Shown here in pieces: positions 1 through 61,661 of a stretch of 61,661 nucleotides of DNA. Below the pieces are notes generated by a model that was not told the DNA's origin, did no database searches, and was given only the letters and a program-made list of their open reading frames with translations. The translations under genes were made by a program, and so were the position numbers. The stretch comes from Bacillota bacterium (GTDB lineage: Bacteria > Bacillota > Clostridia > Saccharofermentanales > DTU023): contig DASRVY010000012.1 of assembly GCA_035654855.1 (NCBI GenBank), forward strand, positions 1 to 61,661, given 5' to 3'. Numbering within the stretch: the stretch's first letter is position 1; every line of letters starts with the position of its first letter.

Positions 1-324
1 GGGGTTTACAGAGGCAGCCGGAGCAGGGGCCAGGGCTTCCCCGATGACCGGATTCACCCACTGATTGAAGGCGGGGATCCCGCTGTGGATTTGAGGAATA
101 GGGTCAAATAGGATATCCGGTTTGACGGTCTGGGCACTGGGAATAAGGCTAAACACACTCTTGATCGAAAAAGGAAAGAGCAAACGAAAGCCCGCCAGCG
201 ACCACAGAAGGCAGGTTAACCATTTAGGTGCTCTTTTTAAAAGAGGCCGAAGAAGCACAAGGGCCAGGATCAGCCAACTGGCTGCGATACTCATATTCAA
301 GATTTTTAAAAAGAGGATATTCAC
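1..324 (-). CDS. BlaR1/M56-family signal-transducing peptidase, N-terminal fragment (continues past the left edge)
   Basis: My translation of the minus strand from GTG at 324: VNILFLKILNMSIAASWLILALVLLRPLLKRAPKWLTCLLWSLAGFRLLFPFS..., a typical hydrophobic BlaR1/M56 N-terminus. It starts 2 nt after the blaI-like stop. It is absent from the ORF track because it has no stop in the window. Confidence 0.65.
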   Translation of the reverse strand, partial: MNILFLKILNMSIAASWLILALVLLRPLLKRAPKWLTCLLWSLAGFRLLFPFSIKSVFSLIPSAQTVKPDILFDPIPQIHSGIPAFNQWVNPVIGEALAPAPAASVNP

Positions 325-326
325 CT

Positions 327-692
327 TTAGCCTTCCCTTGACGCCTCCTCAATCATTTCCCTGATTTGGACGACTTCCTCCTCGGAAAGGGACCGTCGCC
401 TGGTAAAGGCAGCGATAAAAGCCGGCAGTGACCCGTCAAAACGTCTTTCGACAAAATGCTCGCTTTGCAGGGCTTCATAATCTTCACGGGAGATGACAGA
501 TGACACAATTCCGTTTTCATTCTTGAAAAGACCCCGATCAACCAGCTTTCGAAGGACGGTGTAAGTTGTCGACCGCTTCCAATCCAAAGCCTTCTCACAA
601 AGTTTGACTAATTCTCTTGAATGCAGGGGCTCATGCTCCCAAATAATCTCAGCGAAACGAGACTCCACTTCACCCAAACTGACGACTGTCAT
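327..692 (-). CDS. BlaI/MecI/CopY-family winged-helix transcriptional repressor
   Basis: The ORF 327..719 protein (...EIIWEHEPLHSRELVKLCEKALDWKRSTTYTVLRKLVDRGL...) resembles the Penicillinase_R family. I prefer the ATG at 692 (MTVVSLGE) because a GGGAGG Shine-Dalgarno lies 7 nt upstream of it. Confidence 0.85.
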   Translation of the reverse strand: MTVVSLGEVESRFAEIIWEHEPLHSRELVKLCEKALDWKRSTTYTVLRKLVDRGLFKNENGIVSSVISREDYEALQSEHFVERRFDGSLPAFIAAFTRRRSLSEEEVVQIREMIEEASREG

Positions 693-720
693 CCGCTTGC
701 CTCCCTTCAGTCGACTCACA

Positions 721-762
721 ATAGACTAAGGTCAGTCTATGCCCGGTAAACTAGTTTGTCAA
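721..762 (-). promoter_or_regulatory. Candidate blaI promoter with overlapping 7-6-7 inverted repeat
   Basis: Minus strand reads TTGACA (757-762), 17-nt spacer, TAGACT (734-739). A perfect inverted repeat ATAGACT-N6-AGTCTAT (721-740) overlaps the -10. Confidence 0.4.
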
Positions 763-810
763 ATTTTTAAAAAAATGAGATTGGGGCCAGAATTATGATC
801 TTTAGTCACC

Positions 811-839
811 AAAAAAGGCCCGCCCATCCGGAGCGGATC
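811..839 (-). terminator. Intrinsic terminator downstream of the AAA ATPase gene
   Basis: Minus strand: GATCCGC-loop-GCGGGCC followed by TTTTTT. The stem has one mismatch and one wobble pair. Confidence 0.5.
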
Positions 840-971
840 TTAGTCGGTTTGGAATCAGGCGACAAAACGAATACAATCCATACGAAAGATGCAAAAGGTG
901 CAAAAGGTTCATTCAGACTTACCTATTCGCTATCATTTATGTCTCTTCAGCATTTCATAGCTTTGAATTGG

Positions 972-2231
972 TTAAGGCCCAAGGCAAGCTAGGGGAACAA
1001 CGTATATGCCGTCATGCCTCTGGTAGCCGTATTCCCCTGCCGTGATGATTGCCATGAATGAAGGTTCTTTCATTTGATCTGTATCGATTCGGTTTTTTAG
1101 TTTCAGCAAATTTTGAGCTGCTAAATCTGATTCCGAGTCGGCCATTTTTACCTCGACAAGAGCGTAGTGTCCATCGTGAAGATGAATGACTGCATCACTT
1201 TCCAAGCCTGATGCATCTCGGTAATGGTAAATATTACCTTCCATAAGAGCTGTATACACACGAAGGTCACGGATAACAAGCGACTCGAAATACAATCCCA
1301 TGGTTTTTAAATCAGAGAGCAGGTCTTGTGGACCGACTCTCAAAGATGCGGTCGCAATCGAAGGATCAACGAAATGCCGCGTTACAGAAGTTCGTACGGC
1401 TGTTTTCGAACGAAGCTTGGGATTCCAGGCTTCCATTTCTTCCACCACGAAAATTCGTCTTAAGTCGTTCAGATAACGGTCTAGGGTATTGATATCCATT
1501 GTGGACAAACTCGCCAAGATATCATTTTGAATTGTAGTCGTCTTTGCCCTTGTCGACACGTGCCTGGCATAAGAGCGCATGAAAGCACGCACCCGGGTAG
1601 GGTCTCTAGGAATCCCCTCCCCCAGGGAAATATCCGATTCCACTATTGAGTCAACATAATCAATGGCTTGCCTTAATGCGACCGATTCCTTTTGCCCCAA
1701 CGACAAGGGCCATCCCCCACGGCAAATAAAAAAAGCATAGTCTAAAATGGTTCTATCGCTTGTGCAAGCGATCTCTTCGCTCTCAAACAAGGACTTCAAC
1801 GATATCTTTCCATTGGATTCATCGGATTCATATAAACTCATTGGGCGCATCAATAGTCTGGCAATGCGTCCCGTTCCACTATGTGAAATAAGCTCTGATT
1901 CTACAGGCGTTGAAGAGCCTGTCAAAATAAACTGCCCAAAGGCTCCACGCCTATCCACTTCAAAACGGACAGCATCCCAAAGTTGGGGTGCTAACTGCCA
2001 TTCATCAATAAGTCTTGGCGTATTTCCTTCGAGCAACAATTGAGGGTGCAGTTCCGCCATTCGCAAATTTTGCTGTTTCATAGCTGGATCCTGCATGTGG
2101 ATACGGCTTCGAGCAATTTGGGAAGCCGTTGTCGTCTTGCCACACCATTTTGCCCCTTCGATAAGCACAGCACCCTTGGAATCTAATCTGTCCTCCAAAA
2201 TGCTATCTACCACTCGCGGTCGATAATACAT
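972..2231 (-). CDS. AAA-superfamily ATPase with DUF4143-type C-terminal domain
   Basis: 419-aa ORF with Walker A GAKWCGKTT near the N-terminus. Overall layout (MYYRPR..., ...FILTGSS..., C-terminal restriction-endonuclease-like region) is typical of AAA_14/DUF4143 proteins. Confidence 0.8.
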   Translation of the reverse strand: MYYRPRVVDSILEDRLDSKGAVLIEGAKWCGKTTTASQIARSRIHMQDPAMKQQNLRMAELHPQLLLEGNTPRLIDEWQLAPQLWDAVRFEVDRRGAFGQFILTGSSTPVESELISHSGTGRIARLLMRPMSLYESDESNGKISLKSLFESEEIACTSDRTILDYAFFICRGGWPLSLGQKESVALRQAIDYVDSIVESDISLGEGIPRDPTRVRAFMRSYARHVSTRAKTTTIQNDILASLSTMDINTLDRYLNDLRRIFVVEEMEAWNPKLRSKTAVRTSVTRHFVDPSIATASLRVGPQDLLSDLKTMGLYFESLVIRDLRVYTALMEGNIYHYRDASGLESDAVIHLHDGHYALVEVKMADSESDLAAQNLLKLKNRIDTDQMKEPSFMAIITAGEYGYQRHDGIYVVPLACLGP

Positions 2232-2283
2232 TTGACTCCCTGCCTTCCATCGCCACTGGAGACTCTCTCCCCGAAAGCTTATC

Positions 2284-2370
2284 GCATGCAGAGAAATAAC
2301 GCAATATCATTCAGAGATTTGTGGCAATCCCATTCAGGGATTTGATATTTTCATATTCAGAGAAATGTGA
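2284..2370. repeat. Four phased direct repeats (core CAGrGAwwT) at 22-23 bp spacing
   Basis: Cores are cagagaaat (2289), cagagattt (2312), cagggattt (2335) and cagagaaat (2357). The extended unit is yATTCAGrGAwwTGwk. They lie 60-140 bp upstream of the ATPase start. Confidence 0.5.
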
Positions 2371-2405
2371 ATTCTAGATACCGGCCATCATAGAAATAGA
2401 GAGAC

Positions 2406-2433
2406 AAAAAGGTCCGCCCTCTTGGAGCGGACC
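2406..2433 (-). terminator. Intrinsic terminator of tRNA-Leu
   Basis: Minus strand: GGTCCGC-loop-GCGGACC followed by TTTTTG, immediately 3' of the tRNA. Confidence 0.75.
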
Positions 2434-2443
2434 TTCAAAGAAT

Positions 2444-2526
2444 TGGTGCGGACAACAGGAGTCGAACCTGCATGCTTTCGCACTGGAACCTAAATCCAGC
2501 GTGTCTGCCAATTCCACCATGTCCGC
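2444..2526 (-). tRNA. tRNA-Leu (anticodon UAG), CCA encoded
   Basis: The reverse complement folds by eye as a class II tRNA. Acceptor GCGGACA/TGTCCGC, anticodon stem CTGGA/TCCAG with loop TTTAGGT, long variable arm, T-loop GGTTCGACTCC, then ACCA. Confidence 0.9.
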
Positions 2527-2534
2527 GTGTCAGC

Positions 2535-2564
2535 ATTATAGCCTTCAGAAGAGTTTTAAGGCAA
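2535..2564 (-). promoter_or_regulatory. Candidate promoter for tRNA-Leu
   Basis: Minus strand: TTGCCT, 18-nt spacer, TATAAT. The -10 ends 8 nt before the mature tRNA 5' end. Confidence 0.5.
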
Positions 2565-2729
2565 GTTCGCCTTCAAAAATATTTTATTTCTTTCAGCGAA
2601 AACATTTTGAAACTTTGTGCCGTTTTAAAATTTAATCTTTGCATTATCTGTAACATTTGTTATGCTAGTAAATGATCATATTTTTATAGACGCACTCTAA
2701 CCTGATAAAGACAATCTGCTGAGGTGAAA

Positions 2730-3467
2730 ATGAAAAAAATATGTGAAGTACTTGGTAGTACCCAACTTTTTCGGGGTTTGACCCATGAGCTTTATCATGA
2801 TTATTGCGAGAGCTCAAATATTCGCACTTTCTGGAAGGGTGAAATTATTATAAATGAAGGTGATGTTTGTCCCGGAGTTTATGTGATTGTAGATGGGCAG
2901 GTGGCAATGCAGAAGTACTCCAGTAATGGAGAATTTGTAACTTTGGATTTGTTGGGGCCGCTAGATGTATTCGGAGTGCGATATATTTTTGGTTCAAGAA
3001 AATATTTTGATACGACGATGGAAGCAGTTTCTACTTGCAGAGTAGTTCTAGTGTCCAGAGATAATCTTCTTAACCTTATTTCCCGCAGCCCCAAACTGCT
3101 CCATAATTATTTGCAAATATTATCAGACACCATACGTTTGCATGAGAGGAGAATAAATCTCCTTTCTCAGAAGAGTTTGCGTCAAAAGATTTCAACCTTC
3201 CTCTTAAATCTGCTTTATGATCAGTTGGAAAATGAAGGTGAGACATTAGACACTTCATCCCAGGTTGTCTCAACTCATGCGGTTGAATTGCCGGTGTCCA
3301 AAGAAGTCGTCTCCAGACTGCTGGCGATGCCTCGTCCCTCTTTTTCCCGCGAACTTATCAGTATGGAAAAAGACGGTTTAGTCAAAGTCAGCGGCCGGGT
3401 GATTTGGCTTACCGATGTTGAAGGACTTGCAAAAGGCTTGATTGACACAGACTCCAAAACCTACTGA
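2730..3467 (+). CDS. Crp/Fnr-family transcriptional regulator (cNMP-binding domain plus C-terminal HTH)
   Basis: The ORF protein has a cNMP-binding-like beta-roll (IINEGDVCPGVYVIVDGQVAM...) and a C-terminal HTH (VSKEVVSRLLAMPRPSFSRELISMEKDGLV). ATG at 2730 follows GAGGTG; the in-frame GTG at 2724 is also possible. Confidence 0.8.
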   Translation: MKKICEVLGSTQLFRGLTHELYHDYCESSNIRTFWKGEIIINEGDVCPGVYVIVDGQVAMQKYSSNGEFVTLDLLGPLDVFGVRYIFGSRKYFDTTMEAVSTCRVVLVSRDNLLNLISRSPKLLHNYLQILSDTIRLHERRINLLSQKSLRQKISTFLLNLLYDQLENEGETLDTSSQVVSTHAVELPVSKEVVSRLLAMPRPSFSRELISMEKDGLVKVSGRVIWLTDVEGLAKGLIDTDSKTY

Positions 3468-3554
3468 CAGACATCCGTAAAAACTCCCTTAAAAATAGTT
3501 GTTACTGTATAATACCTGTAATATTAAATAGTGCTTTTTTAGAAAGGGGTCTAT

Positions 3555-5231
3555 ATGTCTTTTAAAACCGATATTCAAATCGCCCAGGAAACTGAGATAC
3601 GTCCTATCTCAGAGATTGCTGAAAAAATTGGTCTTGATGATGATAATCTGATTCATTACGGAAAGTACAAAGCAAAGGTAGACCTGCAAAGTCTAAATAA
3701 CGACAAACCTTCCCGAAGAGGAAAATTGATACTGACAACTGCGATTACCCCAACCCCTGCCGGTGAGGGTAAAACAACGGTTACAATAGGGCTGGCAGAT
3801 GCCTTGAGCAGGCTTGACAAAAGAAGCATTTGCGCAACTCGTGAGCCTTCTATGGGACCTGTATTCGGAATAAAGGGCGGTGCTGCAGGTGGTGGCTATG
3901 CTCAGATTATCCCCATGGAAGACATAAATCTACATTTTACCGGCGATATGCACGCCATTGGGGCAGCTAATAATCTGCTGGCGGCAATGCTGGATAACCA
4001 TATACAGCAAGGCAATAATTTGAACATCGATGCCAGAAAAGTTATCTGGAAGCGGGTTGTGGATATGAATGACAGACAGCTTCGCTTTATTGTGGACGGT
4101 TTAAATGGAGTTTCCAATGGAGTGCCGCGTGAAGACGGTTTTGACATTACGGTAGCTTCAGAAATTATGGCAATCCTATGTTTAGCTGATTCATTGCAGG
4201 ATCTGAAGAAGCGCCTGGCCAGCATAGTTGTTGCCTATACATTTGATAATAAACCGGTAACTGCCGCCGATCTTAAAGCTGAAGGGGCTATGACCGCGCT
4301 GCTTAAAGATGCGATGAATCCCAATCTGGTTCAGACCCTGGAAGGTACTCCCGCAGTCGTGCATGGCGGGCCATTTGCCAATATTGCTCATGGCTGTAAT
4401 AGTGTTCTGGCCACAAAATTTGCGCTGGAATACGCTGACTATGTTATAACCGAAGCAGGTTTTGGCGCTGATCTGGGTGCGGAAAAATTTCTTGATATCA
4501 AATGTCGTGTCGCCGGACTTAAACCTGATGCTGTAGTGATAGTAGGGACAATCAGAGCTCTTAAAATGCACGGTGGAGTCAAGAAAGATAAACTGAAAGA
4601 AGAGGACCTTGAAGCTCTGAGCAAAGGAATTGAAAATCTTATTCAGCATGTCGATAACATGAAGAATGTTTTTGGCTTGCCTGTGGTAGTGGCTATTAAT
4701 CGCTTTACTGCCGATACTGAACGTGAAATTTCACTGGTACAGGAAAAGTGCTCGGAACTTGATGTCAATGTCGCACTTACTGATGTGTGGGGACAAGGCG
4801 GTGCCGGCGGAATTGAGTTGGCAGAGCAGATTATTGAACTGTGTGAAGAAGAATCAAATTTTACCTTCGCTTACGAACTGGACAGCTCAATTGAAGATAA
4901 ACTGAATGATATTGCTAAGCGCGTCTACCGGGCTGACGGCGTAGATTTGACTCCAAATGCGCGTAAGCAGCTGGCGCAGCTTAATGAGTTGGGATTCGAC
5001 CGTCTGCCAATCTGTATGGCGAAGACGCAGTACTCTTTTTCGGATGATCCGGCCTTGCTGGGAGCCCCGAAAAATTTCACAATAACAGTAAGAAACCTGA
5101 AAATTTCAGCCGGAGCAGGATTTATAGTCGCGCTGACCGGAGAAGTTATGACCATGCCGGGTCTGCCTAAAATACCCTCCGCCGAGAGTATTGATGTCGC
5201 GGATGATGGAAAAATATCCGGTTTATTTTAG
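3555..5231 (+). CDS. fhs: Formate--tetrahydrofolate ligase
   Basis: 558 aa with FTHFS hallmarks: ...[18 protein letters not shown]..., ...[15 protein letters not shown]..., ...[15 protein letters not shown].... Confidence 0.95.
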
Positions 5232-5342
5232 GAAGATTCTTTAAGCGAATAGCTTAGGGTGAAATACGGTATAATGCTAAGGTGCAATTTAACATGCAAA
5301 ATAGTCAATGAAAGGTATATGCTGTCGAGCTGAAGGGTAGAA

Positions 5343-6446
5343 ATGAATAAGATTAAAAATAGCATGGCGGACTTGGGACAGTTCCTTGACCGAACAGCAG
5401 GCGTTATTAACGATGAAGGAATAATTATCGGTTCTACTAATCCGGAAATGCTTGATGTCGAGGACACAAATATCAGCACGATTTTTAGTTCCGATGAACC
5501 AATAATCAAGACTGGCAATAAATCTTATAAAATTTTGGAAGTAAACGGGTATGGTTCTTTAGTTGTTTACGTAGAAGGGACAGATAATGTCGCTGTAACT
5601 TATCTAGAATTGATAAGCTGCTGCGTAAGAGCTAACCTTCGAGAGGCCAATGATTTTCAGCTGAAAGAAGCTTTTCTGAAGAATGTACTGCTGGAAAACG
5701 AGCTGCCTGGAGATATTTCCCTCAAGTGCAGAGAGTTTGATGTCTCTTATTCCACCCCGCGATTGATATTAGTTCTGAAAAATCAGGCCAGCGACAGTCT
5801 GAGGCTGGCAGCTTCTCTAAACAGGATTTTTGCTGACAGCAAGGCTGATTACGTCTTGCCGCTGGATGAAAATACTTTAGTAATTCTTCTCGATGCATCG
5901 GAAAGCAGTGATATTTCAACCTATGAAGAAGCAGCAAAAAAGATTCTGACTCAGCTCCTGACCGACGATCTGATAAGTGCCAGAATCGGCATAGGTTTGA
6001 TTGCTGACACCTTGAAGGATACCGCTAAGTCATACCGCGAGGCTTCATTGGCCTTGACAGTAGGCAATATTTTCGAACCTTCTTCATATCTGATGCGTTA
6101 TGACAGACTTGGTCTTGGCCGTCTAATCTATCAATTGCCGCCCACATTATGCCAGATGTTTTTGCAAGAGGTGTTTAAGCCCGGAGCCTATGAAGCATTA
6201 GACAGAGAAACTTTGACAACCATCTATAAATTCTTTGAGAACAATCTCAACGGAAGTGAGACTTCCCGCCAGTTGTTCGTCCATCGCAATACTCTGGTTT
6301 ACAGACTGGATAAAGTTCAAAAAATCACCGGGCTTGACCTGCGCAATTTCGATGATGCTGTCCTCTTTAAGCTGGCATCGATGGTGAGAAGGTATTTGGA
6401 GAGAAGAGATAATCTGAAGCTTAATGAACCTGATCATTGGTGGTAG
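5343..6446 (+). CDS. PucR/CdaR-family transcriptional regulator
   Basis: C-terminal PucR-type HTH: NGSETSRQLFVHRNTLVYRLDKVQKITGLDLRNFDDAVLFKLA. Confidence 0.75.
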   Translation: MNKIKNSMADLGQFLDRTAGVINDEGIIIGSTNPEMLDVEDTNISTIFSSDEPIIKTGNKSYKILEVNGYGSLVVYVEGTDNVAVTYLELISCCVRANLREANDFQLKEAFLKNVLLENELPGDISLKCREFDVSYSTPRLILVLKNQASDSLRLAASLNRIFADSKADYVLPLDENTLVILLDASESSDISTYEEAAKKILTQLLTDDLISARIGIGLIADTLKDTAKSYREASLALTVGNIFEPSSYLMRYDRLGLGRLIYQLPPTLCQMFLQEVFKPGAYEALDRETLTTIYKFFENNLNGSETSRQLFVHRNTLVYRLDKVQKITGLDLRNFDDAVLFKLASMVRRYLERRDNLKLNEPDHWW

Positions 6447-6455
6447 ATCTCGAGC

Positions 6456-7385
6456 ATGGAGAACAAAAAAATCATAGAATTAATTGATGCTGTTAAGATC
6501 TATAAAAACGGCGTTACGGCGCTTGACCATGTCAGCTTTACGGTTGAACCGGGCGAGTTCATTTTTGTTGTGGGGGAGAGCGGGGCAGGAAAGTCAACCT
6601 TAATAAAGCTGCTGACCTGTGAAGAGAGGGTAAATTCCGGCAAAGTGTTTCTGGACGGATGCGATCTCGCACAGCTTTCGCGCAGGATGGTTCCCAGTTT
6701 AAGGCGAAAAATCGGCATGATCTTTCAAGATTTCCGCTTGATCGAAGGTAAGACAGTATTTGAAAATGTGGCTTTTGCGATGGAAATCATTGGCACAAAA
6801 CCGGAGATGATCAAGAGAAGAGTTCCTCTGGTCCTGTCGCAGGTAGGACTGCGCACGAAAACAAATATGTATACGGATGAGCTTTCCGGCGGCGAGGCGC
6901 AAAGACTCGGAATTGCCCGCGCTATAGTGAATAATCCCAGCCTGATTTTGGCAGACGAACCCACAGGTAATCTTGATCCGATCAATGGTGAGGCGATTAT
7001 GGCTCTGCTGGAGTGTATAAATCTTGAAGGTACAACGGTAATTGCCTGCACTCACGACAAAAATCTAGTTGACCGAATGGCGAAAAGAGTAATCGAGTTT
7101 TCTAATGGAAAATTGATACGTGATGCCTGTAATGCGACTTATTCAGACAAACACCGATGCCCGGAAGTCTCTGAAAAACGAGAGATCAATCAAAGACAAT
7201 CAGCGAACATCTGCGATAATTATGAGCATACTGAAAGAATTCCTGATCAACAGGAACAGATTAGAATTCCTCAGATAAAGGATATGGAAAGACGCATTTT
7301 AGAGGCACATAAACGCAGAGCCGACAGGCGTGAAGGGCGTCAAATGGAGCAAGACAAAACGCATTGGACAGACCTTGGTGAATAA
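6456..7385 (+). CDS. ftsE: Cell-division ABC ATPase FtsE with an approximately 85-aa charged C-terminal extension
   Basis: Walker A GESGAGKST, signature LSGGEAQR, Walker B LILADEPTGNLD. It sits upstream of ftsX. The ABC fold ends near ...EFSNGKLIRD and is followed by a low-complexity basic/acidic tail. Confidence 0.9.
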   Translation: MENKKIIELIDAVKIYKNGVTALDHVSFTVEPGEFIFVVGESGAGKSTLIKLLTCEERVNSGKVFLDGCDLAQLSRRMVPSLRRKIGMIFQDFRLIEGKTVFENVAFAMEIIGTKPEMIKRRVPLVLSQVGLRTKTNMYTDELSGGEAQRLGIARAIVNNPSLILADEPTGNLDPINGEAIMALLECINLEGTTVIACTHDKNLVDRMAKRVIEFSNGKLIRDACNATYSDKHRCPEVSEKREINQRQSANICDNYEHTERIPDQQEQIRIPQIKDMERRILEAHKRRADRREGRQMEQDKTHWTDLGE

Positions 7386-7554
7386 TAGTAAGCAGATTGT
7401 GCAGAGCAACTGATTATGATTAGCATATATTTGGAGAGCACATCAGACGTAAATACGACATGAAGTGATGACGATATTATATGATAACTAGTAAACTAGA
7501 CAGGAATATTTTTATAACGCTGCAGTCAAAGCAGGCGTTCCCGGAGTTTTTAGC

Positions 7555-8457
7555 ATGAAGAAATATGAATTTTTCTATGCCGCTAAGCAAGGTTTTGTCA
7601 ATCTTTTACGCCATCCCTTGCTCTTATTTTCTTCGGTTACTACCTTGACTATAATGCTTTTTTTATTGAGCACTTTTGCTGCTTTCTCCTTGAATGCCAG
7701 TCATCTGGCTGAGATATTGGGCAAGCAGCCCCCAATCGAAATTATGATGGAGCCAGGCATTGATGAGGAAATAGTTGACGATCTGGCAATCGACTTAAAT
7801 GAGAATCCTCTGGTTATCGAGATCAACGCTTATTCTGCAAAGGAAAATTTTGACAGCTTTAAGGAAAGCATCGGCAAAGAAGAAATTTTCAATGAAGAGA
7901 ACTATATTGGCAACTTTCCTGCCACTTTTAATGTGCGGCTTGATGATCCTGTCCGGGCGGAAGCCTTCAGAGAGGATATTTTGCAGCATAACGGTGTTTT
8001 CTCGGTGAGTCTTGAGCATGAATTAATGAGTTTTCTGGAGAAGGTCCGGACGACACTATACTCAGTGGGTATAACGGCATTTCTGATTTTGGCCCTGGTA
8101 TCATCGCTTGTGGTTGCTAATATGACCAGAGTAGCAGCTCTTTCCAGAGCTAACGAAATCAATATTATGAAATATGTCGGTGCGACCGACCGCTATGTTA
8201 GAATTCCCTTTATGATTGAAGGTGCAATAGCCGGGGTGTTAGGAGCATTGTTCGGCACTCTTATTTCAGGCTTTTTGTACAATTATATATATGGCGTCGT
8301 CGACAAATCGACTGCTGCCGGGTCACTGGCAACCCAGCTCAAGCTGCTGCCAACTTCACAGATAGTCGGTATAATGCTACTATTAAACATTATCGCAGGG
8401 GTGGTACTCTGTGTTATTGCCAGCTCCTTATCACTTAGGCGGCATGTGAAAGTTTGA
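7555..8457 (+). CDS. ftsX: Cell-division permease-like protein FtsX
   Basis: 300 aa. N-terminal TM, large extracytoplasmic loop, then three C-terminal TMs with ...MKYVGATDRYVRIPFMIEG..., typical of FtsX. Confidence 0.85.
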   Translation: MKKYEFFYAAKQGFVNLLRHPLLLFSSVTTLTIMLFLLSTFAAFSLNASHLAEILGKQPPIEIMMEPGIDEEIVDDLAIDLNENPLVIEINAYSAKENFDSFKESIGKEEIFNEENYIGNFPATFNVRLDDPVRAEAFREDILQHNGVFSVSLEHELMSFLEKVRTTLYSVGITAFLILALVSSLVVANMTRVAALSRANEINIMKYVGATDRYVRIPFMIEGAIAGVLGALFGTLISGFLYNYIYGVVDKSTAAGSLATQLKLLPTSQIVGIMLLLNIIAGVVLCVIASSLSLRRHVKV

Positions 8458-8473
8458 GGTCATTTTACTAAAA

Positions 8474-9724
8474 ATGATTAACAAAAACAGATCACTTACG
8501 ACAATTCTGCTGGGAATCATCAGTTTGCTCCTTTGTCTGGTCCTAGTCTGGGGATACAGAGCTCCCTTAATTGCGTCTTCCGACAAAACCTCTAAACAGC
8601 TGGAAGAAGCGCGCAAAAAAGCGGAAAGTCTGAAGAAGGAACTTAGTTTGGCCCAGGCAGAACTGGATGAATTACAAAGCGCAGCCAAAGAAAAATCTGA
8701 CAATCTGGCCTGGCTGGAAGAGCGCACGCAGGAACAGCGGGAAGCTTACGAGGATGCGTTGAACAGAAAAAACAACGCATTGTTGGTGATGGAGCAGACC
8801 AGCAGCGATTATGAAGAGGCTGTGCAAGAATTTGAGGATCAAAAAGAGGCCTATGGTGAGCGCCTTGCTCTGATGTATCAACTGCCGCAAGTATCTATCT
8901 TTGAAGCATTGTTGTCATCAGGAGATTTGCAGTCGTACTTTTCAACTAACAGATTAATTCGCATAATCAGTGACACCGATGAATTAATGCTGACCAGGCT
9001 GCAGGAAGCAGAAGCCTATGCCGAAGAGACGAAATCGCAGGCAGAAGCTAGTTATGAGGATATGCAAAAGCTTGTTGAGGAAGCTGATGAACTTCTGGCC
9101 GATATTAAGGCTAATATAAACATCTCAAAGGAAGAGCTTAGGAAAGCGGCGTCTGCTGTTACCGAGGCTGAAGAAGAATCATTATCGTGGGCGGCTGAAA
9201 TGAAAAAGGCTGAAGAAGAGATAGCCGCCTTGCAGGAAAAATATAAAAAGGAGCTCGCGGCTGAAGAAGCAGCTAAAAAGGAAGCGGCAAAAGCTGCCAA
9301 GAAAAAATCTGAATCCGGTACAACATCGGTCAGCAAATCCGGCTGGACCTGGCCGGTTCCTTCCAGCAGCAGGATATCTTCTAACTATGGTTACAGATAC
9401 ATTTTTGGCGCTAGACAATTTCATGCCGGTATCGATATTCCCGCGGCAATGGGAAATAAAATTGTCGCAGCCAAATCCGGAGTAGTGCTTAAGTGTTCCA
9501 GCAGTAAAAATGAAGGCAATTATGTGACCATTGATCATGGCGGCGGCATTATCAGTAAGTACAAGCATATGAGTAAATATGGCTGCAAGGCCGGTCAAAG
9601 AGTCAGTGCCGGTCAGGTTATTGGCTATATCGGTTCGACCGGAAGATCGACCGGCCCTCACCTGCATTTTGAAATTATTATTAATGGCAAAACTGTCAAT
9701 CCGCTTAAGTATGTAAGCCGTTAA
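8474..9724 (+). CDS. Coiled-coil M23 (LytM-type) peptidoglycan endopeptidase, probable FtsEX partner
   Basis: N-terminal TM, about 270 aa of coiled-coil-like E/K/A-rich sequence, then a C-terminal M23 domain. Metal ligands are intact: HAGID (HxxxD) and GPHLHFE (HxH). Confidence 0.85.
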   Translation: MINKNRSLTTILLGIISLLLCLVLVWGYRAPLIASSDKTSKQLEEARKKAESLKKELSLAQAELDELQSAAKEKSDNLAWLEERTQEQREAYEDALNRKNNALLVMEQTSSDYEEAVQEFEDQKEAYGERLALMYQLPQVSIFEALLSSGDLQSYFSTNRLIRIISDTDELMLTRLQEAEAYAEETKSQAEASYEDMQKLVEEADELLADIKANINISKEELRKAASAVTEAEEESLSWAAEMKKAEEEIAALQEKYKKELAAEEAAKKEAAKAAKKKSESGTTSVSKSGWTWPVPSSSRISSNYGYRYIFGARQFHAGIDIPAAMGNKIVAAKSGVVLKCSSSKNEGNYVTIDHGGGIISKYKHMSKYGCKAGQRVSAGQVIGYIGSTGRSTGPHLHFEIIINGKTVNPLKYVSR

Positions 9725-9785
9725 ATAAAAGGCCTTTAGCCAGCTCGAGTAATTTGTCAAATGACGATATCTAGGAGAATTGAAT

Positions 9786-11276
9786 ATGAATCAAGAAACA
9801 GGGCCTAATCCTACACAAGAGGATCCGGGACGGCCTCAGCAACAGTATCCCAATAATTATTATCCCCCGTACTATTACGGACCGCCGCCTAAACCGCCGG
9901 TTACGGAATCAAAGTGTTTCTGGAAAATTGTTCTGGCGGTTTTCCTTACTGCCGTGATATCTATTGCCCTCACTTTAGGCGGGTCTTATGTGTTTTTCAG
10001 CACTCGTCAAGCCCTTGCCGATATCAACCGGACTGAACAGAGCGTGGGCATTGGACTGGAAACAAAAGAAGCCGAGCCGACAACGACCTCTGCAGTTGAG
10101 ACAGATGCGACAGCCGAGACTCAGGCGCCTTCATCAAATTCAATTGACACTGCTTCGGGACTTATTTTTGAGCGCACGCCTGAGAATACCGAGGCGCTGG
10201 ATAAACTGTCCGAGATTTGGAATTTGTTGAAAGACAATTTTTACCTTGAGTACTCTGACGCCGAGTTGATCAATATGATGAGCGAAGGTCTGGTCATGAA
10301 TATGGGCAGCCGCTATACCTTTTATCTGTCGCCTGAAGAGCGTGAGTTGGACAAGGAAGGCATGTCCGGCGAGTATAGCGGCATTGGCGCCGTTGTGCAG
10401 ATGAACGAGGACGAAACATATGTCATTACCCGCATTATCGATGACTCACCGGCTATGGAGGCGGGTTTGCAGGCAGGTGATGTTTTTGTCGCAGTAGATG
10501 ACAGGCAGGCCAGAGATTTTAAGAGTGTGGATTCTTTAGCTAGCGCTGTACGGGGGGAAGAAGGCACCAAGATCAAGATTGAGATTTACCGTCCTGCATC
10601 AGATGAGAATATAGTTTTGGAAGTCGAGAGACGACAGATAACTACTGCGAACGTGTCGTACAAAATGCTGGATGACAATGTCGGTTATATTTGTGTGACT
10701 GAGTTTACAGGCCATGTGGCTGAGAATTTTAAGAGTGCGATAATTGATTTGCTGGACCGTGGAATGACCGGGCTGGTAATTGACCTCAGAGATAATGGCG
10801 GCGGCTTGGCGGATGAATGTATCCAGATGTTGGATTTGCTGCTCGATGCTGAAACAGTTTCGGTGATTCGGGGCAGAATCGGAGGCGAGCCGATACAGGA
10901 GGACTGGACGACTGAAGATGGTGTCTTGGTGCCCCACGACATGCCTGTTTCTCTAATTCTCAACCAGTACTCTGCCAGTGCCAGTGAGTTGTTCGCGGGC
11001 GCGCTGCAGGACCTGTCCAGAGTTGAGATTGTCGGGGTGCAGTCGTTTGGTAAGGGCGTTGGCACGCGCACATGGGAACTGTCTGACGGTTCAGCTCTCC
11101 AGATTACGAATTTTGAGTACTTTTTGCCGGAGGGTGAGAATATTGAAGATAAAGGTATTACGCCGGATTATGAGGTTGAGCTGCCGGAGGATATTGCCAC
11201 CAAGCAGATTAGTCAACTGACCCGCGAAGAAGATACACAGCTTGCGAAGGCGATTGACTTGGTAAAACTTGATTAA
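9786..11276 (+). CDS. S41-family C-terminal processing peptidase (PDZ-containing)
   Basis: PDZ region (...ITRIIDDSPAMEAGLQAGDVFVAVDD...) and S41 core (...LVIDLRDNGGG..., ...NQYSASASELFAGAL..., ...FGKGVG...). ATG at 9786 follows AGGAGA; the track starts at the TTG at 9780. Confidence 0.85.
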   Translation: MNQETGPNPTQEDPGRPQQQYPNNYYPPYYYGPPPKPPVTESKCFWKIVLAVFLTAVISIALTLGGSYVFFSTRQALADINRTEQSVGIGLETKEAEPTTTSAVETDATAETQAPSSNSIDTASGLIFERTPENTEALDKLSEIWNLLKDNFYLEYSDAELINMMSEGLVMNMGSRYTFYLSPEERELDKEGMSGEYSGIGAVVQMNEDETYVITRIIDDSPAMEAGLQAGDVFVAVDDRQARDFKSVDSLASAVRGEEGTKIKIEIYRPASDENIVLEVERRQITTANVSYKMLDDNVGYICVTEFTGHVAENFKSAIIDLLDRGMTGLVIDLRDNGGGLADECIQMLDLLLDAETVSVIRGRIGGEPIQEDWTTEDGVLVPHDMPVSLILNQYSASASELFAGALQDLSRVEIVGVQSFGKGVGTRTWELSDGSALQITNFEYFLPEGENIEDKGITPDYEVELPEDIATKQISQLTREEDTQLAKAIDLVKLD

Positions 11277-11341
11277 TTGCCGGACAGCGCACGGCTTTAT
11301 TTGTGGTACAATAGCAAAGCGTGAAAAGACCTGCCCAAGGA

Positions 11342-11417
11342 GGGCGATTAGCTCAGTTGGGAGAGCGCTGCGTTCGCAACGCAGAGGTCGTGAGTTCGAA
11401 TCTCATATCGTCCACCA
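11342..11417 (+). tRNA. tRNA-Ala (anticodon CGC), CCA encoded
   Basis: GGGCGAT acceptor with the G3:U70 Ala identity pair. Anticodon stem CTGCG/CGCAG with loop TTCGCAA, T-loop GGTCGTGAGTTCGAATCTCAT, then ACCA. Confidence 0.9.
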
Positions 11418-11424
11418 GCAAAAA

Positions 11425-11460
11425 CCCCTGGCGCTAAATAGCGACAGGGGTTTTGTATTT
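11425..11460 (+). terminator. Intrinsic terminator after tRNA-Ala
   Basis: Stem CCCCTGGCGC...GCGACAGGGG followed by TTTTGTATTT. Confidence 0.8.
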
Positions 11461-11692
11461 CCCAATAGTCTTGTATTAAACTTTGTTTTTGTAAAAGATA
11501 ATCCCAAACTTGGCTGCTTCCCCTCAGACCATCTTTTCATTATCTGCTAGCTTCAAGTCGTATACCCCTAATGTGTCCAAACTTGTCGGTTTTTTAATTT
11601 TGGATTACTGTTTTCGCCCTCCTTGTTATTGACGACGGTTTAGAGGGTGAATGATACAAATTGTTGAATATTTATCCCTTAAGTCTCAGAAA

Positions 11693-11713
11693 TACTACCC
11701 GGGGAGGGTAGTA
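11693..11713. promoter_or_regulatory. 8-5-8 perfect inverted repeat TACTACCC-GGGGA-GGGTAGTA upstream of the signalling locus
   Basis: Lies about 70 bp upstream of the ATG at 11783 and just upstream of a TATAAT at about 11728-11733, so it overlaps the expected -35 position. A related box is at 16766-16786. Confidence 0.4.
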
Positions 11714-11782
11714 CAGAAGAGACTGAAATATAATAAAATTACTTTATGATGTATTATCCGTTTAGTCAATTTTGAGGTTTGC

Positions 11783-12166
11783 ATGAAAAAAATTGGTTTT
11801 ATTACAACAAATAAAGTGCTGGCTCAAAGCCTCGCCGAATCTCTCAAGAACTATCCTGACTTGAAATTAGAGCCTTTCTTATTGCTGAATCCTCAACAGG
11901 CAATCCTCGATGCAGATCTGGCAAAACTGGATATCGCTCTTCTGGATATTACAGATGCGAGCGCGATGGAAAATGAAAAACACTTAATGTTTTGCCAAAA
12001 GCTGCGGCAGGCGATTCCTGATTGTCACTTGTTACTCCTGGTGTCTCAGGATAATATTAGGGGGAGAAAAGCGGCGATCGATGCCATAAAAAGCAAAATA
12101 GCCGACGATTTCATTTTTTACGACACGTCGCTAAATTACCTTTTTGCTAAACTGGCAGCTATTTGA
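11783..12166 (+). CDS. Stand-alone receiver-like (pseudo-receiver) protein, paralog 1
   Basis: 127 aa with an alternating beta/alpha pattern like CheY. It lacks the N-terminal acidic pair (KIGFITTN) and the conserved Lys (..FIFYDTS..). It is a paralog of 17338..17727 and shares the C-terminal motif DDFIFYDTSLNYLFAKL. Confidence 0.6.
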   Translation: MKKIGFITTNKVLAQSLAESLKNYPDLKLEPFLLLNPQQAILDADLAKLDIALLDITDASAMENEKHLMFCQKLRQAIPDCHLLLLVSQDNIRGRKAAIDAIKSKIADDFIFYDTSLNYLFAKLAAI

Positions 12167-12185
12167 CTCAGAAAAAGCTACATAA

Positions 12186-14657
12186 ATGAGGAGGAATATT
12201 TGCTTGAGAGAGAGAGCAAATAAATTTGTGCACCTTATAGCAGTGTGTGCAATAATTGCGATGCTGTTCTTTACTATGGCTTCTTGCAGTCATAGCAGTT
12301 TCCCGGATAAGATTATCTGCACTCGAGATGAGACCTCCTCCTATTCAGACGTCATCGCCGATATACTTCCGGATTATACTTTGATTAGAGATAAAGCTGA
12401 TGACGCTATGTTCTCGTATTTGAACAAAGGATATGAGACTGACACCTTCGATGTGCTGGCAGTCGGCGCGCTGGCAAACGGTGTCGCCAGCCAATGGTAT
12501 CCGCAGTATCTGGCTACCCCTGTCATAGCAATCGATCGCGAGCTTACAGATGTGAAAATTGACAGCTGGATGGATCTGTTGGCTGTTAAGGAAAATGTCG
12601 CTCTTTCTGAAGAGCAGCCGTATCAACAACTGATAATATCAGCTATTTCTTATGGCCTGGAAGGCGAAAATTTCAGTCTTGACAGCGCTATGGATTTGCT
12701 AAGATCACTCAGACAAAGTAGGCGTTTAACTTTAAACACGGTAACTGAGCCCATTGTCATCTGCTTTGACTATCAGGCGGCTGCGCTGATAAAAAGTGGA
12801 CGCATGCTGGAAATCGTTGTACCCCGGGAGGGCAGTTTAACTTTTGAGAAGGGTATTCTCTCAAACAAGGAGCTCAATTTTAGCGGAAATGAAAAAACAT
12901 CGCTGCTGGCTGCCGGTTTCCGTCTGCCGGACGGAAGCTGTGATCCCAATTTTTACCCCGGTGCAGATTATGAAAATACTTTTGAACTGGAAGATTACAG
13001 CCATCTTAGCAGTGTGAGTCAGGATATTGTGAGGGCTTTTCGACGCAGCGTTTTGTGGACACGCTTATACAGCTCTGCAGATAATCGTGAGCATCAATTG
13101 TTCCCCTTAATCTATATAGTGATTGTAGTTGTATGGCTGACATACATTGTAAGTCGCACCTTGCAAAATCAGGTGAAGACTATATTGCGCTTAATAGGGA
13201 TCGTTTTATTGGGCTGGATTATTGTCCGGCTGATAAAGTATCAACTGCCCTCGAGTTTATTAAATCGCTATCTCTGGTATGGTTTCTACATCTTCCAGCT
13301 AACCTTGCCCGTGTTACTGCTCTGGCTAGTCTGGCGGAGCGACAAGATGGCAGACCAGCCGATGTTTGTTAAGGGTCTGCAGGCCTTAGCACTCTTCAAC
13401 GGGATCCTAATCGTCTTCGTATTTACAAACGATCTGCATAATCTGGTTTTTCAACTAGACCTGAAAAACTCTGCCAACGCAGCTGATTATTCTTATGGCC
13501 CCGTTTTTTATCTAATCACAATAGTTTGGATTACAGAGCTGGCTATGGCGCTCATCACGCTTCTGGTCAAGAGCAATCAGTTACCGCGCAAGACTGCTTT
13601 AATTTTTCCGTTGATTTTTTGTCTGGTTTTGCTTGTCTATGCCATAGGTTATATTGCGCGTATTCCAATTTTTTGGTTCAGTGACTACACAATTGTCGTC
13701 GGCCTTTTAAGCCTCTTTTTTCTTGAAGCCAGCCTGCAAACGGGACTGGTTCAGGGTAATAGCAAATATTCCGATCTTTTTGTACACTCGCCTCTGAATA
13801 TGCAAATCATCAATAGAGAGGGGCAGCCGGTTCTGGCGTCCGCCAATGCTCCGAAATTCGATCTTGAATTGCAGCAGGCGGCTTTGGCGGCTTATCCCTC
13901 GGCAATACAAACAAAAGAGGACACGTTGTTGTTTTCCACCGAGATCAGAGGAGGCTATGCCCAGTGGCAGGAAGATATCAGCAGCTTAAATTATTTGCAT
14001 CGACAAATAGAAGAATCAGTGAAAAAACTTAAGCTGACTAACACTGTTTTAGAGAGAGAGGAAAAAATCCGCAGGGAACTGGACGAAGAGGATGTTCAGG
14101 TTCAACTTATGACTCAGCTCGAAGAACTCATAGCGGCGGATCTCTGGCGGCTGTCTTCGATGATAGAAGGGCTGGACAGTACAAGAGAAGAACCGGGAGA
14201 AAATGGCCGCATCGCCCTTCTGCTTTGTTATATTAAACGGCGCAGCAATCTTTTTTTCAGGAGGCAGGAATCAGAAGCTTTAGCAGCGGATGAACTGATA
14301 GTCTATATCGATGAATTGGCTGAAATTGCAAAGTACGCCGGTGTAAAAATTCTGGTCAACAGTGAGCTTAAAGATACTGTCCCTGTACGGCAGGCCTGTC
14401 TATTCTACGAATTATCCTACAAAGTAATTGACTGGGCAGCAAAAAATAAAAATCCACATATCATATTGCAGCTGCTCAGGGTAAAAGAACAGATCACGCT
14501 GCGACTCTTGTCATCGGAGGATCTTGGTTCATATGAACCGGAAGAAGAATTGAGATGTGCAATCGCTTTGGCTGATGGGGCTTACACTAATAAGGATCTG
14601 GATGGCGCGGTCGGCATTAGCCTCACTTTTTGGCAGAGAGGTAATCAGAATGTCTGA
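12186..14657 (+). CDS. Lipoprotein-anchored sensor-like membrane protein: extracytoplasmic domain, 7 TM segments and a degenerate HisKA_3/HATPase-like C-terminus
   Basis: Lipobox-like FTMASC after a hydrophobic N-terminus, about 290 aa of soluble region, then seven hydrophobic segments counted by eye. The C-terminal coiled coil aligns with the neighbouring kinase H-box (EREEKIRRELDEEDVQVQL vs EREMQKAKMRAHDVLGQRL) but has no His there, and I see no N/G boxes. The in-frame TTG at 12204 after AGGAGG is an alternative start. Confidence 0.6.
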   Translation: MRRNICLRERANKFVHLIAVCAIIAMLFFTMASCSHSSFPDKIICTRDETSSYSDVIADILPDYTLIRDKADDAMFSYLNKGYETDTFDVLAVGALANGVASQWYPQYLATPVIAIDRELTDVKIDSWMDLLAVKENVALSEEQPYQQLIISAISYGLEGENFSLDSAMDLLRSLRQSRRLTLNTVTEPIVICFDYQAAALIKSGRMLEIVVPREGSLTFEKGILSNKELNFSGNEKTSLLAAGFRLPDGSCDPNFYPGADYENTFELEDYSHLSSVSQDIVRAFRRSVLWTRLYSSADNREHQLFPLIYIVIVVVWLTYIVSRTLQNQVKTILRLIGIVLLGWIIVRLIKYQLPSSLLNRYLWYGFYIFQLTLPVLLLWLVWRSDKMADQPMFVKGLQALALFNGILIVFVFTNDLHNLVFQLDLKNSANAADYSYGPVFYLITIVWITELAMALITLLVKSNQLPRKTALIFPLIFCLVLLVYAIGYIARIPIFWFSDYTIVVGLLSLFFLEASLQTGLVQGNSKYSDLFVHSPLNMQIINREGQPVLASANAPKFDLELQQAALAAYPSAIQTKEDTLLFSTEIRGGYAQWQEDISSLNYLHRQIEESVKKLKLTNTVLEREEKIRRELDEEDVQVQLMTQLEELIAADLWRLSSMIEGLDSTREEPGENGRIALLLCYIKRRSNLFFRRQESEALAADELIVYIDELAEIAKYAGVKILVNSELKDTVPVRQACLFYELSYKVIDWAAKNKNPHIILQLLRVKEQITLRLLSSEDLGSYEPEEELRCAIALADGAYTNKDLDGAVGISLTFWQRGNQNV

Positions 14658-16086
14658 TTTTTATAGCTGGCCAAACTCAGTACGACAGATACTCACCGGG
14701 GTAATCGCGCTGGGTGTACTAAGTCAGACAATGCTAATAATTCTCAGTTATCGCAGATATCCACGCAACTTTAAGCGTGCGCTTGAAAGTCTTTTGGAAG
14801 TTCTCATGCTCTTAGGCTTAATTGTTTATTCCCTCATGCATGGGCAGGCAATTCATTCTTACTTCACCGGAATAATCGTTCCTCCGGGATATGAGGTGTT
14901 ACGCACAACAGCTTTTGCACTTATTGCGCTGACAGCGGGCGGGGTCGCAGTCTCGACAAAAAAACTCTGCCCATTTCTGTTGACGCTGCCTTTTCTTTTG
15001 CTGCTCCCCCCTATGGAGGGAATACTGGCAGACAGCTTCGCTTACCTCTTTTTCGTGTCAATTGTAATACTTCCGGTCCGCAGTGTTTATCTTTCTGTCT
15101 TGAGGTCAAGAGAGATTAGCAGCAGTATTTCTGCATTATCGATTAAGAATACAGTTGATTCTCTGCATACCGGGGTTCTATTTAGTGAGTTAGACGGTTT
15201 TATTTTGTTAATAAATAAGCAGATGCAACTGCTTATGAAAACTATTTTTGGACAGCTGTATCGCGATGGCAGACAGTTTTATGATCTTTTAGTGTCGGGT
15301 GAAGTCAAATTAGGATGTAAGAGAACCGAATTTGAAGGACAGATTGTCTTCCTTCTACCTGACAAGACAGCTTGGATGTTTACCAGCAGCAAAATTGAAA
15401 TCAAAGGCAAAAGTTACACCCAACTGGCAGCGACTGACATTACGCAGCAATGGATCATGACGGAAAAACTGCAAAGGCAGGAGAAAGAACTTACAATTAA
15501 GTCGAAGATGCTGAGAGAGTCGATCTCTAATCTGCAGATTCTTAGTCGGGAAAGAGAGATGCAAAAAGCAAAAATGCGCGCGCACGATGTTTTAGGTCAA
15601 AGGCTGTCTTTACTGCTGCGAAGTATTCGCAGTGATGAGAGGCTGGACCATGATTTGCTGCGCTCTCTGTCTCAAGGGATCCTTGAAGAGTTAAAAGAGG
15701 AAAAAACCGCACCGACTCCCAAAGATGAACTCGACGATTTGCAGCAGACTTTTAATGCGATCGGGATAAAAATTTCATTTAAGGGGGAGCTGCCTTCAGA
15801 TCCCAAAAAAGGCAGCATTATTACTGATATCATAAAAGAGAGTGTCACGAATGCAGTGCGACACGGTTTTGCCACGGAGATATCAATTGAAATAGGTGAT
15901 GTCGAAAATCGCCATTATTTGCTAATCTCAAATAACGGGGAGCTCCCTTCCCTGCCAATAATTGAGGGAGGAGGAATTGCAGCTATGAGAAAAATGGTGG
16001 AGCCCTATGGCGGGAATGTCGATGTAAGCGTAGATCCGCATTTTGCTCTGACTGTCTATGTCCCGGAGGTGAAGTATGAACTATAA
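14650..16086 (+). CDS. Multi-pass sensor histidine kinase, HisKA_3 (NarX/DesK-like) type
   Basis: H-box MRAHDVLGQRLS, N-box ESVTNAVRHGFA, G-boxes ISNNGELP and GGGIAAMRKMVEPYGG. The ATG at 14650 overlaps the upstream stop (ATGTCTGA) and follows GAGAGG. The track ORF begins earlier, at 14557. Confidence 0.85.
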   Translation: MSDFYSWPNSVRQILTGVIALGVLSQTMLIILSYRRYPRNFKRALESLLEVLMLLGLIVYSLMHGQAIHSYFTGIIVPPGYEVLRTTAFALIALTAGGVAVSTKKLCPFLLTLPFLLLLPPMEGILADSFAYLFFVSIVILPVRSVYLSVLRSREISSSISALSIKNTVDSLHTGVLFSELDGFILLINKQMQLLMKTIFGQLYRDGRQFYDLLVSGEVKLGCKRTEFEGQIVFLLPDKTAWMFTSSKIEIKGKSYTQLAATDITQQWIMTEKLQRQEKELTIKSKMLRESISNLQILSREREMQKAKMRAHDVLGQRLSLLLRSIRSDERLDHDLLRSLSQGILEELKEEKTAPTPKDELDDLQQTFNAIGIKISFKGELPSDPKKGSIITDIIKESVTNAVRHGFATEISIEIGDVENRHYLLISNNGELPSLPIIEGGGIAAMRKMVEPYGGNVDVSVDPHFALTVYVPEVKYEL

Positions 16087-16696
16087 GGTCCTTATAGTTG
16101 ATGATCATGAATCCATGTGTGATTCTCTAAAATTTGCTCTTGAAGAAGCCGGAGGTTTTGAAGTCGTGGGCAGCATCCCCACTGCAGCTTATGCTGATGT
16201 TTACTCTGAGCGGCTGCGTCCTGACCTGGTCTTGATGGACGTCTGTACTGAAGGAGGTGCTTCCGGACTTGATGCTGTCATAGTTTTAAGAGACAAATAC
16301 CCCGATATGAAAATTATTGTCATGTCAGGCTTTGATGAAATAACCTATGCACCCAGAGCTAAAGAAGCCGGAGCTGATGCTTTTATTTTCAAAAGCAAAA
16401 GTCTCGATTACTTTATCGAGATAATCAACGGTGTGATGCAGGGGAAAAATTATTATCCGGAAAAGAAGATTATCCCCATGCCGGCAGGAGAGGCCCCACT
16501 GACTGAAAGGGAAATTGAAGTTTTGCGCCTGATGTGCAGGCATATGACAAGCAAGGAAATAGCGGAGGAGTTGTTTATCAGTGAGAATACTGTGAAATAT
16601 CATAAATCCAATATGCTGGCTAAAACAGGCTTCTCCAAGGCAGTGGAACTGGCATTCTATATGATATCGAACGGCTGGATTAACCCCTTATACTAA
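16076..16696 (+). CDS. NarL/LuxR-family response regulator (REC plus LuxR HTH)
   Basis: Canonical REC residues (LIVDDHE, LVLMDV, IVMSG, FIFKSK) and a GerE/LuxR HTH (LTEREIEVLRLMCRHMTSKEIAEELFISENTVKYHKSNM). It overlaps the kinase stop by 11 nt. Confidence 0.9.
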   Translation: MNYKVLIVDDHESMCDSLKFALEEAGGFEVVGSIPTAAYADVYSERLRPDLVLMDVCTEGGASGLDAVIVLRDKYPDMKIIVMSGFDEITYAPRAKEAGADAFIFKSKSLDYFIEIINGVMQGKNYYPEKKIIPMPAGEAPLTEREIEVLRLMCRHMTSKEIAEELFISENTVKYHKSNMLAKTGFSKAVELAFYMISNGWINPLY

Positions 16697-16765
16697 ACAC
16701 AACTATTTTATTTGAGAGCATCGGGGCAATCTGAGCTGTTCGCGCGCTTCGCTTTTTGGCGCAAA

Positions 16766-16786
16766 ACTATCCGCCGCGGGTAGGGT
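16766..16786. promoter_or_regulatory. Imperfect copy of the 11693 inverted-repeat box (ACTATCCG-N4-GGGTAGGGT)
   Basis: Aligned by eye to ACTACCCGGGGAGGGTAGTAC at the same 21-bp register, with 14 of 21 identities. It lies about 70 bp upstream of the lipoprotein gene at 16856. Confidence 0.3.
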
Positions 16787-16855
16787 GTAAGAAAATTGTT
16801 GATGCTAGTATGTAGCAGGTGGTCAAATTTATAATTTTTCGGAAGGAGTGATTAT

Positions 16856-17221
16856 ATGATAAAAAGAAAAATTTCAGTAGTTGCGATTTCTCTAATTTTG
16901 CTTTCAGCATTGCTGCTTTCTGCCTGTGGCGGCGGCGGCGGAGACAAATCCAGCGCAGACAAACTTAAAGGGACATGGGAAGGAACAAGAGACTCAATAG
17001 GTATCACCTTTAAATTCGACGGAAAAGGAGCCTGTGATACTGAGGACGAGTACGGCATCAAAGATACCGGAACTTATGAAATTATCGATGACAGCACCGT
17101 CAAAATTAAGATGTCCTATTGGGATCAAGAGATTGTCTATAACTACAAAATTGTCGGAGACAATATGGAGATGGATTCAGATGAACCACTTCGCCCTTCT
17201 TATGATCTGACAAAGAAATAA
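16856..17221 (+). CDS. Small lipoprotein, lipocalin-like (KGTWEG...) domain
   Basis: Signal peptide with lipobox LLLSAC, a GGGGG linker, then a beta-rich domain of about 85 aa. GGAAGGAG Shine-Dalgarno upstream. Confidence 0.7.
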   Translation: MIKRKISVVAISLILLSALLLSACGGGGGDKSSADKLKGTWEGTRDSIGITFKFDGKGACDTEDEYGIKDTGTYEIIDDSTVKIKMSYWDQEIVYNYKIVGDNMEMDSDEPLRPSYDLTKK

Positions 17222-17234
17222 TTGCTTGTCCTGA

Positions 17235-17274
17235 AGCGGGAAGGAGCAGGATAGCCCTTCCCGCTATGTTTTTT
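17235..17274 (+). terminator. Intrinsic terminator after the lipoprotein gene
   Basis: Stem AGCGGGAAGG...CCCTTCCCGCT followed by ATGTTTTTT. Confidence 0.75.
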
Positions 17275-17337
17275 CCGTAATTCCTTACAAAAACAGCAGA
17301 TTAACTTGAGCAAAATTGATAGGAAACTTGATATGCC

Positions 17338-17727
17338 ATGAACAAGAGTAAGGTTTTGTTGATTATGAGCCGAGAAATTGTTGCGGATTCTATTATTGCG
17401 CAGGCAAAGGCTAATGCGAGCTTTGAATTCTTAGCTGAACATGATTATTCTGCGGCAGTCCGGAAGGCAATCGAGTATAGACCGAAAATTGTGATCGTGG
17501 AAGTACCGGAGTCGGGCAGCTACAGAAATGCAGAGAACTGTCTTCGTATCTCCGACAGGATTAGGAAGAATCTGCCGCACGCAAAGCAGCTGCTTTTATG
17601 TTCAGAAACTGATACGGCATCCGGCCGTGTCGCAATACAAGCAAAATTAGAAAATAGAATTGACGACTTTCTTTTTTATGATACAAGTGTTAACTACTTG
17701 TTTTCCAAACTGGAATCGTTGATTTAG
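17338..17727 (+). CDS. Stand-alone receiver-like (pseudo-receiver) protein, paralog 2
   Basis: 129 aa with the same fold pattern as 11783..12166. The expected phospho-acceptor position reads IVIVEVPE (Glu, not Asp). C-terminal motif DDFLFYDTSVNYLFSKL. Confidence 0.6.
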   Translation: MNKSKVLLIMSREIVADSIIAQAKANASFEFLAEHDYSAAVRKAIEYRPKIVIVEVPESGSYRNAENCLRISDRIRKNLPHAKQLLLCSETDTASGRVAIQAKLENRIDDFLFYDTSVNYLFSKLESLI

Positions 17728-17765
17728 TAAATAGAAAAGACATGGAACATGGAGGAAGAGAATTT

Positions 17766-18530
17766 ATGAAAATAAACAGAAAAGTTTTTGTGATGCTGAT
17801 TGCCGTTATGATGGCGGCACTTCTGCTTGCGTCCTGCGGGAAAGAGGACGAGCCTTCCGGATCTGATGATCCTAATCTAGGGCTCTGGCAAGCCACAACA
17901 GTAGAGGTGTTTGATGAAGAATATCCTGCGGAGGAAATCTATCAGGACGGTTTCGAAATTGAGCTGCTGAAAGATGGCAAGTGCAAGTTCCGCGCTGAAG
18001 GGAAAGAAGATAAATACGATTGGAGCATAGAAGAAGACACACTCTCTATCAGCTCCGGCGGCAATGTTTTTATTACAGCTTTGATCAATGGCAACGAAAT
18101 GGTGATCGATGACTTTATGTCAATGGGAATTAAGATCACCTTGCAAAAAGAAGGCACTGCTTCTCAGAATGGTGCTTTAGATAATGATCCTGACCAGACA
18201 GAGACAGCAGAAAACGGCAGTGCTGAATTGACAGATCCGATTGTCGAAAATGATACCGATTCCGGTTTTACAAGTAGTGAGCTGAAGGAAATCTATCAGA
18301 CACTATCCCAAGATTATGATAACTCTGAGCTGCAAGGAATGTCTTATCAGGAGATCTGTGATACATATTTCGGCGGTGCGGAAGGAGTACTTGATTTCGA
18401 AGGCGAGACAATAACTATATACAAATGGATTGCCGGCGATAACCCCTCAGACTATGTGCAAGTGTCTTTTCAGGATTATGATGAGAGCGGTGAAAGAACG
18501 GCGGGCGGAATCGGCTCCGAATTCGAGTAA
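17766..18530 (+). CDS. Lipoprotein with N-terminal lipocalin-like domain and acidic C-terminal domain
   Basis: Lipobox LLLASC. LGLWQATTVE...DGKCKFRAEGKEDKYDWSIEEDTLSI resembles the first lipoprotein. ATG at 17766 (MKINRK) follows GGAGGA; the track starts at 17742. Confidence 0.7.
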   Translation: MKINRKVFVMLIAVMMAALLLASCGKEDEPSGSDDPNLGLWQATTVEVFDEEYPAEEIYQDGFEIELLKDGKCKFRAEGKEDKYDWSIEEDTLSISSGGNVFITALINGNEMVIDDFMSMGIKITLQKEGTASQNGALDNDPDQTETAENGSAELTDPIVENDTDSGFTSSELKEIYQTLSQDYDNSELQGMSYQEICDTYFGGAEGVLDFEGETITIYKWIAGDNPSDYVQVSFQDYDESGERTAGGIGSEFE

Positions 18531-18903
18531 ACAAATAATAGCAATAAAGTGGCCTGATCTTGTTCTATTACTGAATTGCCCTTTGATTGATTGCGCAGAA
18601 CTGTAAATCGTCCGGTGGATTCTTTCTTGTTGTATAATTTGAAATAAGAGATACCGACTGACAATAATTAATTTATAATTTGTGCGGTAAACACGATGAA
18701 GCAGGATCTGCGCATCACAAAGACTCAGCAAGCCACGGTGACAGTATGTTACCGTGGCTTGAAATACGCACACAATTATTTATTGGCTTTCCGGAAACAG
18801 CAGGATTTAATAGATGACTTGGCAGAGATCTTAAACTTGCTTATGTCGCAGGGAATAGAATAGCTGTTTTTGGGTGAGACATGTAAAGTTGTGAGGAAGC
18901 AAG

Positions 18904-20307
18904 ATGGCCAGAACAAAGTCAAACTATTTCTGCAGTGAATGTGGTTGGGAAAGCAGCGGCTACCTGGGAAAATGTCCCGGCTGCAATTCTTGGAACAGTT
19001 TTGTCGAGGTTGAGAAAGTTACCGGGAAAACTAAGAAGAAAGACCAACCATCAAGAGGTAATTGGGTTGCAGGGGACACCGGACTTCAGACAGGTGAGAG
19101 CGAACTGGTGTCCCTTACCGATGTCACAGCGGAAGCAGATTTACGTATTCCTACAAAGATCTCAGAGTTAGACAGAGTTCTGGGGGGCGGTTTGGTCAAG
19201 GGATCCATGGTGCTGCTGGGAGGCGAGCCCGGGATTGGAAAATCTACTTTGGTTTTGCAGATACTGGGGGCTTTGCCTGTCAATTCTTCCATTTATGTCA
19301 GTGGTGAGGAATCCCCTGCTCAAATCAGAATAAGAGCCGACCGCATCGGGGTTGAAAGAGAGAGAATAAACTGTCTGCCGGCGACAGATTTCGCCAGTAT
19401 TATCAACGCCGTGTCCCGGCATAAGCCGGAATATCTGATTGTGGATTCTATCCAAACTACTTATGTTGATGAGATTGCCGCGGCTCCGGGCAGTGTAACT
19501 CAAGTCAGAGAAGTTGCTGCCGGCTTGTTGCGTCTGGCCAAAGAAAAGTCAATTACTGTGATTCTGATTGGCCATGTAACCAAAGATGGCAATATTGCAG
19601 GTCCCAGAATTCTGGAGCATATGGTAGACACTGTACTGTATTTTGAGGGTGATAAAATTCATCGATACAGAATGCTGCGAGCAGTTAAAAACCGTTTCGG
19701 GGCCACGGACGAAGTTGGCTTTTTTGATATGAGCGACAAAGGTTTGGTCAGTCTTGACAAGGCTTCAGAATTATTGTTGTCAGGCAGACCGATGGGGGTG
19801 AGCGGATCGGTTGTAACGTCCACTATAGAGGGCTCGAGACCTTTGCTGCTGGAGATCCAGGCTCTTTTGGCAGCCAGTTCATATGCTTCCCCCTTGCGAA
19901 CGACCCAAGGCATTGACCGAATGCGCCTGTCTCTTTTGCTTGCAGTTCTGGATAAGAAAACGAGCCTTAATCTGAGCAGCATGGATGCTTATGTCAACGT
20001 TACCGGTGGACTGCGCATCACCGAAACTGCTACAGATTTAGCCGTTCTTTGCGCCGCCGTTTCAAGTATTAAGGATATAAAACCTCGATACGATGCGATT
20101 ATCCTCGGCGAAGTAGGATTGACGGGAGAGGTCAGAGGAATTTCACAAATCGAAAGAAGATTGACCGAAGCACAGCGTACCGGTTGGCGCACCTTCATAA
20201 TTCCTTCTGCTAACAAGATGCAGCTGGATAAAACTGATCTGGGTGACCGATTGGAGATATTTTTTGTGAGTGAGATCAATGAGGCATTTGATCTTCTGTT
20301 TCCGTAA
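18904..20307 (+). CDS. radA: DNA repair protein RadA/Sms
   Basis: N-terminal zinc ribbon CSECGWESSGYLGKCPGCNSW, Walker A GEPGIGKST, KNRFG motif and a Lon-like C-terminal domain. Confidence 0.95.
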   Translation: MARTKSNYFCSECGWESSGYLGKCPGCNSWNSFVEVEKVTGKTKKKDQPSRGNWVAGDTGLQTGESELVSLTDVTAEADLRIPTKISELDRVLGGGLVKGSMVLLGGEPGIGKSTLVLQILGALPVNSSIYVSGEESPAQIRIRADRIGVERERINCLPATDFASIINAVSRHKPEYLIVDSIQTTYVDEIAAAPGSVTQVREVAAGLLRLAKEKSITVILIGHVTKDGNIAGPRILEHMVDTVLYFEGDKIHRYRMLRAVKNRFGATDEVGFFDMSDKGLVSLDKASELLLSGRPMGVSGSVVTSTIEGSRPLLLEIQALLAASSYASPLRTTQGIDRMRLSLLLAVLDKKTSLNLSSMDAYVNVTGGLRITETATDLAVLCAAVSSIKDIKPRYDAIILGEVGLTGEVRGISQIERRLTEAQRTGWRTFIIPSANKMQLDKTDLGDRLEIFFVSEINEAFDLLFP

Positions 20308-20345
20308 GACCGTTAGAAAGACAAATTGATTTGACAAATAGAGCG

Positions 20346-21068
20346 ATGCTAAACAATTTTAAAACTGAAGACGCTTATGCCATAATTTTGGCTGCAGGCA
20401 AAGGCAGCCGTATGGGGGCTGCCGAAAATAAAGTGTTTTTACCTCTGGGTGATGCAACAGTCCTGAATCATTCCTGCCTTGCTTTTGAGGATTTGGCTGA
20501 GATTAAAGCTTATATTGTCTGTGCTGCGCCGGCTGAGATGGAGCGGGTGAAAAAGCTGTTGCCCGAAGACAAATATTCGAAACTTTTGGCAGTTGTTCCC
20601 GGCGGCGACAGTCGAACTGAATCAGTGCGGGCTGGAATTGATTGGCTTTCAGCACAGGACATACCGTCATCATCAAAGATATTGATTCATGACGGCGCCA
20701 GAGCGCTGGTGCCTCCTGATGTAATATTGCGCTGTCTGACAGCTTTGGAACAAGAAGTATGCGCAGTGGCTGCCGCAATTCCGGTTACAGATACTATCCG
20801 GCAGATAGATCGGCACGGCTGGATAAACAGTTCTCCGGACAGAGAGTTGCTCCGGGCCATGCAAACACCACAGGGCGCTCGCCTGAATCTGCTCAGAGAA
20901 TCTTTATCCGCTCCGCAGAATGAAAAGTGCAGGGCGTCAGACGATCTGGACTTGCTGCGGCAAATAGGATGTCCCGTTCGCTTGGTTCAAGGCGATACTA
21001 TAAATATCAAAATAACTACGAAGGTTGATCTTTATCTAGCAGAAATTCTGATAAACGAGCGACCCTGA
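20346..21068 (+). CDS. ispD: 2-C-methyl-D-erythritol 4-phosphate cytidylyltransferase
   Basis: AIILAAGKGSRMG near the N-terminus, ...VPGGDSRTESV..., ...IHDGARAL..., ...QTPQG.... Start is the ATG at 20346 or the TTG at 20331. Confidence 0.85.
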   Translation: MLNNFKTEDAYAIILAAGKGSRMGAAENKVFLPLGDATVLNHSCLAFEDLAEIKAYIVCAAPAEMERVKKLLPEDKYSKLLAVVPGGDSRTESVRAGIDWLSAQDIPSSSKILIHDGARALVPPDVILRCLTALEQEVCAVAAAIPVTDTIRQIDRHGWINSSPDRELLRAMQTPQGARLNLLRESLSAPQNEKCRASDDLDLLRQIGCPVRLVQGDTINIKITTKVDLYLAEILINERP

Positions 21069-21306
21069 AAATACTCAGAATTTAATATAAATCCGGTATA
21101 AAAAACATATGCTGCGTCATGATCAACCATGACAATACTTTGTAATAAATGAAATCAAAGTGTTGTTATAAAATATTAACAGATAATTGAAGCATTTTTT
21201 GCATTCGTGTTATACTCTATGAAAAGTAGTTTGTGCGATCAAATTGGCTGTACAGGCTCAGTTTAACTTGTATGGCTGATTGTTAACAGCATAAAGGGAG
21301 GCAATT

Positions 21307-23283
21307 ATGGCCATGGGATCGAGAGCAGTACATACTCGTCTGGCAATAACGGTTAATGCCCGTTACTATCCCACAGAAGGTGTGTCAGATGGATTTTATA
21401 TTGACGGTCGAATTCCGGGGAAGAGAGAAGTCCGCGGTGCTGATCTTACGATTGACAGAGAAGACAGAAACTTTCTAATGTCAGTTTTTGGCCGCCCTGC
21501 TGTGGATCCGGCTGATGACAGCTGGGTCAATCCTCTGCACAGTGTAGGAAGGCAGATTAAGAGCGGAACTACCAGTATTGATACAGAAATAAATAATCTG
21601 GCAGAACTCGCAGTCGAAGTGACCGGACGCTCAACGCTGAAAGAGCAAGATCATCGTCAGCCGTTTTTTTCCGGCCTTGTAGTTATGGACGGTGAAGTCG
21701 CCGCGGTGACGATTGGAGAAGGCTGCGCTTACCTGTATCGTAACGACATTATTTATCCAATGACCAGAGACGACTATGCTCTGGAAGCAATCGATTTTAA
21801 CGGCAATGCCATTGAATCACTTGATGATTATATCGCCGGCAGCGCAGGCACTATTCGTTACTCCAATATTGCACAATTAGAAGTTAACGACTGCGTCATT
21901 CTTTGTAACCTCGCTGTTATGGAGGCGGTTGGGCAAAGAGAGATGTTGAGACTTATGTATGAAGCGGAAGATCAAAGTGATGCCGCCGGTATGATTATGA
22001 CACAAGCTTCAGCCAAGAATCCCGGAGAGCCGATGCAAGTTGCGATTGGTTTCGTAGAATCTGTCATCGCTCAAGAGCGCACGGGAAAACTTAATCTTGG
22101 CAGATTTGCCACAGAAGCCGTTCCTATGCAGAAACCGATGCAAGAGCAAAAAGATCCGGATCTGGCAAGAACTCAACGATATCACAGTTCTTCCATGGCC
22201 AACCTCCTCGATGAGCAGGAGCGTATTTATAAGGCAGGTCAAGATGCAAAGAGTAAAGCCTCAGTTGCTTCTGTTACCGGTAAAGATGCCTTTGATGAAG
22301 AGTCAGACACCGATGAAATCTCCGCTTTCAACAGTTTCCAGCGACCGCAGGAACCTGATAGAAGATATGCTGAGAGTGTGGAGCCTGCAGATAGATTTAT
22401 TTCGGGTCCCGGTGAAGGAGCAGCTGCGGAGATTCCTGCTGAGGATTTTGATCGTGTTCCGGACAAACAATATCCTACTTCTATTGATGATATTTACGGT
22501 GACTGCAGAGACGATTATGAAGATTACGAGGACTATCCCGACGGTGACCGGATCCAGTACCAGAGGGCTCCGGATGGCAGATATGGAAGAGATGCGGGTG
22601 CTGGCAGAAGCAGATATGTGCCTGGCGGGCCATCATCCAAAGAGCAGGGGTACGGCAGATTCGCATCTGATCGCAGGCGTGAAGATAATGATTACGGCAT
22701 CGAGCAGGAAGAGCCTGCCAAATCCGGGGGTATCTTCGCCAGAAGGGATAAAACACCGATGGATCCATACCATAATTACAATGATTATGGAGATTATGGT
22801 GATCCCTTTGAAGACGATAACGCTGCTTATAATAAGAGAGAACGAAACAAGAGAATTATTTTTTATGTTGTATTTGGTATTTTAATTCTCGTCAGTATCT
22901 TTGCACTGATCAAACTGCTGAACAGAGGCGGAGGTGAAGAGCCGGTTCAGACACCTGATGCCTCAATTGAAGCACCGCAAACTGATCTCACAGATCCTGA
23001 TTCACAGATAACCTTGCCGGAAGGCACAGGGGAGCAGGCGACTGCCCCGATCACAGTAACACCTGAACCTGATCCGGAGCCTACTGAGCCGGTTATGGAA
23101 TACGTAGAGCATAAAGTTGTAAAGGGCGATACCCTATGGGGCCTGGCAAAGAAGTACTTCCCTAATGCCAACCGAACTACAGCTATCAACGCTATCATGG
23201 ACGCCAACGGCTGGGATGATATGGAAGATAAATCTAATCTTATTGTCGGAAAAACCATTCAGATTCCCACTAGGCTCGACTAG
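21307..23283 (+). CDS. Membrane protein: degenerate PP2C-like N-terminal domain, long D/Y/E-rich disordered region, one TM, C-terminal LysM
   Basis: PP2C-like stretches (AAVTIGEGCAYLYRND; LEVNDCVILCNLAVMEAV) have catalytic Asp positions replaced. TM is IIFYVVFGILILVSIFALIKLL. LysM is YVEHKVVKGDTLWGLAKKYF...GKTIQIP. Strong SD AAAGGGAGG. Confidence 0.65.
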   Translation: MAMGSRAVHTRLAITVNARYYPTEGVSDGFYIDGRIPGKREVRGADLTIDREDRNFLMSVFGRPAVDPADDSWVNPLHSVGRQIKSGTTSIDTEINNLAELAVEVTGRSTLKEQDHRQPFFSGLVVMDGEVAAVTIGEGCAYLYRNDIIYPMTRDDYALEAIDFNGNAIESLDDYIAGSAGTIRYSNIAQLEVNDCVILCNLAVMEAVGQREMLRLMYEAEDQSDAAGMIMTQASAKNPGEPMQVAIGFVESVIAQERTGKLNLGRFATEAVPMQKPMQEQKDPDLARTQRYHSSSMANLLDEQERIYKAGQDAKSKASVASVTGKDAFDEESDTDEISAFNSFQRPQEPDRRYAESVEPADRFISGPGEGAAAEIPAEDFDRVPDKQYPTSIDDIYGDCRDDYEDYEDYPDGDRIQYQRAPDGRYGRDAGAGRSRYVPGGPSSKEQGYGRFASDRRREDNDYGIEQEEPAKSGGIFARRDKTPMDPYHNYNDYGDYGDPFEDDNAAYNKRERNKRIIFYVVFGILILVSIFALIKLLNRGGGEEPVQTPDASIEAPQTDLTDPDSQITLPEGTGEQATAPITVTPEPDPEPTEPVMEYVEHKVVKGDTLWGLAKKYFPNANRTTAINAIMDANGWDDMEDKSNLIVGKTIQIPTRLD

Positions 23284-23316
23284 CTCTGATTTATAGACAT
23301 ATTATTTGTTTATCAG

Positions 23317-23348
23317 GCTCCTCCTGAGTTTATCAGGAGGAGCTTTTT
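23317..23348 (+). terminator. Intrinsic terminator after the LysM protein gene
   Basis: GCTCCTCCT-loop-AGGAGGAGC followed by TTTTT. Confidence 0.75.
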
Positions 23349-23359
23349 GGAGGGAAATA

Positions 23360-25924
23360 TTAATCAAAGCTTTTAACGCACACAAGCGTTGTTCCATCCC
23401 GGTCAAAAACTGCTGTACCGAGTGATCTCAAAAATAACTCATTAGGGACCGGGGTCTCACTGTCATCGCTGTATAACGATCGTTCCAGCGCTCCGATGAC
23501 TATGTATTGCACTCTATACTTGCGCAGGATATCCTTGACCAAATCCCGGTCACAATCCTGATAGACTTGCCTGACCTCGCTGACACGCGGTCCTACTGTT
23601 GAGCTCCAGGCATCAGGATTGTCCTGAGTTTGCCGCCATAACCATTCATGTGTCGGCCAGCCGACGACGGTGGGCAAACCTGTAAAAGCCGAAACAAGAT
23701 TATAGTCAGAATAACTGACCGAGACTGCTTCAACTATAACCGGCTGCCCCTCAATATTCTCGTTAATCCAATCAATAAGCTCGAAATATGATCTTAGCTC
23801 GCCGCCGTTCTCACCGGAAATTTGAGGAGAATCTTTGCTCCGCAGAGGTACAGTGCCGTCCAGCGCCTGATAGTTTTCTTTGTTGAATTCTCCCAGCCAC
23901 TGTTCTGTCGCGGCAAACGGATACCAGAGCGGCACAATAATAAATATCGTCAATACAATGATTGCGATCTTAGCATGAATATTTCGAGGGAGCGTCAATA
24001 ATCTGGCCAAGCCCACGCCCCAAACGATCATAAGCAGGACGAAGGCTTGATAAGTGAATTTGAACATTGTATTTGAGCGCTGATAGGCTGCACCATATAT
24101 GTCTTGTACATAGATTATTTCCGGAATTAAAAGCAAAATAAGCGCAGCTGCAAGTAAAGACACTAACAGAACTCTCCCTGATCGCCATTCAGACAAATTC
24201 TGAGGCTCATTAACTTCAGCTTGACTGCTATTCTGATCCGGTTTGTCAGCAGTTCTTTTTCTTTTACGGCCGGATATGCTCTCAGTCAGCCACCAGATCA
24301 GTCCGGCGCAGATCATTACTCCCCACACAACCAAGAATTGATAAAGCGAAGTGTGTCGATCTGTCAGCTTTATTGTTTTGCTGATAGCGGAGAAATGGAG
24401 ATTGAAGGTCAGAGCCGGCAAATGCCCTAAAGCAAATATGCTTGTAGCTTTGCAGGCAGCATAACAGATGCGGTCTGCCGCCACAGCAAGTAACAGGTGA
24501 CTGACAAAAGTGCTGAGCAATAGCGCAAAAATCGTAAGCCAGGGAGATCGAAGAAGAAGGAAGGGTATAAGCACCAGCAAAATTTGAATGATTATGACCG
24601 GGACACCCTGCAAGCTAATTAAGGGCAGATCTGTGCCATGAGTACTCATCCAACTTAGCCATGCGATCAAGGCAAAATAGATAATGAAATCCCAATAATT
24701 AGTCATCATAAAAAAGGCCAAGATTGCAGATAAAAGCCAGATACGGTAGTCAAACACTGAAGTTTTTAACTCAGAGAGAGCAAGACTCAGCCTGACTCCT
24801 CTAACTCTTTCATCGCCTGCCATTTGCTGCAGCAGTTTTCTCTCCCAGTGTCTGGCTGTAATACTTAGCCAGCCGCTTTGCCAAAGAGCGACGAGGATGA
24901 TTAGCAGCCCCAGCACGCTGGCCAGATTAAGCAAATGTGCATGCAGATCTGCAACAAGGAAAGAATAATAGGGAAATTCATGAATGGTGAAATCTTCAAT
25001 AGGTGGATTATGACCGATATAGCGAGTAGAATCGGCAAACCAGAAGCTTCCTATTTCACCGGTCTCGGAAGGGAGCAACTGCGCGATTTTTTGTAATAAC
25101 GGAAAAGCCGGTGAGTCCGGATCGTACCAAAAGGAATGGCCATTACCGCCAAAACTGACTAACAAAGAGGCTAATCCCCCCGAGATCCAGGGAATACAGC
25201 GCTTTTTCTTCCGAAAATGAGGCTGCAGAATATTATATCCTAAAGAAAAACTCAAACATCCGGTTAATGCCATAGTTGTGGCTAAAGACAGATTGTAAGA
25301 AACTTGAGTTTGGATATTGCTGATCTTCATCATGACAGCAGCCAGGATATGACCGCCGTAATAGTAATTAATGGTGCCGCCTGCAAACCACATGTCTAGT
25401 GCCGGCAGGGTATCGCTGCGCCAAAGGCTGTTAATGAAACCGATATTCATCATCTTTTCAAGACTGCCCAGCTCAGGTTTCAGACCGCGTGCAAAAGTCC
25501 AGAGCAGGAGGAGCAAAGCGAAGATCAACTCTTCTGCAATAATAAGGTGAGGATTTATATCAGAGGAAAATCTTTTAACAAAATCCTTTTTCAGCTGCGG
25601 CAGTCCCCAGATCAAAATAGCAGCAGCAATAAAGAGAGCGATTAAAGATAATTGCGTAAAGGGTAAGATGCCTGAAGTGCAGAGCCCGCTTACAGCCAAA
25701 GTGATCAGCATTGGTCCCAAGATTTTTGCCAGGGCGAAACCTCCGTCCGGAGTGGGAATAAAGCGAGCTGCAAGAGGCCAAAAAATTAATCCGGATGTGG
25801 TCCAGATTAACCACCAGACTAAAAAATATGAAGCGTCAGACTCCAAACACAGCGGGGCAGCTAATGCAACTAAAAAGAGTGATATAGCCGGCAGCCATTG
25901 CCTTCTCTTTGTTACGTCTGTCAT
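23360..25924 (-). CDS. Large polytopic membrane protein, DUF2298 / 'Chlor_Arch_YYY' family (GT-C-like)
   Basis: 854 aa with many TM segments. The family's hallmark motif is present (FAGGTINYYYGGHILAAV), followed by a C-terminal soluble domain. The start overlaps the upstream stop as ATGA. Confidence 0.7.
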   Translation of the reverse strand: MTDVTKRRQWLPAISLFLVALAAPLCLESDASYFLVWWLIWTTSGLIFWPLAARFIPTPDGGFALAKILGPMLITLAVSGLCTSGILPFTQLSLIALFIAAAILIWGLPQLKKDFVKRFSSDINPHLIIAEELIFALLLLLWTFARGLKPELGSLEKMMNIGFINSLWRSDTLPALDMWFAGGTINYYYGGHILAAVMMKISNIQTQVSYNLSLATTMALTGCLSFSLGYNILQPHFRKKKRCIPWISGGLASLLVSFGGNGHSFWYDPDSPAFPLLQKIAQLLPSETGEIGSFWFADSTRYIGHNPPIEDFTIHEFPYYSFLVADLHAHLLNLASVLGLLIILVALWQSGWLSITARHWERKLLQQMAGDERVRGVRLSLALSELKTSVFDYRIWLLSAILAFFMMTNYWDFIIYFALIAWLSWMSTHGTDLPLISLQGVPVIIIQILLVLIPFLLLRSPWLTIFALLLSTFVSHLLLAVAADRICYAACKATSIFALGHLPALTFNLHFSAISKTIKLTDRHTSLYQFLVVWGVMICAGLIWWLTESISGRKRKRTADKPDQNSSQAEVNEPQNLSEWRSGRVLLVSLLAAALILLLIPEIIYVQDIYGAAYQRSNTMFKFTYQAFVLLMIVWGVGLARLLTLPRNIHAKIAIIVLTIFIIVPLWYPFAATEQWLGEFNKENYQALDGTVPLRSKDSPQISGENGGELRSYFELIDWINENIEGQPVIVEAVSVSYSDYNLVSAFTGLPTVVGWPTHEWLWRQTQDNPDAWSSTVGPRVSEVRQVYQDCDRDLVKDILRKYRVQYIVIGALERSLYSDDSETPVPNELFLRSLGTAVFDRDGTTLVCVKSFD

Positions 25925-27393
25925 TTATCTACTCCGACGGCGGCGGCTGCGACTTCTTTCGCCAGACGAACGGCATAGTTCATGCCGCGATCTTCAGGAT
26001 AGATTTGAGCCATTCCGGCCAGCCAGAGACCCGAAACAGGCGTCTTTATTGTTGGCATTTTCTCGCTGTAGCGGCGTTTAATTACCGGCTGAGAATATCT
26101 GGTGCGCACCAATCTGCTAAACAGTACTTTGTTGTCTGCTGCTCCTGGGAAAGCAACAGCTGCTGCCTGAATAAATTTATCTGTTATCTCCTGATCAGAT
26201 TCTCGCCAAAGCGCTTCCTCAGTTCCAATGTATCTGGAAAGGTAGACCAAATGGCCATCTTTTAATGAGCTTTTACTCAAATTGTCCTGCGCAACTGTCA
26301 CTACGAAGGGAAGATCATCGCAGATTGTTGTCCAATACCAGGGTGACAGCGGCTTCTCATAGATCACACTTAGGCACAGGTTCGCCTTATACTCTAAATC
26401 TGATAATTTCTCTCGATATTCAACGGAATCTATCAGGTCAGAAGCCAATTCTAAAAAAGGTTTTGCAGCGATAGTGCAGATGATTTGATCAAAAAATAAG
26501 GGATAAATCTCATCACCCGTTTTTATTTTGAATTGTGTTTTTTTGCTTAGTGATTCATAAGGCAGTATCTCGGTCACTTGACTGCAAGTATTGATCTGTC
26601 CGCCGTATGCAATAATTTTTGCTTCCAGTCTGTCGGCAATTTGCTGAAAACCGCCTTCAATATATCCCAGCTTCTCTTGGCTGCCCTTTCTGGAGCTGCC
26701 CCTGAGTTTGAACTTATTCCAAATCCAGACAGAGGAAATATCGGCGGCATCTGTTCCGAATTTTGAGTGTAAAAGAGGACGCCAGAGAATTTGCCAGGCT
26801 TTTTCACCGCAGTTCTTTTTTATCCAGTCAGAAGCGAGCTTGTTTTCCAAAGTTTGCCAGTTTTTCAGTCGGGAGGCTTTAAGCACAGAAATGCCTGTAC
26901 GAAGACGCTGAGAAAATGGTATCGGCTTAAAGCTTAATAAGTCCAGAGGGGTGGAGAAGGGATAAAATCTGTTCTCATACATGAGGGCGTTAGCGGCGGT
27001 TTCCCAGTGAAGACGGGATTTAAGATCAAGATCTTCCAACAATTGCAAAAGATAATTATCGCCGGTAAAGAGATGATGGTAGATATCATCAGTATAACCG
27101 GGGTCAAAGCTATCAGAGACAGAGCCTCTGGTTACAGTTTTGCTAGAGTCACGACCATTCGGATCATAATTACGGGAATCAGAACCGGCGGAGACGGAAT
27201 AACCAGGGTTAGAGAATTCTCTTACTCCCTTGATCATGCCGCCAATACGCGCTTCAGACTCAAAGAGGCGGACACAATAGCCCCTCTTGCTAAGTATGTA
27301 AGCAACAGTCAGTCCGGTGAGTCCGCCACCGATGATTGCGATTTTATCTTTATCTTCTTTTTTGGGCATATCCTTATTATTTGGCGGCGGCAT
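25921..27393 (-). CDS. FAD/NAD(P)-binding oxidoreductase, amine-oxidase / protoporphyrinogen-oxidase-like fold
   Basis: Dinucleotide-binding motif KIAIIGGGLTGLTVAYILSKRGYCVRLFESEARIGGM; the length and C-terminus (..LWLAGMAQIYPEDRGMNYAV..) fit the family. The start is ambiguous among ATGs at 27393, 27369 and 27435, and none has a good SD. Confidence 0.75.
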   Translation of the reverse strand: MPPPNNKDMPKKEDKDKIAIIGGGLTGLTVAYILSKRGYCVRLFESEARIGGMIKGVREFSNPGYSVSAGSDSRNYDPNGRDSSKTVTRGSVSDSFDPGYTDDIYHHLFTGDNYLLQLLEDLDLKSRLHWETAANALMYENRFYPFSTPLDLLSFKPIPFSQRLRTGISVLKASRLKNWQTLENKLASDWIKKNCGEKAWQILWRPLLHSKFGTDAADISSVWIWNKFKLRGSSRKGSQEKLGYIEGGFQQIADRLEAKIIAYGGQINTCSQVTEILPYESLSKKTQFKIKTGDEIYPLFFDQIICTIAAKPFLELASDLIDSVEYREKLSDLEYKANLCLSVIYEKPLSPWYWTTICDDLPFVVTVAQDNLSKSSLKDGHLVYLSRYIGTEEALWRESDQEITDKFIQAAAVAFPGAADNKVLFSRLVRTRYSQPVIKRRYSEKMPTIKTPVSGLWLAGMAQIYPEDRGMNYAVRLAKEVAAAAVGVDK

Positions 27394-27400
27394 TAGAATA

Positions 27401-29314
27401 TCAAGTTTTTTGCTGCCGCAGATAATATTCAGCATCAGGCAAGTTCTTCGCGGCCAGTGACAGCCTTTCTTCTATCGGGATAGGCCGGTCATACTCATCA
27501 ATTACGACTGACGCTCCACGCAGGGATTTGGTCTTGAATCCTCTGGCGTAACGAAATTCTTCCGCCTCATCCCAAAGATAAGGTACAGGCAGGTATCCTG
27601 CCATAAATATTTTATAAAAGCCTTCAGCAGAATAGAGGTCAGGGACCATTTGCTCAAGGGTGTTGATCATAGTCTCCGCATCATTATACAAAGACTTTTC
27701 TCTGGCCAAAACTTCTGTATTCATTGTCATGTCATCAATCATACCCTTATGTCTGGCCAGGCGATATTTTTTTAGTGTATGAAGTGTAATTTGAACACTC
27801 TCGTTAATGATGTCCGGTGTAGCAAGATGTGAAGCTTCGGAATAACTCACCACATGAATGATAGAAGGACAGGACATATCTGCAGGCTCGATATCGTCCA
27901 TCAGGCAGGTGACTGCCGCAAGTTGGGCTCTAGCCTCTTTAAGATCGGGTTTGAAATAGTCAAGGCCGGCGCGAGGCTGCAAAATAACTTTGAATTGACC
28001 GTCTTCCAGGCTGCGCAGCAATCGCAGCATAGCTCTGGATTTTGCCAAATCCTGAACGCCCCACGTGTTTCTCGGGGTGTTCAGCATATTTTGTAAAATG
28101 AAAGTCCTTATACCTAGCTGCTTGGCCAGTTTTGCGGCCAGATAGACGCTTACAATATAGGTGATATCATCTGAGCCGCGAAAAGCAAAGTGATGCGATA
28201 CATTGGCTTCAAAGGGTTTCCCGGCCGCGGCGACATAACGAATTGTTTTGATGTGTTCTTGCAGATTCGTATAAAGGTCGTATGGACCTCTGCCGTCCAG
28301 ATTGTTGAACCACCATAGTGACAGAGCGTGCCAGCAGATGTTTATGGAGTCCTCGTATATTTTTGCCAATTCAGGAATATTCTTTGTTCCGGCATAAGTT
28401 CTTAGCAGCATTGGCCGGGCTGCATCATATATGTAATGAAAATCGGCAATGGAGTTAATCGGTACTCCGCCGCCGTTTATTTTTCCCGTCCAGTCTTCGC
28501 CAAAATTTGACTGGCTCAGCTGTGAAGTCCCCAATGAGAGAATATCCAGCAGACCGGCCTGAGCCAACTGTTTGCACCAATCGCCGCATTCCTTTACTGC
28601 CTCGGGGAGCTTTTGCTCCGATATATATGGGCCCACATGAGCACGCATCAATGGCCTCTGACCAATAAAATCTGCACTGGAATTTTGCACAGCATTCAGT
28701 CGTTTGAGCAAAGAATCATTTTTGGTGCCGTACTCAGGGTAGCAAAAAGAAGCAACATTTTTTTCGCCCCAATATTCTGCCGAAGCAATTATATCCCTGC
28801 CAAATTGCAGGAGGGAGTCGTCGTATTTACCTACTTCCAAGATGGTTTTAGGGATGATGTCTGTGGGCACTTTCATCAATTCCAGTGTTTCTTTAACGGA
28901 TTCGCCTCCTTGGAAACAGATGAGAGGTCCTTTGAATTCCCTTTGGATGGACTGACATGTCCGGGGTAAACCGCCAAAAATGATAATTTCAACAGCTCCG
29001 CCCTGAAAAGACATCAGGCCGGAGTTTTTCAATTCTTCATAAAGATAACCAACCATATTGACAGCGTCTGCCTGATCCAGACGATAACTTAAACCGAGGC
29101 GGCTAATCTTTTCTGTTTTTATCCAGTCAATAATTTCCCGTCTGGCCGGTACTTCTCTGTAATGACTAAGCGCTCGCTGGACTTTGGGATTTGCGATTAC
29201 CACTCGATAACCGCACTCCCTAAGCAGCTCGGCTGCTGACTGCAGCCCCAATGTATGAGCGTCATTAGCAGGCTTGATAAAACCATAAACAGTACTGTGT
29301 AAAGAAGTAGTCAT
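27401..29314 (-). CDS. Protein with N-terminal cobalamin (B12)-binding domain (DxHxxG) fused to a roughly 480-aa uncharacterised, possibly TIM-barrel-like domain
   Basis: N-terminus VYGFIKPANDAHTLGLQSAAELLRECGYRVVIA matches the B12-binding Rossmann signature D-x-H-x-x-G. There is no CxxxCxxC radical-SAM motif anywhere. GGGAG SD 6 nt upstream. Confidence 0.55.
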   Translation of the reverse strand: MTTSLHSTVYGFIKPANDAHTLGLQSAAELLRECGYRVVIANPKVQRALSHYREVPARREIIDWIKTEKISRLGLSYRLDQADAVNMVGYLYEELKNSGLMSFQGGAVEIIIFGGLPRTCQSIQREFKGPLICFQGGESVKETLELMKVPTDIIPKTILEVGKYDDSLLQFGRDIIASAEYWGEKNVASFCYPEYGTKNDSLLKRLNAVQNSSADFIGQRPLMRAHVGPYISEQKLPEAVKECGDWCKQLAQAGLLDILSLGTSQLSQSNFGEDWTGKINGGGVPINSIADFHYIYDAARPMLLRTYAGTKNIPELAKIYEDSINICWHALSLWWFNNLDGRGPYDLYTNLQEHIKTIRYVAAAGKPFEANVSHHFAFRGSDDITYIVSVYLAAKLAKQLGIRTFILQNMLNTPRNTWGVQDLAKSRAMLRLLRSLEDGQFKVILQPRAGLDYFKPDLKEARAQLAAVTCLMDDIEPADMSCPSIIHVVSYSEASHLATPDIINESVQITLHTLKKYRLARHKGMIDDMTMNTEVLAREKSLYNDAETMINTLEQMVPDLYSAEGFYKIFMAGYLPVPYLWDEAEEFRYARGFKTKSLRGASVVIDEYDRPIPIEERLSLAAKNLPDAEYYLRQQKT

Positions 29315-29356
29315 AAAATGCTCCCGTTAAATTATCACGTCAGAGAAAATCAGAAA

Positions 29357-30451
29357 CTATCTTTCATTATTTTGTCTATCTTGCCTTAACAGAGCTGAAT
29401 ATACACTTTGCAAATTGATACCTTTCAGATTTCTGCCTGTAGCTCGGAAGTCTATCTGCAATAATTTGGAGGCAAGGTCAATAATCAATGAAGTATAAGA
29501 AGTATCGACACGCATCAAATTGCCGAGAGTTTCCAGAGTTACCAGACCATAGGGTACGTCTTCCAGTATGTATCGATGATGCAAGGTGCTAGGAGCGTCG
29601 ATGTCGTAATACACTTCTGTTCTGCTGACAACATCGTAAAGAGTTTCCGCTTCGGCAAAAGGAGTATGATAGCTGCGGTGGAACCAATCTTTAGTGCTTA
29701 AGACAATGTATCCCAGAGCTTCTGCCACTTCCAGGCGCTCTCGGTCAATCTCTTCGATGAAGGCACCGATATGTGGTGTGATGCTGTCTGTATAGTACTT
29801 GAAAGAAAAATCGGGATTTTCTGTCCAGCCGCTATTGAGCAACAGAGGTGTGCAATGCAAAATCATTCCTACATTGCCGATAGACGTCTGAATCATAGAA
29901 TCTGCCGGAGTAAAGTGGTCTCTCATAGGATAAGGAAGGCTGGCAACCAATTCGGAATTGCTCATTTTACCCAGCCCCGCCAAATAAACAGAATCCTTTA
30001 TGGCCATTACTTTAACCTTGTCCGGAGCCAGTTTGCGGCAAGTATGCATAACTGTTTGGGTTTCAGCGATCTCCGGAGTGATGGGATTATTTTGCAGGGA
30101 ATAATAGTGACTGAATTCAATTGCTCCACAGGTACGGCCGGGATTGAGTACAATGATGCAGTCTTTCTGCAGATGTCTGCCGAATAAGATAGCCAGGTCG
30201 CGATGAGCAATAGCAGGAGTTGCAATCAGGACTATATCCGGATTTGCCAGAGCTGCTTCAATATCGTCAGTTACCTCAGTTAGTTTGGCGTTTCCGCTGA
30301 TTCTCCCTGTTGCCTGAATAGTTTTTGTGTTTTTTAGTGTCGCAATATTCTCAGCAGACCTGTTCCATAAGGTGACGTCATTATTCGCGAGAGCTAAATG
30401 TGCCGCCATTGCCAAGCCTGAGTTTCCTGCGCCTATGACTGAAATCTTCAT
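29357..30451 (-). CDS. NAD(P)-dependent octopine/nopaline (opine) dehydrogenase-family protein
   Basis: N-terminal Rossmann MKISVIGAGNSGLAMAAHLA and C-terminal family motif HHRYILEDVPYGLVTLETLG. GAGGAA SD upstream. Confidence 0.7.
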   Translation of the reverse strand: MKISVIGAGNSGLAMAAHLALANNDVTLWNRSAENIATLKNTKTIQATGRISGNAKLTEVTDDIEAALANPDIVLIATPAIAHRDLAILFGRHLQKDCIIVLNPGRTCGAIEFSHYYSLQNNPITPEIAETQTVMHTCRKLAPDKVKVMAIKDSVYLAGLGKMSNSELVASLPYPMRDHFTPADSMIQTSIGNVGMILHCTPLLLNSGWTENPDFSFKYYTDSITPHIGAFIEEIDRERLEVAEALGYIVLSTKDWFHRSYHTPFAEAETLYDVVSRTEVYYDIDAPSTLHHRYILEDVPYGLVTLETLGNLMRVDTSYTSLIIDLASKLLQIDFRATGRNLKGINLQSVYSALLRQDRQNNER

Positions 30452-30544
30452 GCTGTTTTCCTCAAAATACGGTAGATACGATGGTCGAATAGATACCCAA
30501 ATTGATAATCTGCATATTGAGCTAAGTTAGAACTCTGAACCTTG

Positions 30545-30574
30545 ATTATAGGTTTTATACTTCCGGAGTGTCAA
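30545..30574 (-). promoter_or_regulatory. Near-consensus sigma-70-type promoter for the opine-DH operon
   Basis: Minus strand: TTGACA (30569-30574), 18-nt spacer, TATAAT (30545-30550). Confidence 0.5.
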
Positions 30575-30583
30575 TTATTCTTT

Positions 30584-30589
30584 ATCTTG
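30584..30589. repeat. Left target-site duplication ATCTTG
   Basis: Identical hexamer abuts the outer end of each IS inverted repeat (30584-30589 and 32367-32372). Confidence 0.6.
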
Positions 30590-32366
30590 GAGGCATGTGC
30601 GATGTTCCCATTTTGAATACCGCACCTCATCGACCGGCAACAAGCGCTGCCAAGATTTAACCATATGAATGCGTTTTGCAGCACCTTGCTGCACCTAAAA
30701 GAGAAAAAATATCCACTCAACATGGGGAAAATCTGCACGTCAGACAGTTCCACTGAAAATGAGAAACCTTAATAAACTCTGGTCAATATCGTTATCAGCA
30801 TTCGTAAGATCAGGCAGGTATGCGAATCAAGCTCCGGTAGGTTGTTGAATCCGCTTTGCAAAGCAAATGTGCATACGCCAAAGCGTTCATGACAAGTAAA
30901 GCCAACGAACAGCGAAGCTGCATCTTCTTCATACCTCGGATCGTATGGTTCTCAAAGCCAAAAGAAACATTAAGGCGGCTGTTCACCCGTTCAACCGATG
31001 TTCGTTTGTTGTAAAGACGCTGCCAAACATGACTGTCACGAGGAATCCGCTGAAAGGCACGTGGATCGGTTTGTCGGGGAATGCGAAGACCATGGCGACA
31101 GGCACAAAGCGCCGCACCTTCACAGTAAAGGCCAATACGTACGGCTGTCGGACACGATTTGCGGATGCAATCGCGTGACGATTCATACCCGTTGTTTGGC
31201 ATCGTCCGTTCTTTCCCGGTCTTAGGGCAAGCACAAAACACTGCACCCTTTTCGTTGTACATCATGTTGTCGTAATGAAGCAGCGGTTTCTTGGCATCTC
31301 TCCATAAAAGACGCGTGTCAATGACCGCTTTTATGCCATCGTTAGCCAACATCTCAACAAACTTCTGGTTGTCATAACCTCGATCACCTTGAAGGGTCTT
31401 AGCCTGGCTATAGACGATGGGATGACAGGTTTTGTAATGCTCCAAGAGCACCGGAGCTTCGGCCATGTCATGCCGGTTGGCTTTGGTGACGGTATAGGCG
31501 ACAGGTAGTTCATGGTTGCTGTCGACGAGAAGATGGAGCTTGAAACCAAAAAAGGACATCGTCTTCTTCCAAAATGATCCGTCTTCACGCCGACCACTGT
31601 ATTCCTTTACTCCCCAATTGGCGTCATGTTCAGCTCTGGCTCCAGCCTTTCGTTTGTCGCGAAGCGAATTGGCATACGACTGAATATGTTTGCTGTCGAT
31701 GGCCAGGTCTTCACCAAACTGTGGGAGCATGGTCGAGAGCTTATCCACCATGGCGATAAACATGGCATCGATCTCATCCTGACAACCCATGAGGTTCTTT
31801 AAGAAACAGCTCATCGCAGAAGAGGGTGGAACCGTAAGGCTTGTCATACGACCACCAGAGACGACCAAGCGTAGCTGAGCATTACGAGCCAATTCTCGCT
31901 TTAAGCTTTCATACGTTGGATGTTGGAAGACAATACCAGCCAAAACGCAGTTCCACATTATAGCCACCGGGTACTTGTCACGGCCACGAGAACCTCGCTG
32001 TCGTTCAAGTCGCCCAATTAAGGTTTCATCTGGTAAAACCTCAAGTAACATCGAGAGGCGTTCCAGGTCACCATAATCACGCAGATCGATTTCGTAGTTG
32101 AAGAAGGTTTGTTGTGCTAAAATGGCCATGTAAAAGCGGTGCTCCTTTGGTCGGTTTTTTTGCAATTCCATTATGCCAATCGGATTGCCGCTTTTTCCTT
32201 TGTTTTCAAGCCTTTTCAGGCTTTTTTATATTTTGGGTGGACTTTTGTCATTTTCACCATCGATGATGCTCAAAACGTACGATCTACGTGAATTTCTGGG
32301 TGATGCAATTTTAAGTGTCTCTTGAAACAACTGTGGCTAAGGCATTAATGACATCGCACATGCCTC
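30590..32366 (-). mobile_element. Complete insertion sequence (IS4/IS5/IS1182-like DDE element), about 1.78 kb
   Basis: Perfect 16-bp terminal inverted repeats: GAGGCATGTGCGATGT (30590-30605) and its reverse complement (32351-32366). It carries a single transposase ORF and is flanked by the direct repeat ATCTTG. Confidence 0.85.
30810..32171 (-). CDS. DDE transposase (DUF772-like N-terminal domain plus DDE_Tnp_1-like catalytic domain)
   Basis: 453 aa. N-terminal ...GRDKYPVAIMWNCVLAGIVFQHPTYESLKRELARNAQLR and C-terminal YNKRTSVERVNSRLN (Y-R-E-K type signature). Confidence 0.9.
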   Translation of the reverse strand: MELQKNRPKEHRFYMAILAQQTFFNYEIDLRDYGDLERLSMLLEVLPDETLIGRLERQRGSRGRDKYPVAIMWNCVLAGIVFQHPTYESLKRELARNAQLRLVVSGGRMTSLTVPPSSAMSCFLKNLMGCQDEIDAMFIAMVDKLSTMLPQFGEDLAIDSKHIQSYANSLRDKRKAGARAEHDANWGVKEYSGRREDGSFWKKTMSFFGFKLHLLVDSNHELPVAYTVTKANRHDMAEAPVLLEHYKTCHPIVYSQAKTLQGDRGYDNQKFVEMLANDGIKAVIDTRLLWRDAKKPLLHYDNMMYNEKGAVFCACPKTGKERTMPNNGYESSRDCIRKSCPTAVRIGLYCEGAALCACRHGLRIPRQTDPRAFQRIPRDSHVWQRLYNKRTSVERVNSRLNVSFGFENHTIRGMKKMQLRCSLALLVMNALAYAHLLCKADSTTYRSLIRIPA

Positions 32367-32372
32367 ATCTTG
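32367..32372. repeat. Right target-site duplication ATCTTG
   Basis: See the left copy. Its TTG forms the first half of the alaS -35 hexamer. Confidence 0.6.
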
Positions 32373-32399
32373 AAATATTTTTGTCCATGATTCTATATT
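32370..32399 (+). promoter_or_regulatory. Candidate alaS promoter
   Basis: TTGAAA (32370-32375), 18-nt spacer, TATATT (32394-32399), about 65 nt upstream of the GTG start. Confidence 0.45.
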
Positions 32400-32463
32400 G
32401 GATGAGAACTGCTTGCTAGGCTTTCTTTCGTCTGCTAGACTTTTCGGGTAGGAGGTAGTCAAA

Positions 32464-35127
32464 GTGGAAAAATTAGGGTTGAATGAACTGCGGGAACGCT
32501 TTCAGAGTTTTTTTGAGAAAAAGGGACATCTGCGTTTGCCCAGCTTTTCTCTGATACCGCAGCATGACCCGTCACTGCTGCTGATTAATGCGGGAATGAC
32601 TCCTCTGAAGCCATATTTTACCGGCGCAGTTGAGCCACCGGCTCCCCGTGTAACTAACTGCCAAAAATGTCTGCGCACGCCTGACATAGATTTGGTGGGT
32701 AAAACCAGCCGGCATGCTACCTTCTTTGAGATGCTGGGAAATTTTTCTTTCGGCGACTATTTTAAAAAGGAAGCAATCAGCTGGGCCTGGGAATTTCTTG
32801 TCGAAGACTTGAAGATGCCGGCGGATAGATTATATGCTACTGTCTATCTGGACGATGATGAAGCCCATGCCCTTTGGGAACAAGAGACATCGATTGATCC
32901 TTCACATATTTCCCGCCTGGGCAAAGAAGATAATTTTTGGGAGCATGGTGTGGGTCCTTGCGGCCCTTGTTCAGAAATTCACTTCGACCGCGGTGAAGAA
33001 AAAGGCTGCAAGAAACCGGAATGTGCTCCGGGTTGTGATTGCGACCGTTTTGTCGAAATTTGGAACCTTGTTTTTACCCAATTTTATCGAGAGGAAGACG
33101 GCAGTTACTCTCCTCTTGAACAATGTAATATTGACACCGGCGCAGGTTTAGAACGGCTGGCTGTTGTGATGCAAGGCGCGGATAATATCTTCGAGGTAGA
33201 TACGATCAGGGAACTTTTGGATACAGTTTCCTCTTATTGCAAGGTCAATTACGGCGAAGATGACAAAGCTGACGTAGCGCTTCGTGTTATAACTGACCAC
33301 CTCCGAGGCGCTGTTATGTTGATAAGTGACGGGGTATTGCCTAGCAATGAAGGCCGCGGCTATGTGCTGCGCCGCATGATTAGACGTGCCGCCCGTTACG
33401 GCAGGCTGCTTGGCGTGGAGAACCCGTTTCTGTTTGAGATTGCACCGGTTGCTATTAGGATTTTAACAGCGGCATATCCCGAACTGTCCGAGCGTGAAAA
33501 GGCTATTCTTGCGACATTAAGAGTGGAGGAGGAGCGGTTTGCAGCTACTGTTGAGCAAGGTTTAAGGCTCCTGAGAGACCTGATCTTCAAAGTGCAAAAA
33601 GAAAAAGGCAAAGAATTGTTGGGAGTATCTGTTTTTAAGCTGCACGACACTTTTGGTTTTCCTATAGATCTGACGCGAGAAATAGCAGCGGAAGAAGGAC
33701 TGACCATCGATGAAAACGGTTTTCGAGCGGCGATGGAAAAACAGCGCAGCGCTGCCAGAGAGGCCCTTCTGGAAAAGGGAGGATCAGCCTGGGCAGACGA
33801 GACCATGCTTGAAGCAGTATCACATATGCCGGCGACCGGATTCAGCGGTTATGACCGGATGAAGCTATCAAGCAAGATTGATCTGCTTATACTTCAGCAG
33901 GACGAAGAGCCTAAGTTTACAGTTGCAGAAGAGGCAAAACCGGGTGACAAGCTGATCGTTGTAACTCCCGAGACCGTGTTTTATGCGGAAGGCGGCGGAC
34001 AAAGCGGTGATATAGGTGTTATCCGCACTCAGACAGCCAGCCTTAGAGTGGAGAACACAACAAAGACTGATAGAGGAGTGTATTTGCATCACGCAATTCT
34101 GACTGACGGGCAGATAAATTCCGGCGATGAGATCGAGATGGAAGTTGATCGCGCCACACGCATGGCCACAGCCAGAAACCATACCGCGACGCATTTGCTG
34201 CATAAAGCTCTGCGTCAAGTTTTAGGCGAGCATGTCACTCAGGCCGGTTCTTATGTAGATTCTGAATATCTGCGCTTTGACTTTACACATCATAGTGCGA
34301 TGACATTTGAAGAGAAGAATGAGGTTGAGCGGCTTGTTAACGAGGCTATAGAGAAAGATTATCCCGTCAGCGCAGAGATTATGACGTCAGATGAAGCTGC
34401 GGAGGCGGGAGCTATTGCCCTATTTACTGAAAAATACGGCGATCAGGTCAGGGCGATCAGGATTGACGATTATTCGCTGGAACTTTGTGGCGGCACGCAT
34501 CTGACTCATACCGGTCAGATGATGATATTTATCTTGATCTCAGAAAGTGGAATCTCGGCAGGTGTGCGCAGAATAGAGGCATTTACAGGCCTTAAAGCGG
34601 TATCCATGATGGGCAAACTCAGAAAAATTTTGCATCAGTCAGCGGAAAAACTGAAAACAACCGTTACCGATGTGGCGCACAAGATTGATTCTTTGCAAAA
34701 TGAGGTCAAAGAACTCAATCATGAATTGTCAATTCTCAAGGCTCAAGATATCACTTCCGCGGCGAAAGATTTGTTGTCGAAGGCGCAAAAGTTTGGGACC
34801 GTCACAGCGGTTGTCGGCCGGATAGCCGCAACGGACGCAGAACAATTGCGTATAGCCGGAGATTATATACGGGATCATTTCAGCTCATCTGTTGTAGTTT
34901 TAGCCGCCCCCCTTGAGGACAAGATCCTCTGGCTCGCTATGGCTGCCGGAGAGGCTGTGAAAGCAGGCATCCACTGTGGCAATATCATCCGCGAGACAGC
35001 CAGGATAACCGGCGGCGGAGGAGGAGGCAGACCTGACATGGCCCAGGCGGGCGGCCGTGATCATTCCAGGCTGGAAGAGGCTCTGCAAAGAGCAAACGAG
35101 ATTATTGCAGAACAATTAACGTTGTAG
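32464..35127 (+). CDS. alaS: Alanine--tRNA ligase
   Basis: 887 aa. Class II motifs (..FFEMLGNFSFGDYFK..), editing-domain HxxxH/CxxxH (..HTATHLLH.., ..ELCGGTH..) and a C-terminal DHHA1-like GGGGGRPDMAQAGG. GTG start after AGGAGG. Confidence 0.97.
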   Translation: MEKLGLNELRERFQSFFEKKGHLRLPSFSLIPQHDPSLLLINAGMTPLKPYFTGAVEPPAPRVTNCQKCLRTPDIDLVGKTSRHATFFEMLGNFSFGDYFKKEAISWAWEFLVEDLKMPADRLYATVYLDDDEAHALWEQETSIDPSHISRLGKEDNFWEHGVGPCGPCSEIHFDRGEEKGCKKPECAPGCDCDRFVEIWNLVFTQFYREEDGSYSPLEQCNIDTGAGLERLAVVMQGADNIFEVDTIRELLDTVSSYCKVNYGEDDKADVALRVITDHLRGAVMLISDGVLPSNEGRGYVLRRMIRRAARYGRLLGVENPFLFEIAPVAIRILTAAYPELSEREKAILATLRVEEERFAATVEQGLRLLRDLIFKVQKEKGKELLGVSVFKLHDTFGFPIDLTREIAAEEGLTIDENGFRAAMEKQRSAAREALLEKGGSAWADETMLEAVSHMPATGFSGYDRMKLSSKIDLLILQQDEEPKFTVAEEAKPGDKLIVVTPETVFYAEGGGQSGDIGVIRTQTASLRVENTTKTDRGVYLHHAILTDGQINSGDEIEMEVDRATRMATARNHTATHLLHKALRQVLGEHVTQAGSYVDSEYLRFDFTHHSAMTFEEKNEVERLVNEAIEKDYPVSAEIMTSDEAAEAGAIALFTEKYGDQVRAIRIDDYSLELCGGTHLTHTGQMMIFILISESGISAGVRRIEAFTGLKAVSMMGKLRKILHQSAEKLKTTVTDVAHKIDSLQNEVKELNHELSILKAQDITSAAKDLLSKAQKFGTVTAVVGRIAATDAEQLRIAGDYIRDHFSSSVVVLAAPLEDKILWLAMAAGEAVKAGIHCGNIIRETARITGGGGGGRPDMAQAGGRDHSRLEEALQRANEIIAEQLTL

Positions 35128-35222
35128 TCAACGAGCAGCGAAAAAACTGCCTCAGACCGGATGAAGCCGGGAAGAGATAAATTGCAGTGAAAACGTGATT
35201 ATAGTATTGTCGGGAGGCAAGT

Positions 35223-35582
35223 ATGAAAACCAAAGATGATTGTATATTTTGTAAAATTGCAGCGGGGGAAATCCCCAGCAATTTTGTCTGGTCAAATGAG
35301 GATGTAATAGCCTTCCATGATATGAATCCCCAGGCTCCGGTTCATGTCCTGATTGTGCCCAGGTATCACAGTGATAATATTTTGGACTTGGCTGCAGAAC
35401 AAGATGGTCCGGAGATCTTCTCCAAGCTCCTGGCCGCTGTTCCGAATATTGTAGACGCTTTGGGGGTTTCTGAATCCGGTTTCCGTCTTATCATTAATAC
35501 CGGCAAGGGCGGAGGGCAGTCAGTTATGCATCTTCATATCCATCTGTTGGCCGGAGAAGGCCTCAGCGAATCCATAGTTTAG
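35223..35582 (+). CDS. HIT-family (histidine triad) nucleotide hydrolase
   Basis: 119 aa. CIFCKI... N-terminus and the histidine triad HLHIHLL. Confidence 0.85.
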   Translation: MKTKDDCIFCKIAAGEIPSNFVWSNEDVIAFHDMNPQAPVHVLIVPRYHSDNILDLAAEQDGPEIFSKLLAAVPNIVDALGVSESGFRLIINTGKGGGQSVMHLHIHLLAGEGLSESIV

Positions 35583-35766
35583 AGCTGCAAGAAGATTTAA
35601 GCGCCTTCGATAATTGCTTGTTGAAATGTCCGGCAGTCCACATTTTGTTGACTTTAAGCCGGCGCAGAGCTTTTCAGTTTGCCGGCGGTTAAGAGGGGAA
35701 AGAAGTAAGCCTTTTCAGTGACGGCAGTAAGATTGTGTGTCGCAGGTTATTGTCTTCAAAAATGGT

Positions 35767-35796
35767 TTGACCGTAAACTCGCGAATACGTTATAAT
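35767..35796 (+). promoter_or_regulatory. Candidate rpsU promoter
   Basis: TTGACC (35767-35772), 18-nt spacer, TATAAT (35791-35796). Confidence 0.5.
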
Positions 35797-35848
35797 GCCA
35801 ATGCTGTCTTTTGGGGCGGCTAGACAACTGTGAGGGGAGTGAGAATAA

Positions 35849-36022
35849 TTGTCAGAAATTCGTGTCAAAGAGAATGAATCCCTTGACAGTGCTCTGAAAC
35901 GCTTCAAACGTCAATGCGCACGCTCGGGTGTTCTCGCGGAAGTTAGAAAACGCGAACATTATGAGAAGCCCAGCGTAAAGCGGAAGAAAAAGTCTGAAGC
36001 TGCGCGCAAGAGAAAGCGCTAG
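35849..36022 (+). CDS. rpsU: 30S ribosomal protein S21
   Basis: Not in the ORF track (57 aa, TTG start). My translation is (M)[56 protein letters not shown], a textbook S21. GAGGGGAG SD 9 nt upstream. Confidence 0.9.
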
Positions 36023-36075
36023 ACAGATTTGATCGATTAGCTATTAAAAAAAGTATTAAAAACAGGAGGACTATA

Positions 36076-36840
36076 GTGGTCGAATTAAAAGGTAAAGTAG
36101 TTATTGTTACAGGAGCGGCAATGGGTATGGGTGCCGCAACCGCGGAATTGATGGCAAAAGCAGGTGGAAAGATTGTTATTGCCGACTATAACGAAGAGGC
36201 TGGCAAAGCTCAGACTCAGAAGATCGTTGATGCCGGAGGAGAAGCAGCTTTTGTCAAAACTGATGTTTCTGTTGAAAAAGACGTTGAAGCAATGGTTCAA
36301 TTCGCCGTCGATACCTATGGACGTTTGGATGGAGCGGTCAATAATGCTGCCATCTCTCCGGACGATAAATCTTTAACTGATATGGACGTAGAGTATTATG
36401 ATCGTCTTCTGTCCGTCGATCTGAAGGGTGTAGCCCTTTGTTTAAAATATGAACTCCGTCAAATGATGAAACAGGGTGAAGGCGGTTCTATCGTCAACAC
36501 TTCATCTGTAAGCGGTGTTCGTCCTCAGCCGGCCAATCCGGCCTATGTATCGGCGAAACACGGCGTTATCGGTTTGACGAAGCAAGCAGCCATGGATTAT
36601 TCACCCCATGGTATCAGAATCAACACAGTTTGCCCGGGTGCTATTGACACACCGATGCTGCAAGCAGCTTTAGTGCAGTTTAACCTGGACCCGATCGAGT
36701 ATCCTAAACAGTTGAGCATGCTTGGTCGTTTCGCTCAGCCGGAAGAGGTCGGTGAAGCCAATCTGTGGCTGGTTTCGGACCTGTCTTCCTATGTTACCGG
36801 AGCTACTATCTGCGTAGACGGCGGTTATACTGCTATGTAA
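36076..36840 (+). CDS. Short-chain dehydrogenase/reductase (SDR) family oxidoreductase
   Basis: TGAAMGMG cofactor motif, NNAA, catalytic S...YVSAKHG (YxxxK), PGAIDTPM. GTG start after AGGAGGA. Confidence 0.85.
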   Translation: MVELKGKVVIVTGAAMGMGAATAELMAKAGGKIVIADYNEEAGKAQTQKIVDAGGEAAFVKTDVSVEKDVEAMVQFAVDTYGRLDGAVNNAAISPDDKSLTDMDVEYYDRLLSVDLKGVALCLKYELRQMMKQGEGGSIVNTSSVSGVRPQPANPAYVSAKHGVIGLTKQAAMDYSPHGIRINTVCPGAIDTPMLQAALVQFNLDPIEYPKQLSMLGRFAQPEEVGEANLWLVSDLSSYVTGATICVDGGYTAM

Positions 36841-36873
36841 TTTAGCGCCACAATATTTCAATGAGTTTTATAA

Positions 36874-36915
36874 GGGACTGTCTCGCACCATTACGGTTGC
36901 GGCAGTCCCTTTATT
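36874..36915 (+). terminator. Probable intrinsic terminator after the SDR gene
   Basis: GGGACTG...CAGTCCC stem followed by TTTATTAT. Confidence 0.55.
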
Positions 36916-37035
36916 ATATAGGTGCTGCGGCAGTTTCTTCCCTAAAATAGAGGCAGCGGCAGAATATTTAAATGATGGTGATTTTTATGACAGAGGCAAT
37001 GTTATATAATACTGACTAAAGAAGAGTAGCAGAGC

Positions 37036-39171
37036 ATGGATCAAAAACGAAGGCTAAAACTGAAAAGACTGTTGATTTCTCGCAAATGGAATATCAAAGA
37101 GAATCGGAATACAGTATTTGAGAGCGGAATTAGAGGCGAACTTGCGGTGGATCAAGAGCAGTTGTCACTGGAGACTTTGACTGCTGACTCCGAATATTCA
37201 GAGTATCATCCATTGCTGCGGCGCATTTGGCGGGCGCGCGGTTATTCAAGTGCAGAAATCCAGGAAATAATATACCCGATTGAAATTGCCTATCCGTCTG
37301 CTTTTTTATTTACTGATATGAAAGAGGCGGTGAAACTGATCAGACAAGCATTGGCAAAGCAGAGCAAGATCTTGATTTTCGGCGATTACGATGCAGACGG
37401 ACTTACAGCTACTGCCTTGCTTTCACGCTGGTTTAAAGAGAAGGGGCTCCAAACGATCAATCTTATTCCTGATCGCCTTCGCGATGGTTATGGTTTAACT
37501 GAGGATCAAGTGAATCTGGTCAAGTCGCATAACCCGGATCTGGTTATTACAGTTGACTGTGGCAGCTCCAGCCTGGTGGAAGTAAAATCCCTGGAGGACA
37601 GCGGAATTAAGGTCATAGTGACAGACCATCACACTGCAGACAGCGATGAACATACTGCGTCCGCTTTTATCAATCCTCAAAGAGAGGGGGAAGATTTCCC
37701 CTTAAAGGGGCTGGCAGGAGTGGGGGTTGCCTATTATCTCGTGCGAGCCCTGGATTATCCGCAAGATCCCAAGCCGCTGTATACAACTTTAGCTGCGATC
37801 GGAACTGTAGCTGATGTGATGCCGCTCCGGGGAGTCAACAGGAGACTGGTTGTTGATGCCATCTGTTATTGCGATTACGCTCCTGTAGGAATTAAGGCCT
37901 TGACTAATATATGCCGAAAGAACAAGGAAGAGTTTTCAGCTTCCTTTATTCAGTTTACTCTGGCTCCAAGATTAAATGCTGCCGGCAGATTGGGGCAGGC
38001 AGATGTCGCTCTTTCGCTCTTGTTGACTGACGATGTATCTGAAGCAAGTGTATTAGCTGACAGATTAGACAGTCTGAATAATGATAGAAGAGAGCTGGAG
38101 AAAAAACAGATAAGGCAGGCTGATGAGCAGGTAGAATCGGAGTCTATTTTGGATCAAGACCGTATCCTAATTGCCGTAGATGAATCTTTTCATCCGGGGA
38201 TATTGGGAATTTTAAGTGCTCGTCTGGCCGATCAATATCAAATGCCTGCCATCTGTCTGGCTGTGGAGGAGGATATTTATCGCGGTTCCGCCAGAACATA
38301 CGGCGATACGGATATCTATGCCGCAATCGCCAGCTGCCAGGATTTATTGTTAACCTTCGGCGGACATTCGGGAGCAGCCGGTTTGTCCCTGCTCAAGGAG
38401 AATCTATCTGCATTTTCCGACCGGATAAGATTATATTTGTCTCAGCAGGGCGACTATGAACCCGCTGAGCTTTCAGTAGATCTTGAGCTTGAAGGGCATG
38501 ATCTGACTTTAGATGCTGCCCATTCACTACAGATATTAGAACCCTTCGGTGAACAAAATCCTCAGCCTCTGTTTTTTTTACGTTCAGCGGTCATATCTGA
38601 AATTAGGACTGTAGGAGATGGCAGTCATCTGCGATTGTCGCTTCTGCTCCCTGAGCGGGGGGAAGTTACCGCAATTGCCTTTCGGCAAGGGGATGCGTCT
38701 CTACTTTACAGGGTGGGAGACGTTATCGATATTGTATTTAATCTGGTGTCCAACATTTGGCGGGGGAATGAGAGCGTCAATCTGCATATTGAAGAGATGC
38801 GGCTCAGCACTTCGACAGAAAATAATTCAGGTAAACAAAGAACCGTGATCAACCGATCTATGATTGCGTATGTATTTAATCGTTTATCAGATTTTCTTGA
38901 TGTAGGACAAGATTTGACTTTTGACCCTTTGCATCTGGCGCATTGGCTTAGCAGTGACTATAATAGGCCTATATCATCAGGTCAGCTTTTAACAATTCTT
39001 CAGTTATTTTCAGAAGCAGGACTGGGCGATCTGCGATCACAGCGTGACAGCAACAAAATATTTTGCTTTATCCCTGTTGATCATAGAATCGATCTTAAGA
39101 CTACTGATCTGTGGCGGGGATTGTATGAGCAAGGAAGGATAGAGGATGCATCACAATCAAGCCTTAACTGA
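37036..39171 (+). CDS. recJ: Single-stranded-DNA-specific exonuclease RecJ
   Basis: DHH motifs (IFGDYDADGLTA, VDCG, VTDHH) and DHHA1 (..GGHSGAAG..). Confidence 0.9.
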   Translation: MDQKRRLKLKRLLISRKWNIKENRNTVFESGIRGELAVDQEQLSLETLTADSEYSEYHPLLRRIWRARGYSSAEIQEIIYPIEIAYPSAFLFTDMKEAVKLIRQALAKQSKILIFGDYDADGLTATALLSRWFKEKGLQTINLIPDRLRDGYGLTEDQVNLVKSHNPDLVITVDCGSSSLVEVKSLEDSGIKVIVTDHHTADSDEHTASAFINPQREGEDFPLKGLAGVGVAYYLVRALDYPQDPKPLYTTLAAIGTVADVMPLRGVNRRLVVDAICYCDYAPVGIKALTNICRKNKEEFSASFIQFTLAPRLNAAGRLGQADVALSLLLTDDVSEASVLADRLDSLNNDRRELEKKQIRQADEQVESESILDQDRILIAVDESFHPGILGILSARLADQYQMPAICLAVEEDIYRGSARTYGDTDIYAAIASCQDLLLTFGGHSGAAGLSLLKENLSAFSDRIRLYLSQQGDYEPAELSVDLELEGHDLTLDAAHSLQILEPFGEQNPQPLFFLRSAVISEIRTVGDGSHLRLSLLLPERGEVTAIAFRQGDASLLYRVGDVIDIVFNLVSNIWRGNESVNLHIEEMRLSTSTENNSGKQRTVINRSMIAYVFNRLSDFLDVGQDLTFDPLHLAHWLSSDYNRPISSGQLLTILQLFSEAGLGDLRSQRDSNKIFCFIPVDHRIDLKTTDLWRGLYEQGRIEDASQSSLN

Positions 39172-41482
39172 ATCAGACGCAGATAAAGAATTCGCTTTAA
39201 TTTGTGAGAGATGGCAGGAATACTCTAATCAGAATGATATTTCCCTGCTTTGCGATGCTTATGAATTTGCCAAGGAAGCACATAAAAATCAAAAGCGTGC
39301 CTCGGGAGAGCCCTATATTGTCCATCCGGTGGAAGCAGTGAAGATTCTTTTGGATCTTGAAGTGGATCGCGATACCTTGATTGCGGCCCTGCTTCACGAC
39401 ACTGTGGAAGATACAGACGTAACCTTGGAAGAGATCGAGGAAAAATTTGGTCCGGATGTCAGCAATTTGGTTGATGGTGTAACAAAATTATCAAAATTCT
39501 CATATTCGACTCAGGAAGAAATCCAGGCTGAGAGTTATCGCAAGATGTTTCTGGCAATGGCTAGGGATATCAGAGTCGTCCTGATTAAACTTGCGGACCG
39601 TCTCCACAATATGCGCACTATGGATTATCAGGATAAACAAAAGCAGATTGATAAATCTCGAGAGTCCTTAGATATATATGCGCCTCTGGCCCATCGCCTT
39701 GGAATTCATAAAATTAAATGGGAGCTGGAAGACATCAGTCTTCGTTATCTTGATCCTGAAGCCTATTACGATCTGGTTAAGCAAATTTCAGTTAAGCGCA
39801 GCGACCGTGAGAATTTTTTGCAAGAGACTTCTCACGATTTGATGGAACGTATTTCCGATATGGGAATTAAGGCGGATATAGAGGGCAGGCCAAAGCACTT
39901 TTACAGTATTTATCGCAAGATGAAGAAACAAGAAGCGGACCTTGATGAGATTTATGATCTGTTCGCTATGCGCATAATTGTCGATACTGTAGGTGAATGC
40001 TATGCGGTCCTCGGCCTGGTCCACGAACTCTATAAGCCTATGCCCGGCCGTTTCAAAGACTATATTGCCATGCCAAAACCTAATATGTATCAGTCATTGC
40101 ATACCACAGTCATAAGCCCTGCCGGTATACCTTTTGAAGTTCAAATCCGAACTGTAGATATGCATCGCACTGCAGAGTATGGCATCGCTGCGCATTGGCG
40201 TTACAAAGAAGATAAGAAACCATCCTCAGCAAAGGCCGATCCTATCGATGTCAAACTGACCTGGCTCAGGCAGCTGTTGGAGTGGCAAAGCGATGTGCGC
40301 GATTCTTCGGATTTCATGAGTACTTTAAAGGAAGAGCTGATCACAGATGAGGTTTTTGTTTTTACACCCAAAGGTGAAGTAATTTCACTGCCCACCGGTG
40401 CTGTGCCGATTGATTTTGCCTATCATATTCATAGCGGCGTAGGCAACTCGATGTATGGGGCTAAGGTTAACGGGCGCATGGTCCCTCTGACCTCTAAGTT
40501 GGAGAACGGTGATATTGTTGAAATCCTTACTTCTGATAAGGTCAAGGGACCAAGTCTGGATTGGCTGAATATCGTCAAAAGCAGCACTGCCAAGAGCAAG
40601 ATATCTACCTGGTTCAAGCGCGAGATGCGCGACGATAACATTGTCCGCGGCCGCGAGACAATTGACCGCGAGATTAGGAAATCCGGATTCACACCTGCGC
40701 AGCTGGTAAAAAAGGAATTCTACAATAAGCTGTTAAAGCGATACTCTCTGCACAGCCTTGATGATCTCTATGCTATCGTGGGTTATGGCGGTCTGTCTGC
40801 CGCTCGCGTGGTACCACGCCTGCGCGATGACTATATTCTTTCACTCAGCGAGGATGAAAGAGCCAATTTGGGTTATCGTATTACGAAAAGCGGTCATGTT
40901 CAGTACGCGCCCAAGTCTATCGTTTCCTCCGATGAGTCGACTTGGACGAAACGTGATACAGAATCCAAACAACAAAAACGCAAAAAATTGGCCAAGCAGT
41001 CTCGGGGGGTGCAGGTCAGGGGAATAGATAACTGTCTAATTCGACTGTCCCGCTGCTGTAATCCCATCCCGGGTGACAAGATTATCGGTTATGTGACAAG
41101 AGGTGAAGGAGTCGCCGTACACCGGATGGATTGTCACAATATCGTGCATCTCCTTGCTTCATTTGAGCAGTCTCCGGAGGACGCCGAACGGGCTTCTCGT
41201 CTGATCGATGTCTTCTGGGTTGAAGATCTGCCGCAGGAGCTTAAATATCAAACTGTGTTGAGAGTAATAGCCAGGGATCGTCGCAATCTGTTAGCGGAGA
41301 TTTCGAGTGCTGTGGCGGAAGAGACAATACCGATTCTTGAATTTAAAGTGCAGTCTGCCAAGGATATCAGCGCCAGTGTCAGGATGACGATAGAAACCAC
41401 AGACCAGGCACAGGTTGAACGCTTGATCGCACGCTTAAAGATGATTCCCAGCGTTGTTGATGTCAGTCGTACCGGCAGTTAA
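39146..41482 (+). CDS. rel: Bifunctional (p)ppGpp synthetase/hydrolase, long RSH (Rel/SpoT)
   Basis: HD hydrolase (HPVEAV..LHDTVEDT), synthetase (RFKDYIAMPKPNMYQSLHTT; EVQIRT), then TGS, zinc-finger (CCNPIPGD) and ACT-like domains. It overlaps the recJ end by 26 nt. Confidence 0.95.
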   Translation: MHHNQALTESDADKEFALICERWQEYSNQNDISLLCDAYEFAKEAHKNQKRASGEPYIVHPVEAVKILLDLEVDRDTLIAALLHDTVEDTDVTLEEIEEKFGPDVSNLVDGVTKLSKFSYSTQEEIQAESYRKMFLAMARDIRVVLIKLADRLHNMRTMDYQDKQKQIDKSRESLDIYAPLAHRLGIHKIKWELEDISLRYLDPEAYYDLVKQISVKRSDRENFLQETSHDLMERISDMGIKADIEGRPKHFYSIYRKMKKQEADLDEIYDLFAMRIIVDTVGECYAVLGLVHELYKPMPGRFKDYIAMPKPNMYQSLHTTVISPAGIPFEVQIRTVDMHRTAEYGIAAHWRYKEDKKPSSAKADPIDVKLTWLRQLLEWQSDVRDSSDFMSTLKEELITDEVFVFTPKGEVISLPTGAVPIDFAYHIHSGVGNSMYGAKVNGRMVPLTSKLENGDIVEILTSDKVKGPSLDWLNIVKSSTAKSKISTWFKREMRDDNIVRGRETIDREIRKSGFTPAQLVKKEFYNKLLKRYSLHSLDDLYAIVGYGGLSAARVVPRLRDDYILSLSEDERANLGYRITKSGHVQYAPKSIVSSDESTWTKRDTESKQQKRKKLAKQSRGVQVRGIDNCLIRLSRCCNPIPGDKIIGYVTRGEGVAVHRMDCHNIVHLLASFEQSPEDAERASRLIDVFWVEDLPQELKYQTVLRVIARDRRNLLAEISSAVAEETIPILEFKVQSAKDISASVRMTIETTDQAQVERLIARLKMIPSVVDVSRTGS

Positions 41483-41658
41483 ACGCCTTCAAACAGAATA
41501 CATCTTAAAGGTTGAATTTTATATTTTCTGCGTCGTTAAAGACACTTAAGGATAAGTTTAATATCGTTATCGGGATTTCTTCAAGCCGTACTCTGACTCA
41601 ATTATGAGTTTGATAATGAAGAAATGCCCTGTATCTGCGTTTCAGGACAAAATCAGAT

Positions 41659-43413
41659 TCAATCGATCTCCAAGACAGATATAATGATGATAGGACGTCT
41701 TCTTGTCTTTTCGAATAATAAGCGACGTAATTCGTGCTCTAATCGGCCTGATTTTAAGACGTGAACTAGAGGCTTGCCCTCTTTTTGGGCATCTTTAGCC
41801 AATTTGCTGATCAGATTGCGGCAGCCTTCAACGGTACTGGCAATCTCGCTGTCATAGATAAAGCCGCGGGCCATTATATCAGGCTGTCCTAATATCTCAT
41901 TATTTTCGCTGTCGACAGCGATATAGGCCGATACGACCCCATCCTCTGCCAGCCGCAGACGGTCGCGCAACACCCATTTATCGACATCTCCCATTCCGGA
42001 GCCGTCAATAAGCACTCCTGCGCCTTCTGTAAAGCCGATGAAGCGCAGTTCTTTATGATCCAGCTCAATAATATCTCCATTTGCCAGAAGTTGGATTCTG
42101 TCCTTCGGGTGTCCCATTTCATTAACCATCTGAGCATGTTTATAGAGATGTCTGTACTCACCGTGCACGGGGATGAAATAGCGGGGACTTGTCAGTTGGT
42201 ACATCAATTTAAGTTCTTCCCTGTAAGCGTGTCCCGAAACATGAACATCAGCCAGGGATTCATAGATTACTTCCGCTCCGCGCCGGTAAAGTTCATCGAT
42301 CATACGATAGATAGGCTTCTCATTGCCGGGGATAGTGGATGAAGAAAGTATAATTGTGTCGCCTTCCATTATTTCTACATTTTTGTGCTCAGCAAAAGCC
42401 ATCTTGCTTAAGGCTGCCATTGGTTCGCCTTGACTGCCGGTGGTTATAAGAACCAGTTGTTCCGGTTTGTAGTTATCTATAGAGTTTACCTCGATAATTG
42501 TGCCTTTATGACTCTTAATATAACCAAGGCTATTTGCTGCTTCATAAACATTCAGCATACTGCGGCCGAGCAGGCAGACTCTGCGATTTTCTGCCTCTGC
42601 TGCATCAATGATTTGCTGCAGACGATAAATATTGGAAGAAAAGGTGGCCACAAAAATCCTGCCCTTAGCTTTTGAAAACAGATTCTTAAAAGTTTCACCT
42701 ACGGCTTTTTCGGACATTGTTGAGCCGCCAACTTCAATATTGGTGCTGTCTGAGAGCAGAGCCAGAACTCCTTTTTTGCCCAATTCAGCGAAGCGCTGCA
42801 GGTCGATGGGCTCGCCTGTCGGCGGCGTGTAGTCTATCTTAAAATCACCTGTGTGGATTACAACGCCTAAGGGTGTTGTGATTGCCAGAGCATTGGCATC
42901 AGCTATAGAGTGATTAACATGGATAAATTCAACTTGGAAACTGCCTGCCCCAACGCGCTGGCCGCTGCGCAAGAGCCTGAGGTCCGGGTTTTTTACTCTG
43001 GTGCCACGATCCTCCAATTTGCGCTCGATCAATTTTAGAGTCATGGCGTTGCCATAAACAGGAACATTAAATTCCTTTAATAGCCAGGGTAATGCGCCTA
43101 GATGATCTTCGTGGCCGTGCGTAACAAATATAGCCTTTAGTTTCTCTTTGTTTTCACGCAAATATGTGAAGTCAGGAATAATAATGTCTACTCCCGGCAT
43201 ATCTTCATCCGGGAAACCGATACCGCAATCTACGACAATCAGTTCGTCTTGAAATTGGTAGCAAGTCATATTCTTGCCAACCTCACGCATTCCTCCTAAA
43301 GGGATGATCCTTAAACCCGGACTTCTGGAGTCATTTATTTGGGCAGCTTTTTGTTTCCGCGACTGGGATATTGTTTTTTTACCGATTATTTTTGCATCCA
43401 TATGGATTTTCAT
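41659..43413 (-). CDS. rnj: Ribonuclease J
   Basis: Metallo-beta-lactamase/beta-CASP: THGHEDHLGALP, ...DSTN..., ...VHVSGHA.... Confidence 0.93.
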   Translation of the reverse strand: MKIHMDAKIIGKKTISQSRKQKAAQINDSRSPGLRIIPLGGMREVGKNMTCYQFQDELIVVDCGIGFPDEDMPGVDIIIPDFTYLRENKEKLKAIFVTHGHEDHLGALPWLLKEFNVPVYGNAMTLKLIERKLEDRGTRVKNPDLRLLRSGQRVGAGSFQVEFIHVNHSIADANALAITTPLGVVIHTGDFKIDYTPPTGEPIDLQRFAELGKKGVLALLSDSTNIEVGGSTMSEKAVGETFKNLFSKAKGRIFVATFSSNIYRLQQIIDAAEAENRRVCLLGRSMLNVYEAANSLGYIKSHKGTIIEVNSIDNYKPEQLVLITTGSQGEPMAALSKMAFAEHKNVEIMEGDTIILSSSTIPGNEKPIYRMIDELYRRGAEVIYESLADVHVSGHAYREELKLMYQLTSPRYFIPVHGEYRHLYKHAQMVNEMGHPKDRIQLLANGDIIELDHKELRFIGFTEGAGVLIDGSGMGDVDKWVLRDRLRLAEDGVVSAYIAVDSENNEILGQPDIMARGFIYDSEIASTVEGCRNLISKLAKDAQKEGKPLVHVLKSGRLEHELRRLLFEKTRRRPIIIISVLEID

Positions 43414-43597
43414 GATAACAGAAAAACTATATCATGACATGCAAATTGAGCATAAAAATAAAAAATTTATGTCGATGTAACACAGGAACAGAATTTGCAG
43501 CACTTTTTCCTCATGGACAATTGACAGGGATGATATTGAATCCGCGTTCTAAAAATGTAAGAATCATAGGGAAGAACTAAATCGAGGAGGCCCCGAG

Positions 43598-44341
43598 ATG
43601 ATAGTGTTAAAGAACGTCACAAAATCATATGACGGCAAAAGAAATGCTGTGGATAATTTGAGCCTGGAAATTAAGGCCGGAGAAATATTTGGTTTTTTGG
43701 GGCCCAATGGTGCAGGGAAAACGACTGCTTTAAAAATGATCACGGGAATACTGCAGCCCACTGCAGGTGAAATATTTGTGCGTGGTTATTCAATTCTCAG
43801 TCAGCCACTGGAAGCTAAGAAGCAATTTTCTTTTGTTTCCGATGATCCCAATGTTTTTTTGAGGTTCAAAGGCATAGAATATTTAAGATTTATGGCAGAT
43901 ATTTACGAAGTTGATCCTTCTTTGCGTGAAGACAGGGTCAGGACATTATCCGGCGAATTTGGCATGACGGATGTTCTGAATGACCCAATCAGCAGTTACT
44001 CTCACGGAATGCGCCAGAAGATCGTCATCATCGGCGCTTTGCTGCATGAACCGCCTGTATGGATTTTGGACGAGCCGATGACCGGGCTTGACCCTAAGGC
44101 AAGCTTTAATCTTAAGAATCGCATGCATGCGCATGCGGATGATAATCAGACAGTATTGTTTTCGACCCATGTTCTTGAAGTAGCCGAAAAAATATGTAAC
44201 CGCGTCGGAATTATTGACAAAGGGCGCCTGATTTTTGTCGGTACCATCACAGAGATGGCGGAACATTTTAAAGAACATAAGAGTTTGGAAGAGATGTTCA
44301 TAGAGCTGACAGAAGAAAAATCACCGGCGTTTGAGGAATGA
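43598..44341 (+). CDS. ABC transporter ATP-binding protein
   Basis: Walker A GPNGAGKTT, signature YSHGMRQK, Walker B VWILDEPMTGLD. Confidence 0.9.
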   Translation: MIVLKNVTKSYDGKRNAVDNLSLEIKAGEIFGFLGPNGAGKTTALKMITGILQPTAGEIFVRGYSILSQPLEAKKQFSFVSDDPNVFLRFKGIEYLRFMADIYEVDPSLREDRVRTLSGEFGMTDVLNDPISSYSHGMRQKIVIIGALLHEPPVWILDEPMTGLDPKASFNLKNRMHAHADDNQTVLFSTHVLEVAEKICNRVGIIDKGRLIFVGTITEMAEHFKEHKSLEEMFIELTEEKSPAFEE

Positions 44342-44344
44342 TTC

Positions 44345-46084
44345 ATGAATAAGTGGTGGATATTGACAAAAGCTTTGGTCAAAGGATCAGATGCCTTTGG
44401 CGCGGGAGCAAGAAAAAATAAGAAGAGAAGCACACTCATCTCAAAGGGACTGGATAAAAGCAAAAGAATATTCTTTGCCTTCCTGGCAATTGCTTATGTT
44501 TCAGTCATTTTTGGGATTCAAGGCTGGACGCTGGCAGAACAATTGCTGTCTATGGGACTACAAGTTCAAAACCCGGAGATCGAGCCTGTTATGTTGGCTG
44601 CTCTGCGTGCAGGCATAGGGCAGCTGTATCTGCCAGGTTTTTTTATGCTGCTGGGAACAGGCTTTTTCTATGCCGCAGGTATCTTTTATTTTGCCAAAGA
44701 TCTGGATACCTTGCTGGCCTTGCCGCTTAAGCCCGGTACAATTGTAGCCGCGAAAATTTCCAATCTTTATCTTTTCTCAATTATCATCCCTGCGGTATTG
44801 GCTCTGCCCGGAGTTGTTGTATTAGGCTTTAGATTGAGTATGCCGCCTTTGTATTATTTCTATGCGTTACTGCTCCTGCTCTTTGGCGCAATTATCCTCA
44901 TGTGCTTTGATGCTGTCGTGATTTTATTGATGATGCGTGTGTCTGTCTTTACCAGAAGTAAAGACCGTTTTATGGTAATAACTCAGATATTGATGTTTGT
45001 CGGCATCTTTGCCTACGTTATTTCTAATATGGGAGCTGCCGATATTGTGGGTCAGTCCGGTGAAGTAACTCCATCAATTGTCAGATATATCGTTCCTTTG
45101 TCCGATAAGGCTATCGAGGCGATGGCCTTACCGAGTGACCCTGCTTCGCCGCTTAAGATTATTGGCCTAATTGCCCTTGCTTTGGTTTTTATGGCTTTGC
45201 TGATCACATTGTCTTCGAGGATATATCTGCGGGCGGCGCGCGAGAGCAGATCCGGAGGGCGGTATGTTCATAAGCCCATGACTGAGAAGGGATGGAGAAA
45301 GCTGCAAAAGACCGGCAGCAATTTTGCCGTTATGGTCACTAGAGAGGTAAAGTCTTTAATTCGTTCTCCGGTCTATGCTTTAAATATTTTGATTTTTCCT
45401 GCCATTATGGTGGTTATTTTGACAGGCTCGATGCTGTTTGCCTTTATCGGGCAGGGCGGTAATCTTGGCGGTGTCAGAGAGCAGTTTTCACAACTGTTTG
45501 CTCCGGAAGGTTTGGACAGCGTTCTGCCTTATGTGCTAATAGGTGTGTGTGTCGGCATATCATTCCTGTCCGGCACTAACTACAGCATGACAACAGCTAT
45601 CTCCCGCGAGGGGAAAGAAGTGGCAAATCTAAAATCTTGGCCGCTTAAAACAAGTACAGTATTTGCCTCTAAACTGGTTATAGGTGAGCTCATATCACTT
45701 ATTTCCTGGCTGCCGATAATGGTAATGATTTATATTCTGGTCCCTTTTAACGTCTATTTCCATCCGGTTGTGACGATAATGCTGTTGTTCTTGCCTGCCA
45801 CAGTTAATGTAATGTCATTGTTGGTCGATCTTAGCAAACCTATTCTGAGCTGGAGCTCGGAGCAACATGTTGTCAAGCAGAATATGAACATTCTTAAGGC
45901 TATGCTCATTGCTGTCATCCAAGCAGGTATACTCATTGGCGCATCCCTTCTGGCGCGAAGGGTTGGAGCAGGAATCGCAGTCTCTTGTTTTATTTTTGCT
46001 GCAGGCAGCATACTGCTCTTCGCACTCTCTGCAATATTATTGGCTTCAACAGGCAAGCGGTATTATTTGGAACGGGTATACTAA
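44345..46084 (+). CDS. Large polytopic ABC-exporter-type permease (putative 'ABC_export'-like)
   Basis: 579 aa with more than 10 hydrophobic segments. It starts 3 nt after the ATPase gene stop. I recognise no catalytic motifs. Confidence 0.6.
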   Translation: MNKWWILTKALVKGSDAFGAGARKNKKRSTLISKGLDKSKRIFFAFLAIAYVSVIFGIQGWTLAEQLLSMGLQVQNPEIEPVMLAALRAGIGQLYLPGFFMLLGTGFFYAAGIFYFAKDLDTLLALPLKPGTIVAAKISNLYLFSIIIPAVLALPGVVVLGFRLSMPPLYYFYALLLLLFGAIILMCFDAVVILLMMRVSVFTRSKDRFMVITQILMFVGIFAYVISNMGAADIVGQSGEVTPSIVRYIVPLSDKAIEAMALPSDPASPLKIIGLIALALVFMALLITLSSRIYLRAARESRSGGRYVHKPMTEKGWRKLQKTGSNFAVMVTREVKSLIRSPVYALNILIFPAIMVVILTGSMLFAFIGQGGNLGGVREQFSQLFAPEGLDSVLPYVLIGVCVGISFLSGTNYSMTTAISREGKEVANLKSWPLKTSTVFASKLVIGELISLISWLPIMVMIYILVPFNVYFHPVVTIMLLFLPATVNVMSLLVDLSKPILSWSSEQHVVKQNMNILKAMLIAVIQAGILIGASLLARRVGAGIAVSCFIFAAGSILLFALSAILLASTGKRYYLERVY

Positions 46085-46178
46085 AGCCGGTATGAAATCT
46101 GTTTCTTGGGGCGATGTCCGAGTGCAGCTAAGCGACGCCTGAGCAGGCTGCAGACATATTTTCTGTGAACACCGGGAC

Positions 46179-46207
46179 TTGCCATGCCTTTGTAGGCATG
46201 GTAAAAT
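46179..46207 (+). promoter_or_regulatory. Candidate rpsT promoter
   Basis: TTGCCA (46179-46184), 17-nt spacer containing the palindrome CATGCCT-TTGT-AGGCATG, then TAAAAT (46202-46207). Confidence 0.45.
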
Positions 46208-46240
46208 GCATGGCGTGTCAAAAAGCTCCGGAGGTAAAAA

Positions 46241-46501
46241 ATGGCAAATATTAAGTCATCTATTAAACGTGTAAATATCAATGAATCTAAAAGTATGGTG
46301 AACAAGCGCAAAAGAAGCGCGCTAAAGACCCAGATTAAAAAGACAGATCTGGCAATACAAGAAAATGCAGATAATGCCCAAGAAATTCTCAGAAAGACTC
46401 AGGCGGATATAGATCGGGCCGCCACTACAGGCCTTATCTCGAAAAATACCGCTGCCAGAAGAAAATCACGTTTGGCCAGACTTGCAAAACAAAGTCTTTA
46501 A
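46241..46501 (+). CDS. rpsT: 30S ribosomal protein S20
   Basis: MANIKSSIKRVNINESKSMVNKRKRSALKTQIKK... is a typical S20. Confidence 0.93.
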   Translation: MANIKSSIKRVNINESKSMVNKRKRSALKTQIKKTDLAIQENADNAQEILRKTQADIDRAATTGLISKNTAARRKSRLARLAKQSL

Positions 46502-46621
46502 GTATAATTAATCTCACTTGCGGGAATCCGATCCAAAGAGCTGATTAAAAATATCATAATTTTGTTTGCCTGTTTTTATTCGGATTTTGCTTGCTATGTG
46601 GTTGTGAATAATAAGAATAGG

Positions 46622-46647
46622 CCGCTTCGCATAGAAGCGGTTTTTTT
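46622..46647 (+). terminator. Intrinsic terminator downstream of rpsT
   Basis: CCGCTTC-GCATA-GAAGCGG followed by TTTTTTT. Confidence 0.75.
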
Positions 46648-46692
46648 GTGGTAAAATACCAATATTGTGACGTGTAAGGGTTTGGAGGAATC

Positions 46693-47679
46693 ATGAGAAG
46701 AAGCAAAGCAGCTGTTTCCTTAGGTTTGGTATTGGGGATTGCACTCTCAGCCGTGGTATTTGTCTATGGCTATTCTCGATATGTACTCAGCTTACCCACC
46801 TATGTAGACACTGAAGAGACGATCCCCATCGAAGAAAATCTTGAGGATATTGAAGATTTAGAACCGGAAATGAGCGAAGGTATGGAAAAACCTGTGTTTT
46901 CAGATCCGGGAATCCGCAATATTTTGCTGATCGGCTCGGACAGACGCGATCAAAAATCACACGGGCGCTCAGACAGTATGATTCTGGTCTCGATCAATGA
47001 AAAAACCAGGAAGATACATCTGACTTCTTTTGGCCGCACTATTTGGGTTAGTATTCCTGATGACGCAGATCCCGCTTACGCGAAATATTGGTCGCCAAAC
47101 TATACCCTGAATGCTGCTCACACTTGGGGCGGATCCAGATTATTGCTCAAAACAATTCAACGGAATTTCCGTATCGATGTCCAGGATTATGTCAAAGTGG
47201 ACTTTGTCAGTTTTGTGAAGGTGATTGATCAAATCGGCGGTGTCGAGATTGAATTATCCAAGTCGGAGGCCAATCATCTCAGGGGGCAGGGTTTTTCTCT
47301 GAAAGCAGGCAATGAACTGCTGAACGGTGAAGAAGCTCTGGCATATTCGCGCATCAGAAAAATAGATAATGACTGGAATAGAATGGGCCGCCAACGCACT
47401 GTTATTGAGAGCTTAATCCATAAAATGCTCAATATGAGCTCAACGGCGATTTTGAAGATGCCTGAAAGAATCATGCCTCATCTGGAGACTAATATTTCTC
47501 AGGCGGAAGTTCAGAGTTATCTGCTTAAAGCTTTGGATTACCGCAAATATGAGATTGACCAGATGTATCTGCCGATTGAGACATACGAAGCGCTGGCTAA
47601 AACTTCAAGAGGTCAGGAAGTATATAAAATAGACTGGGTTAAAAATATTGATGCTTTGATGGAATTTATCGAAAGCTAA
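46693..47679 (+). CDS. LytR-CpsA-Psr (LCP) family cell-envelope phosphotransferase
   Basis: N-terminal TM, then NILLIGSDRRD...GRSDSMILVSIN...AYSRIRK, typical of LCP. Confidence 0.85.
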   Translation: MRRSKAAVSLGLVLGIALSAVVFVYGYSRYVLSLPTYVDTEETIPIEENLEDIEDLEPEMSEGMEKPVFSDPGIRNILLIGSDRRDQKSHGRSDSMILVSINEKTRKIHLTSFGRTIWVSIPDDADPAYAKYWSPNYTLNAAHTWGGSRLLLKTIQRNFRIDVQDYVKVDFVSFVKVIDQIGGVEIELSKSEANHLRGQGFSLKAGNELLNGEEALAYSRIRKIDNDWNRMGRQRTVIESLIHKMLNMSSTAILKMPERIMPHLETNISQAEVQSYLLKALDYRKYEIDQMYLPIETYEALAKTSRGQEVYKIDWVKNIDALMEFIES

Positions 47680-47697
47680 TGAGACTGGAGAGATTAT

Positions 47698-48201
47698 GTG
47701 ATCATTCTGGGAATCGATCCAGGGTATGCTATTACGGGCTATGGGATAATTGTCAAAGATAAGGGCAATCTCAAAGCCATTGATTATGGAGTCATAACCA
47801 CTCCCGCCAAAGCTTATTTCCCCTTGCGTCTGCGCGATATTCATGAAAGTCTTTCCCATCTGATTAATGAATTCAGACCGGATTGTGTCGCCGTCGAGGA
47901 GCTTTTCTTCAGCAGGAACACTACTACTGCGATTGGAACCGCACAAGCCAGAGGTGTGGCAGTGCTTGCAGCTGCCCAAGCCGGAAAGCCGGTTTATGAA
48001 TATACGCCCTTGCAGGTCAAAGTTGCTGTTACCGGCTATGGCAGAGCAGAAAAATTGCAGATACAGGAAATGGTCAGAATGTTGTTAAAACTCAAGCAGC
48101 AACCGAAACCTGATGATGCTGCGGACGCTCTGGCAGTAGCAATTTGTCACGCGCATTCCGGCAACCGGCTGGATTCACTGGCGGTTGGCGGATACCAATA
48201 A
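47698..48201 (+). CDS. ruvC: Holliday-junction resolvase RuvC
   Basis: ILGIDPGYAITGYG..., ...VAVEELFF..., ...DAADALAVAICH. GTG start. Confidence 0.9.
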   Translation: MIILGIDPGYAITGYGIIVKDKGNLKAIDYGVITTPAKAYFPLRLRDIHESLSHLINEFRPDCVAVEELFFSRNTTTAIGTAQARGVAVLAAAQAGKPVYEYTPLQVKVAVTGYGRAEKLQIQEMVRMLLKLKQQPKPDDAADALAVAICHAHSGNRLDSLAVGGYQ

Positions 48202-48223
48202 AAAATGAATAAGGCGGTAGTAT

Positions 48224-48829
48224 ATGTATGCATATATTAGAGGGGAAATAGTATCCAAGACGTCGGAGAATATTATTGTTGAAATCGGCGGCATCGGATA
48301 TGAAATCCAGATTCATCCCGGCATGGTTAATGCTCTGCCTGCGGTCGGCGAGACAGGTAAAATTCCTGTAGAGCTATATGTCCGAGAGGACCAGGTGTCT
48401 CTGTTCGGTTTCCCCGGCGAAAAGGAAAAAAATCTTTTTCGTCTGGTTCAGTCTGTCTCGGGAATTGGCCCCAAACTTGCCCTGACAATTACCGGCACAA
48501 TCTCTCCTGAAGCATTTGCCCTGGCAGTCCTCAACGATGATTTAGATACGCTGACCACAATTCGAGGTATCGGCAAGAAGAGTGCTCAGCGCATGATTCT
48601 GGAACTCAAGGACAAACTACGCCATTTAGAACCGGATGTTGATGTAAATGAGGCGGATCTTTTTACTCCGGCAGCTGCAGAAAGTATAGAGATGCAGACC
48701 GTTTCAGCGCTTATGGTGCTAGGTTATCGCAGGGATGAAGCGAGAAAAGCGATCTTGGCCTGCGGACGTACAGAAACGGACAGCCTTGAAGATGTTATAA
48801 TTAAAGCTCTTAAGACAATGCAAATATAG
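48224..48829 (+). CDS. ruvA: Holliday-junction branch-migration protein RuvA
   Basis: MYAYIRGEI..., HhH motifs (SVSGIGPKLAL; IRGIGKKSAQRMILELK) and C-terminal domain III. Confidence 0.92.
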   Translation: MYAYIRGEIVSKTSENIIVEIGGIGYEIQIHPGMVNALPAVGETGKIPVELYVREDQVSLFGFPGEKEKNLFRLVQSVSGIGPKLALTITGTISPEAFALAVLNDDLDTLTTIRGIGKKSAQRMILELKDKLRHLEPDVDVNEADLFTPAAAESIEMQTVSALMVLGYRRDEARKAILACGRTETDSLEDVIIKALKTMQI

Positions 48830-48887
48830 GGTCCGGGAGAGAAGAATATAGAAGGCTATTAAAATATAGCAATCCGGAGGGAAGACT

Positions 48888-50018
48888 TTGTACAATATTT
48901 TCAGCCAAATGGATGAAGAACAAGATGAAGAACGGATATTATCCCGCAAACACCTGACAGAAGATAGAGACGAATCGGGCACTCGTCCCAAGTCTCTGTC
49001 TGAATTCGCCGGGCAGTCCAGAATTAAGGATAATCTCAGAGTCTATATTGAAGCCGCTTTGGAGAGAGGTGACTCACTCGATCACGTTCTCTTATACGGT
49101 CCTCCCGGCTTGGGTAAGACCACTTTGGCAGGAATTATTGCTAATGAGCTGGGTGTCCAGATGCGCATTACTTCCGGACCTGCGATTGAGCGGCAAGGCG
49201 AACTGGCCGCTATACTGACCAATCTTGAAGAGCATGATGTTCTCTTTATTGATGAGATTCACCGTCTTAACCATACCGTAGAAGAGATTTTGTACCCGGC
49301 AATGGAAGATTACGCACTCGATATTATGATTGGCAAAGGGCCTGCGGCGCGTTCAATCCGACTGGATCTGCCCCCCTTTACCTTGATTGGCGCTACTACC
49401 AGAGCAGGTCTGTTGACTTCCCCCTTGCGGGATCGTTTTGGCATGATTCATCGTCTGGAACTTTATTCGGATGAGGAAATTGTCCAGATTTTACAGCGCA
49501 ATGCCTCTATGCTTTCTATCGGTATAAATCAAGATGGATTGGAAATATTGTCCGGACGCTGCCGCGGCACGCCCAGGGTCGCGATTCGACTCTTGCGGCG
49601 CATGCGCGATTTTGCCCAAGTCAGAGGCAGCGGCGTTATTGACCGCGAAATCTGCAGTGTCGGTCTCGATGCCCTGGAGATTGACGAGAGAGGACTGGAC
49701 TCAACGGACAGAAGGATCATGCTGGCAATGGCGGAGATATATAATGGCGGTCCGGTGGGTCTGGATACACTGGCAGCCACAACAGGTGAAGATCCCGGCA
49801 CAATTGAGGATGTCTATGAACCCTATCTGCTCCAGATTGGCTTTATAGCCAAAACTCCTCGCGGCAGAATGCTCACAGATCAAGGCTTCTTCCATCTAGG
49901 GATGGAACCGGTTGTCAGAGCAGCGGGCAGCTCAGTTTTGGAGGCTCAGCTGGCCTTGCGCGATTTGGAACAAGACCAATCAGAGCAAAACGAATCTGAA
50001 CAAGATTTCTTAGAGTAA
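48888..50018 (+). CDS. ruvB: Holliday-junction ATP-dependent DNA helicase RuvB
   Basis: Walker [10 protein letters not shown], Walker B LFIDEIHR, sensor ..GATTRAG.., RGTPRVA. Acidic N- and C-terminal extensions. TTG start. Confidence 0.95.
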
Positions 50019-50065
50019 AACTAATCAAATTTAGATAAATAATGACAAGGTCGATCTGACAAATA

Positions 50066-50653
50066 ATGAACACTCATCAAGTTGAAAAAATTCTTCTGCA
50101 CACTTGCTGCGGCCCCTGCGCGGAATATCCCGTTCAGGAACTTTTGGCTGCTGATTACGAGCCTTTACTCTATTATTTTAATCCCAATATCCAGCCTCAG
50201 GTTGAATGGCAGCGCCGCCTCGAATCTCTGCAGAAGTTAAGTGAGATAACAGATCTCGCGCTCGTCGCTGAAGGCCGCTCTGAGACCGAGCGCTGGCTGG
50301 AGATGAAAGATTCGCAGATTGACCGCTGCCGTTATTGTTACAGAACTCGCCTGGAGAAGGCAGCCCAATATGCCCGCAGCAACGGTTATCCAATCTTCAC
50401 AACAACACTGCTGGTAAGTCCATATCAGCAGCACGATCTTATCGTCGAGATTGGCAGGGAATTGGCTGTGGAATACGGGCTTGAGTTCTTGGCCGCTGAC
50501 TGGCGGCCAAGATATCGTCAGGGACAGCAAATGGCCAGAGATGATGGGCTGTACCGTCAACGCTACTGCGGCTGCATAATTTCGCTGGAAGAATCCTCCT
50601 ACAAAGATAAGATCAAAAAGGAGCTGGATCAATTGACCCAATCTCTCCAATAG
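50066..50653 (+). CDS. queH: Epoxyqueuosine reductase QueH (DUF208)
   Basis: LLHTCCGPC N-terminal Cys motif, CRYCY and YCGC clusters, and a length of about 195 aa. Confidence 0.85.
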   Translation: MNTHQVEKILLHTCCGPCAEYPVQELLAADYEPLLYYFNPNIQPQVEWQRRLESLQKLSEITDLALVAEGRSETERWLEMKDSQIDRCRYCYRTRLEKAAQYARSNGYPIFTTTLLVSPYQQHDLIVEIGRELAVEYGLEFLAADWRPRYRQGQQMARDDGLYRQRYCGCIISLEESSYKDKIKKELDQLTQSLQ

Positions 50654-50801
50654 CTTCGGCAATATTTTGTTTCTTTATTGAAGGCGCTTAACGGGCAGTA
50701 CACAGAACCATGACAGTTTTTGTGCTCCGATTTGCGACGGCGAGGGAGCAAGATGAACACTCAGAAATAATTATGACTGACGATGGCAGATACTGTCTAA
50801 G

Positions 50802-52757
50802 TTAATCAGCAGGTGTTTTTTTCAGTTTGGCGGGATCTAGAGGCTCGCTCAAAATCGTAGCGTAATCGTCATAGACAACATACCCCGGATGCGCACCTTT
50901 GGGTTTCTTAACATTGCGTACAGGGCAATAATCCACCTCAACTTTAGCCCTGCTGCCGGCTTTACGCGAGAACCAGGCTGCGATTCCGGCAGCTTCTTCA
51001 ATTGTTCGCCCGGGAATATCATCTAGATCCTTTTTGACGATTACATGTGTACCGGGCGCATTCTTAACATGCAGCCAGAGATCGTCCTTTGCCGCTTTGC
51101 GCAAGGTGAGCTGATCGTTTTGAATATTATTGCGGCCAACGGTGATCAATAACCCGTCAGACGATAGATAACGGCGCGGCGGCAAGGGTTTTTCTCCCGG
51201 CTTAGACTGCGCTTTTCTCTTATTTGCTGCAGGCTTGGGTGGCTTATACTTGCGTTTGCCGGGTTTCCCCGGTTGATTGTTAATCAGAGCCAAAGAAGAG
51301 CCGGAGCGGTCTTTTCGCCGTTTGTTCCCGGATGGTATTCGGCCTTGAGCACTGTCTTGAGAGTCCTCGGCATCACGCAAAAATTCGCTGTTTTGGGACT
51401 GGCGTTTGCGGCGCAAATAATGCCGAAATTCACTGTTAAGCGCCTCCGTATCTTCAATTTCATTTGAGGTTTCCAGAGCTGTCTGCATGGACTGCAGCCA
51501 GGCGATGTCTCTTTCATCAGCGGCTAACAGGCGGGAGCCTATCTTGAACTTATTTTTTGCTTTGTTTGCCCGGCGGAAATAGCGTTCGGCGTTGGCCGGA
51601 CCGGACAAATTTTTGCGCAGCGGGATCTCTATTTGCACTTGCTTTGGATCGTAATAGTCAGTAGCCTGCAGGCTGGCTGAGCCAGGCTGATACTGCCAGA
51701 GATTGGCTAAGATGAGCTCGCCGTAATGCTGCCATTTGCCCGCATCTTGGCCTTCCTGCATGTCCTTGCGATGAATATTGGCTTTGCGGACGGCCGCATC
51801 CAGTTCGTGACTGAGGAGACGCCGCAAATGCTGTTTTTTCTGCTCCAATCTGTTGCTGTCGATTTGACTGCGGCTATAGACAGTCATCGCTGCCACTAAA
51901 GAGTCAATCGATACCTTATGCAGATAGGAGGGAAGATCAAGGGCATAAAAGTCAAGAGGATACGGATCATCGGCATCGGCAAAATATAAAGTTGGCTGCC
52001 ATTCTCTCTTCTTGATTTTTACCATCTCTGCTGCCAGAGCGTGAGACAGCAGATCCAGCCGGGAAGAATTGAGATCCTTTAACTGCAGTCTTGGATCCAG
52101 GCCGGAGCCTTGCACAATTTGGCCGGCAGGAAATGGTGAGAGCCCCATAATCAGTGCGACCAGAGCTTTTTCCAGATGCAAAGAAGATAATTCCTGAGGA
52201 AAGGTGTACGCGCCGGCATCATATTGCTCCAGCCAAGCCTCAGGAGTTAATTTGTCTTGAGAAGGCGGCAGCTGATAAGGGTGAGCGGGCAAAATCTCGC
52301 GAATCCGATTAATGCTGTGGTCGACATGGATAATCGAGTCATGGATAGTGCCGGCTTCATTCAACAAAACAATATTTGTTCTTCTGTTAATTAATTCTGC
52401 AATCAGACGCTTTTCGACATAATCTTGAAACTCATCCAGAACTTGAAAGCGCAGAATAAAAATGCGTTCATAGGGAGGTATTTCCACCGATATTAGACGG
52501 CCGCCTTGCAGATGCTTACGCAATAACATGCAAAATGACGGCGGAATTTGCGGGTTTGCAAGTTTCGGGTCACCCAGATAAATAGCGGGCAGGGAAGGAT
52601 TGGCACTGATCGTAAGCTGTTCCTGTTTTCTGCCGTTATATAAAGTCAGGACAATGGTGTAGCGGTCCGGCTGCATTATCTTGTCAATGCGGGCTCCTGC
52701 CAGTCTTTTGTCCAACTCTTCACATAATGCTGTTGCTGTTATTCCGTCAAGTGCCAT
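50802..52757 (-). CDS. rqcH: Ribosome-quality-control NFACT protein RqcH (FbpA-like)
   Basis: NFACT-N (MALDGITATALCEELDKRL...IDKIMQPDRYTIVL), coiled-coil middle, and NFACT-R (..ITVGRNNIQNDQLT..DLWLHVKNAPGTHVIV..). Confidence 0.85.
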   Translation of the reverse strand: MALDGITATALCEELDKRLAGARIDKIMQPDRYTIVLTLYNGRKQEQLTISANPSLPAIYLGDPKLANPQIPPSFCMLLRKHLQGGRLISVEIPPYERIFILRFQVLDEFQDYVEKRLIAELINRRTNIVLLNEAGTIHDSIIHVDHSINRIREILPAHPYQLPPSQDKLTPEAWLEQYDAGAYTFPQELSSLHLEKALVALIMGLSPFPAGQIVQGSGLDPRLQLKDLNSSRLDLLSHALAAEMVKIKKREWQPTLYFADADDPYPLDFYALDLPSYLHKVSIDSLVAAMTVYSRSQIDSNRLEQKKQHLRRLLSHELDAAVRKANIHRKDMQEGQDAGKWQHYGELILANLWQYQPGSASLQATDYYDPKQVQIEIPLRKNLSGPANAERYFRRANKAKNKFKIGSRLLAADERDIAWLQSMQTALETSNEIEDTEALNSEFRHYLRRKRQSQNSEFLRDAEDSQDSAQGRIPSGNKRRKDRSGSSLALINNQPGKPGKRKYKPPKPAANKRKAQSKPGEKPLPPRRYLSSDGLLITVGRNNIQNDQLTLRKAAKDDLWLHVKNAPGTHVIVKKDLDDIPGRTIEEAAGIAAWFSRKAGSRAKVEVDYCPVRNVKKPKGAHPGYVVYDDYATILSEPLDPAKLKKTPAD

Positions 52758-52946
52758 TTGCTCCGGTCCGTCCCCGAGATTTTGTTTTACTGACCTGCGC
52801 GAGACTTCTCTTCGCAGATCTTTGCCGCATAACTTCAGCCTTGCTGCCTAGCTTTATAGTCCGGCCTTACTGTTGTCTTTGCAGAAAGCTTTCCGAATTG
52901 CGCATCTTTCCGTATAATAGCATATGAAAGATAAGGAGAAATCGTT

Positions 52947-53192
52947 ATGGCGAAAAATAGGCTGGAATATGATGGCTTTACGGTCTACGGCGAAAAAACA
53001 TTGCTGCAGAAAATATGGTCTGTCGGTATCGGACGTATTTTCCTGCTTGCCCTGGCCTCAACTGTTATTATCCTGATTGATGTGCTTATTTCCTGGAACA
53101 ATGCCAAAACTTTCCTGATTATTCTGGGTGTCGAGATTTTGATCGTTATCGCGGCAAGCTGGATATATTTCTTTTTTAATCTAAAAAATTAG
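52947..53192 (+). CDS. Small two-TM membrane protein, function unknown
   Basis: 81 aa with AAGGAGA SD and two clear hydrophobic helices. Confidence 0.5.
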   Translation: MAKNRLEYDGFTVYGEKTLLQKIWSVGIGRIFLLALASTVIILIDVLISWNNAKTFLIILGVEILIVIAASWIYFFFNLKN

Positions 53193-53348
53193 TTCATAAA
53201 ATTTGCTGTATTTTAAGTGGTGTTCTATGGCGCCGGCTTCAAATATAAAGGTCCGGCCTTTGCTGAGATTTGTTTTAACATGTAAAACGTTTGTTGGTGT
53301 AATATATTTGGGTGTATAGTACGCAGCACTTAAGGTGAGGAGGTCCAA

Positions 53349-54395
53349 ATGTATACAGCAAATAAAGTGTTGGTAAAGCAATTTGAAGAGGAACACGAAT
53401 TTTTCAAAACGCAGCTGAATCTGGGGAAAGAAATTCTCTGGCTGACAGAAGAAGAATGTATCAAGGCAGGTCCCAATATTGATGAAACGCTGGAATTGGT
53501 AAACCGAGCCATGATTTATCACGGCAGGAAGGAATACGAAATGCCTGCCAAAATCGGCATTCATCCTTTTGAGGATGTTTTCTACCATGCGATGCCCGCT
53601 TATGTTCCCAAGAATCTGTCCGCCGGTATGAAGTGGATTGCATGTTACCCCAGAAATCCGGATGAGTATAAACTGCCCCAGACAACCGGCTTGTTGATTA
53701 TGAATGATATTATGACCGGCGTACCTGTCGCAGTGATGGACTGCACCTGGCTGACAGCGATGAGGACTCCCGCTGTCACTGTTTTGGCAGCTGCGAAACT
53801 TCACCCCGATGCTAAGACATTCGGCATGTTTGGCTGCGGCGTGCAGGGTACGGAACATGTCCGTTTCATCGTTAAAACCCTCCCTAAACTGGAGAAAATT
53901 TATATCTGGGACATTATTCCTGAGCGCATGGACGAACTGATCGAGGCAGTGAAGAAAGATGTTGAGATCCCTGTCATTAAGGCTTATCCGGAGGATGTCG
54001 CGCGCAACTCAGAAGTCTTGAGCTCCGCAACTCTTTGTGTGCGCGAGTCGATAAATTATGGCAAGGCAGAGTGGATCAGCAAGGGGCAGACGATATTGCC
54101 ATGTGATCTCAGTACTTTCTGGGAGCCGTCACTTTTATTTCAGGCAGACAAATATATTGTCGACAGTATTGACGAGCACAGATTGTTTGAAGATATGGGC
54201 TATTTCCCTGATGGTCTGCCTGAGATCCACTGTGAGACAGGTGAGATGCTTGCCGGCCTCAAAGAAGGCCGTACCAATGCTGACGAACTGATTATCTGCA
54301 GCAATATCGGCATCTCCACCAATGACGTCTCGATGGGACATTTAATCCTGGAGAGAGCATTCGAGATGGGGCTTGGCCGCAAGCTGCCTTTGTGA
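53349..54395 (+). CDS. Ornithine cyclodeaminase / mu-crystallin family protein
   Basis: ...TAMRTPAVTVLAAAKL..., Rossmann FGMFGCGVQGTEH. GAGGAGG SD. Confidence 0.8.
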   Translation: MYTANKVLVKQFEEEHEFFKTQLNLGKEILWLTEEECIKAGPNIDETLELVNRAMIYHGRKEYEMPAKIGIHPFEDVFYHAMPAYVPKNLSAGMKWIACYPRNPDEYKLPQTTGLLIMNDIMTGVPVAVMDCTWLTAMRTPAVTVLAAAKLHPDAKTFGMFGCGVQGTEHVRFIVKTLPKLEKIYIWDIIPERMDELIEAVKKDVEIPVIKAYPEDVARNSEVLSSATLCVRESINYGKAEWISKGQTILPCDLSTFWEPSLLFQADKYIVDSIDEHRLFEDMGYFPDGLPEIHCETGEMLAGLKEGRTNADELIICSNIGISTNDVSMGHLILERAFEMGLGRKLPL

Positions 54396-54459
54396 TTGTT
54401 GAAGACGCTCATAAATCAGTACAGTACTCATACTGACACCGGGGCTTGTTCTTAAATTT

Positions 54460-54491
54460 GCCGGCAGGAGCTAAAGTTTCCTCCTGCCGGC
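54460..54491. terminator. Hairpin between convergent genes (possible bidirectional terminator)
   Basis: Perfect 11-bp stem GCCGGCAGGAG...CTCCTGCCGGC. The flanks are only weakly U-rich on either strand. Confidence 0.4.
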
Positions 54492-54520
54492 TTACAGAGC
54501 TCTCTTTTCAACGTGCCGTA

Positions 54521-54706
54521 TTACCCCTTCTCTTTTGAGTCAAGAGAAGCTTTTCTATTCAGTCCTTTTCTCTTTTTTACGCATTCGGTCAGCAGATACT
54601 CAATTTGTCCGTTTATGGATCTAAACTCGTCATTTGCCCAGGAAGCAATTTCCCCATATAGCTCTGCGGAGATGCGCAGAGGAATTTGCTTTTTCTTATC
54701 ACTCAT
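54521..54706 (-). CDS. Ribbon-helix-helix (Arc/MetJ-like) DNA-binding protein
   Basis: 61 aa. [39 protein letters not shown] fits the beta-strand/helix/helix pattern. It starts 1 nt after the SPFH stop. Confidence 0.6.
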
Positions 54707-54707
54707 C

Positions 54708-55736
54708 TCAATATAGGCTGCCGCTGTTTACAATTGGCTGAGCGTCCTTGTTTCCACACAGTACAACCAACAGATTAGACACCATTGCGGCCTTTCTCTC
54801 CTCGTCGAGATCAACAATGTTGTTCGCGCCTAGTTTGTCAAGAGCCATTTCAACCATCCCAACAGCGCCGTCCACAATCATCTTGCGCGCGTCAATAATT
54901 GCACTGGCCTGCTGTCTTTGAAGCATAGCTGCCGCTATTTCCGGTGCGTAAGCCAGATACGTTATCTTTGCCTCAATTATCTCAAGGCCTGCCTCCTCCA
55001 CGCTGCTCTGGATCTCCTTGCGGATTCTCTCAGCCACAAGGGCGCTTGATCCCCTGAGGCTGCCCTCGTCAGGCTCACCGTCACCGGTTGTATCGATCCC
55101 CTGAGCCACATCATATGGATATATCCTGACAATATTGCGCAAAGCACTGTCACACTTCAAAGAGAGATACTCTTTGAAATTGTCCACGTTAAATACCGCT
55201 TTGGCAGTGTCAACAACTTTCCACATGACAGCTATCCCTATTTCAACGGGGTTGCCGAGCACGTCATTCACCTTTTGACGGCTGTTGTTCAGAGTCATTA
55301 TTTTTAAAGAGATACTTTTGCTGACACCGGCAGAGACACTTTGACCGGTTGTTGAAATTACAAGCTTTGACGAGCTGCCTGCTCCGTCGTCAACATCTCC
55401 GCTCTGCCCCAGACGTGTTCGAGCTGCAGGGTTTACGGCGACAGAAAAGGGATTTACAAAATAGAAACCCGCCTCCCTGATTGTGCCGGTGTATCGGCCA
55501 AAGAGGGTAAGTACAAGAGCTTCCTGAGGTTTTATGACCTTTAAGCCGGGGATAAGAAATGTGGCCGCAACCATGAGCAGGATACCTGCAGTAAGAACGA
55601 TTCCGCCCCACACACCCTGCCCCTTTTCAATCATTGTCCCGCCTGCAATGGTGAGTGCAAGAGAAATAAAAAACAGAAAGATTGTAAATATCAGCATCAA
55701 CATGCCTGATCTTGGCTTTATGGCTTTTTCTTCCAT
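54708..55736 (-). CDS. SPFH/band-7 (stomatin/flotillin-like) membrane protein
   Basis: Two N-terminal TMs, then an SPFH core (..[32 protein letters not shown].., ..[24 protein letters not shown]..). Confidence 0.85.
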
Positions 55737-55759
55737 AGAAATAACTCCTTATTATTAAT

Positions 55760-55781
55760 ATCATTATGATATCATTATGAT
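55760..55781. repeat. Tandem palindromic 11-mers ATCATTATGAT x2 (candidate operator)
   Basis: Two exact adjacent copies, each an ATCAT-N-ATGAT palindrome, embedded in the larger near-palindrome TAATATCATTATGATATCATTATGATATTA. Confidence 0.55.
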
Positions 55782-55795
55782 ATTAAGTATGTCAA
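55766..55795 (-). promoter_or_regulatory. Promoter of the SPFH-RHH bicistron
   Basis: Minus strand: TTGACA (55790-55795), 18-nt spacer ending in TGa (extended -10), TATCAT (55766-55771). AAGGAG SD follows. Confidence 0.55.
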
Positions 55796-55895
55796 CAATA
55801 AAATCAGATAATTCCATAAAATTTGAAATCTACGGCTTAAAAATGGAGTTAACGGGCGTTGCAGTGTTCCGGTGCCGGATGTCATTCCAAGAGAG

Positions 55896-55937
55896 CCGGG
55901 TGAGAGGATATTTTCTCTCACCCGGTTTTTGTTTTTT
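55896..55937 (+). terminator. Strong plus-strand intrinsic terminator with no annotated upstream gene
   Basis: Perfect 11-bp stem CCGGGTGAGAG / CTCTCACCCGG, 8-nt loop, tail TTTTTGTTTTTT. Confidence 0.75.
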
Positions 55938-55971
55938 GGTACTTAAGCGGATAGTTTTCAAGATCTGCGTG

Positions 55972-56015
55972 GAATCAAGAAAAGAAACCCGGCTTCCAAT
56001 GCAAGAGGCCGGGTT
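55972..56015 (-). terminator. Intrinsic terminator of the opp operon
   Basis: Minus strand: AACCCGGC-loop-GCCGGGTT followed by TCTTTTCTT, about 85 nt after the oppA stop. Confidence 0.6.
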
Positions 56016-56098
56016 GGCTTAAAGTATCTTTGATTGAATTTGTCTGTCAATCGGCAGCCAGATCATTTTCTGCTGAATCGGGCGTCACAGACAGTTTA

Positions 56099-57937
56099 TT
56101 ATCTGCCAAACTGAGCGTCGTTGTTGCCGCTGTCAGTTGTCCACATTTCCAGCATATTGATTGGGTCGTTGAAGTCAGCGATCCAGCCGTGGCGCGCCAC
56201 GTCATAGTTGCCGGCTTTTCTCTCGGCCAGGGTTGTATCCCAGTCCATCTGACTAATAGACATCTCAATGCCAAGCTGAGCCAGATCATCAAGGATTATC
56301 TGAGCGATCTGGGCATGAGCTTCATTGGTATTTAAGAGATAATTTATATGCAGGGGATTTGAAGGCAGGAGCTTACCGTCGTCGCCAAATTCAAAACCGG
56401 CTTCCTCAAGTAATTCTCTGGCTTTGTCTAAATCCTGCTCCAGAGGATAATAGCCTGCGGAGTCAGCGTCAGGATAGGTATATGTGTCAGTATTGCGTTT
56501 GAACTCATTGCCTGTTCCATCCTGCATCATGGGCGGCAGGAAGGCGTTGGCGAGCGTCTGGCCGGTCTGGCCAACAACATCAACGATATACTGACGGTCA
56601 ATAGCTCTCGTTATAGCCAATCTAACTTTGGCTGCCTGATCAGTCGTCATGCCGTCAAACATCTCAGACTTGACGTTAAAGATGACAAAATAGGTTCCCA
56701 GATTGTCTACAACTTTGAATTCAGGATTATCATCTTCAATCAGCTTTTTGATCTCAGCCGGCGGAACGGTGTCAATGAAATCAAGATCACCGGCGTTGTA
56801 CATTTGGAATATGACAGGATCATCATCGTTGAGGACAAAATGTAGTTTTTCCAGTTTGACATCATCAGCGCGGTGGAAGTTGGGATTCTTCTCAAAGGTA
56901 ATACTTTGGTTATGCACCCAACCGGTATTCATGAACGGGCCGTTGGAGACATAGTTGCCATCCTGCGTCCAGGCTGCCGGATCTTTGATATTGCCATCGG
57001 CATCTTTATAGCCGGGAGCGCTTTCGACAGTGTCCTTGTGAACAGGGAAATAGGTTGGGAAAGCGCACAGATCCAAGAAATAGGCTGTGATGGCCTTAAG
57101 CTTGATGGTCAAAGTCTTGCCATCTTCGGATGCGGTTACTGCCAGTTGAGCAACATCTTGCGTATCATCTTCCGGCCAGCCTTCAATGCAGTCGAGCATG
57201 TAACGATAATCGGCTCCAACTTCAGGATCGGCTGCGCGTTTCAGTGAATACTCAAAATCACGCGCGTCAAAGGGATCCCCATTGGACCATTTCAAGCCAT
57301 CGCGCATTGTGAAGGTGTAGGTTAAACCATCTTCGGAAACGTCAATTTTCTCGGCGGTATCGGGCACCAGCTCCATATCTTCATTATAGGTGACCAGACC
57401 GGAGAAAGAGTTAACGGTCATAACTGCCCCATCAACAGAGCTGTTTAGTGCAGGGTCAATGTACTGAGGCTCACTTGAGATGCAAAGGTTTAAGTCCTTC
57501 TTATCACCATAAGTGGCTTTTTCAAAATACTTATAGGCGTATGGTGTGACATAGAAGCCTTCCAAACCAGCTTTAGCCATATAGTGATCGTTGTAATAGT
57601 AGATGGGTACGATAGCACCGGTCGACATTAGCATATCTTCCGCTTCATGCATGGCTGCCTGCCGCGCTTCCATATCCTTCGTTGTCTTGATGAAATTGAT
57701 CAGTTCGTCATAGTCCTTCCAATCGTGCGGATCTTGGTGTTCAGATACCGGTTCACCCGGCTCATCGCCCGGCTCATCAGCAGGCTTACCTGTCTCTTCC
57801 GGCTCATCTGCGGGTTCTTCTGTTTTTTCCGCATCTGCCGGTGCGTCAGTCTTCTCGGGTGCCTCTTTCTTGTCGCCACAAGCAACTATTGAAAAAAGCA
57901 TAGCGAAGACCAATAAGATTGTCAGTAATTTCTTCAT
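56099..57937 (-). CDS. oppA: Oligopeptide ABC transporter substrate-binding lipoprotein (family 5)
   Basis: Lipobox FSIVAC, a long acidic P/E/D-rich tether, then an SBP_bac_5-like body (..NPNFHRAD..; ..DWDT...AR..GW..D). Confidence 0.85.
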   Translation of the reverse strand: MKKLLTILLVFAMLFSIVACGDKKEAPEKTDAPADAEKTEEPADEPEETGKPADEPGDEPGEPVSEHQDPHDWKDYDELINFIKTTKDMEARQAAMHEAEDMLMSTGAIVPIYYYNDHYMAKAGLEGFYVTPYAYKYFEKATYGDKKDLNLCISSEPQYIDPALNSSVDGAVMTVNSFSGLVTYNEDMELVPDTAEKIDVSEDGLTYTFTMRDGLKWSNGDPFDARDFEYSLKRAADPEVGADYRYMLDCIEGWPEDDTQDVAQLAVTASEDGKTLTIKLKAITAYFLDLCAFPTYFPVHKDTVESAPGYKDADGNIKDPAAWTQDGNYVSNGPFMNTGWVHNQSITFEKNPNFHRADDVKLEKLHFVLNDDDPVIFQMYNAGDLDFIDTVPPAEIKKLIEDDNPEFKVVDNLGTYFVIFNVKSEMFDGMTTDQAAKVRLAITRAIDRQYIVDVVGQTGQTLANAFLPPMMQDGTGNEFKRNTDTYTYPDADSAGYYPLEQDLDKARELLEEAGFEFGDDGKLLPSNPLHINYLLNTNEAHAQIAQIILDDLAQLGIEMSISQMDWDTTLAERKAGNYDVARHGWIADFNDPINMLEMWTTDSGNNDAQFGR

Positions 57938-58070
57938 TCTTTTCTCCTTTACATTTCCGCTGTTGCGGGGTAAGTTATTCCGGTTGACTGAACCGATCCG
58001 GCACGGTTGCCATATACTCTGGCTGTCGGCTTATTGTTCCGTTCCCACGTTTTGATCGTGTTCACAATAT

Positions 58071-59099
58071 CTAACGGTTCCAGCAAGCGACAAAATGTTC
58101 ATCGCCTCTATCTTCAAAGGGCGGCGCCTCCAGCGCGCACTGCTCAGTCGCATACGGGCAACGAGTGCGGAAAGCACAACCGCTCGGCACATGTAATGGG
58201 CTGGGCACATCCCCTTCAAGCACAATTCTCTGGCTATTTCTCGCGGTGATCGGATCAGGGATCGGTATAGCGGAAAACAGTGACTCCGTATAGGGATGAA
58301 TAGGATTATTGTTTATCTCATTTGTTTTAGCAAGCTCAACTATTTTCCCCAAATACATTACAGCGATCCTATCGCTCATATAAGTGACGACAAGTATGTC
58401 ATGCGCAATAAACAAATAGCTTAGTTTTAGCTGCTCCTGCAGGTCTTTGAACATATTCAATATCTGCGCCTGGATCGAGACATCAAGAGCAGACACGGAC
58501 TCGTCGCAGACAATAAATTTTGGATTTATGGCCAGGGCTCTGGCAATCCCAATCCTTTGCCTCTGACCGCCGGAAAATTCATGGGCATAGCGGGTGGCGT
58601 GCTCCTTGTTTAATCCCACCAGGTGCATCAGCTCATACACTCTTTCTCTTTGCTCGTCTTTGGTTTTGTAGATGCGATGGATGGAAAGCGACTCCCCGAT
58701 AATATCCTCGACGGTCATCCTGGGATTCAGCGAGGAATAGGGGTCTTGAAAAACCATCTGCATGTTCCGGCGCAACGCCCTGACGTTCTTATCCTTAATT
58801 CTGGCACCATCAAAATACACTTCACCTGCTGTTGGCTCATAAAGCCACATCAGCGCGCGCCCAACTGTTGTTTTGCCACAGCCTGACTCGCCTACAAGAC
58901 CCAGAGTCTCTTGATGCTTGATGTAGAAAGAAACATCATCTACCGCCTTGAGCGGCAGGGTACTAAAAAAGCCGGTCTTAATATCGAAATATTTGCTAAG
59001 ATTCCAAACCTCCAGAATATTATCCGGATTTGGTCTGGAGGGGTCTTGAATGCCGGCAGTATTCTTTGACGTGAGATCACTGTTTACCTGCTTTGTCAT
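58071..59099 (-). CDS. oppF: Oligopeptide ABC transporter ATP-binding protein
   Basis: GESGCGKTT, FSGGQRQR, FIVCDESVSALD, and a C-terminal oligo_HPY Cys-rich tail (GCAFRTRCPYATEQC...ACW). Confidence 0.88.
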   Translation of the reverse strand: MTKQVNSDLTSKNTAGIQDPSRPNPDNILEVWNLSKYFDIKTGFFSTLPLKAVDDVSFYIKHQETLGLVGESGCGKTTVGRALMWLYEPTAGEVYFDGARIKDKNVRALRRNMQMVFQDPYSSLNPRMTVEDIIGESLSIHRIYKTKDEQRERVYELMHLVGLNKEHATRYAHEFSGGQRQRIGIARALAINPKFIVCDESVSALDVSIQAQILNMFKDLQEQLKLSYLFIAHDILVVTYMSDRIAVMYLGKIVELAKTNEINNNPIHPYTESLFSAIPIPDPITARNSQRIVLEGDVPSPLHVPSGCAFRTRCPYATEQCALEAPPFEDRGDEHFVACWNR

Positions 59100-60127
59100 G
59101 CGCGATCACCACCTTCCTCAGCGGTATCTGCCGCCACAGGCTGTTCCTTCTTTAAAATCTCGTGCACATTAACCCAGCAAGCGGCAGACTGAGTATCACT
59201 CAGCCACAGTTCTTCCGGATTCTGCTCTAAACAGATCTTCATCGCGGCTTCACAGCGAGGCGCGAAAGCGCATCCCGCCGGCAAGTTTAACAGGTCAATA
59301 GGATTGCCCGCAATGGGAATTAACCTTGTTTCTGATTTCTGCGACTTAGGGATTGATTTTAGCAAATTCTTTGTATACTCATGCTTGGGTGAATAAAAGA
59401 TATCGTCTGTAGTACCCCGTTCACACACAGAACCGGCATACATAACAATAATCTCATCACACATATCAGCAATAACGCCCAGGTCGTGTGTTATCATGAT
59501 GACGCTCATGCCAAATTGCCGCTGCAAATCTTTGATCAATTCCAGTATCTGCGCTTGAATCGTAACGTCCAAGGCAGTAGTCGGTTCATCCGCGATTAAG
59601 ATATCAGGTTCGCAGGCGAGAGCCATCGCAATCATAACTCTCTGACGCATTCCTCCCGACAGTTCATGCGGATATTGTTTAACCCGTCTTTGCGGATCAT
59701 TTATACCGACAAGTCGGATCAGTTCAAGTGAACGTTCTCTGATAGCCTTTCCTTCACGTTTGGTGTGCAGTCGGATTGCCTCATCCATCTGGTTGCCGAT
59801 AGTGTAGACCGGATTCAAGGAGGTCATGGGATCCTGAAAGATCATGCTGATATTTCTGCCCCGGTAATTTCTCATCTCTTTGTCTGACAGCTTGAGCAGA
59901 TCCTTGCCCCCCAAATTAATCTCGCCGCCTGTTACGCGCCCGGGGAAAGTTAGAATGCGCATGATTGAATATGCGGTAACGCTCTTGCCGCTGCCGGATT
60001 CTCCTACTATGCCCAGAACCTTTCCCTTTTCCAGATTGAAAGAGACGTTGTTTACAGCTTTGACTTCCCCCGCGTCGGTAAAGAAGGAAGTGCTGAGATT
60101 CTTTACTTGTAATATCATTTCAGCCAT
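59096..60127 (-). CDS. oppD: Oligopeptide ABC transporter ATP-binding protein
   Basis: GESGSGKS, LSGGMRQR, ILIADEPTTALD, and a C-terminal GCAFAPRCEAAMKIC...ACW. 4-nt overlap with oppF. Confidence 0.88.
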   Translation of the reverse strand: MAEMILQVKNLSTSFFTDAGEVKAVNNVSFNLEKGKVLGIVGESGSGKSVTAYSIMRILTFPGRVTGGEINLGGKDLLKLSDKEMRNYRGRNISMIFQDPMTSLNPVYTIGNQMDEAIRLHTKREGKAIRERSLELIRLVGINDPQRRVKQYPHELSGGMRQRVMIAMALACEPDILIADEPTTALDVTIQAQILELIKDLQRQFGMSVIMITHDLGVIADMCDEIIVMYAGSVCERGTTDDIFYSPKHEYTKNLLKSIPKSQKSETRLIPIAGNPIDLLNLPAGCAFAPRCEAAMKICLEQNPEELWLSDTQSAACWVNVHEILKKEQPVAADTAEEGGDRA

Positions 60128-60129
60128 AG

Positions 60130-61209
60130 TTATTTCCTCAACTTGGGATCAAAGGCATCCCGCAACCCGTCGCCCACCAGATTCAGAGCCAGTACAATCA
60201 ACGAAATGATAACCGCCGGGAAAATCAGCTGGTAAGGATAAGCCTGCAGTCCCTGACGCGCATCGCTGGCCAGTGAACCCAGACTGGGCATGGGCACCGC
60301 CACCCCCAGCCCCAGAAAGCTCAAAAAACTCTCTGTGAAGATCGCTGCCGGTATCTGCAGCGCTGTGGAAATAATTATCACGCTAATGCAGTTGGGCAGA
60401 ATATGTTTTTTAATAATCCTTGCATTGGAGGCGCCCATGGATTTGGCTGCCAGAACATATTCATTCTCCTTGATAGATAGGATTTGGCCTCTGATCAGGC
60501 GAGCCATGCTAACCCAATAGAGCAGTCCAAAAACAATAAACATGCTGATCATACCGGTGCCAATCTTGGCTAACATAGTGCCTTGAATCTGTTTTCCTAT
60601 GGTTTCCTTGAGTACAAAAGATAGGAGAATGATCATCAGAGTGTCTGGCAGTGAATAAATAATGTCTACTATTCTCATCATAATCAGATCAACCTTACCG
60701 CCAAAAAAGCCTGAGATAGAGCCGTAGATCAACCCGATTACCAGTACGATCATACTGGCAAAGAATCCAACAATCAAAGATACTCTGGTACCGATAATTA
60801 CTCTGATGAAATAGTCACGTCCCAGAGGATCTGTCCCCATAACATGGGGAAAAAGCTCACCACCGTTTTCGATGAATTCGGCCTCTTTTTCTGACCATTG
60901 ATAAGGACGAAGGTTGGCAACTGTCTGATCTCTCTTGCCGTCTACGCGGATTGTCTCGCTATAACTATAGGGAATGAAATGCGGAAGGATTATAATAGCC
61001 AGAACTATGAGAACAACAGCTATAACACTGGCCATCGCCATCTTATTTTTGCGGAAATTCTTAAAGCCATCGCGCCAAAAAGTACTCGGAGGGCGCATAA
61101 CCTCAAAACTTTGCTTCTCTTCATTTGACGCAAGGGTAAACTTAGACAGATCAACCTGCATGCTCAGAATATTTTTGGAAAACTCTTTCTTTTTCATATT
61201 CTCACTCAT
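60130..61209 (-). CDS. oppC: Oligopeptide ABC transporter permease
   Basis: BPD_transp_1 permease with an OppC-type N-terminus and the EAA-like loop AAKSMGASNARIIKKHILPN. Confidence 0.88.
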   Translation of the reverse strand: MSENMKKKEFSKNILSMQVDLSKFTLASNEEKQSFEVMRPPSTFWRDGFKNFRKNKMAMASVIAVVLIVLAIIILPHFIPYSYSETIRVDGKRDQTVANLRPYQWSEKEAEFIENGGELFPHVMGTDPLGRDYFIRVIIGTRVSLIVGFFASMIVLVIGLIYGSISGFFGGKVDLIMMRIVDIIYSLPDTLMIILLSFVLKETIGKQIQGTMLAKIGTGMISMFIVFGLLYWVSMARLIRGQILSIKENEYVLAAKSMGASNARIIKKHILPNCISVIIISTALQIPAAIFTESFLSFLGLGVAVPMPSLGSLASDARQGLQAYPYQLIFPAVIISLIVLALNLVGDGLRDAFDPKLRK

Positions 61210-61220
61210 GGCAGCCCCCC

Positions 61221-61661
61221 CTAGTCAAATTTGATCCTGGGATCAACTATCTTATAAATAATATCGCTGATTAAGGTCATAACGACCATAAGTGAAGCAA
61301 GAAAAATTGTTGTCCCCATGATCATGGTGTAGTCGCGGTTCAGTATGCTCTGAACAAATTCCAGGCCCAGTCCAGGCATGGTAAACACCGTTTCCACCAC
61401 CATGCTGCCGGTTAATGTGTATGCAACCATTGGGCCAAGATATGTAATGATAGGAAGTACGGAATTTCTTAGCGCATGCTTGATAACAACCAGAGTCGGA
61501 CTGACTCCTTTTGCCCGCGCAGTTCTGACGTAGTCTTCTGCCATCACATCCAGCATACTCGATTTGGTGAGCCTTGTAATATATGCTGCCGGATATAGAG
61601 ATAAGGAAAGCACCGCCAGGAAATAATTAGGTTTTAACTCGTTATAGACCGGGAACCAGCC
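61221..61661 (-). CDS. oppB: Oligopeptide ABC transporter permease, C-terminal part (continues past the right edge)
   Basis: The frame stays open to the window end. ...DYVRTARAKGVSPTLVVIKHALRNS... is the EAA loop of DppB/OppB-type permeases. Confidence 0.85.
   Translation of the reverse strand, partial: GWFPVYNELKPNYFLAVLSLSLYPAAYITRLTKSSMLDVMAEDYVRTARAKGVSPTLVVIKHALRNSVLPIITYLGPMVAYTLTGSMVVETVFTMPGLGLEFVQSILNRDYTMIMGTTIFLASLMVVMTLISDIIYKIVDPRIKFD

Follow-up and report, generated by a model that had tools for sequence, protein, structure and literature searches.

A widely conserved signalling cassette of anaerobic Clostridia combines a HisKA_3/NarL-type pair with a pseudo-kinase and pseudo-receivers

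Results

Gene content and layout of the locus

Seven co-directional genes, termed here A to G, were reported in the initial annotation of the window (the whole stretch of 61,661 nucleotides that was analyzed), and all seven open reading frames were found on the + strand. They are listed below together with the terminator that separates E from F.

11783..12166, + strand: A, stand-alone A-type pseudo-receiver (127 aa)
12204..14657 (TTG start; 817 aa) or 12186..14657 (ATG start; 823 aa), + strand: B, proposed pseudo-kinase co-sensor
14650..16086, + strand: C, 5-TM HisKA_3-type histidine kinase (478 aa)
16076..16696, + strand: D, canonical NarL/FixJ-type response regulator (206 aa)
16856..17221, + strand: E, small DUF5640 (lipocalin-like) lipoprotein, probable regulon member (121 aa)
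17235..17275, + strand: intrinsic terminator 3' of E, a 10-bp perfect stem followed by TGTTTTTT
17338..17727, + strand: F, stand-alone F-type pseudo-receiver (129 aa)
17766..18530, + strand: G, lipoprotein (254 aa; alternative start 17742)

Direct reading of the DNA bears out the overlaps first noted between the genes for B and C (8 nt, ATGTCTGA, 14650-14657) and for C and D (11 nt, 16076-16086), as well as the terminator after E, the stem arms of which lie at 17235-17244 and 17256-17265 and are followed by a T-run. B had been described as an 823-residue protein. The gene stands, but its start is most likely TTG 12204, because a GAGGAGG Shine-Dalgarno sequence precedes this codon (12188-12194) and the nearest homologs have 817 residues. 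Residue numbers given for B below follow the 823-aa form. For G, the annotated start at 17766, which yields 254 aa, is probably correct rather than 17742.

A and F represent two subfamilies of pseudo-receivers

A and F are paralogous (BLASTP, 9e-15). Neither has a Pfam match at E<=0.1, a single-sequence search of the PDB with A returned no match, and profile matches of the two proteins to REC structures reached E-values of about 0.01-0.02 only. NCBIfam matches to NblR (24 bits against a cut-off of 300) were set aside as remote REC similarity only. The AF2 model of A (pLDDT 91.5) has the (beta-alpha)5 layout. Its top Foldseek matches in the PDB are all REC domains (TM about 0.75), and the 50 best, which reach TM scores of up to 0.78, comprise receivers and other folds of the CheY-like kind, with two CpaE pilus-assembly entries among them. 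A CheY-like (beta-alpha)5 fold is predicted with confidence for both A and F.

The residues required for receiver phosphorylation chemistry (acidic pair, beta3 Asp and beta5 Lys) are not retained as a set in either protein; judged from model and sequence, A and F are therefore pseudo-receivers. In A-type proteins aligned with YycF, Thr-Thr takes the place of the acidic pair and is directly followed by an invariant Asn-Lys, Asp55 is kept (37 of 38 sequences), and Tyr113 replaces the beta5 Lys. In F-type proteins the acidic pair is replaced by Met and a variable residue, with an invariant Arg after beta1, the phospho-acceptor position is occupied by Glu in all 51 of 51 sequences, and Tyr again replaces the beta5 Lys. 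The C-terminal motif of A, DDFxFYDxSxxYLFxKL, is partly shared by F, which ends with the same DDFxFYDxS. The earlier statement that both proteins lack phospho-acceptor chemistry holds for the acidic pair and the Lys, but not for Asp55 of A. Similarly, what had been viewed as a duplicated unit of pseudo-receiver and lipoprotein reads better as two distinct pseudo-receiver subfamilies, one keeping the Asp (A-type), the other carrying Glu and Arg (F-type). A subgroup of the pseudo-receivers shows no linkage to any cassette.

B joins a solute-binding domain and seven TM helices to a dead kinase module

B consists of a lipobox signal peptide, a solute-binding domain (residues about 42-285), seven TM helices (302-521), a PAS-like domain (527-597), a DHp-like hairpin without His (599-695) and a CA-like domain without N, G1 and G2 boxes (701-816). 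Its AF2 model has a pLDDT of 78.6 overall and 85-94 in the C-terminal module. In Foldseek searches the model matched histidine kinases (WalK at 5e-08, YF1, DesK, BceS and EL346; range 5e-08 to 2e-05), which assigns a DHp-CA fold to the C-terminal module, and solute-binding proteins (5t1p at 5e-09, PotD, AfuA and AgtB). The B-family profile also matched 5t1p (8.4e-05). Residues 42-285 adopt the type II bilobal solute-binding fold of the PotD/AfuA cluster in the model, the same structural cluster in Foldseek as the sugar-phosphate binders AfuA and VcA0625. A cationic amine is our guess for the ligand, made by analogy because the fold is PotD-like and many aromatic and acidic residues of B are invariant.

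Searches of Pfam and NCBIfam with B from the window gave no usable match, PF13343 included, and a single-sequence PDB search gave no match. More than 247 homologs of about 820 aa carry precomputed SBP_bac_6 (PF13343) and HisKA_7TM (PF16927) domains. The seven helices are seen in the model and in hydropathy; PF16927 is precomputed on many homologs, whereas B from the window does not match it at E<=0.1.

When 20 diverse homologs (38-67% identity) are compared over residues 595-823, neither a His nor an N-box Asn, DxGxG or GxGxG proves invariant or nearly so. Lacking a conserved His and ATP-binding boxes, B is therefore called a pseudo-kinase, that is, a protein with a modeled histidine kinase fold whose alignment indicates loss of the catalytic residues; this agrees with its initial description as a catalytically dead-looking sensor. 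An hhalign comparison of the C-terminal modules of B and C is colinear yet weak (E 0.012). We therefore dropped the idea that B is a paralog of C by sequence, and take its kinase fold from the structure search. Few parts of B are as well conserved as the second helix of the DHp-like hairpin, LLLCYIKRRCNLFF.

C and D form a HisKA_3/NarL-type pair

C, reported as a multi-pass HisKA_3 kinase, indeed has five predicted TM segments, a HisKA_3-type H-box, KMRAHDVLGQR (His312), and an N-box, NAVRHG. The H-box fits the pattern (R/K)xxHDxxxQ, its His is conserved in 67/67 aligned orthologs, the N-box is kept among the same 67 orthologs, and a G2-like GGGI..MR is conserved as well. The G1 box reads NNG in place of DNG in the window and in most of the close clade, and DNG in the distant clade; some members, with NNG, NVG, NIG or NTG, have no Asp in the G1 box at all. 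The Pfam HATPase_c match is weak (21.9 bits, under the 26.4 cut-off), and the best NCBIfam match is UhpB (4.6e-08, 32 bits against a cut-off of 408). By analogy with other GHKL ATPases, Asn at the first G1 residue could weaken ATP binding. Because this Asn replaces the G1-box Asp, the kinase activity of C is not assured.

D is a canonical REC-LuxR regulator, as first described, with Pfam matches to Response_reg (1.5e-17) and GerE (2.3e-17). Its REC domain keeps D9, D10, D55 and the Lys, as in the NarL/FixJ family.

Lipoproteins E and G are restricted to the close clade

E has a lipobox (LSAC) and matches DUF5640 (Pfam, 3.4e-09); in G, an acidic linker accompanies an N-terminal domain that weakly resembles lipocalin/DUF5640 proteins. 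The two N-terminal domains had been called related; beyond the signal peptide, the resemblance is weak. Both proteins are found in the close clade only, and the cassette does not include them universally. E is also preceded by the same palindrome as the A operon (see below), and it therefore looks like an output of the system, a regulon member, rather than a co-sensor. On these grounds we rejected a co-sensor role as the primary reading of E and G.

The cassette is conserved across anaerobic Clostridia

The arrangement recurs in 80 related loci, far more than chance would give, and the operon is conserved in at least 107 species. B is adjacent to C in 66/67 testable related loci and C to D in 62/63, the sole exception being a split C open reading frame with D present, and the B-C-D adjacency persists even where the proteins share as little as 30% identity. 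Of 52 cassettes, 45 contain one or more pseudo-receivers. A, where present, always lies directly upstream of B. In the distant clade B occurs without an A-type gene, the F-type gene follows D rather than B, and the cassette encodes a second LuxR-type protein, the membrane-anchored c7. One locus (L020) has B without C-D, and a relative borne on a mobile element was also noticed (L081-L083). The carriers are Clostridia of guts and digesters, among them cultured members of Lawsonibacter, Flavonifractor, Intestinimonas, Anaerotignum and Mediterraneibacter.

On this synteny we rejected chance adjacency. The initial annotation would have been undermined had the pseudo-kinase and pseudo-receiver genes been unlinked to the kinase/regulator pair in related genomes; they are linked. 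It could not assign the gene set to any described system, and our profile, structure and literature searches place it in none. Literature searches on HisKA_7TM/PF16927, DUF5640, pseudo-receivers in Clostridia, and pseudokinases with solute-binding domains found no description of the cassette. The cluster is a real, widely conserved and unstudied signalling cassette of anaerobic Clostridia.

A conserved palindrome marks putative promoters of the cassette

Beyond the claims of the initial annotation, we found a new 17-bp palindrome, CTAYCC-N5-GGRTAG. Within the 61.6 kb of the window it is matched just twice, each time in a promoter of this locus:

11695..11711, no strand: candidate palindromic operator 1, CTACCCGGGGAGGGTAG, 72 nt upstream of the ATG of A
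11734..11739, + strand: putative -10 (TAAAAT) of the A-B-C-D promoter, 22 nt past operator 1
16767..16783, no strand: candidate palindromic operator 2, CTATCCGCCGCGGGTAG, 73 nt upstream of the ATG of E
16806..16811, + strand: putative -10 (TAGTAT) of the E promoter, in the same alignment column as the -10 of the A promoter

The pattern was derived from these two sites, and its recurrence in other genomes is the only independent evidence. In the 80 related loci (1.12 Mb) it occurs 128 times, against 4.55 expected from Markov resamples, and 106 of the 128 occurrences are intergenic. The genes that it precedes are F (29 occurrences), c9 as the first gene of the cassette (21), A (17) and E (8). 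Its distance to the ATG is fixed at 72-75 nt, with values of 72-78 nt before A in many related loci. An alignment of 14 promoter regions shows a conserved -10-like hexamer, TAnnnT, 22 nt downstream of the palindrome; this hexamer replaced the -35/-10 pair (11723-11750) of a generic promoter scan. The half-sites CTACCC/GGGTAG are conserved in sequence (124-128 of 128) without compensatory variation, and if transcribed the palindrome would form a perfect 7-bp stem with a 3-nt loop. D is the sole DNA-binding protein common to all cassettes, and from sequence the palindrome is probably its operator; the inverted repeat with TACCC half-sites is reminiscent of NarL heptamers.

Even when up to 3 mismatches were allowed, no site was detected ahead of F, and F is without an operator in the window as well as in the three relatives closest to it; a feedback arm through F is therefore unsupported for this genome. 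A 2-mismatch site before alaS (32435-32451) is at chance level and was rejected as a regulon member.

Discussion

Proposed mechanism and alternatives

The analysis shows which genes the locus contains, how their products fold, which catalytic residues are lost, the synteny, and how the motif is conserved and placed, whereas all protein-protein and protein-DNA interactions, the direction of regulation and the ligand are inferred. On balance, and by a modest measure, we favor a HisKA_3/NarL system that regulates itself, in which a pseudo-kinase acts as co-sensor and the pseudo-receivers as decoys. As a member of its family, C, with five TM segments and no extracellular domain, would autophosphorylate on His312 and pass the phosphate to Asp55 of D. 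Position and conservation of the palindrome suggest that a phosphorylated D dimer would bind there, abutting the -10 at the usual place of the -35, as a class II activator does, and would activate the A-B-C-D operon and the lipoprotein gene E; in relatives, the targets of D may also include the gene of the F-type pseudo-receiver and others that code for surface or envelope proteins. The signal would enter mainly through B, with its lipid anchor, extracellular PotD/AfuA-like domain and 7-TM body. Since the PAS-DHp-CA module lacks the His and the ATP motifs, B should be unable to phosphorylate and would therefore have to act by contact with C. Translational coupling and constant co-inheritance of B and C fit a fixed membrane complex, like UhpC-UhpB. 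A and F would be receiver mimics that occupy the transmitter of C (or B) and take no phosphate. A receiver docks on a DHp domain through helix alpha1 and the beta5-alpha5 motif, and it is these surfaces that are best conserved in A and F; docking there may tune the kinase/phosphatase balance and provide feedback, as Osp does on CckA.

Alternatively, A (and/or F) and B could make up a complete, degenerate kinase/receiver pair, in which the pseudo-receiver docks on the DHp-like hairpin of the pseudo-kinase B rather than on C; a ligand at B would alter docking, and C would read the state of the B:pseudo-receiver complex allosterically, much as DivK~P bound to DivL controls CckA (for DivL as a precedent, see PMC4211667 and PMC5361649). 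We consider this unlikely, although several observations speak for it. A always sits next to B when present, B keeps a DesK-like DHp-CA fold, and conservation of its second helix without a catalytic role suggests a preserved protein interface. Against it, that helix may equally be the B:C interface, and the distant clade has B without an A-type protein and places its F-type gene after D. A more speculative version, which we regard as still less probable, has B and the pseudo-receivers as a complete shadow pair parallel to C-D, with the two subtypes as state-specific decoys: the A-type, with its Asp and no metal site, would mimic the unphosphorylated regulator, and the F-type, with Glu and Arg, the phosphorylated one. 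If true, the two subtypes would vie with D or D~P, each for its own conformational state of the B:C transmitter complex, kinase and phosphatase outputs could be tuned independently, and the mobile-element-borne relative (L081-L083) could use the same trick to interfere with host signalling.

In a further reading, C is inactive as a kinase in this clade because of its NNG G1 box; a different donor would then phosphorylate D, or D would work independently of phosphate, and B, C, A and F would form a purely allosteric or phosphatase-type control complex. The Asn-bearing G1 box, the orthologs with no Asp in it and the subthreshold HATPase_c match favor this view, but His312, the N-box and the G2-like motif are conserved, D keeps every phospho-acceptor residue, and the distant clade has the same architecture with a canonical DNG. 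The Asn is, moreover, conserved rather than random, which argues for function, and we think an inactive C improbable. We find it equally improbable that the palindrome is not the operator of D but an RNA hairpin serving attenuation or processing, or else is bound by a different factor. Its stem-loop potential and the presence of c7 in the distant clade would suit such a role. Its half-sites, however, are conserved in sequence rather than in pairing, and as it lies upstream of the -10-like hexamer at a fixed distance, it is probably not transcribed; it also persists in the clade without c7, where D is the sole HTH protein, and its TACCC half-site resembles NarL heptamers. Finally, although C and D alone would make a minimal two-component system, the notion that A, B, E, F and G are unrelated neighbors is hardly credible in view of the B-C and C-D adjacency at low identity, the start/stop codon overlaps and the operator common to the A operon and E.

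Comparison with known systems

C and D resemble DesK-DesR, NarX-NarL and LiaS-LiaR in the HisKA_3 H-box and N-box of the kinase and the REC+GerE architecture of the regulator. C has five TM segments like DesK, and the cytoplasmic module of B matches DesK structures. In contrast to these pairs, the cassette adds an obligatory pseudo-kinase and one or two pseudo-receivers, has NNG as the G1 box of C in this clade, and is without a LiaF-, NarK- or ABC-type partner. In UhpABC, which senses sugar phosphates in E. coli, as in the system proposed here, a multi-TM HisKA_3 kinase that has no extracellular sensor of its own is coupled to a separate membrane protein, which takes up the signal by binding the external ligand and passes it on within the membrane. 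However, UhpC is a homolog of MFS transporters whereas B is a lipoprotein with solute-binding domain, seven TM helices and pseudo-kinase module, UhpABC has no pseudo-receivers, and an MFS protein was absent from the cassette in the window and the related loci. The resemblance, drawn by analogy, is functional only.

In the DivL-DivK-CckA system of Caulobacter, too, a kinase-fold protein without the phospho-acceptor His serves as sensor or adaptor and, in concert with a single-domain receiver, governs a real kinase. DivL differs from B in keeping a Tyr and the ATP-binding domain and in being cytoplasmic or polar; DivK is phosphorylatable, the genes do not form one operon, and phylum and output differ. 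A precedent for A is Osp of Rhodobacter sphaeroides, a non-phosphorylatable, receiver-like protein that stands alone and in which the beta3 Asp remains while the acidic pair and beta5 Lys are gone; it binds the CckA transmitter and inhibits its kinase but not its phosphatase activity, and its gene carries a site for the cognate regulator, CtrA, which activates it (PMC9430884). This residue pattern, as described for Osp, is exactly that of the A-type, and the CtrA site recalls the candidate operator upstream of F-type genes in 29 related loci, though not in the window. Unlike the pseudo-receiver genes here, osp is an unlinked monocistronic gene of Alphaproteobacteria, and the pseudo-receivers of the cassette comprise two subtypes, of which one carries an invariant Glu.

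FasBCA of group A Streptococcus also has two adjacent kinase-like genes and one regulator, and a heterodimer in which just one partner gives the phospho-His has been proposed (PMC12675982). However, FasB supplies an ATPase domain, of which B has none, FasA is of the LytTR/ComE type, and solute-binding domain and pseudo-receivers are missing. TorT-TorS, LuxP-LuxQ, SaePQ-SaeRS and YycHI-WalK also pair a membrane kinase with a modulator, either an extracellular binding protein or a lipoprotein, but there the binding protein is free or just lipid-anchored, whereas here it is fused to a 7-TM pseudo-kinase. E and G, for their part, look like outputs and not like accessories.

Pseudo-kinases and receiver mimics (DivL, Osp, RetS, FasB) have so far been isolated curiosities. 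Here both types are joined to a real kinase/regulator pair in one compact, coupled and, if our model holds, autoregulated operon, which makes the cassette a tractable natural system for learning how dead signalling domains control live ones. The concrete 17-bp candidate operator and local regulon make the model directly testable. Two unannotated families are defined, the pseudo-receivers (about 260 cluster representatives) and the solute-binding/7-TM/pseudo-kinase proteins of ~820 aa; their current NCBI names are "hypothetical" or, wrongly, "ABC transporter substrate-binding protein".

Gene content and borders of the locus

All seven co-directional genes claimed for the locus are present as open reading frames in the sequence:

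11783-12166, + strand: A, predicted pseudo-receiver, 127 aa
12186-14657, + strand: B, lipobox-bearing 7TM predicted pseudo-kinase, 823 aa counted from the first ATG
14650-16086, + strand: C, HisKA_3-type kinase, 478 aa
16076-16696, + strand: D, NarL/FixJ regulator, 206 aa
16856-17221, + strand: E, lipoprotein, 121 aa
17338-17727, + strand: F, predicted pseudo-receiver, 129 aa
17742/17766-18530, + strand: G, lipoprotein, 262/254 aa

Direct reading of the sequence confirmed the overlap of B with C (ATGTCTGA) and the 11-nt overlap of C with D, and the terminator proposed 3' of E consists of a perfect 10-bp stem and a T-run. The 823-aa length assigned to B in the initial annotation fits the first ATG; the true start is most likely TTG 12204, because GAGGAGG lies 9 nt upstream and the closest homologs, 817 aa long, align from that residue. 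Public annotation starts G at 17766 and labels A, C, F and G as "hypothetical protein". E is a DUF5640 lipoprotein, and G shows weak lipocalin/DUF5640 similarity.

Upstream, the locus is bordered by tRNA-Ala(CGC) (11342-11417) with its own terminator, a 16-bp hairpin (together 11342-11454), followed by about 240 bp of non-coding DNA up to the candidate operator. Downstream of G, a 370-bp non-coding gap (18531-18903), which contains a 15-bp inverted repeat (18729-18761) with no T-run after it, precedes an ORF at 18904-20307, probably radA as judged by eye; a further ORF starts at 20331.

The gene set matched no characterized system in profile libraries, structure databases or the literature, in agreement with the earlier view that it is not assignable to a described one. 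Accessory sensors, pseudo-kinases, receiver mimics and autoregulated NarL-type systems each have precedent, and the locus does not constitute a new category. The cassette (B-C-D plus neighbors) is a well-defined, conserved and experimentally approachable module that brings two unannotated protein families and a new candidate operator.

Conservation of the cassette

Our survey for relatives of B, based on one genome per GTDB species, found them encoded in 107 species, and 80 loci were fetched. C directly follows B in 66 of the 67 loci with enough downstream sequence, and D follows C in 62/63, the single miss being a split C ORF with D present. Of 73 loci, 32 have a pseudo-receiver gene upstream of B; of 56 loci, 45 have one downstream of D; and 45 of the 52 loci with both flanks have at least one. 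Linkage to the kinase/regulator pair, for which a survey of related genomes had been proposed as a test, is therefore conserved.

The gene order in the window's own clade (39-67% identity to B) is A-B-C-D-(E)-F-(G). A distant clade (Flavonifractor, Lawsonibacter, Intestinimonas, Anaerotignum, Mediterraneibacter; ~33% B identity) has no A-type protein, and its order is SBP_bac_8 solute-binding lipoprotein, membrane-anchored LuxR protein, Cys-rich 121-aa protein, B, C, D, F. These three extra genes open the cassette in loci L044-L076 (e.g. L050, 4444-7959), where the LuxR-type protein is a 530-aa membrane protein with the LuxR/GerE HTH at its end and the Cys-rich protein takes the position of A in the window's clade.

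An Evtepia MAG (L038, 2514-14609) carries two tandem B-C-D cassettes (A-B-C-D-B-C-D-F-G). Cassette contigs from MAGs labeled Chloroflexi/Anaerolinea, Dysgonamonadaceae or Muribaculaceae (L011, L014, L015, L029, L039) reflect either horizontal transfer or binning contamination. A same-strand gene cluster often lies 2-10 kb downstream of D (L003, L007, L017, L021, L035, L038, L045-L074) and encodes a small membrane protein, an SPFH/Band_7 zinc-ribbon protein (~459 aa) and a DUF4428 protein; these families occur in 19-26 loci each (SPFH, 27 copies in 26 loci), and the cluster is absent from the window.

The pseudo-kinase B

B had no match in Pfam, NCBIfam or a single-sequence PDB search. More than 247 homologs of ~820 aa were found, many bearing precomputed SBP_bac_6 and HisKA_7TM domains; their database names are "histidine kinase N-terminal 7TM domain-containing protein" or "ABC transporter substrate-binding protein". 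An AF2 model (pLDDT 78.6) and hydropathy predict the following layout (823-aa numbering):

N-terminus: signal peptide with lipobox MASC (family consensus SGC)
42-285: alpha/beta solute-binding domain
302-521: seven TM helices
527-597: small PAS-like alpha/beta domain
599-695: long helical hairpin
701-816: alpha/beta domain

In Foldseek, solute-binding proteins (5t1p, 5e-09; PotD, AfuA, AgtB) matched the N-terminal domain, and histidine kinases (WalK, YF1, DesK, BceS, EL346) matched the C-terminal part; 5t1p was also matched by the B family profile (8.4e-05). In region 595-823, no His, N-box Asn, DxGxG or GxGxG is fully or almost fully conserved among 20 homologs (38-67% identity); other hairpin residues, e.g. 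LLLCYIKRRCNLFF, are nearly invariant. The kinase matches and the missing His, N-box and G-box residues together mark B as a predicted kinase fold without kinase chemistry, in line with the catalytically dead-looking sensor first described. The cytoplasmic modules of B and C match weakly in hhalign.

The kinase C and the regulator D

D is a typical regulator of the NarL/FixJ type (Pfam REC 1.5e-17, GerE 2.3e-17) and has D9, D10 and D55. C has five hydrophobic segments joined by short loops, a HisKA_3-type H-box (KMRAHDVLGQR) whose His is kept in 67/67 aligned orthologs, an N-box (NAVRHG) and a G2-like GGGI..MR. Its match to Pfam HATPase_c falls below threshold, and its best NCBIfam match is the UhpB C-terminus. 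The G1 box reads NNG, not DNG (residues 424-426, LLISNNGELP; window 15919-15927). Asn is the rule at its first position in the window's clade (most members) and Asp (DNG) in the distant clade; this Asn may affect ATP binding by C.

The pseudo-receivers A and F

A and F are paralogs (9e-15) with no Pfam match. Receiver domains were the only PDB matches of the A-family profile, and these were weak (E about 0.01-0.02). AF2 modeled A with confidence as a (beta-alpha)5 fold (pLDDT 91.5). The model's 50 best PDB matches (TM up to 0.78) were to receiver domains or to related folds of the CheY type, two CpaE pilus-assembly entries among them. Our census of 89 proteins from the related loci and the window (two proteins) falls into two subfamilies, A-type (38) and F-type (51), which share the C-terminal motif DDFxFYDxSxxYLxxKL.

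Residues at receiver signature positions in the two subfamilies (acidic pair placed by alignment to the DD of YycF)
Position; A-type; F-type
Acidic pair after beta1; Thr-Thr, then conserved Asn-Lys; Met and a variable residue, then invariant Arg
beta3 phospho-acceptor; Asp 37/38; Glu 51/51
End of beta4; Ser-Gln; Pro/Ser-Glu
beta5 Lys position; Tyr; Tyr

The description of both proteins as lacking phospho-acceptor chemistry is thus right in substance, as the acidic pair and the beta5 Lys are replaced, but the Asp itself is kept in A. The family is small (261 cluster representatives at E<=1e-3 among 1.84 billion), and nearly all members are stand-alone proteins of ~125 aa. Among rare fusions (P0340, P0343), one has a canonical receiver domain after an F-type pseudo-receiver, and another continues from a pseudo-receiver into a TM segment and an extracellular region. 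Members of a divergent subgroup (P0206-P0211, ~40% identical to A; loci L081-L083, with the L081 gene at 8001-8378) have a mobile-element-like context of serine recombinases, ParM-like ATPase, DUF3846 and DUF6103, with no B-C-D within 8 kb.

A conserved palindrome upstream of cassette genes

Reading of the promoters revealed a 17-bp palindrome absent from the initial annotation: gene A has CTACCCGGGGAGGGTAG 72 nt before its ATG, and gene E has CTATCCGCCGCGGGTAG 73 nt before its ATG. The pattern CTAYCC-N5-GGRTAG (<=1 mismatch) has exactly two matches in the 61.6-kb window (11695-11711 and 16767-16783), a circular count since the pattern was derived from those two sites; the related loci provide the independent test. 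There, 128 matches were found in 1.12 Mb, compared with 4.55 (maximum 9) in first-order Markov resamples; they fall in 60/80 loci, and 106/128 are intergenic. Matches lie upstream of F-type genes (29), the first distant-clade cassette gene (21), A (17) and E (8), with none upstream of F in the window or its three nearest relatives. A few precede SPFH (directly, in three loci), lipoprotein and SLH-type surface-protein genes. L020 (7986-11349) is alone among the loci in lacking C-D after B; here a palindrome at 10362-10378 lies before the gene for a 302-aa protein that has no Pfam match. A site at 32435-32451 in the window (CTAGACTTTTCGGGTAG), 13 nt before the alanyl-tRNA synthetase ORF, was rejected as a regulon site, having two mismatches and being at chance level.

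At most half-site positions the same sequence is kept in 124-128 of the 128 matches, so there is no compensatory variation; the flanks are A-rich 5' and GG 3'. In the promoters of the cassette and of neighboring genes, the palindrome is followed by a -10-like element: an alignment of 14 promoters places a conserved TAnnnT hexamer 22 nt after it and the start codon at a fixed 72-78 nt. The palindrome therefore probably fills the -35 region of an activator-dependent promoter and lies outside the transcript. D is the one DNA-binding protein shared by every cassette, so the simplest explanation is that the palindrome is probably its operator. On that reading, the system would regulate itself positively and E would be a local output.

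Proposed mechanism

Family membership suggests phosphotransfer from C to D as the core of the system and, together with motif placement, binding of the palindrome by D. The best reading of B is a ligand-binding co-sensor that would steer C by contact, not phosphorylation: B is not expected to phosphorylate, it contributes the only extracellular domain of the system, and it is adjacent to C in nearly all loci, with apparent translational coupling. The logic would be the same as that of UhpC-UhpB. DivL-DivK is reportedly a precedent for a pseudo-kinase partner. FasB-FasC provides another (PMC12675982).

The most conserved parts of A and F are helix alpha1 (xKVLAQSL) and beta5-alpha5. Receivers dock on DHp domains through alpha1 and beta5-alpha5 in HK-RR complexes such as DesK-DesR and HK853-RR468, both of which were among the structural matches. 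Because their most conserved surfaces are those with which receivers dock on DHp, A and F would most likely be decoys that cannot be phosphorylated and that bind the transmitter of C or B. Osp of Rhodobacter sphaeroides offers a direct precedent: it keeps the Asp and is missing the acidic pair and Lys, it binds the transmitter of CckA, inhibiting kinase and not phosphatase activity, and the cognate regulator activates its gene (PMC9430884).

Follow-up and report, generated by a model that had tools for sequence, protein, structure and literature searches.

Two separately conserved gene pairs, one with a predicted cobalamin-dependent mutase, share an operon-like locus in an uncultured Saccharofermentanales clade

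Layout and transcription signals of the locus

The minus strand of the window, by which we mean the whole stretch of 61,661 nucleotides analyzed here, carries four long open reading frames between positions 23360 and 30451. These are real genes, named A to D in the order in which they are read, and they are listed with their flanking features by increasing coordinate.

23317-23343, no strand: GC-rich hairpin with an 11-bp stem, GCTCCTCCTGA-TAAAC-TCAGGAGGAGC, read from the sequence
23360-25924, minus strand: gene D, DUF2298/Chlor_Arch_YYY membrane protein of 854 aa, predicted GT-C-fold glycosyltransferase (PF10060, TIGR03662, fold)
25921-27369, minus strand: gene C, cytoplasmic FAD-dependent oxidoreductase of the PRK07233 family (Amino_oxidase, NAD_binding_8, NF005560)
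27376-27404, minus strand: weaker promoter-like site TTGATA-17-AATAAT, matching the consensus at only 10/12 positions
27401-29314, minus strand: gene B, predicted adenosylcobalamin-dependent carbon-skeleton mutase of 637 aa (profile and fold matches)
29357-30451, minus strand: gene A, CENDH-type, NAD(P)-dependent opine dehydrogenase of 364 aa (Octopine_DH PF02317)
30545-30574, minus strand: sigma-70-type promoter TTGACA-18-TATAAT, ~94 nt 5' of the gene A start
30590-32366, minus strand: insertion sequence with a DDE_Tnp_1 transposase ORF at 30810-32171 (Pfam DDE_Tnp_1, E 5e-17)

An initial sequence-only reading of this DNA described an operon-like arrangement, and that description holds. The promoter ahead of gene A is identical to the consensus at 12/12 positions and is the single perfect occurrence of TTGACA-18-TATAAT across the 61.6-kb window (chance expectation 0.02); two relatives (L006 and L009) retain the two hexamers along with the greater part of the 5' UTR, and an Rfam search of this UTR gave no family match. 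Genes A and B are separated by 42 nt, within which lies a GGGAG ribosome-binding site, and C and D meet in an ATGA stop/start overlap (-4 nt). The B-C spacer depends on where C begins. From its first ATG the C frame spans 25921-27435 (504 aa), but alignment to homolog N-termini favors ATG 27369 as the probable start, giving 482 aa, over the alternatives at 27393 and 27435. The spacer of about 7 nt reported earlier is therefore right for ATG 27393 and becomes 31 nt with the favored codon. No terminator-like sites were found in any of the three junctions, and the four genes are probably co-transcribed.

The weaker promoter-like site overlaps the stop codon of B and ends 6 nt ahead of ATG 27369, and it could serve as an internal promoter for C and D. 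At the other end, the hairpin separates the convergent stop codons of D and a LysM gene, with a T-run on its plus-strand side; as read from the sequence, it is the 3' limit of the A-D transcription unit. The insertion sequence has perfect 16-nt terminal inverted repeats (30590-30605 and 32351-32366) and sits 15 nt from the -35 box on its upstream side, at a position where relatives have unrelated sequence. It borders the operon and is no part of it.

Protein families and predicted folds

All four family assignments made in the sequence-only reading proved correct against Pfam and NCBIfam (for B, through a sub-threshold B12 match together with profile and fold comparisons), and the four motifs on which they were based were all located in the proteins. 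Gene A, which contains RYILEDVPYGLV, matches Octopine_DH (PF02317) with 141.7 bits against a cut-off of 30 bits (E 2.4e-41), and several NAD-binding domains match its residues 1-102. It also aligns over its full length with N-(1-D-carboxyethyl)-L-norvaline dehydrogenase (CENDH, 1bg6; phmmer E 3.9e-56). In this alignment H199, R293, and D298 pair with H202, R292, and D297 of 1bg6, which we take to be the catalytic residues. By this comparison A belongs to the CENDH-type opine dehydrogenases and retains the catalytic His, Arg, and Asp.

Gene B, left unexplained in the sequence-only reading, is the most informative part of the locus. The protein comprises a MutS-like cobalamin-binding domain (residues ~1-150), a MutE-like TIM barrel (~220-490), and C-terminal helices. 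Its sole Pfam match, B12-binding (PF02310), is sub-threshold (E 9e-4; 19.5 vs 32.1 bits), and PF06368 (Met_asp_mut_E) gave no match at E <0.01. The cobalamin motif proposed from NDAHTLG is nonetheless borne out: its DxHxxG residues (D18-x-H20-x-x-G23) are invariant across 34 homologs, as is G115 of the G114-G115 pair, and H20 and G23 remain at least 90% conserved in a divergent set of 33 sequences. Moreover, the B family profile matches solved B12 domains (4jgi, E 2.6e-5; 2yxb, E 7e-4).

The structural-homolog search proposed in the sequence-only reading was run on predicted models of B and D. For B, the AF2 model (pLDDT 79, pTM 0.83) has as its best PDB folds in Foldseek the glutamate mutase E chains 1cb7_B (E 6e-10) and 6h9e_B (1.4e-9), with a TM-score of 0.62 normalized to the target and ~497 aligned columns. 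The glutamate mutase E chain leads by five orders of magnitude and is covered over its whole 483 residues. Comparison of the B family with a MutE alignment by hhalign gives a probability of 95.2% (E 2.9e-8) over B residues 385-617 and MutE 227-442. Distant B homologs include Met_asp_mut_E matches and fusions to MutL or ATP-grasp; one of them, the ATP-grasp fusion P0277, is alone in passing the PF06368 threshold (27.5 vs 26.6 bits). B has both traits of the glutamate-mutase superfamily, a cobalamin domain with DxHxxG and a later GG and a MutE-type barrel, and from the profile, the fold, and the homolog fusions we conclude that it represents a deeply branching, fused lineage within that superfamily.

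The combination of a B12 domain with a TIM barrel would also be found in a corrinoid-dependent methyltransferase or a cobalamin sensor, and B could on that account be no mutase at all. Its N-terminal domain matches corrinoid proteins, MetH, and mutase small subunits alike, and BHMT and MetH-type TIM barrels are among its weaker fold matches (E ~1e-4). We consider this assignment highly improbable, given how far ahead the glutamate mutase E chain stands in the fold comparison, the 95% profile-profile probability for MutE, the Met_asp_mut_E matches within the family and its fusions to MutL, a mutase-specific reactivase, and the lack of any recurring methyltransferase partner gene near B.

The substrate of B may differ from that of its best-known relative. 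In C. cochlearium glutamate mutase the substrate is bound by an arginine claw (Arg66, Arg100, and Arg149) plus Glu171. The N-terminal half of the B barrel aligns only weakly with MutE (E 0.015), placing R224 opposite Arg66 and Q268 opposite Arg100; if this alignment, with Gln in place of Arg100, is right, plain glutamate would be an unlikely substrate.

Gene C contains IAIIGGGLTGL...ESEARIGG and matches Amino_oxidase (73.6 bits) and NAD_binding_8 in Pfam, and NF005560/PRK07233 in NCBIfam (397.7 bits, cut-off 252); its fold is of the amine-oxidase/phytoene-desaturase type. UDP-galactopyranose mutase was considered for C and rejected: the corresponding GLF domain (PF03275) gave no Pfam match, and BLASTP against a genuine GLF protein encoded near a D gene matched the N-terminal FAD motif only (E 0.001).

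Gene D matches PF10060 (DUF2298; 302.5 bits) and TIGR03662 (404.9 bits, cut-off 300.25). It contains INYYYGGH, in which N186-Y-Y-Y-x-G191 is invariant in 54 sequences. In GT-C enzymes a catalytic acidic residue lies in the first extracytoplasmic loop; in D, an Asp close to the first helix (D30) is conserved at 90% or more. The AF2 model of D (pLDDT 88.9, pTM 0.92) has only GT-C enzymes as its nine best PDB matches, namely DPY19 (7zlh), STT3, AglB, and AftA, each with probability 1.00 and E-values of 5e-6 to 1e-3, though with modest TM-scores (0.30-0.49) and ~10% identity. Its C-terminal extracytoplasmic domain resembles that of AglB (3vu0). By predicted fold D is a GT-C glycosyltransferase, in agreement with the GT-C nature earlier suggested for DUF2298 proteins.

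Gene neighborhoods and the competing explanations

We examined 89 B neighborhoods for recurring families, and 80 DUF2298 loci from GTDB. Where at least 1.3 kb upstream of B was available (74 loci), gene A lies directly upstream of it at 65-66, and beyond this no gene family recurs in more than 13/89 B loci. Similarly, a C-family gene lies directly upstream of D at 28-36 of the 80 DUF2298 loci, with a more distant true C homolog upstream of D at further loci. Searching these 80 loci with A-D by tblastn recovered A/B only at five, those whose D is at least 62% identical, and C-D without A-B at others (L013-L020 and L062).

The two pairs rarely meet. C/D occur at 5/74 B loci and A/B at 5/74 D loci with enough upstream DNA (A is missing from 69/74), so that co-occurrence of the quartet in other genomes, named in advance as the test against chance adjacency, largely fails. 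All four genes together are confined to the window's own shallow clade of Saccharofermentanales (L006-L012, L034, L101), where they span five or more species-level genomes, D identity falling as low as 62%. Outside it, A-B was never found with C-D, nor C-D with A-B. The earlier view of the four genes as one system finds no support in these counts, which show two pairs, each conserved separately.

Within the clade, A-D could still make up one envelope-modification pathway in which an unusual amino or imino acid made by A-B ends on the glycan handled by C-D. The single perfect promoter, the short spacers (42, 7-31, and -4 nt) uninterrupted by terminators, the retention of the quartet throughout the clade, the GT-C fold of D, and the frequent embedding of A-B in glycan clusters elsewhere are all consistent with such a pathway. 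However, the flanking genes alaS, LysM, ispD, and radA are also syntenic, so conservation of the quartet within the clade may be mere inheritance. In sister clades the same alaS-LysM slot reads alaS< DUF1015> C> D>, with DUF1015 in the position of A-B. The quartet also comes without a ligase or sugar aminotransferase with which to couple sugar and amino-acid product, C has a promoter-like site ahead of it, and the pairs part company outside the clade. On balance we regard a single pathway as unlikely.

A second pathway proposal also loses its footing. A DprE1/DprE2-type epimerization system, the analogy offered in the sequence-only reading, calls for a VAO oxidase and an SDR reductase conserved with a GT-C enzyme, and we rejected it: C has an amine-oxidase/NAD_binding_8 fold rather than a VAO fold, and A is Octopine_DH/6PGDH-like rather than an SDR and is never kept with C-D outside the clade.

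Where A-B occurs elsewhere, ~17 loci adjoin ATP-grasp or AsnB ligases, often within glycan clusters. At 10 loci an ATP-grasp gene immediately precedes A, 4 loci contain a Ddl-like ATP-grasp, and at two (L158 and L174) an AsnB-like gene sits between A and B. Neighbors include DegT, Polysacc_synt_2, Bac_transf, GT1, FemAB-like, and Wzx-like genes. At the majority of A-B loci neither a ligase nor a glycan gene is close by, and with B solitary at ~8 loci a role in glycan decoration may hold for a subset only. No MutL or methylaspartate ammonia-lyase gene recurred beside B in the 89 neighborhoods, and neither a MutL-type reactivase nor an adenosyltransferase was observed adjoining it.

The lack of biosynthetic neighbors at most A-B loci lends some weight to a catabolic role, by analogy with the methylaspartate pathway, in which A would free a 2-oxo acid and an amino acid from an opine-like or glutamate-like compound and B would rearrange the carbon skeleton during amino-acid fermentation. 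Hosts of A-B include the amino-acid fermenters Acidaminobacter, Tissierellia, and Anaerosalibacter, and in Acidaminobacter the pair adjoins a sigma-54 activator, a BCCT transporter, an aromatic ammonia-lyase, and a beta-eliminating lyase. We hold this role to be possible but doubtful, as methylaspartate ammonia-lyase, mesaconase, and dedicated importers do not recur beside A-B; the partners that do recur are ligases and sugar-modifying enzymes, and an ATP-grasp gene fusion points the same way.

The explanation we favor, at a probability of about 70%, is that the locus is a composite operon, in which two independently conserved two-gene modules (A-B and C-D) now share a single strong promoter in one clade of uncultured Saccharofermentanales (Clostridia). 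In the A-B module, B combines a MutS-like cobalamin domain, predicted to be base-off/His-on, with a MutE-like TIM barrel in a single chain, and would use adenosylcobalamin for a radical 1,2 shift in the carbon skeleton of a dicarboxylic amino or imino acid similar to glutamate or 3-methylaspartate. A would use NAD(P)H to join an amino-acid nitrogen to a 2-oxo acid, or catalyze the reverse splitting, and between them the two enzymes would build or break down a methyl-branched opine-like diacid. Elsewhere a carboxylate-amine ligase (ATP-grasp or AsnB) adjoins A-B, in many cases within gene clusters for modified amino sugars, and in those genomes a cell-surface glycan probably carries the product. 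In the C-D module, D would take a sugar from a polyprenyl-phosphate carrier and attach it to an acceptor of the envelope on the outer side of the membrane, with C presumably preparing or modifying the donor. Counting against independence, the retention of the quartet within the clade, the tight spacing, the absence of terminators from the A-D junctions, and, still more, the glycan contexts of both modules elsewhere leave a clade-specific functional link between A-B and C-D some, if low, probability.

Comparison with known systems

No described pathway joining these four genes was found in the literature searched, in keeping with the sequence-only reading. A shares its two-domain layout with CENDH (1bg6) and other opine dehydrogenases; we know of no characterized opine dehydrogenase with a conserved B12-enzyme partner, which A has. 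B shares with glutamate mutase (MutS/MutE or GlmS/GlmE, EC 5.4.99.1) a DxHxxG Rossmann domain and a TIM-barrel catalytic domain, but it is a single-chain fusion of both parts, its B12 domain being N-terminal, is only ~12% identical to the MutE chain 1cb7_B in the fold alignment, lacks a Pfam MutE match, and has an opine dehydrogenase as its partner. The canonical glutamate mutase operon, with separate S and E genes, MutL, and methylaspartate ammonia-lyase, occurs in E. coli O157 and on plasmids and does not have the layout of B.

The A-B pairing was apparently already noted in 2009, when a novel B12-dependent family with a distant N-terminal B12-binding domain was predicted (Zhang, Rodionov, Gelfand, Gladyshev, 2009; PMC2667541). 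That family was described from Clostridia, Thermotogae, and further phyla, and was reported always to neighbor a pfam02317 octopine/nopaline dehydrogenase; genes for a D-Ala:D-Ala ligase and an asparagine synthase were also found close by (PMC2667541). Matched by this description, B appears to be a member, and our neighborhood results reproduce the pairing and the ligase context independently. The 2009 paper gave the family no function, drew no connection with the MutE/glutamate mutase fold, and mentioned neither glycan-cluster settings nor DUF2298 neighbors (PMC2667541).

As an analogy only, A, B, and the ligase that adjoins them at some loci resemble the pyrrolysine enzymes PylB, PylC, and PylD, which combine a mutase yielding a methyl-branched amino acid with an ATP-grasp ligase and an NAD-dependent dehydrogenase. 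The second-best NCBIfam match of the ATP-grasp adjoining A is PylC, at 75 bits, far under the 248-bit cut-off. PylB, however, is a radical-SAM rather than a B12 enzyme, PylD is no opine dehydrogenase, and pyl genes are not involved here.

For D, the fold is held in common with STT3/AglB/PglB, DPY19, and AftA, whereas NYYYxG, DLHAH, and NYWDF are signature motifs of its own, and its flavoprotein partner has no known counterpart in those families. At 18 loci in Lachnospiraceae D is immediately preceded by a GT2 gene, and at 11 a UDP-galactopyranose mutase lies within 6 kb of it; the GT2 gene ahead of D resembles the arrangement of three-component glycosylation systems.

The four genes and their setting

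The window is an ordinary chromosomal region that carries fhs, ftsEX, radA, ispD, alaS, recJ, relA, rnj and ruvB, with an even GC content across its length. Its minus strand encodes, in four long open reading frames whose coordinates the sequence-only reading had given correctly, an opine dehydrogenase (A), a B12-binding protein (B), a flavoprotein (C) and a DUF2298 membrane protein (D). All four motifs quoted in that reading are present, and Pfam and NCBIfam agree with its family assignments. A matches Octopine_DH (Pfam, E 2.4e-41); C matches Amino_oxidase and NAD_binding_8 in Pfam and NF005560/PRK07233, a 'hypothetical protein' family, in NCBIfam (398 bits); and D matches DUF2298 (Pfam, E 8e-90) and TIGR03662 Chlor_Arch_YYY (NCBIfam, 405 bits). 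The Pfam match of B to the B12-binding domain is sub-threshold (E 9e-4), and B has no match in NCBIfam.

Features of the operon and its flanks
23317-23343: strong hairpin between D and the convergent LysM gene
23360-25924, minus strand: gene D, open reading frame of 854 aa
25921-27435, minus strand: gene C, 504 aa counted from the first ATG
27376-27404, minus strand: promoter-like TTGATA-17-AATAAT (10/12), overlapping the B stop codon and ending 6 nt before ATG 27369
27401-29314, minus strand: gene B, open reading frame of 637 aa
29357-30451, minus strand: gene A, open reading frame of 364 aa
30574-30545, minus strand: promoter TTGACA-18-TATAAT (12/12)
30590-32366, minus strand (transposase): insertion sequence with perfect 16-nt terminal inverted repeats, in the alaS-A intergenic region
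30810-32171, minus strand: DDE_Tnp_1 transposase of the insertion sequence, 453 aa

Judged from the sequence, the four genes are likely co-transcribed. The near-consensus promoter previously proposed upstream of A matches at 12 of 12 positions and is the sole perfect site in the window, where 0.02 would be expected by chance. The 42-nt A/B junction, which contains a GGGAG ribosome-binding site, and the ATGA overlap of C and D are as first described; the reported B/C gap of about 7 nt holds if C starts at 27393 and becomes 31 nt with ATG 27369, the start that best fits homologue N-termini in the alignment. None of the eight terminator-like sites found (shuffled expectation, 7.3) falls in the A–D junctions. 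The 10/12 site before C could give rise to a separate, possibly leaderless, C–D transcript, as judged by consensus match only.

On the upstream side, the insertion sequence comes to within 15 nt of the operon's -35 box. The promoter and most of the 5' UTR are kept in two relatives, and at the site of the insertion sequence L006 and L009 carry sequence unrelated to that of the window; since the promoter is conserved in relatives that differ at this position, we rejected the possibility that it is part of the element. A riboswitch in the conserved 5' UTR of A was rejected, as this UTR matched no Rfam family. Elsewhere in the window, Pfam at E 1e-8 gives nothing for three large open reading frames, 12186-14657 (823 aa), 14557-16086 (509 aa) and 44345-46084 (579 aa), the last of which follows an ABC ATPase gene.

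Distribution of A–B and C–D

Homologous loci were sampled from both sides: 80 DUF2298 loci from GTDB genomes, searched by tblastn with A–D, and 80 metagenome loci with B, which together with earlier ones make 89, 74 of them with enough upstream DNA. On the D side, A and B occur near D only in L009-L012 and L034, the loci with a D of at least 62% identity. In L013-L020 and L062, C (40-44% identical) directly precedes D and neither A nor B is there; in many further loci D is preceded by a more divergent relative of C, whose homology is confirmed by BLASTP (E 4e-16) and NF005560 (157 bits). On the B side, A is found on the same strand directly upstream of B in 65-66 of the 74 loci, and the commonest other neighbour family, from clustering of all neighbouring ORFs, reaches at most 13 of the 89. 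A and B adjoin, unaccompanied by C or D, in Pseudothermotoga thermarum, Acidaminobacter and another Saccharofermentanales MAG, and about 8 loci have B without A. The sequence-only reading had proposed A–D as a candidate for a single undescribed system. This is unsupported: C/D accompany B in 5 loci, all of the window's clade (one of them, L100, LSQX01120908.1, encodes a B 100% identical to that of the window), and in the sampled loci outside this clade the four genes do not occur together.

The three closest relatives (B 82%, 68% and 65% identical) retain the whole quartet between the same flanks, alaS at one end and LysM, ispD and radA at the opposite end. In sister clades the alaS–LysM slot reads alaS< DUF1015> C> D>, with DUF1015 at 24 loci, and in the window's clade A> B> stand in place of DUF1015, of which the window contains no copy. 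The simplest reading is that A–B was put in ahead of a pre-existing C–D, or swapped for DUF1015, in one lineage. Because A–B and C–D co-occur only in the window's clade, and DUF1015 fills the corresponding slot in its sisters, the quartet is a clade-specific juxtaposition of two independent modules. Both modules have glycan-related contexts elsewhere, and for this reason we keep a chance of about 20% that they are functionally linked in the window's clade. The four-gene 'system' is not worth pursuing as a single pathway; of greater value is that an orphan B12 family, with its ligase and glycan contexts, has been placed in the glutamate-mutase fold.

Several loci in these samples have features of their own. 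The DUF1015>C>D triad is conserved beside alaS, usually with LysM downstream, in L013-L018, L020, L022, L023, L026 and other GTDB loci, and its DUF1015 protein (about 435 aa) has no PDB or NCBIfam match. In the quartet relative L008 (407-8605), alaS and A are separated by three large genes (515, 1023 and 1123 aa) for which no Pfam hits are recorded. In L097 (7967-9004; GCA_040772725.1), B overlaps by 4 nt with the gene before it, whose 345-aa product is unlike A and matches nothing in Pfam; a DUF2298 homologue, P0176, is encoded on this 1.38-Mb contig over 9 kb from B.

The C–D module

The description of D as GT-C-like is borne out at the level of fold. The nine best PDB matches of its predicted structure (pLDDT 88.9, pTM 0.92) are all GT-C glycosyltransferases, including DPY19, STT3 from three OST structures, AglB and AftA, and its C-terminal globular domain matches the C-terminal domain of AglB. 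Invariant signatures of D include NYYYxG, DLHAH, NYWDF and RxNTMFK. The literature searched contains no paper on the function of DUF2298/YYY proteins.

C, an amine-oxidase-fold flavoprotein of the PRK07233 family, is the commonest gene directly upstream of D in the Saccharofermentanales and Oscillospiraceae; its identification as a UDP-galactopyranose mutase (GLF) was rejected. In the Lachnospiraceae, a small GT2 lies upstream of D in 18 loci and a genuine UDP-galactopyranose mutase in 11, and these genes tie D to sugar-donor supply. C may then act on the donor, a sugar nucleotide or a lipid-linked sugar, a role suggested by its position only. With its GT-C fold and its alternative partners (the PRK07233 flavoprotein in some lineages, GT2 and UDP-galactopyranose mutase in Lachnospiraceae), D offers an entry point to an uncharacterised family of envelope glycosyltransferases.

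Ten of the Lachnospiraceae loci (L042, L050, L052, L054, L059, L066, L067, L069, L076, L082) have UDP-galactopyranose mutase and one or two small GT2 genes before DUF2298, suggesting a galactofuranose-linked glycosylation system; about half of them (e.g., L059, L066, L067) also encode a 670-aa protein without a Pfam or NCBIfam match. C itself contains a Ser/Asp/Gly-rich insertion after the FAD-binding motif (residues about 70-118; window about 27120-27230), comparable in L006 and absent from the 441-444-aa homologues in L007 and L008.

B, its partners and a proposed chemistry

B has more than 2,800 homologues, and about 60% identity is kept across Clostridia, Tissierellia, Erysipelotrichia and Thermotogae. 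Its N-terminus resembles a mutase small subunit, with D18-x-H20-x-x-G23 and G115 (of G114-G115) invariant. Against the PDB, the single B sequence returned noise only and the family profile added B12 domains only (4jgi, the 2yxb mutase domain, MetH and the HcmB small subunit). A distant search of 1.8 billion representatives recovered full-length relatives down to 24-28% identity and others that share residues about 220-620 alone. Among the distant homologues, P0277 and P0282 have Pfam matches to Met_asp_mut_E; P0308, P0341 and P0320 are fused at the C-terminus to MutL, the glutamate-mutase reactivase; and P0277 is fused to an ATP-grasp domain.

The AlphaFold2 model of B (pLDDT 79, pTM 0.83) contains an eight-stranded barrel at residues about 222-487. 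Its best PDB folds are the glutamate mutase E chains 1cb7_B (E 6e-10) and 6h9e_B (E 1.4e-9), which are covered over the entire 483-residue chain and beat the next TIM-barrel class by five orders of magnitude. In hhalign, the B family matches an alignment of the large subunit, MutE, built from canonical sequences of E. coli O157:H7 and plasmids, with 95% probability (E 2.9e-8; B 385-617, MutE 227-442); against a single MutE or small-subunit (MutS) sequence the match is weak (18% and 8%). The N-terminal half of the barrel also matches MutE weakly (E 0.015), in an unreliable alignment that pairs R224 with the first arginine of the substrate-binding 'claw' and Q268 with the second. An NGGGVP/EGGGIS match was rejected because it breaks strand order. 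Invariant Arg, His, Gln and Asn residues of B gather where the predicted strands have their C-terminal ends (for example R224/H226, S264/Q265/Q268, R305, H329, E369/H374/H375, Q408-P414, Q446-P-R448 and H487), where, in the model, a polar active site facing the corrin would be expected.

On the basis of the fold match, the MutE profile match and the MutL fusions, B belongs to the glutamate-mutase superfamily, as a fused and highly diverged member. It stands outside the glutamate mutase family proper, since it has no PF06368 hit, neither MutL nor methylaspartate ammonia-lyase is found beside it, and its substrate claw is, by the alignment, probably altered. Membership of this fold limits the expected chemistry to a radical 1,2 carbon-skeleton shift. 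Plasmids yielded other non-canonical glutamate-mutase relatives that sit with ligases: 'cobalamin-dependent protein > methylaspartate mutase > asparagine synthetase A' triads in Streptomyces (L094, L095), and a 664-aa fused 'methylaspartate mutase subunit E' beside an amino-acid racemase in Roseibium (L092).

From its description, the family appears to be one that Zhang, Rodionov, Gelfand and Gladyshev (2009; PMC2667541) flagged as possibly a new kind of B12 enzyme, with a distant B12-binding domain at the N-terminus and no function given; the A–B association was already noted there. In the literature searched we found no follow-up on this family or on the function of B, and nothing relevant on glutamate mutase with an opine dehydrogenase or ATP-grasp protein, or on methylaspartate in polysaccharides.

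A matches Arthrobacter CENDH (1bg6) over its full length (E 3.9e-56), with H199, R293 and D298 aligned to H202, R292 and D297. The genes that recur around A–B encode carboxylate-amine ligases and enzymes of sugar modification: an ATP-grasp gene occurs in 14 loci and glycan genes in 13. The ATP-grasp gene is directly upstream of A in 10 loci (second-best NCBIfam match PylC, 75 bits, far under the cut-off), a D-Ala-D-Ala-ligase-like gene occurs in 4, lying between A and B in P. thermarum, and an AsnB-type asparagine synthase separates A and B in L158 and L174. Co-directional neighbours include a DegT aminotransferase, a Polysacc_synt_2 dehydratase (CapD/PglF type), a Bac_transf initiating transferase, GT1, a FemAB-like gene and a Wzx-like flippase (L111, L113, L116, L141, L145, L154/155, L160, L162, L171, L173, L177, L179). 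A link of A–B to an ABC transporter was rejected, the recurring ABC genes being MacB/FtsX/HlyD-type efflux sets and not amino-acid importers. In the metagenome loci L106, L107, L110, L112 and L163 (truncated; B only), A–B is followed by a CYTH-domain gene and faces a RuBisCO-like gene and a conserved 210-aa gene whose product looks like a HAD-family hydrolase.

The almost constant opine-dehydrogenase partner, the recurring ligase neighbours with one ligase fusion, and the frequent position in glycan clusters suggest concrete candidate substrates and assays. B would carry out an AdoCbl-dependent 1,2 shift in a substrate whose skeleton resembles glutamate or 3-methylaspartate; the probably altered claw and the many basic residues suggest that this substrate may be N-substituted. 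A would make or break the C–N bond that links an amino acid to a 2-oxo acid, and the ligase, where present, would join the product carboxylate to an amine, for which a 4-amino sugar is the likeliest candidate in glycan clusters. A–B may instead be catabolic, as the sigma-54 activator and lyase neighbours of the Acidaminobacter pair would suggest. The biosynthetic proposal in its full form, that A–B, with an ATP-grasp or AsnB ligase where present, is an undescribed AdoCbl route to a methyl-branched opine-like amino diacid on cell-surface glycans and is coupled to D in the window's clade, is a long shot, less probable still than the link between the modules; if true, the operon would form a single system for envelope decoration, one step of which depends on B12. 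By analogy only, A–B with its ligase follows the same mutase-ligase-dehydrogenase logic as PylB, PylC and PylD.
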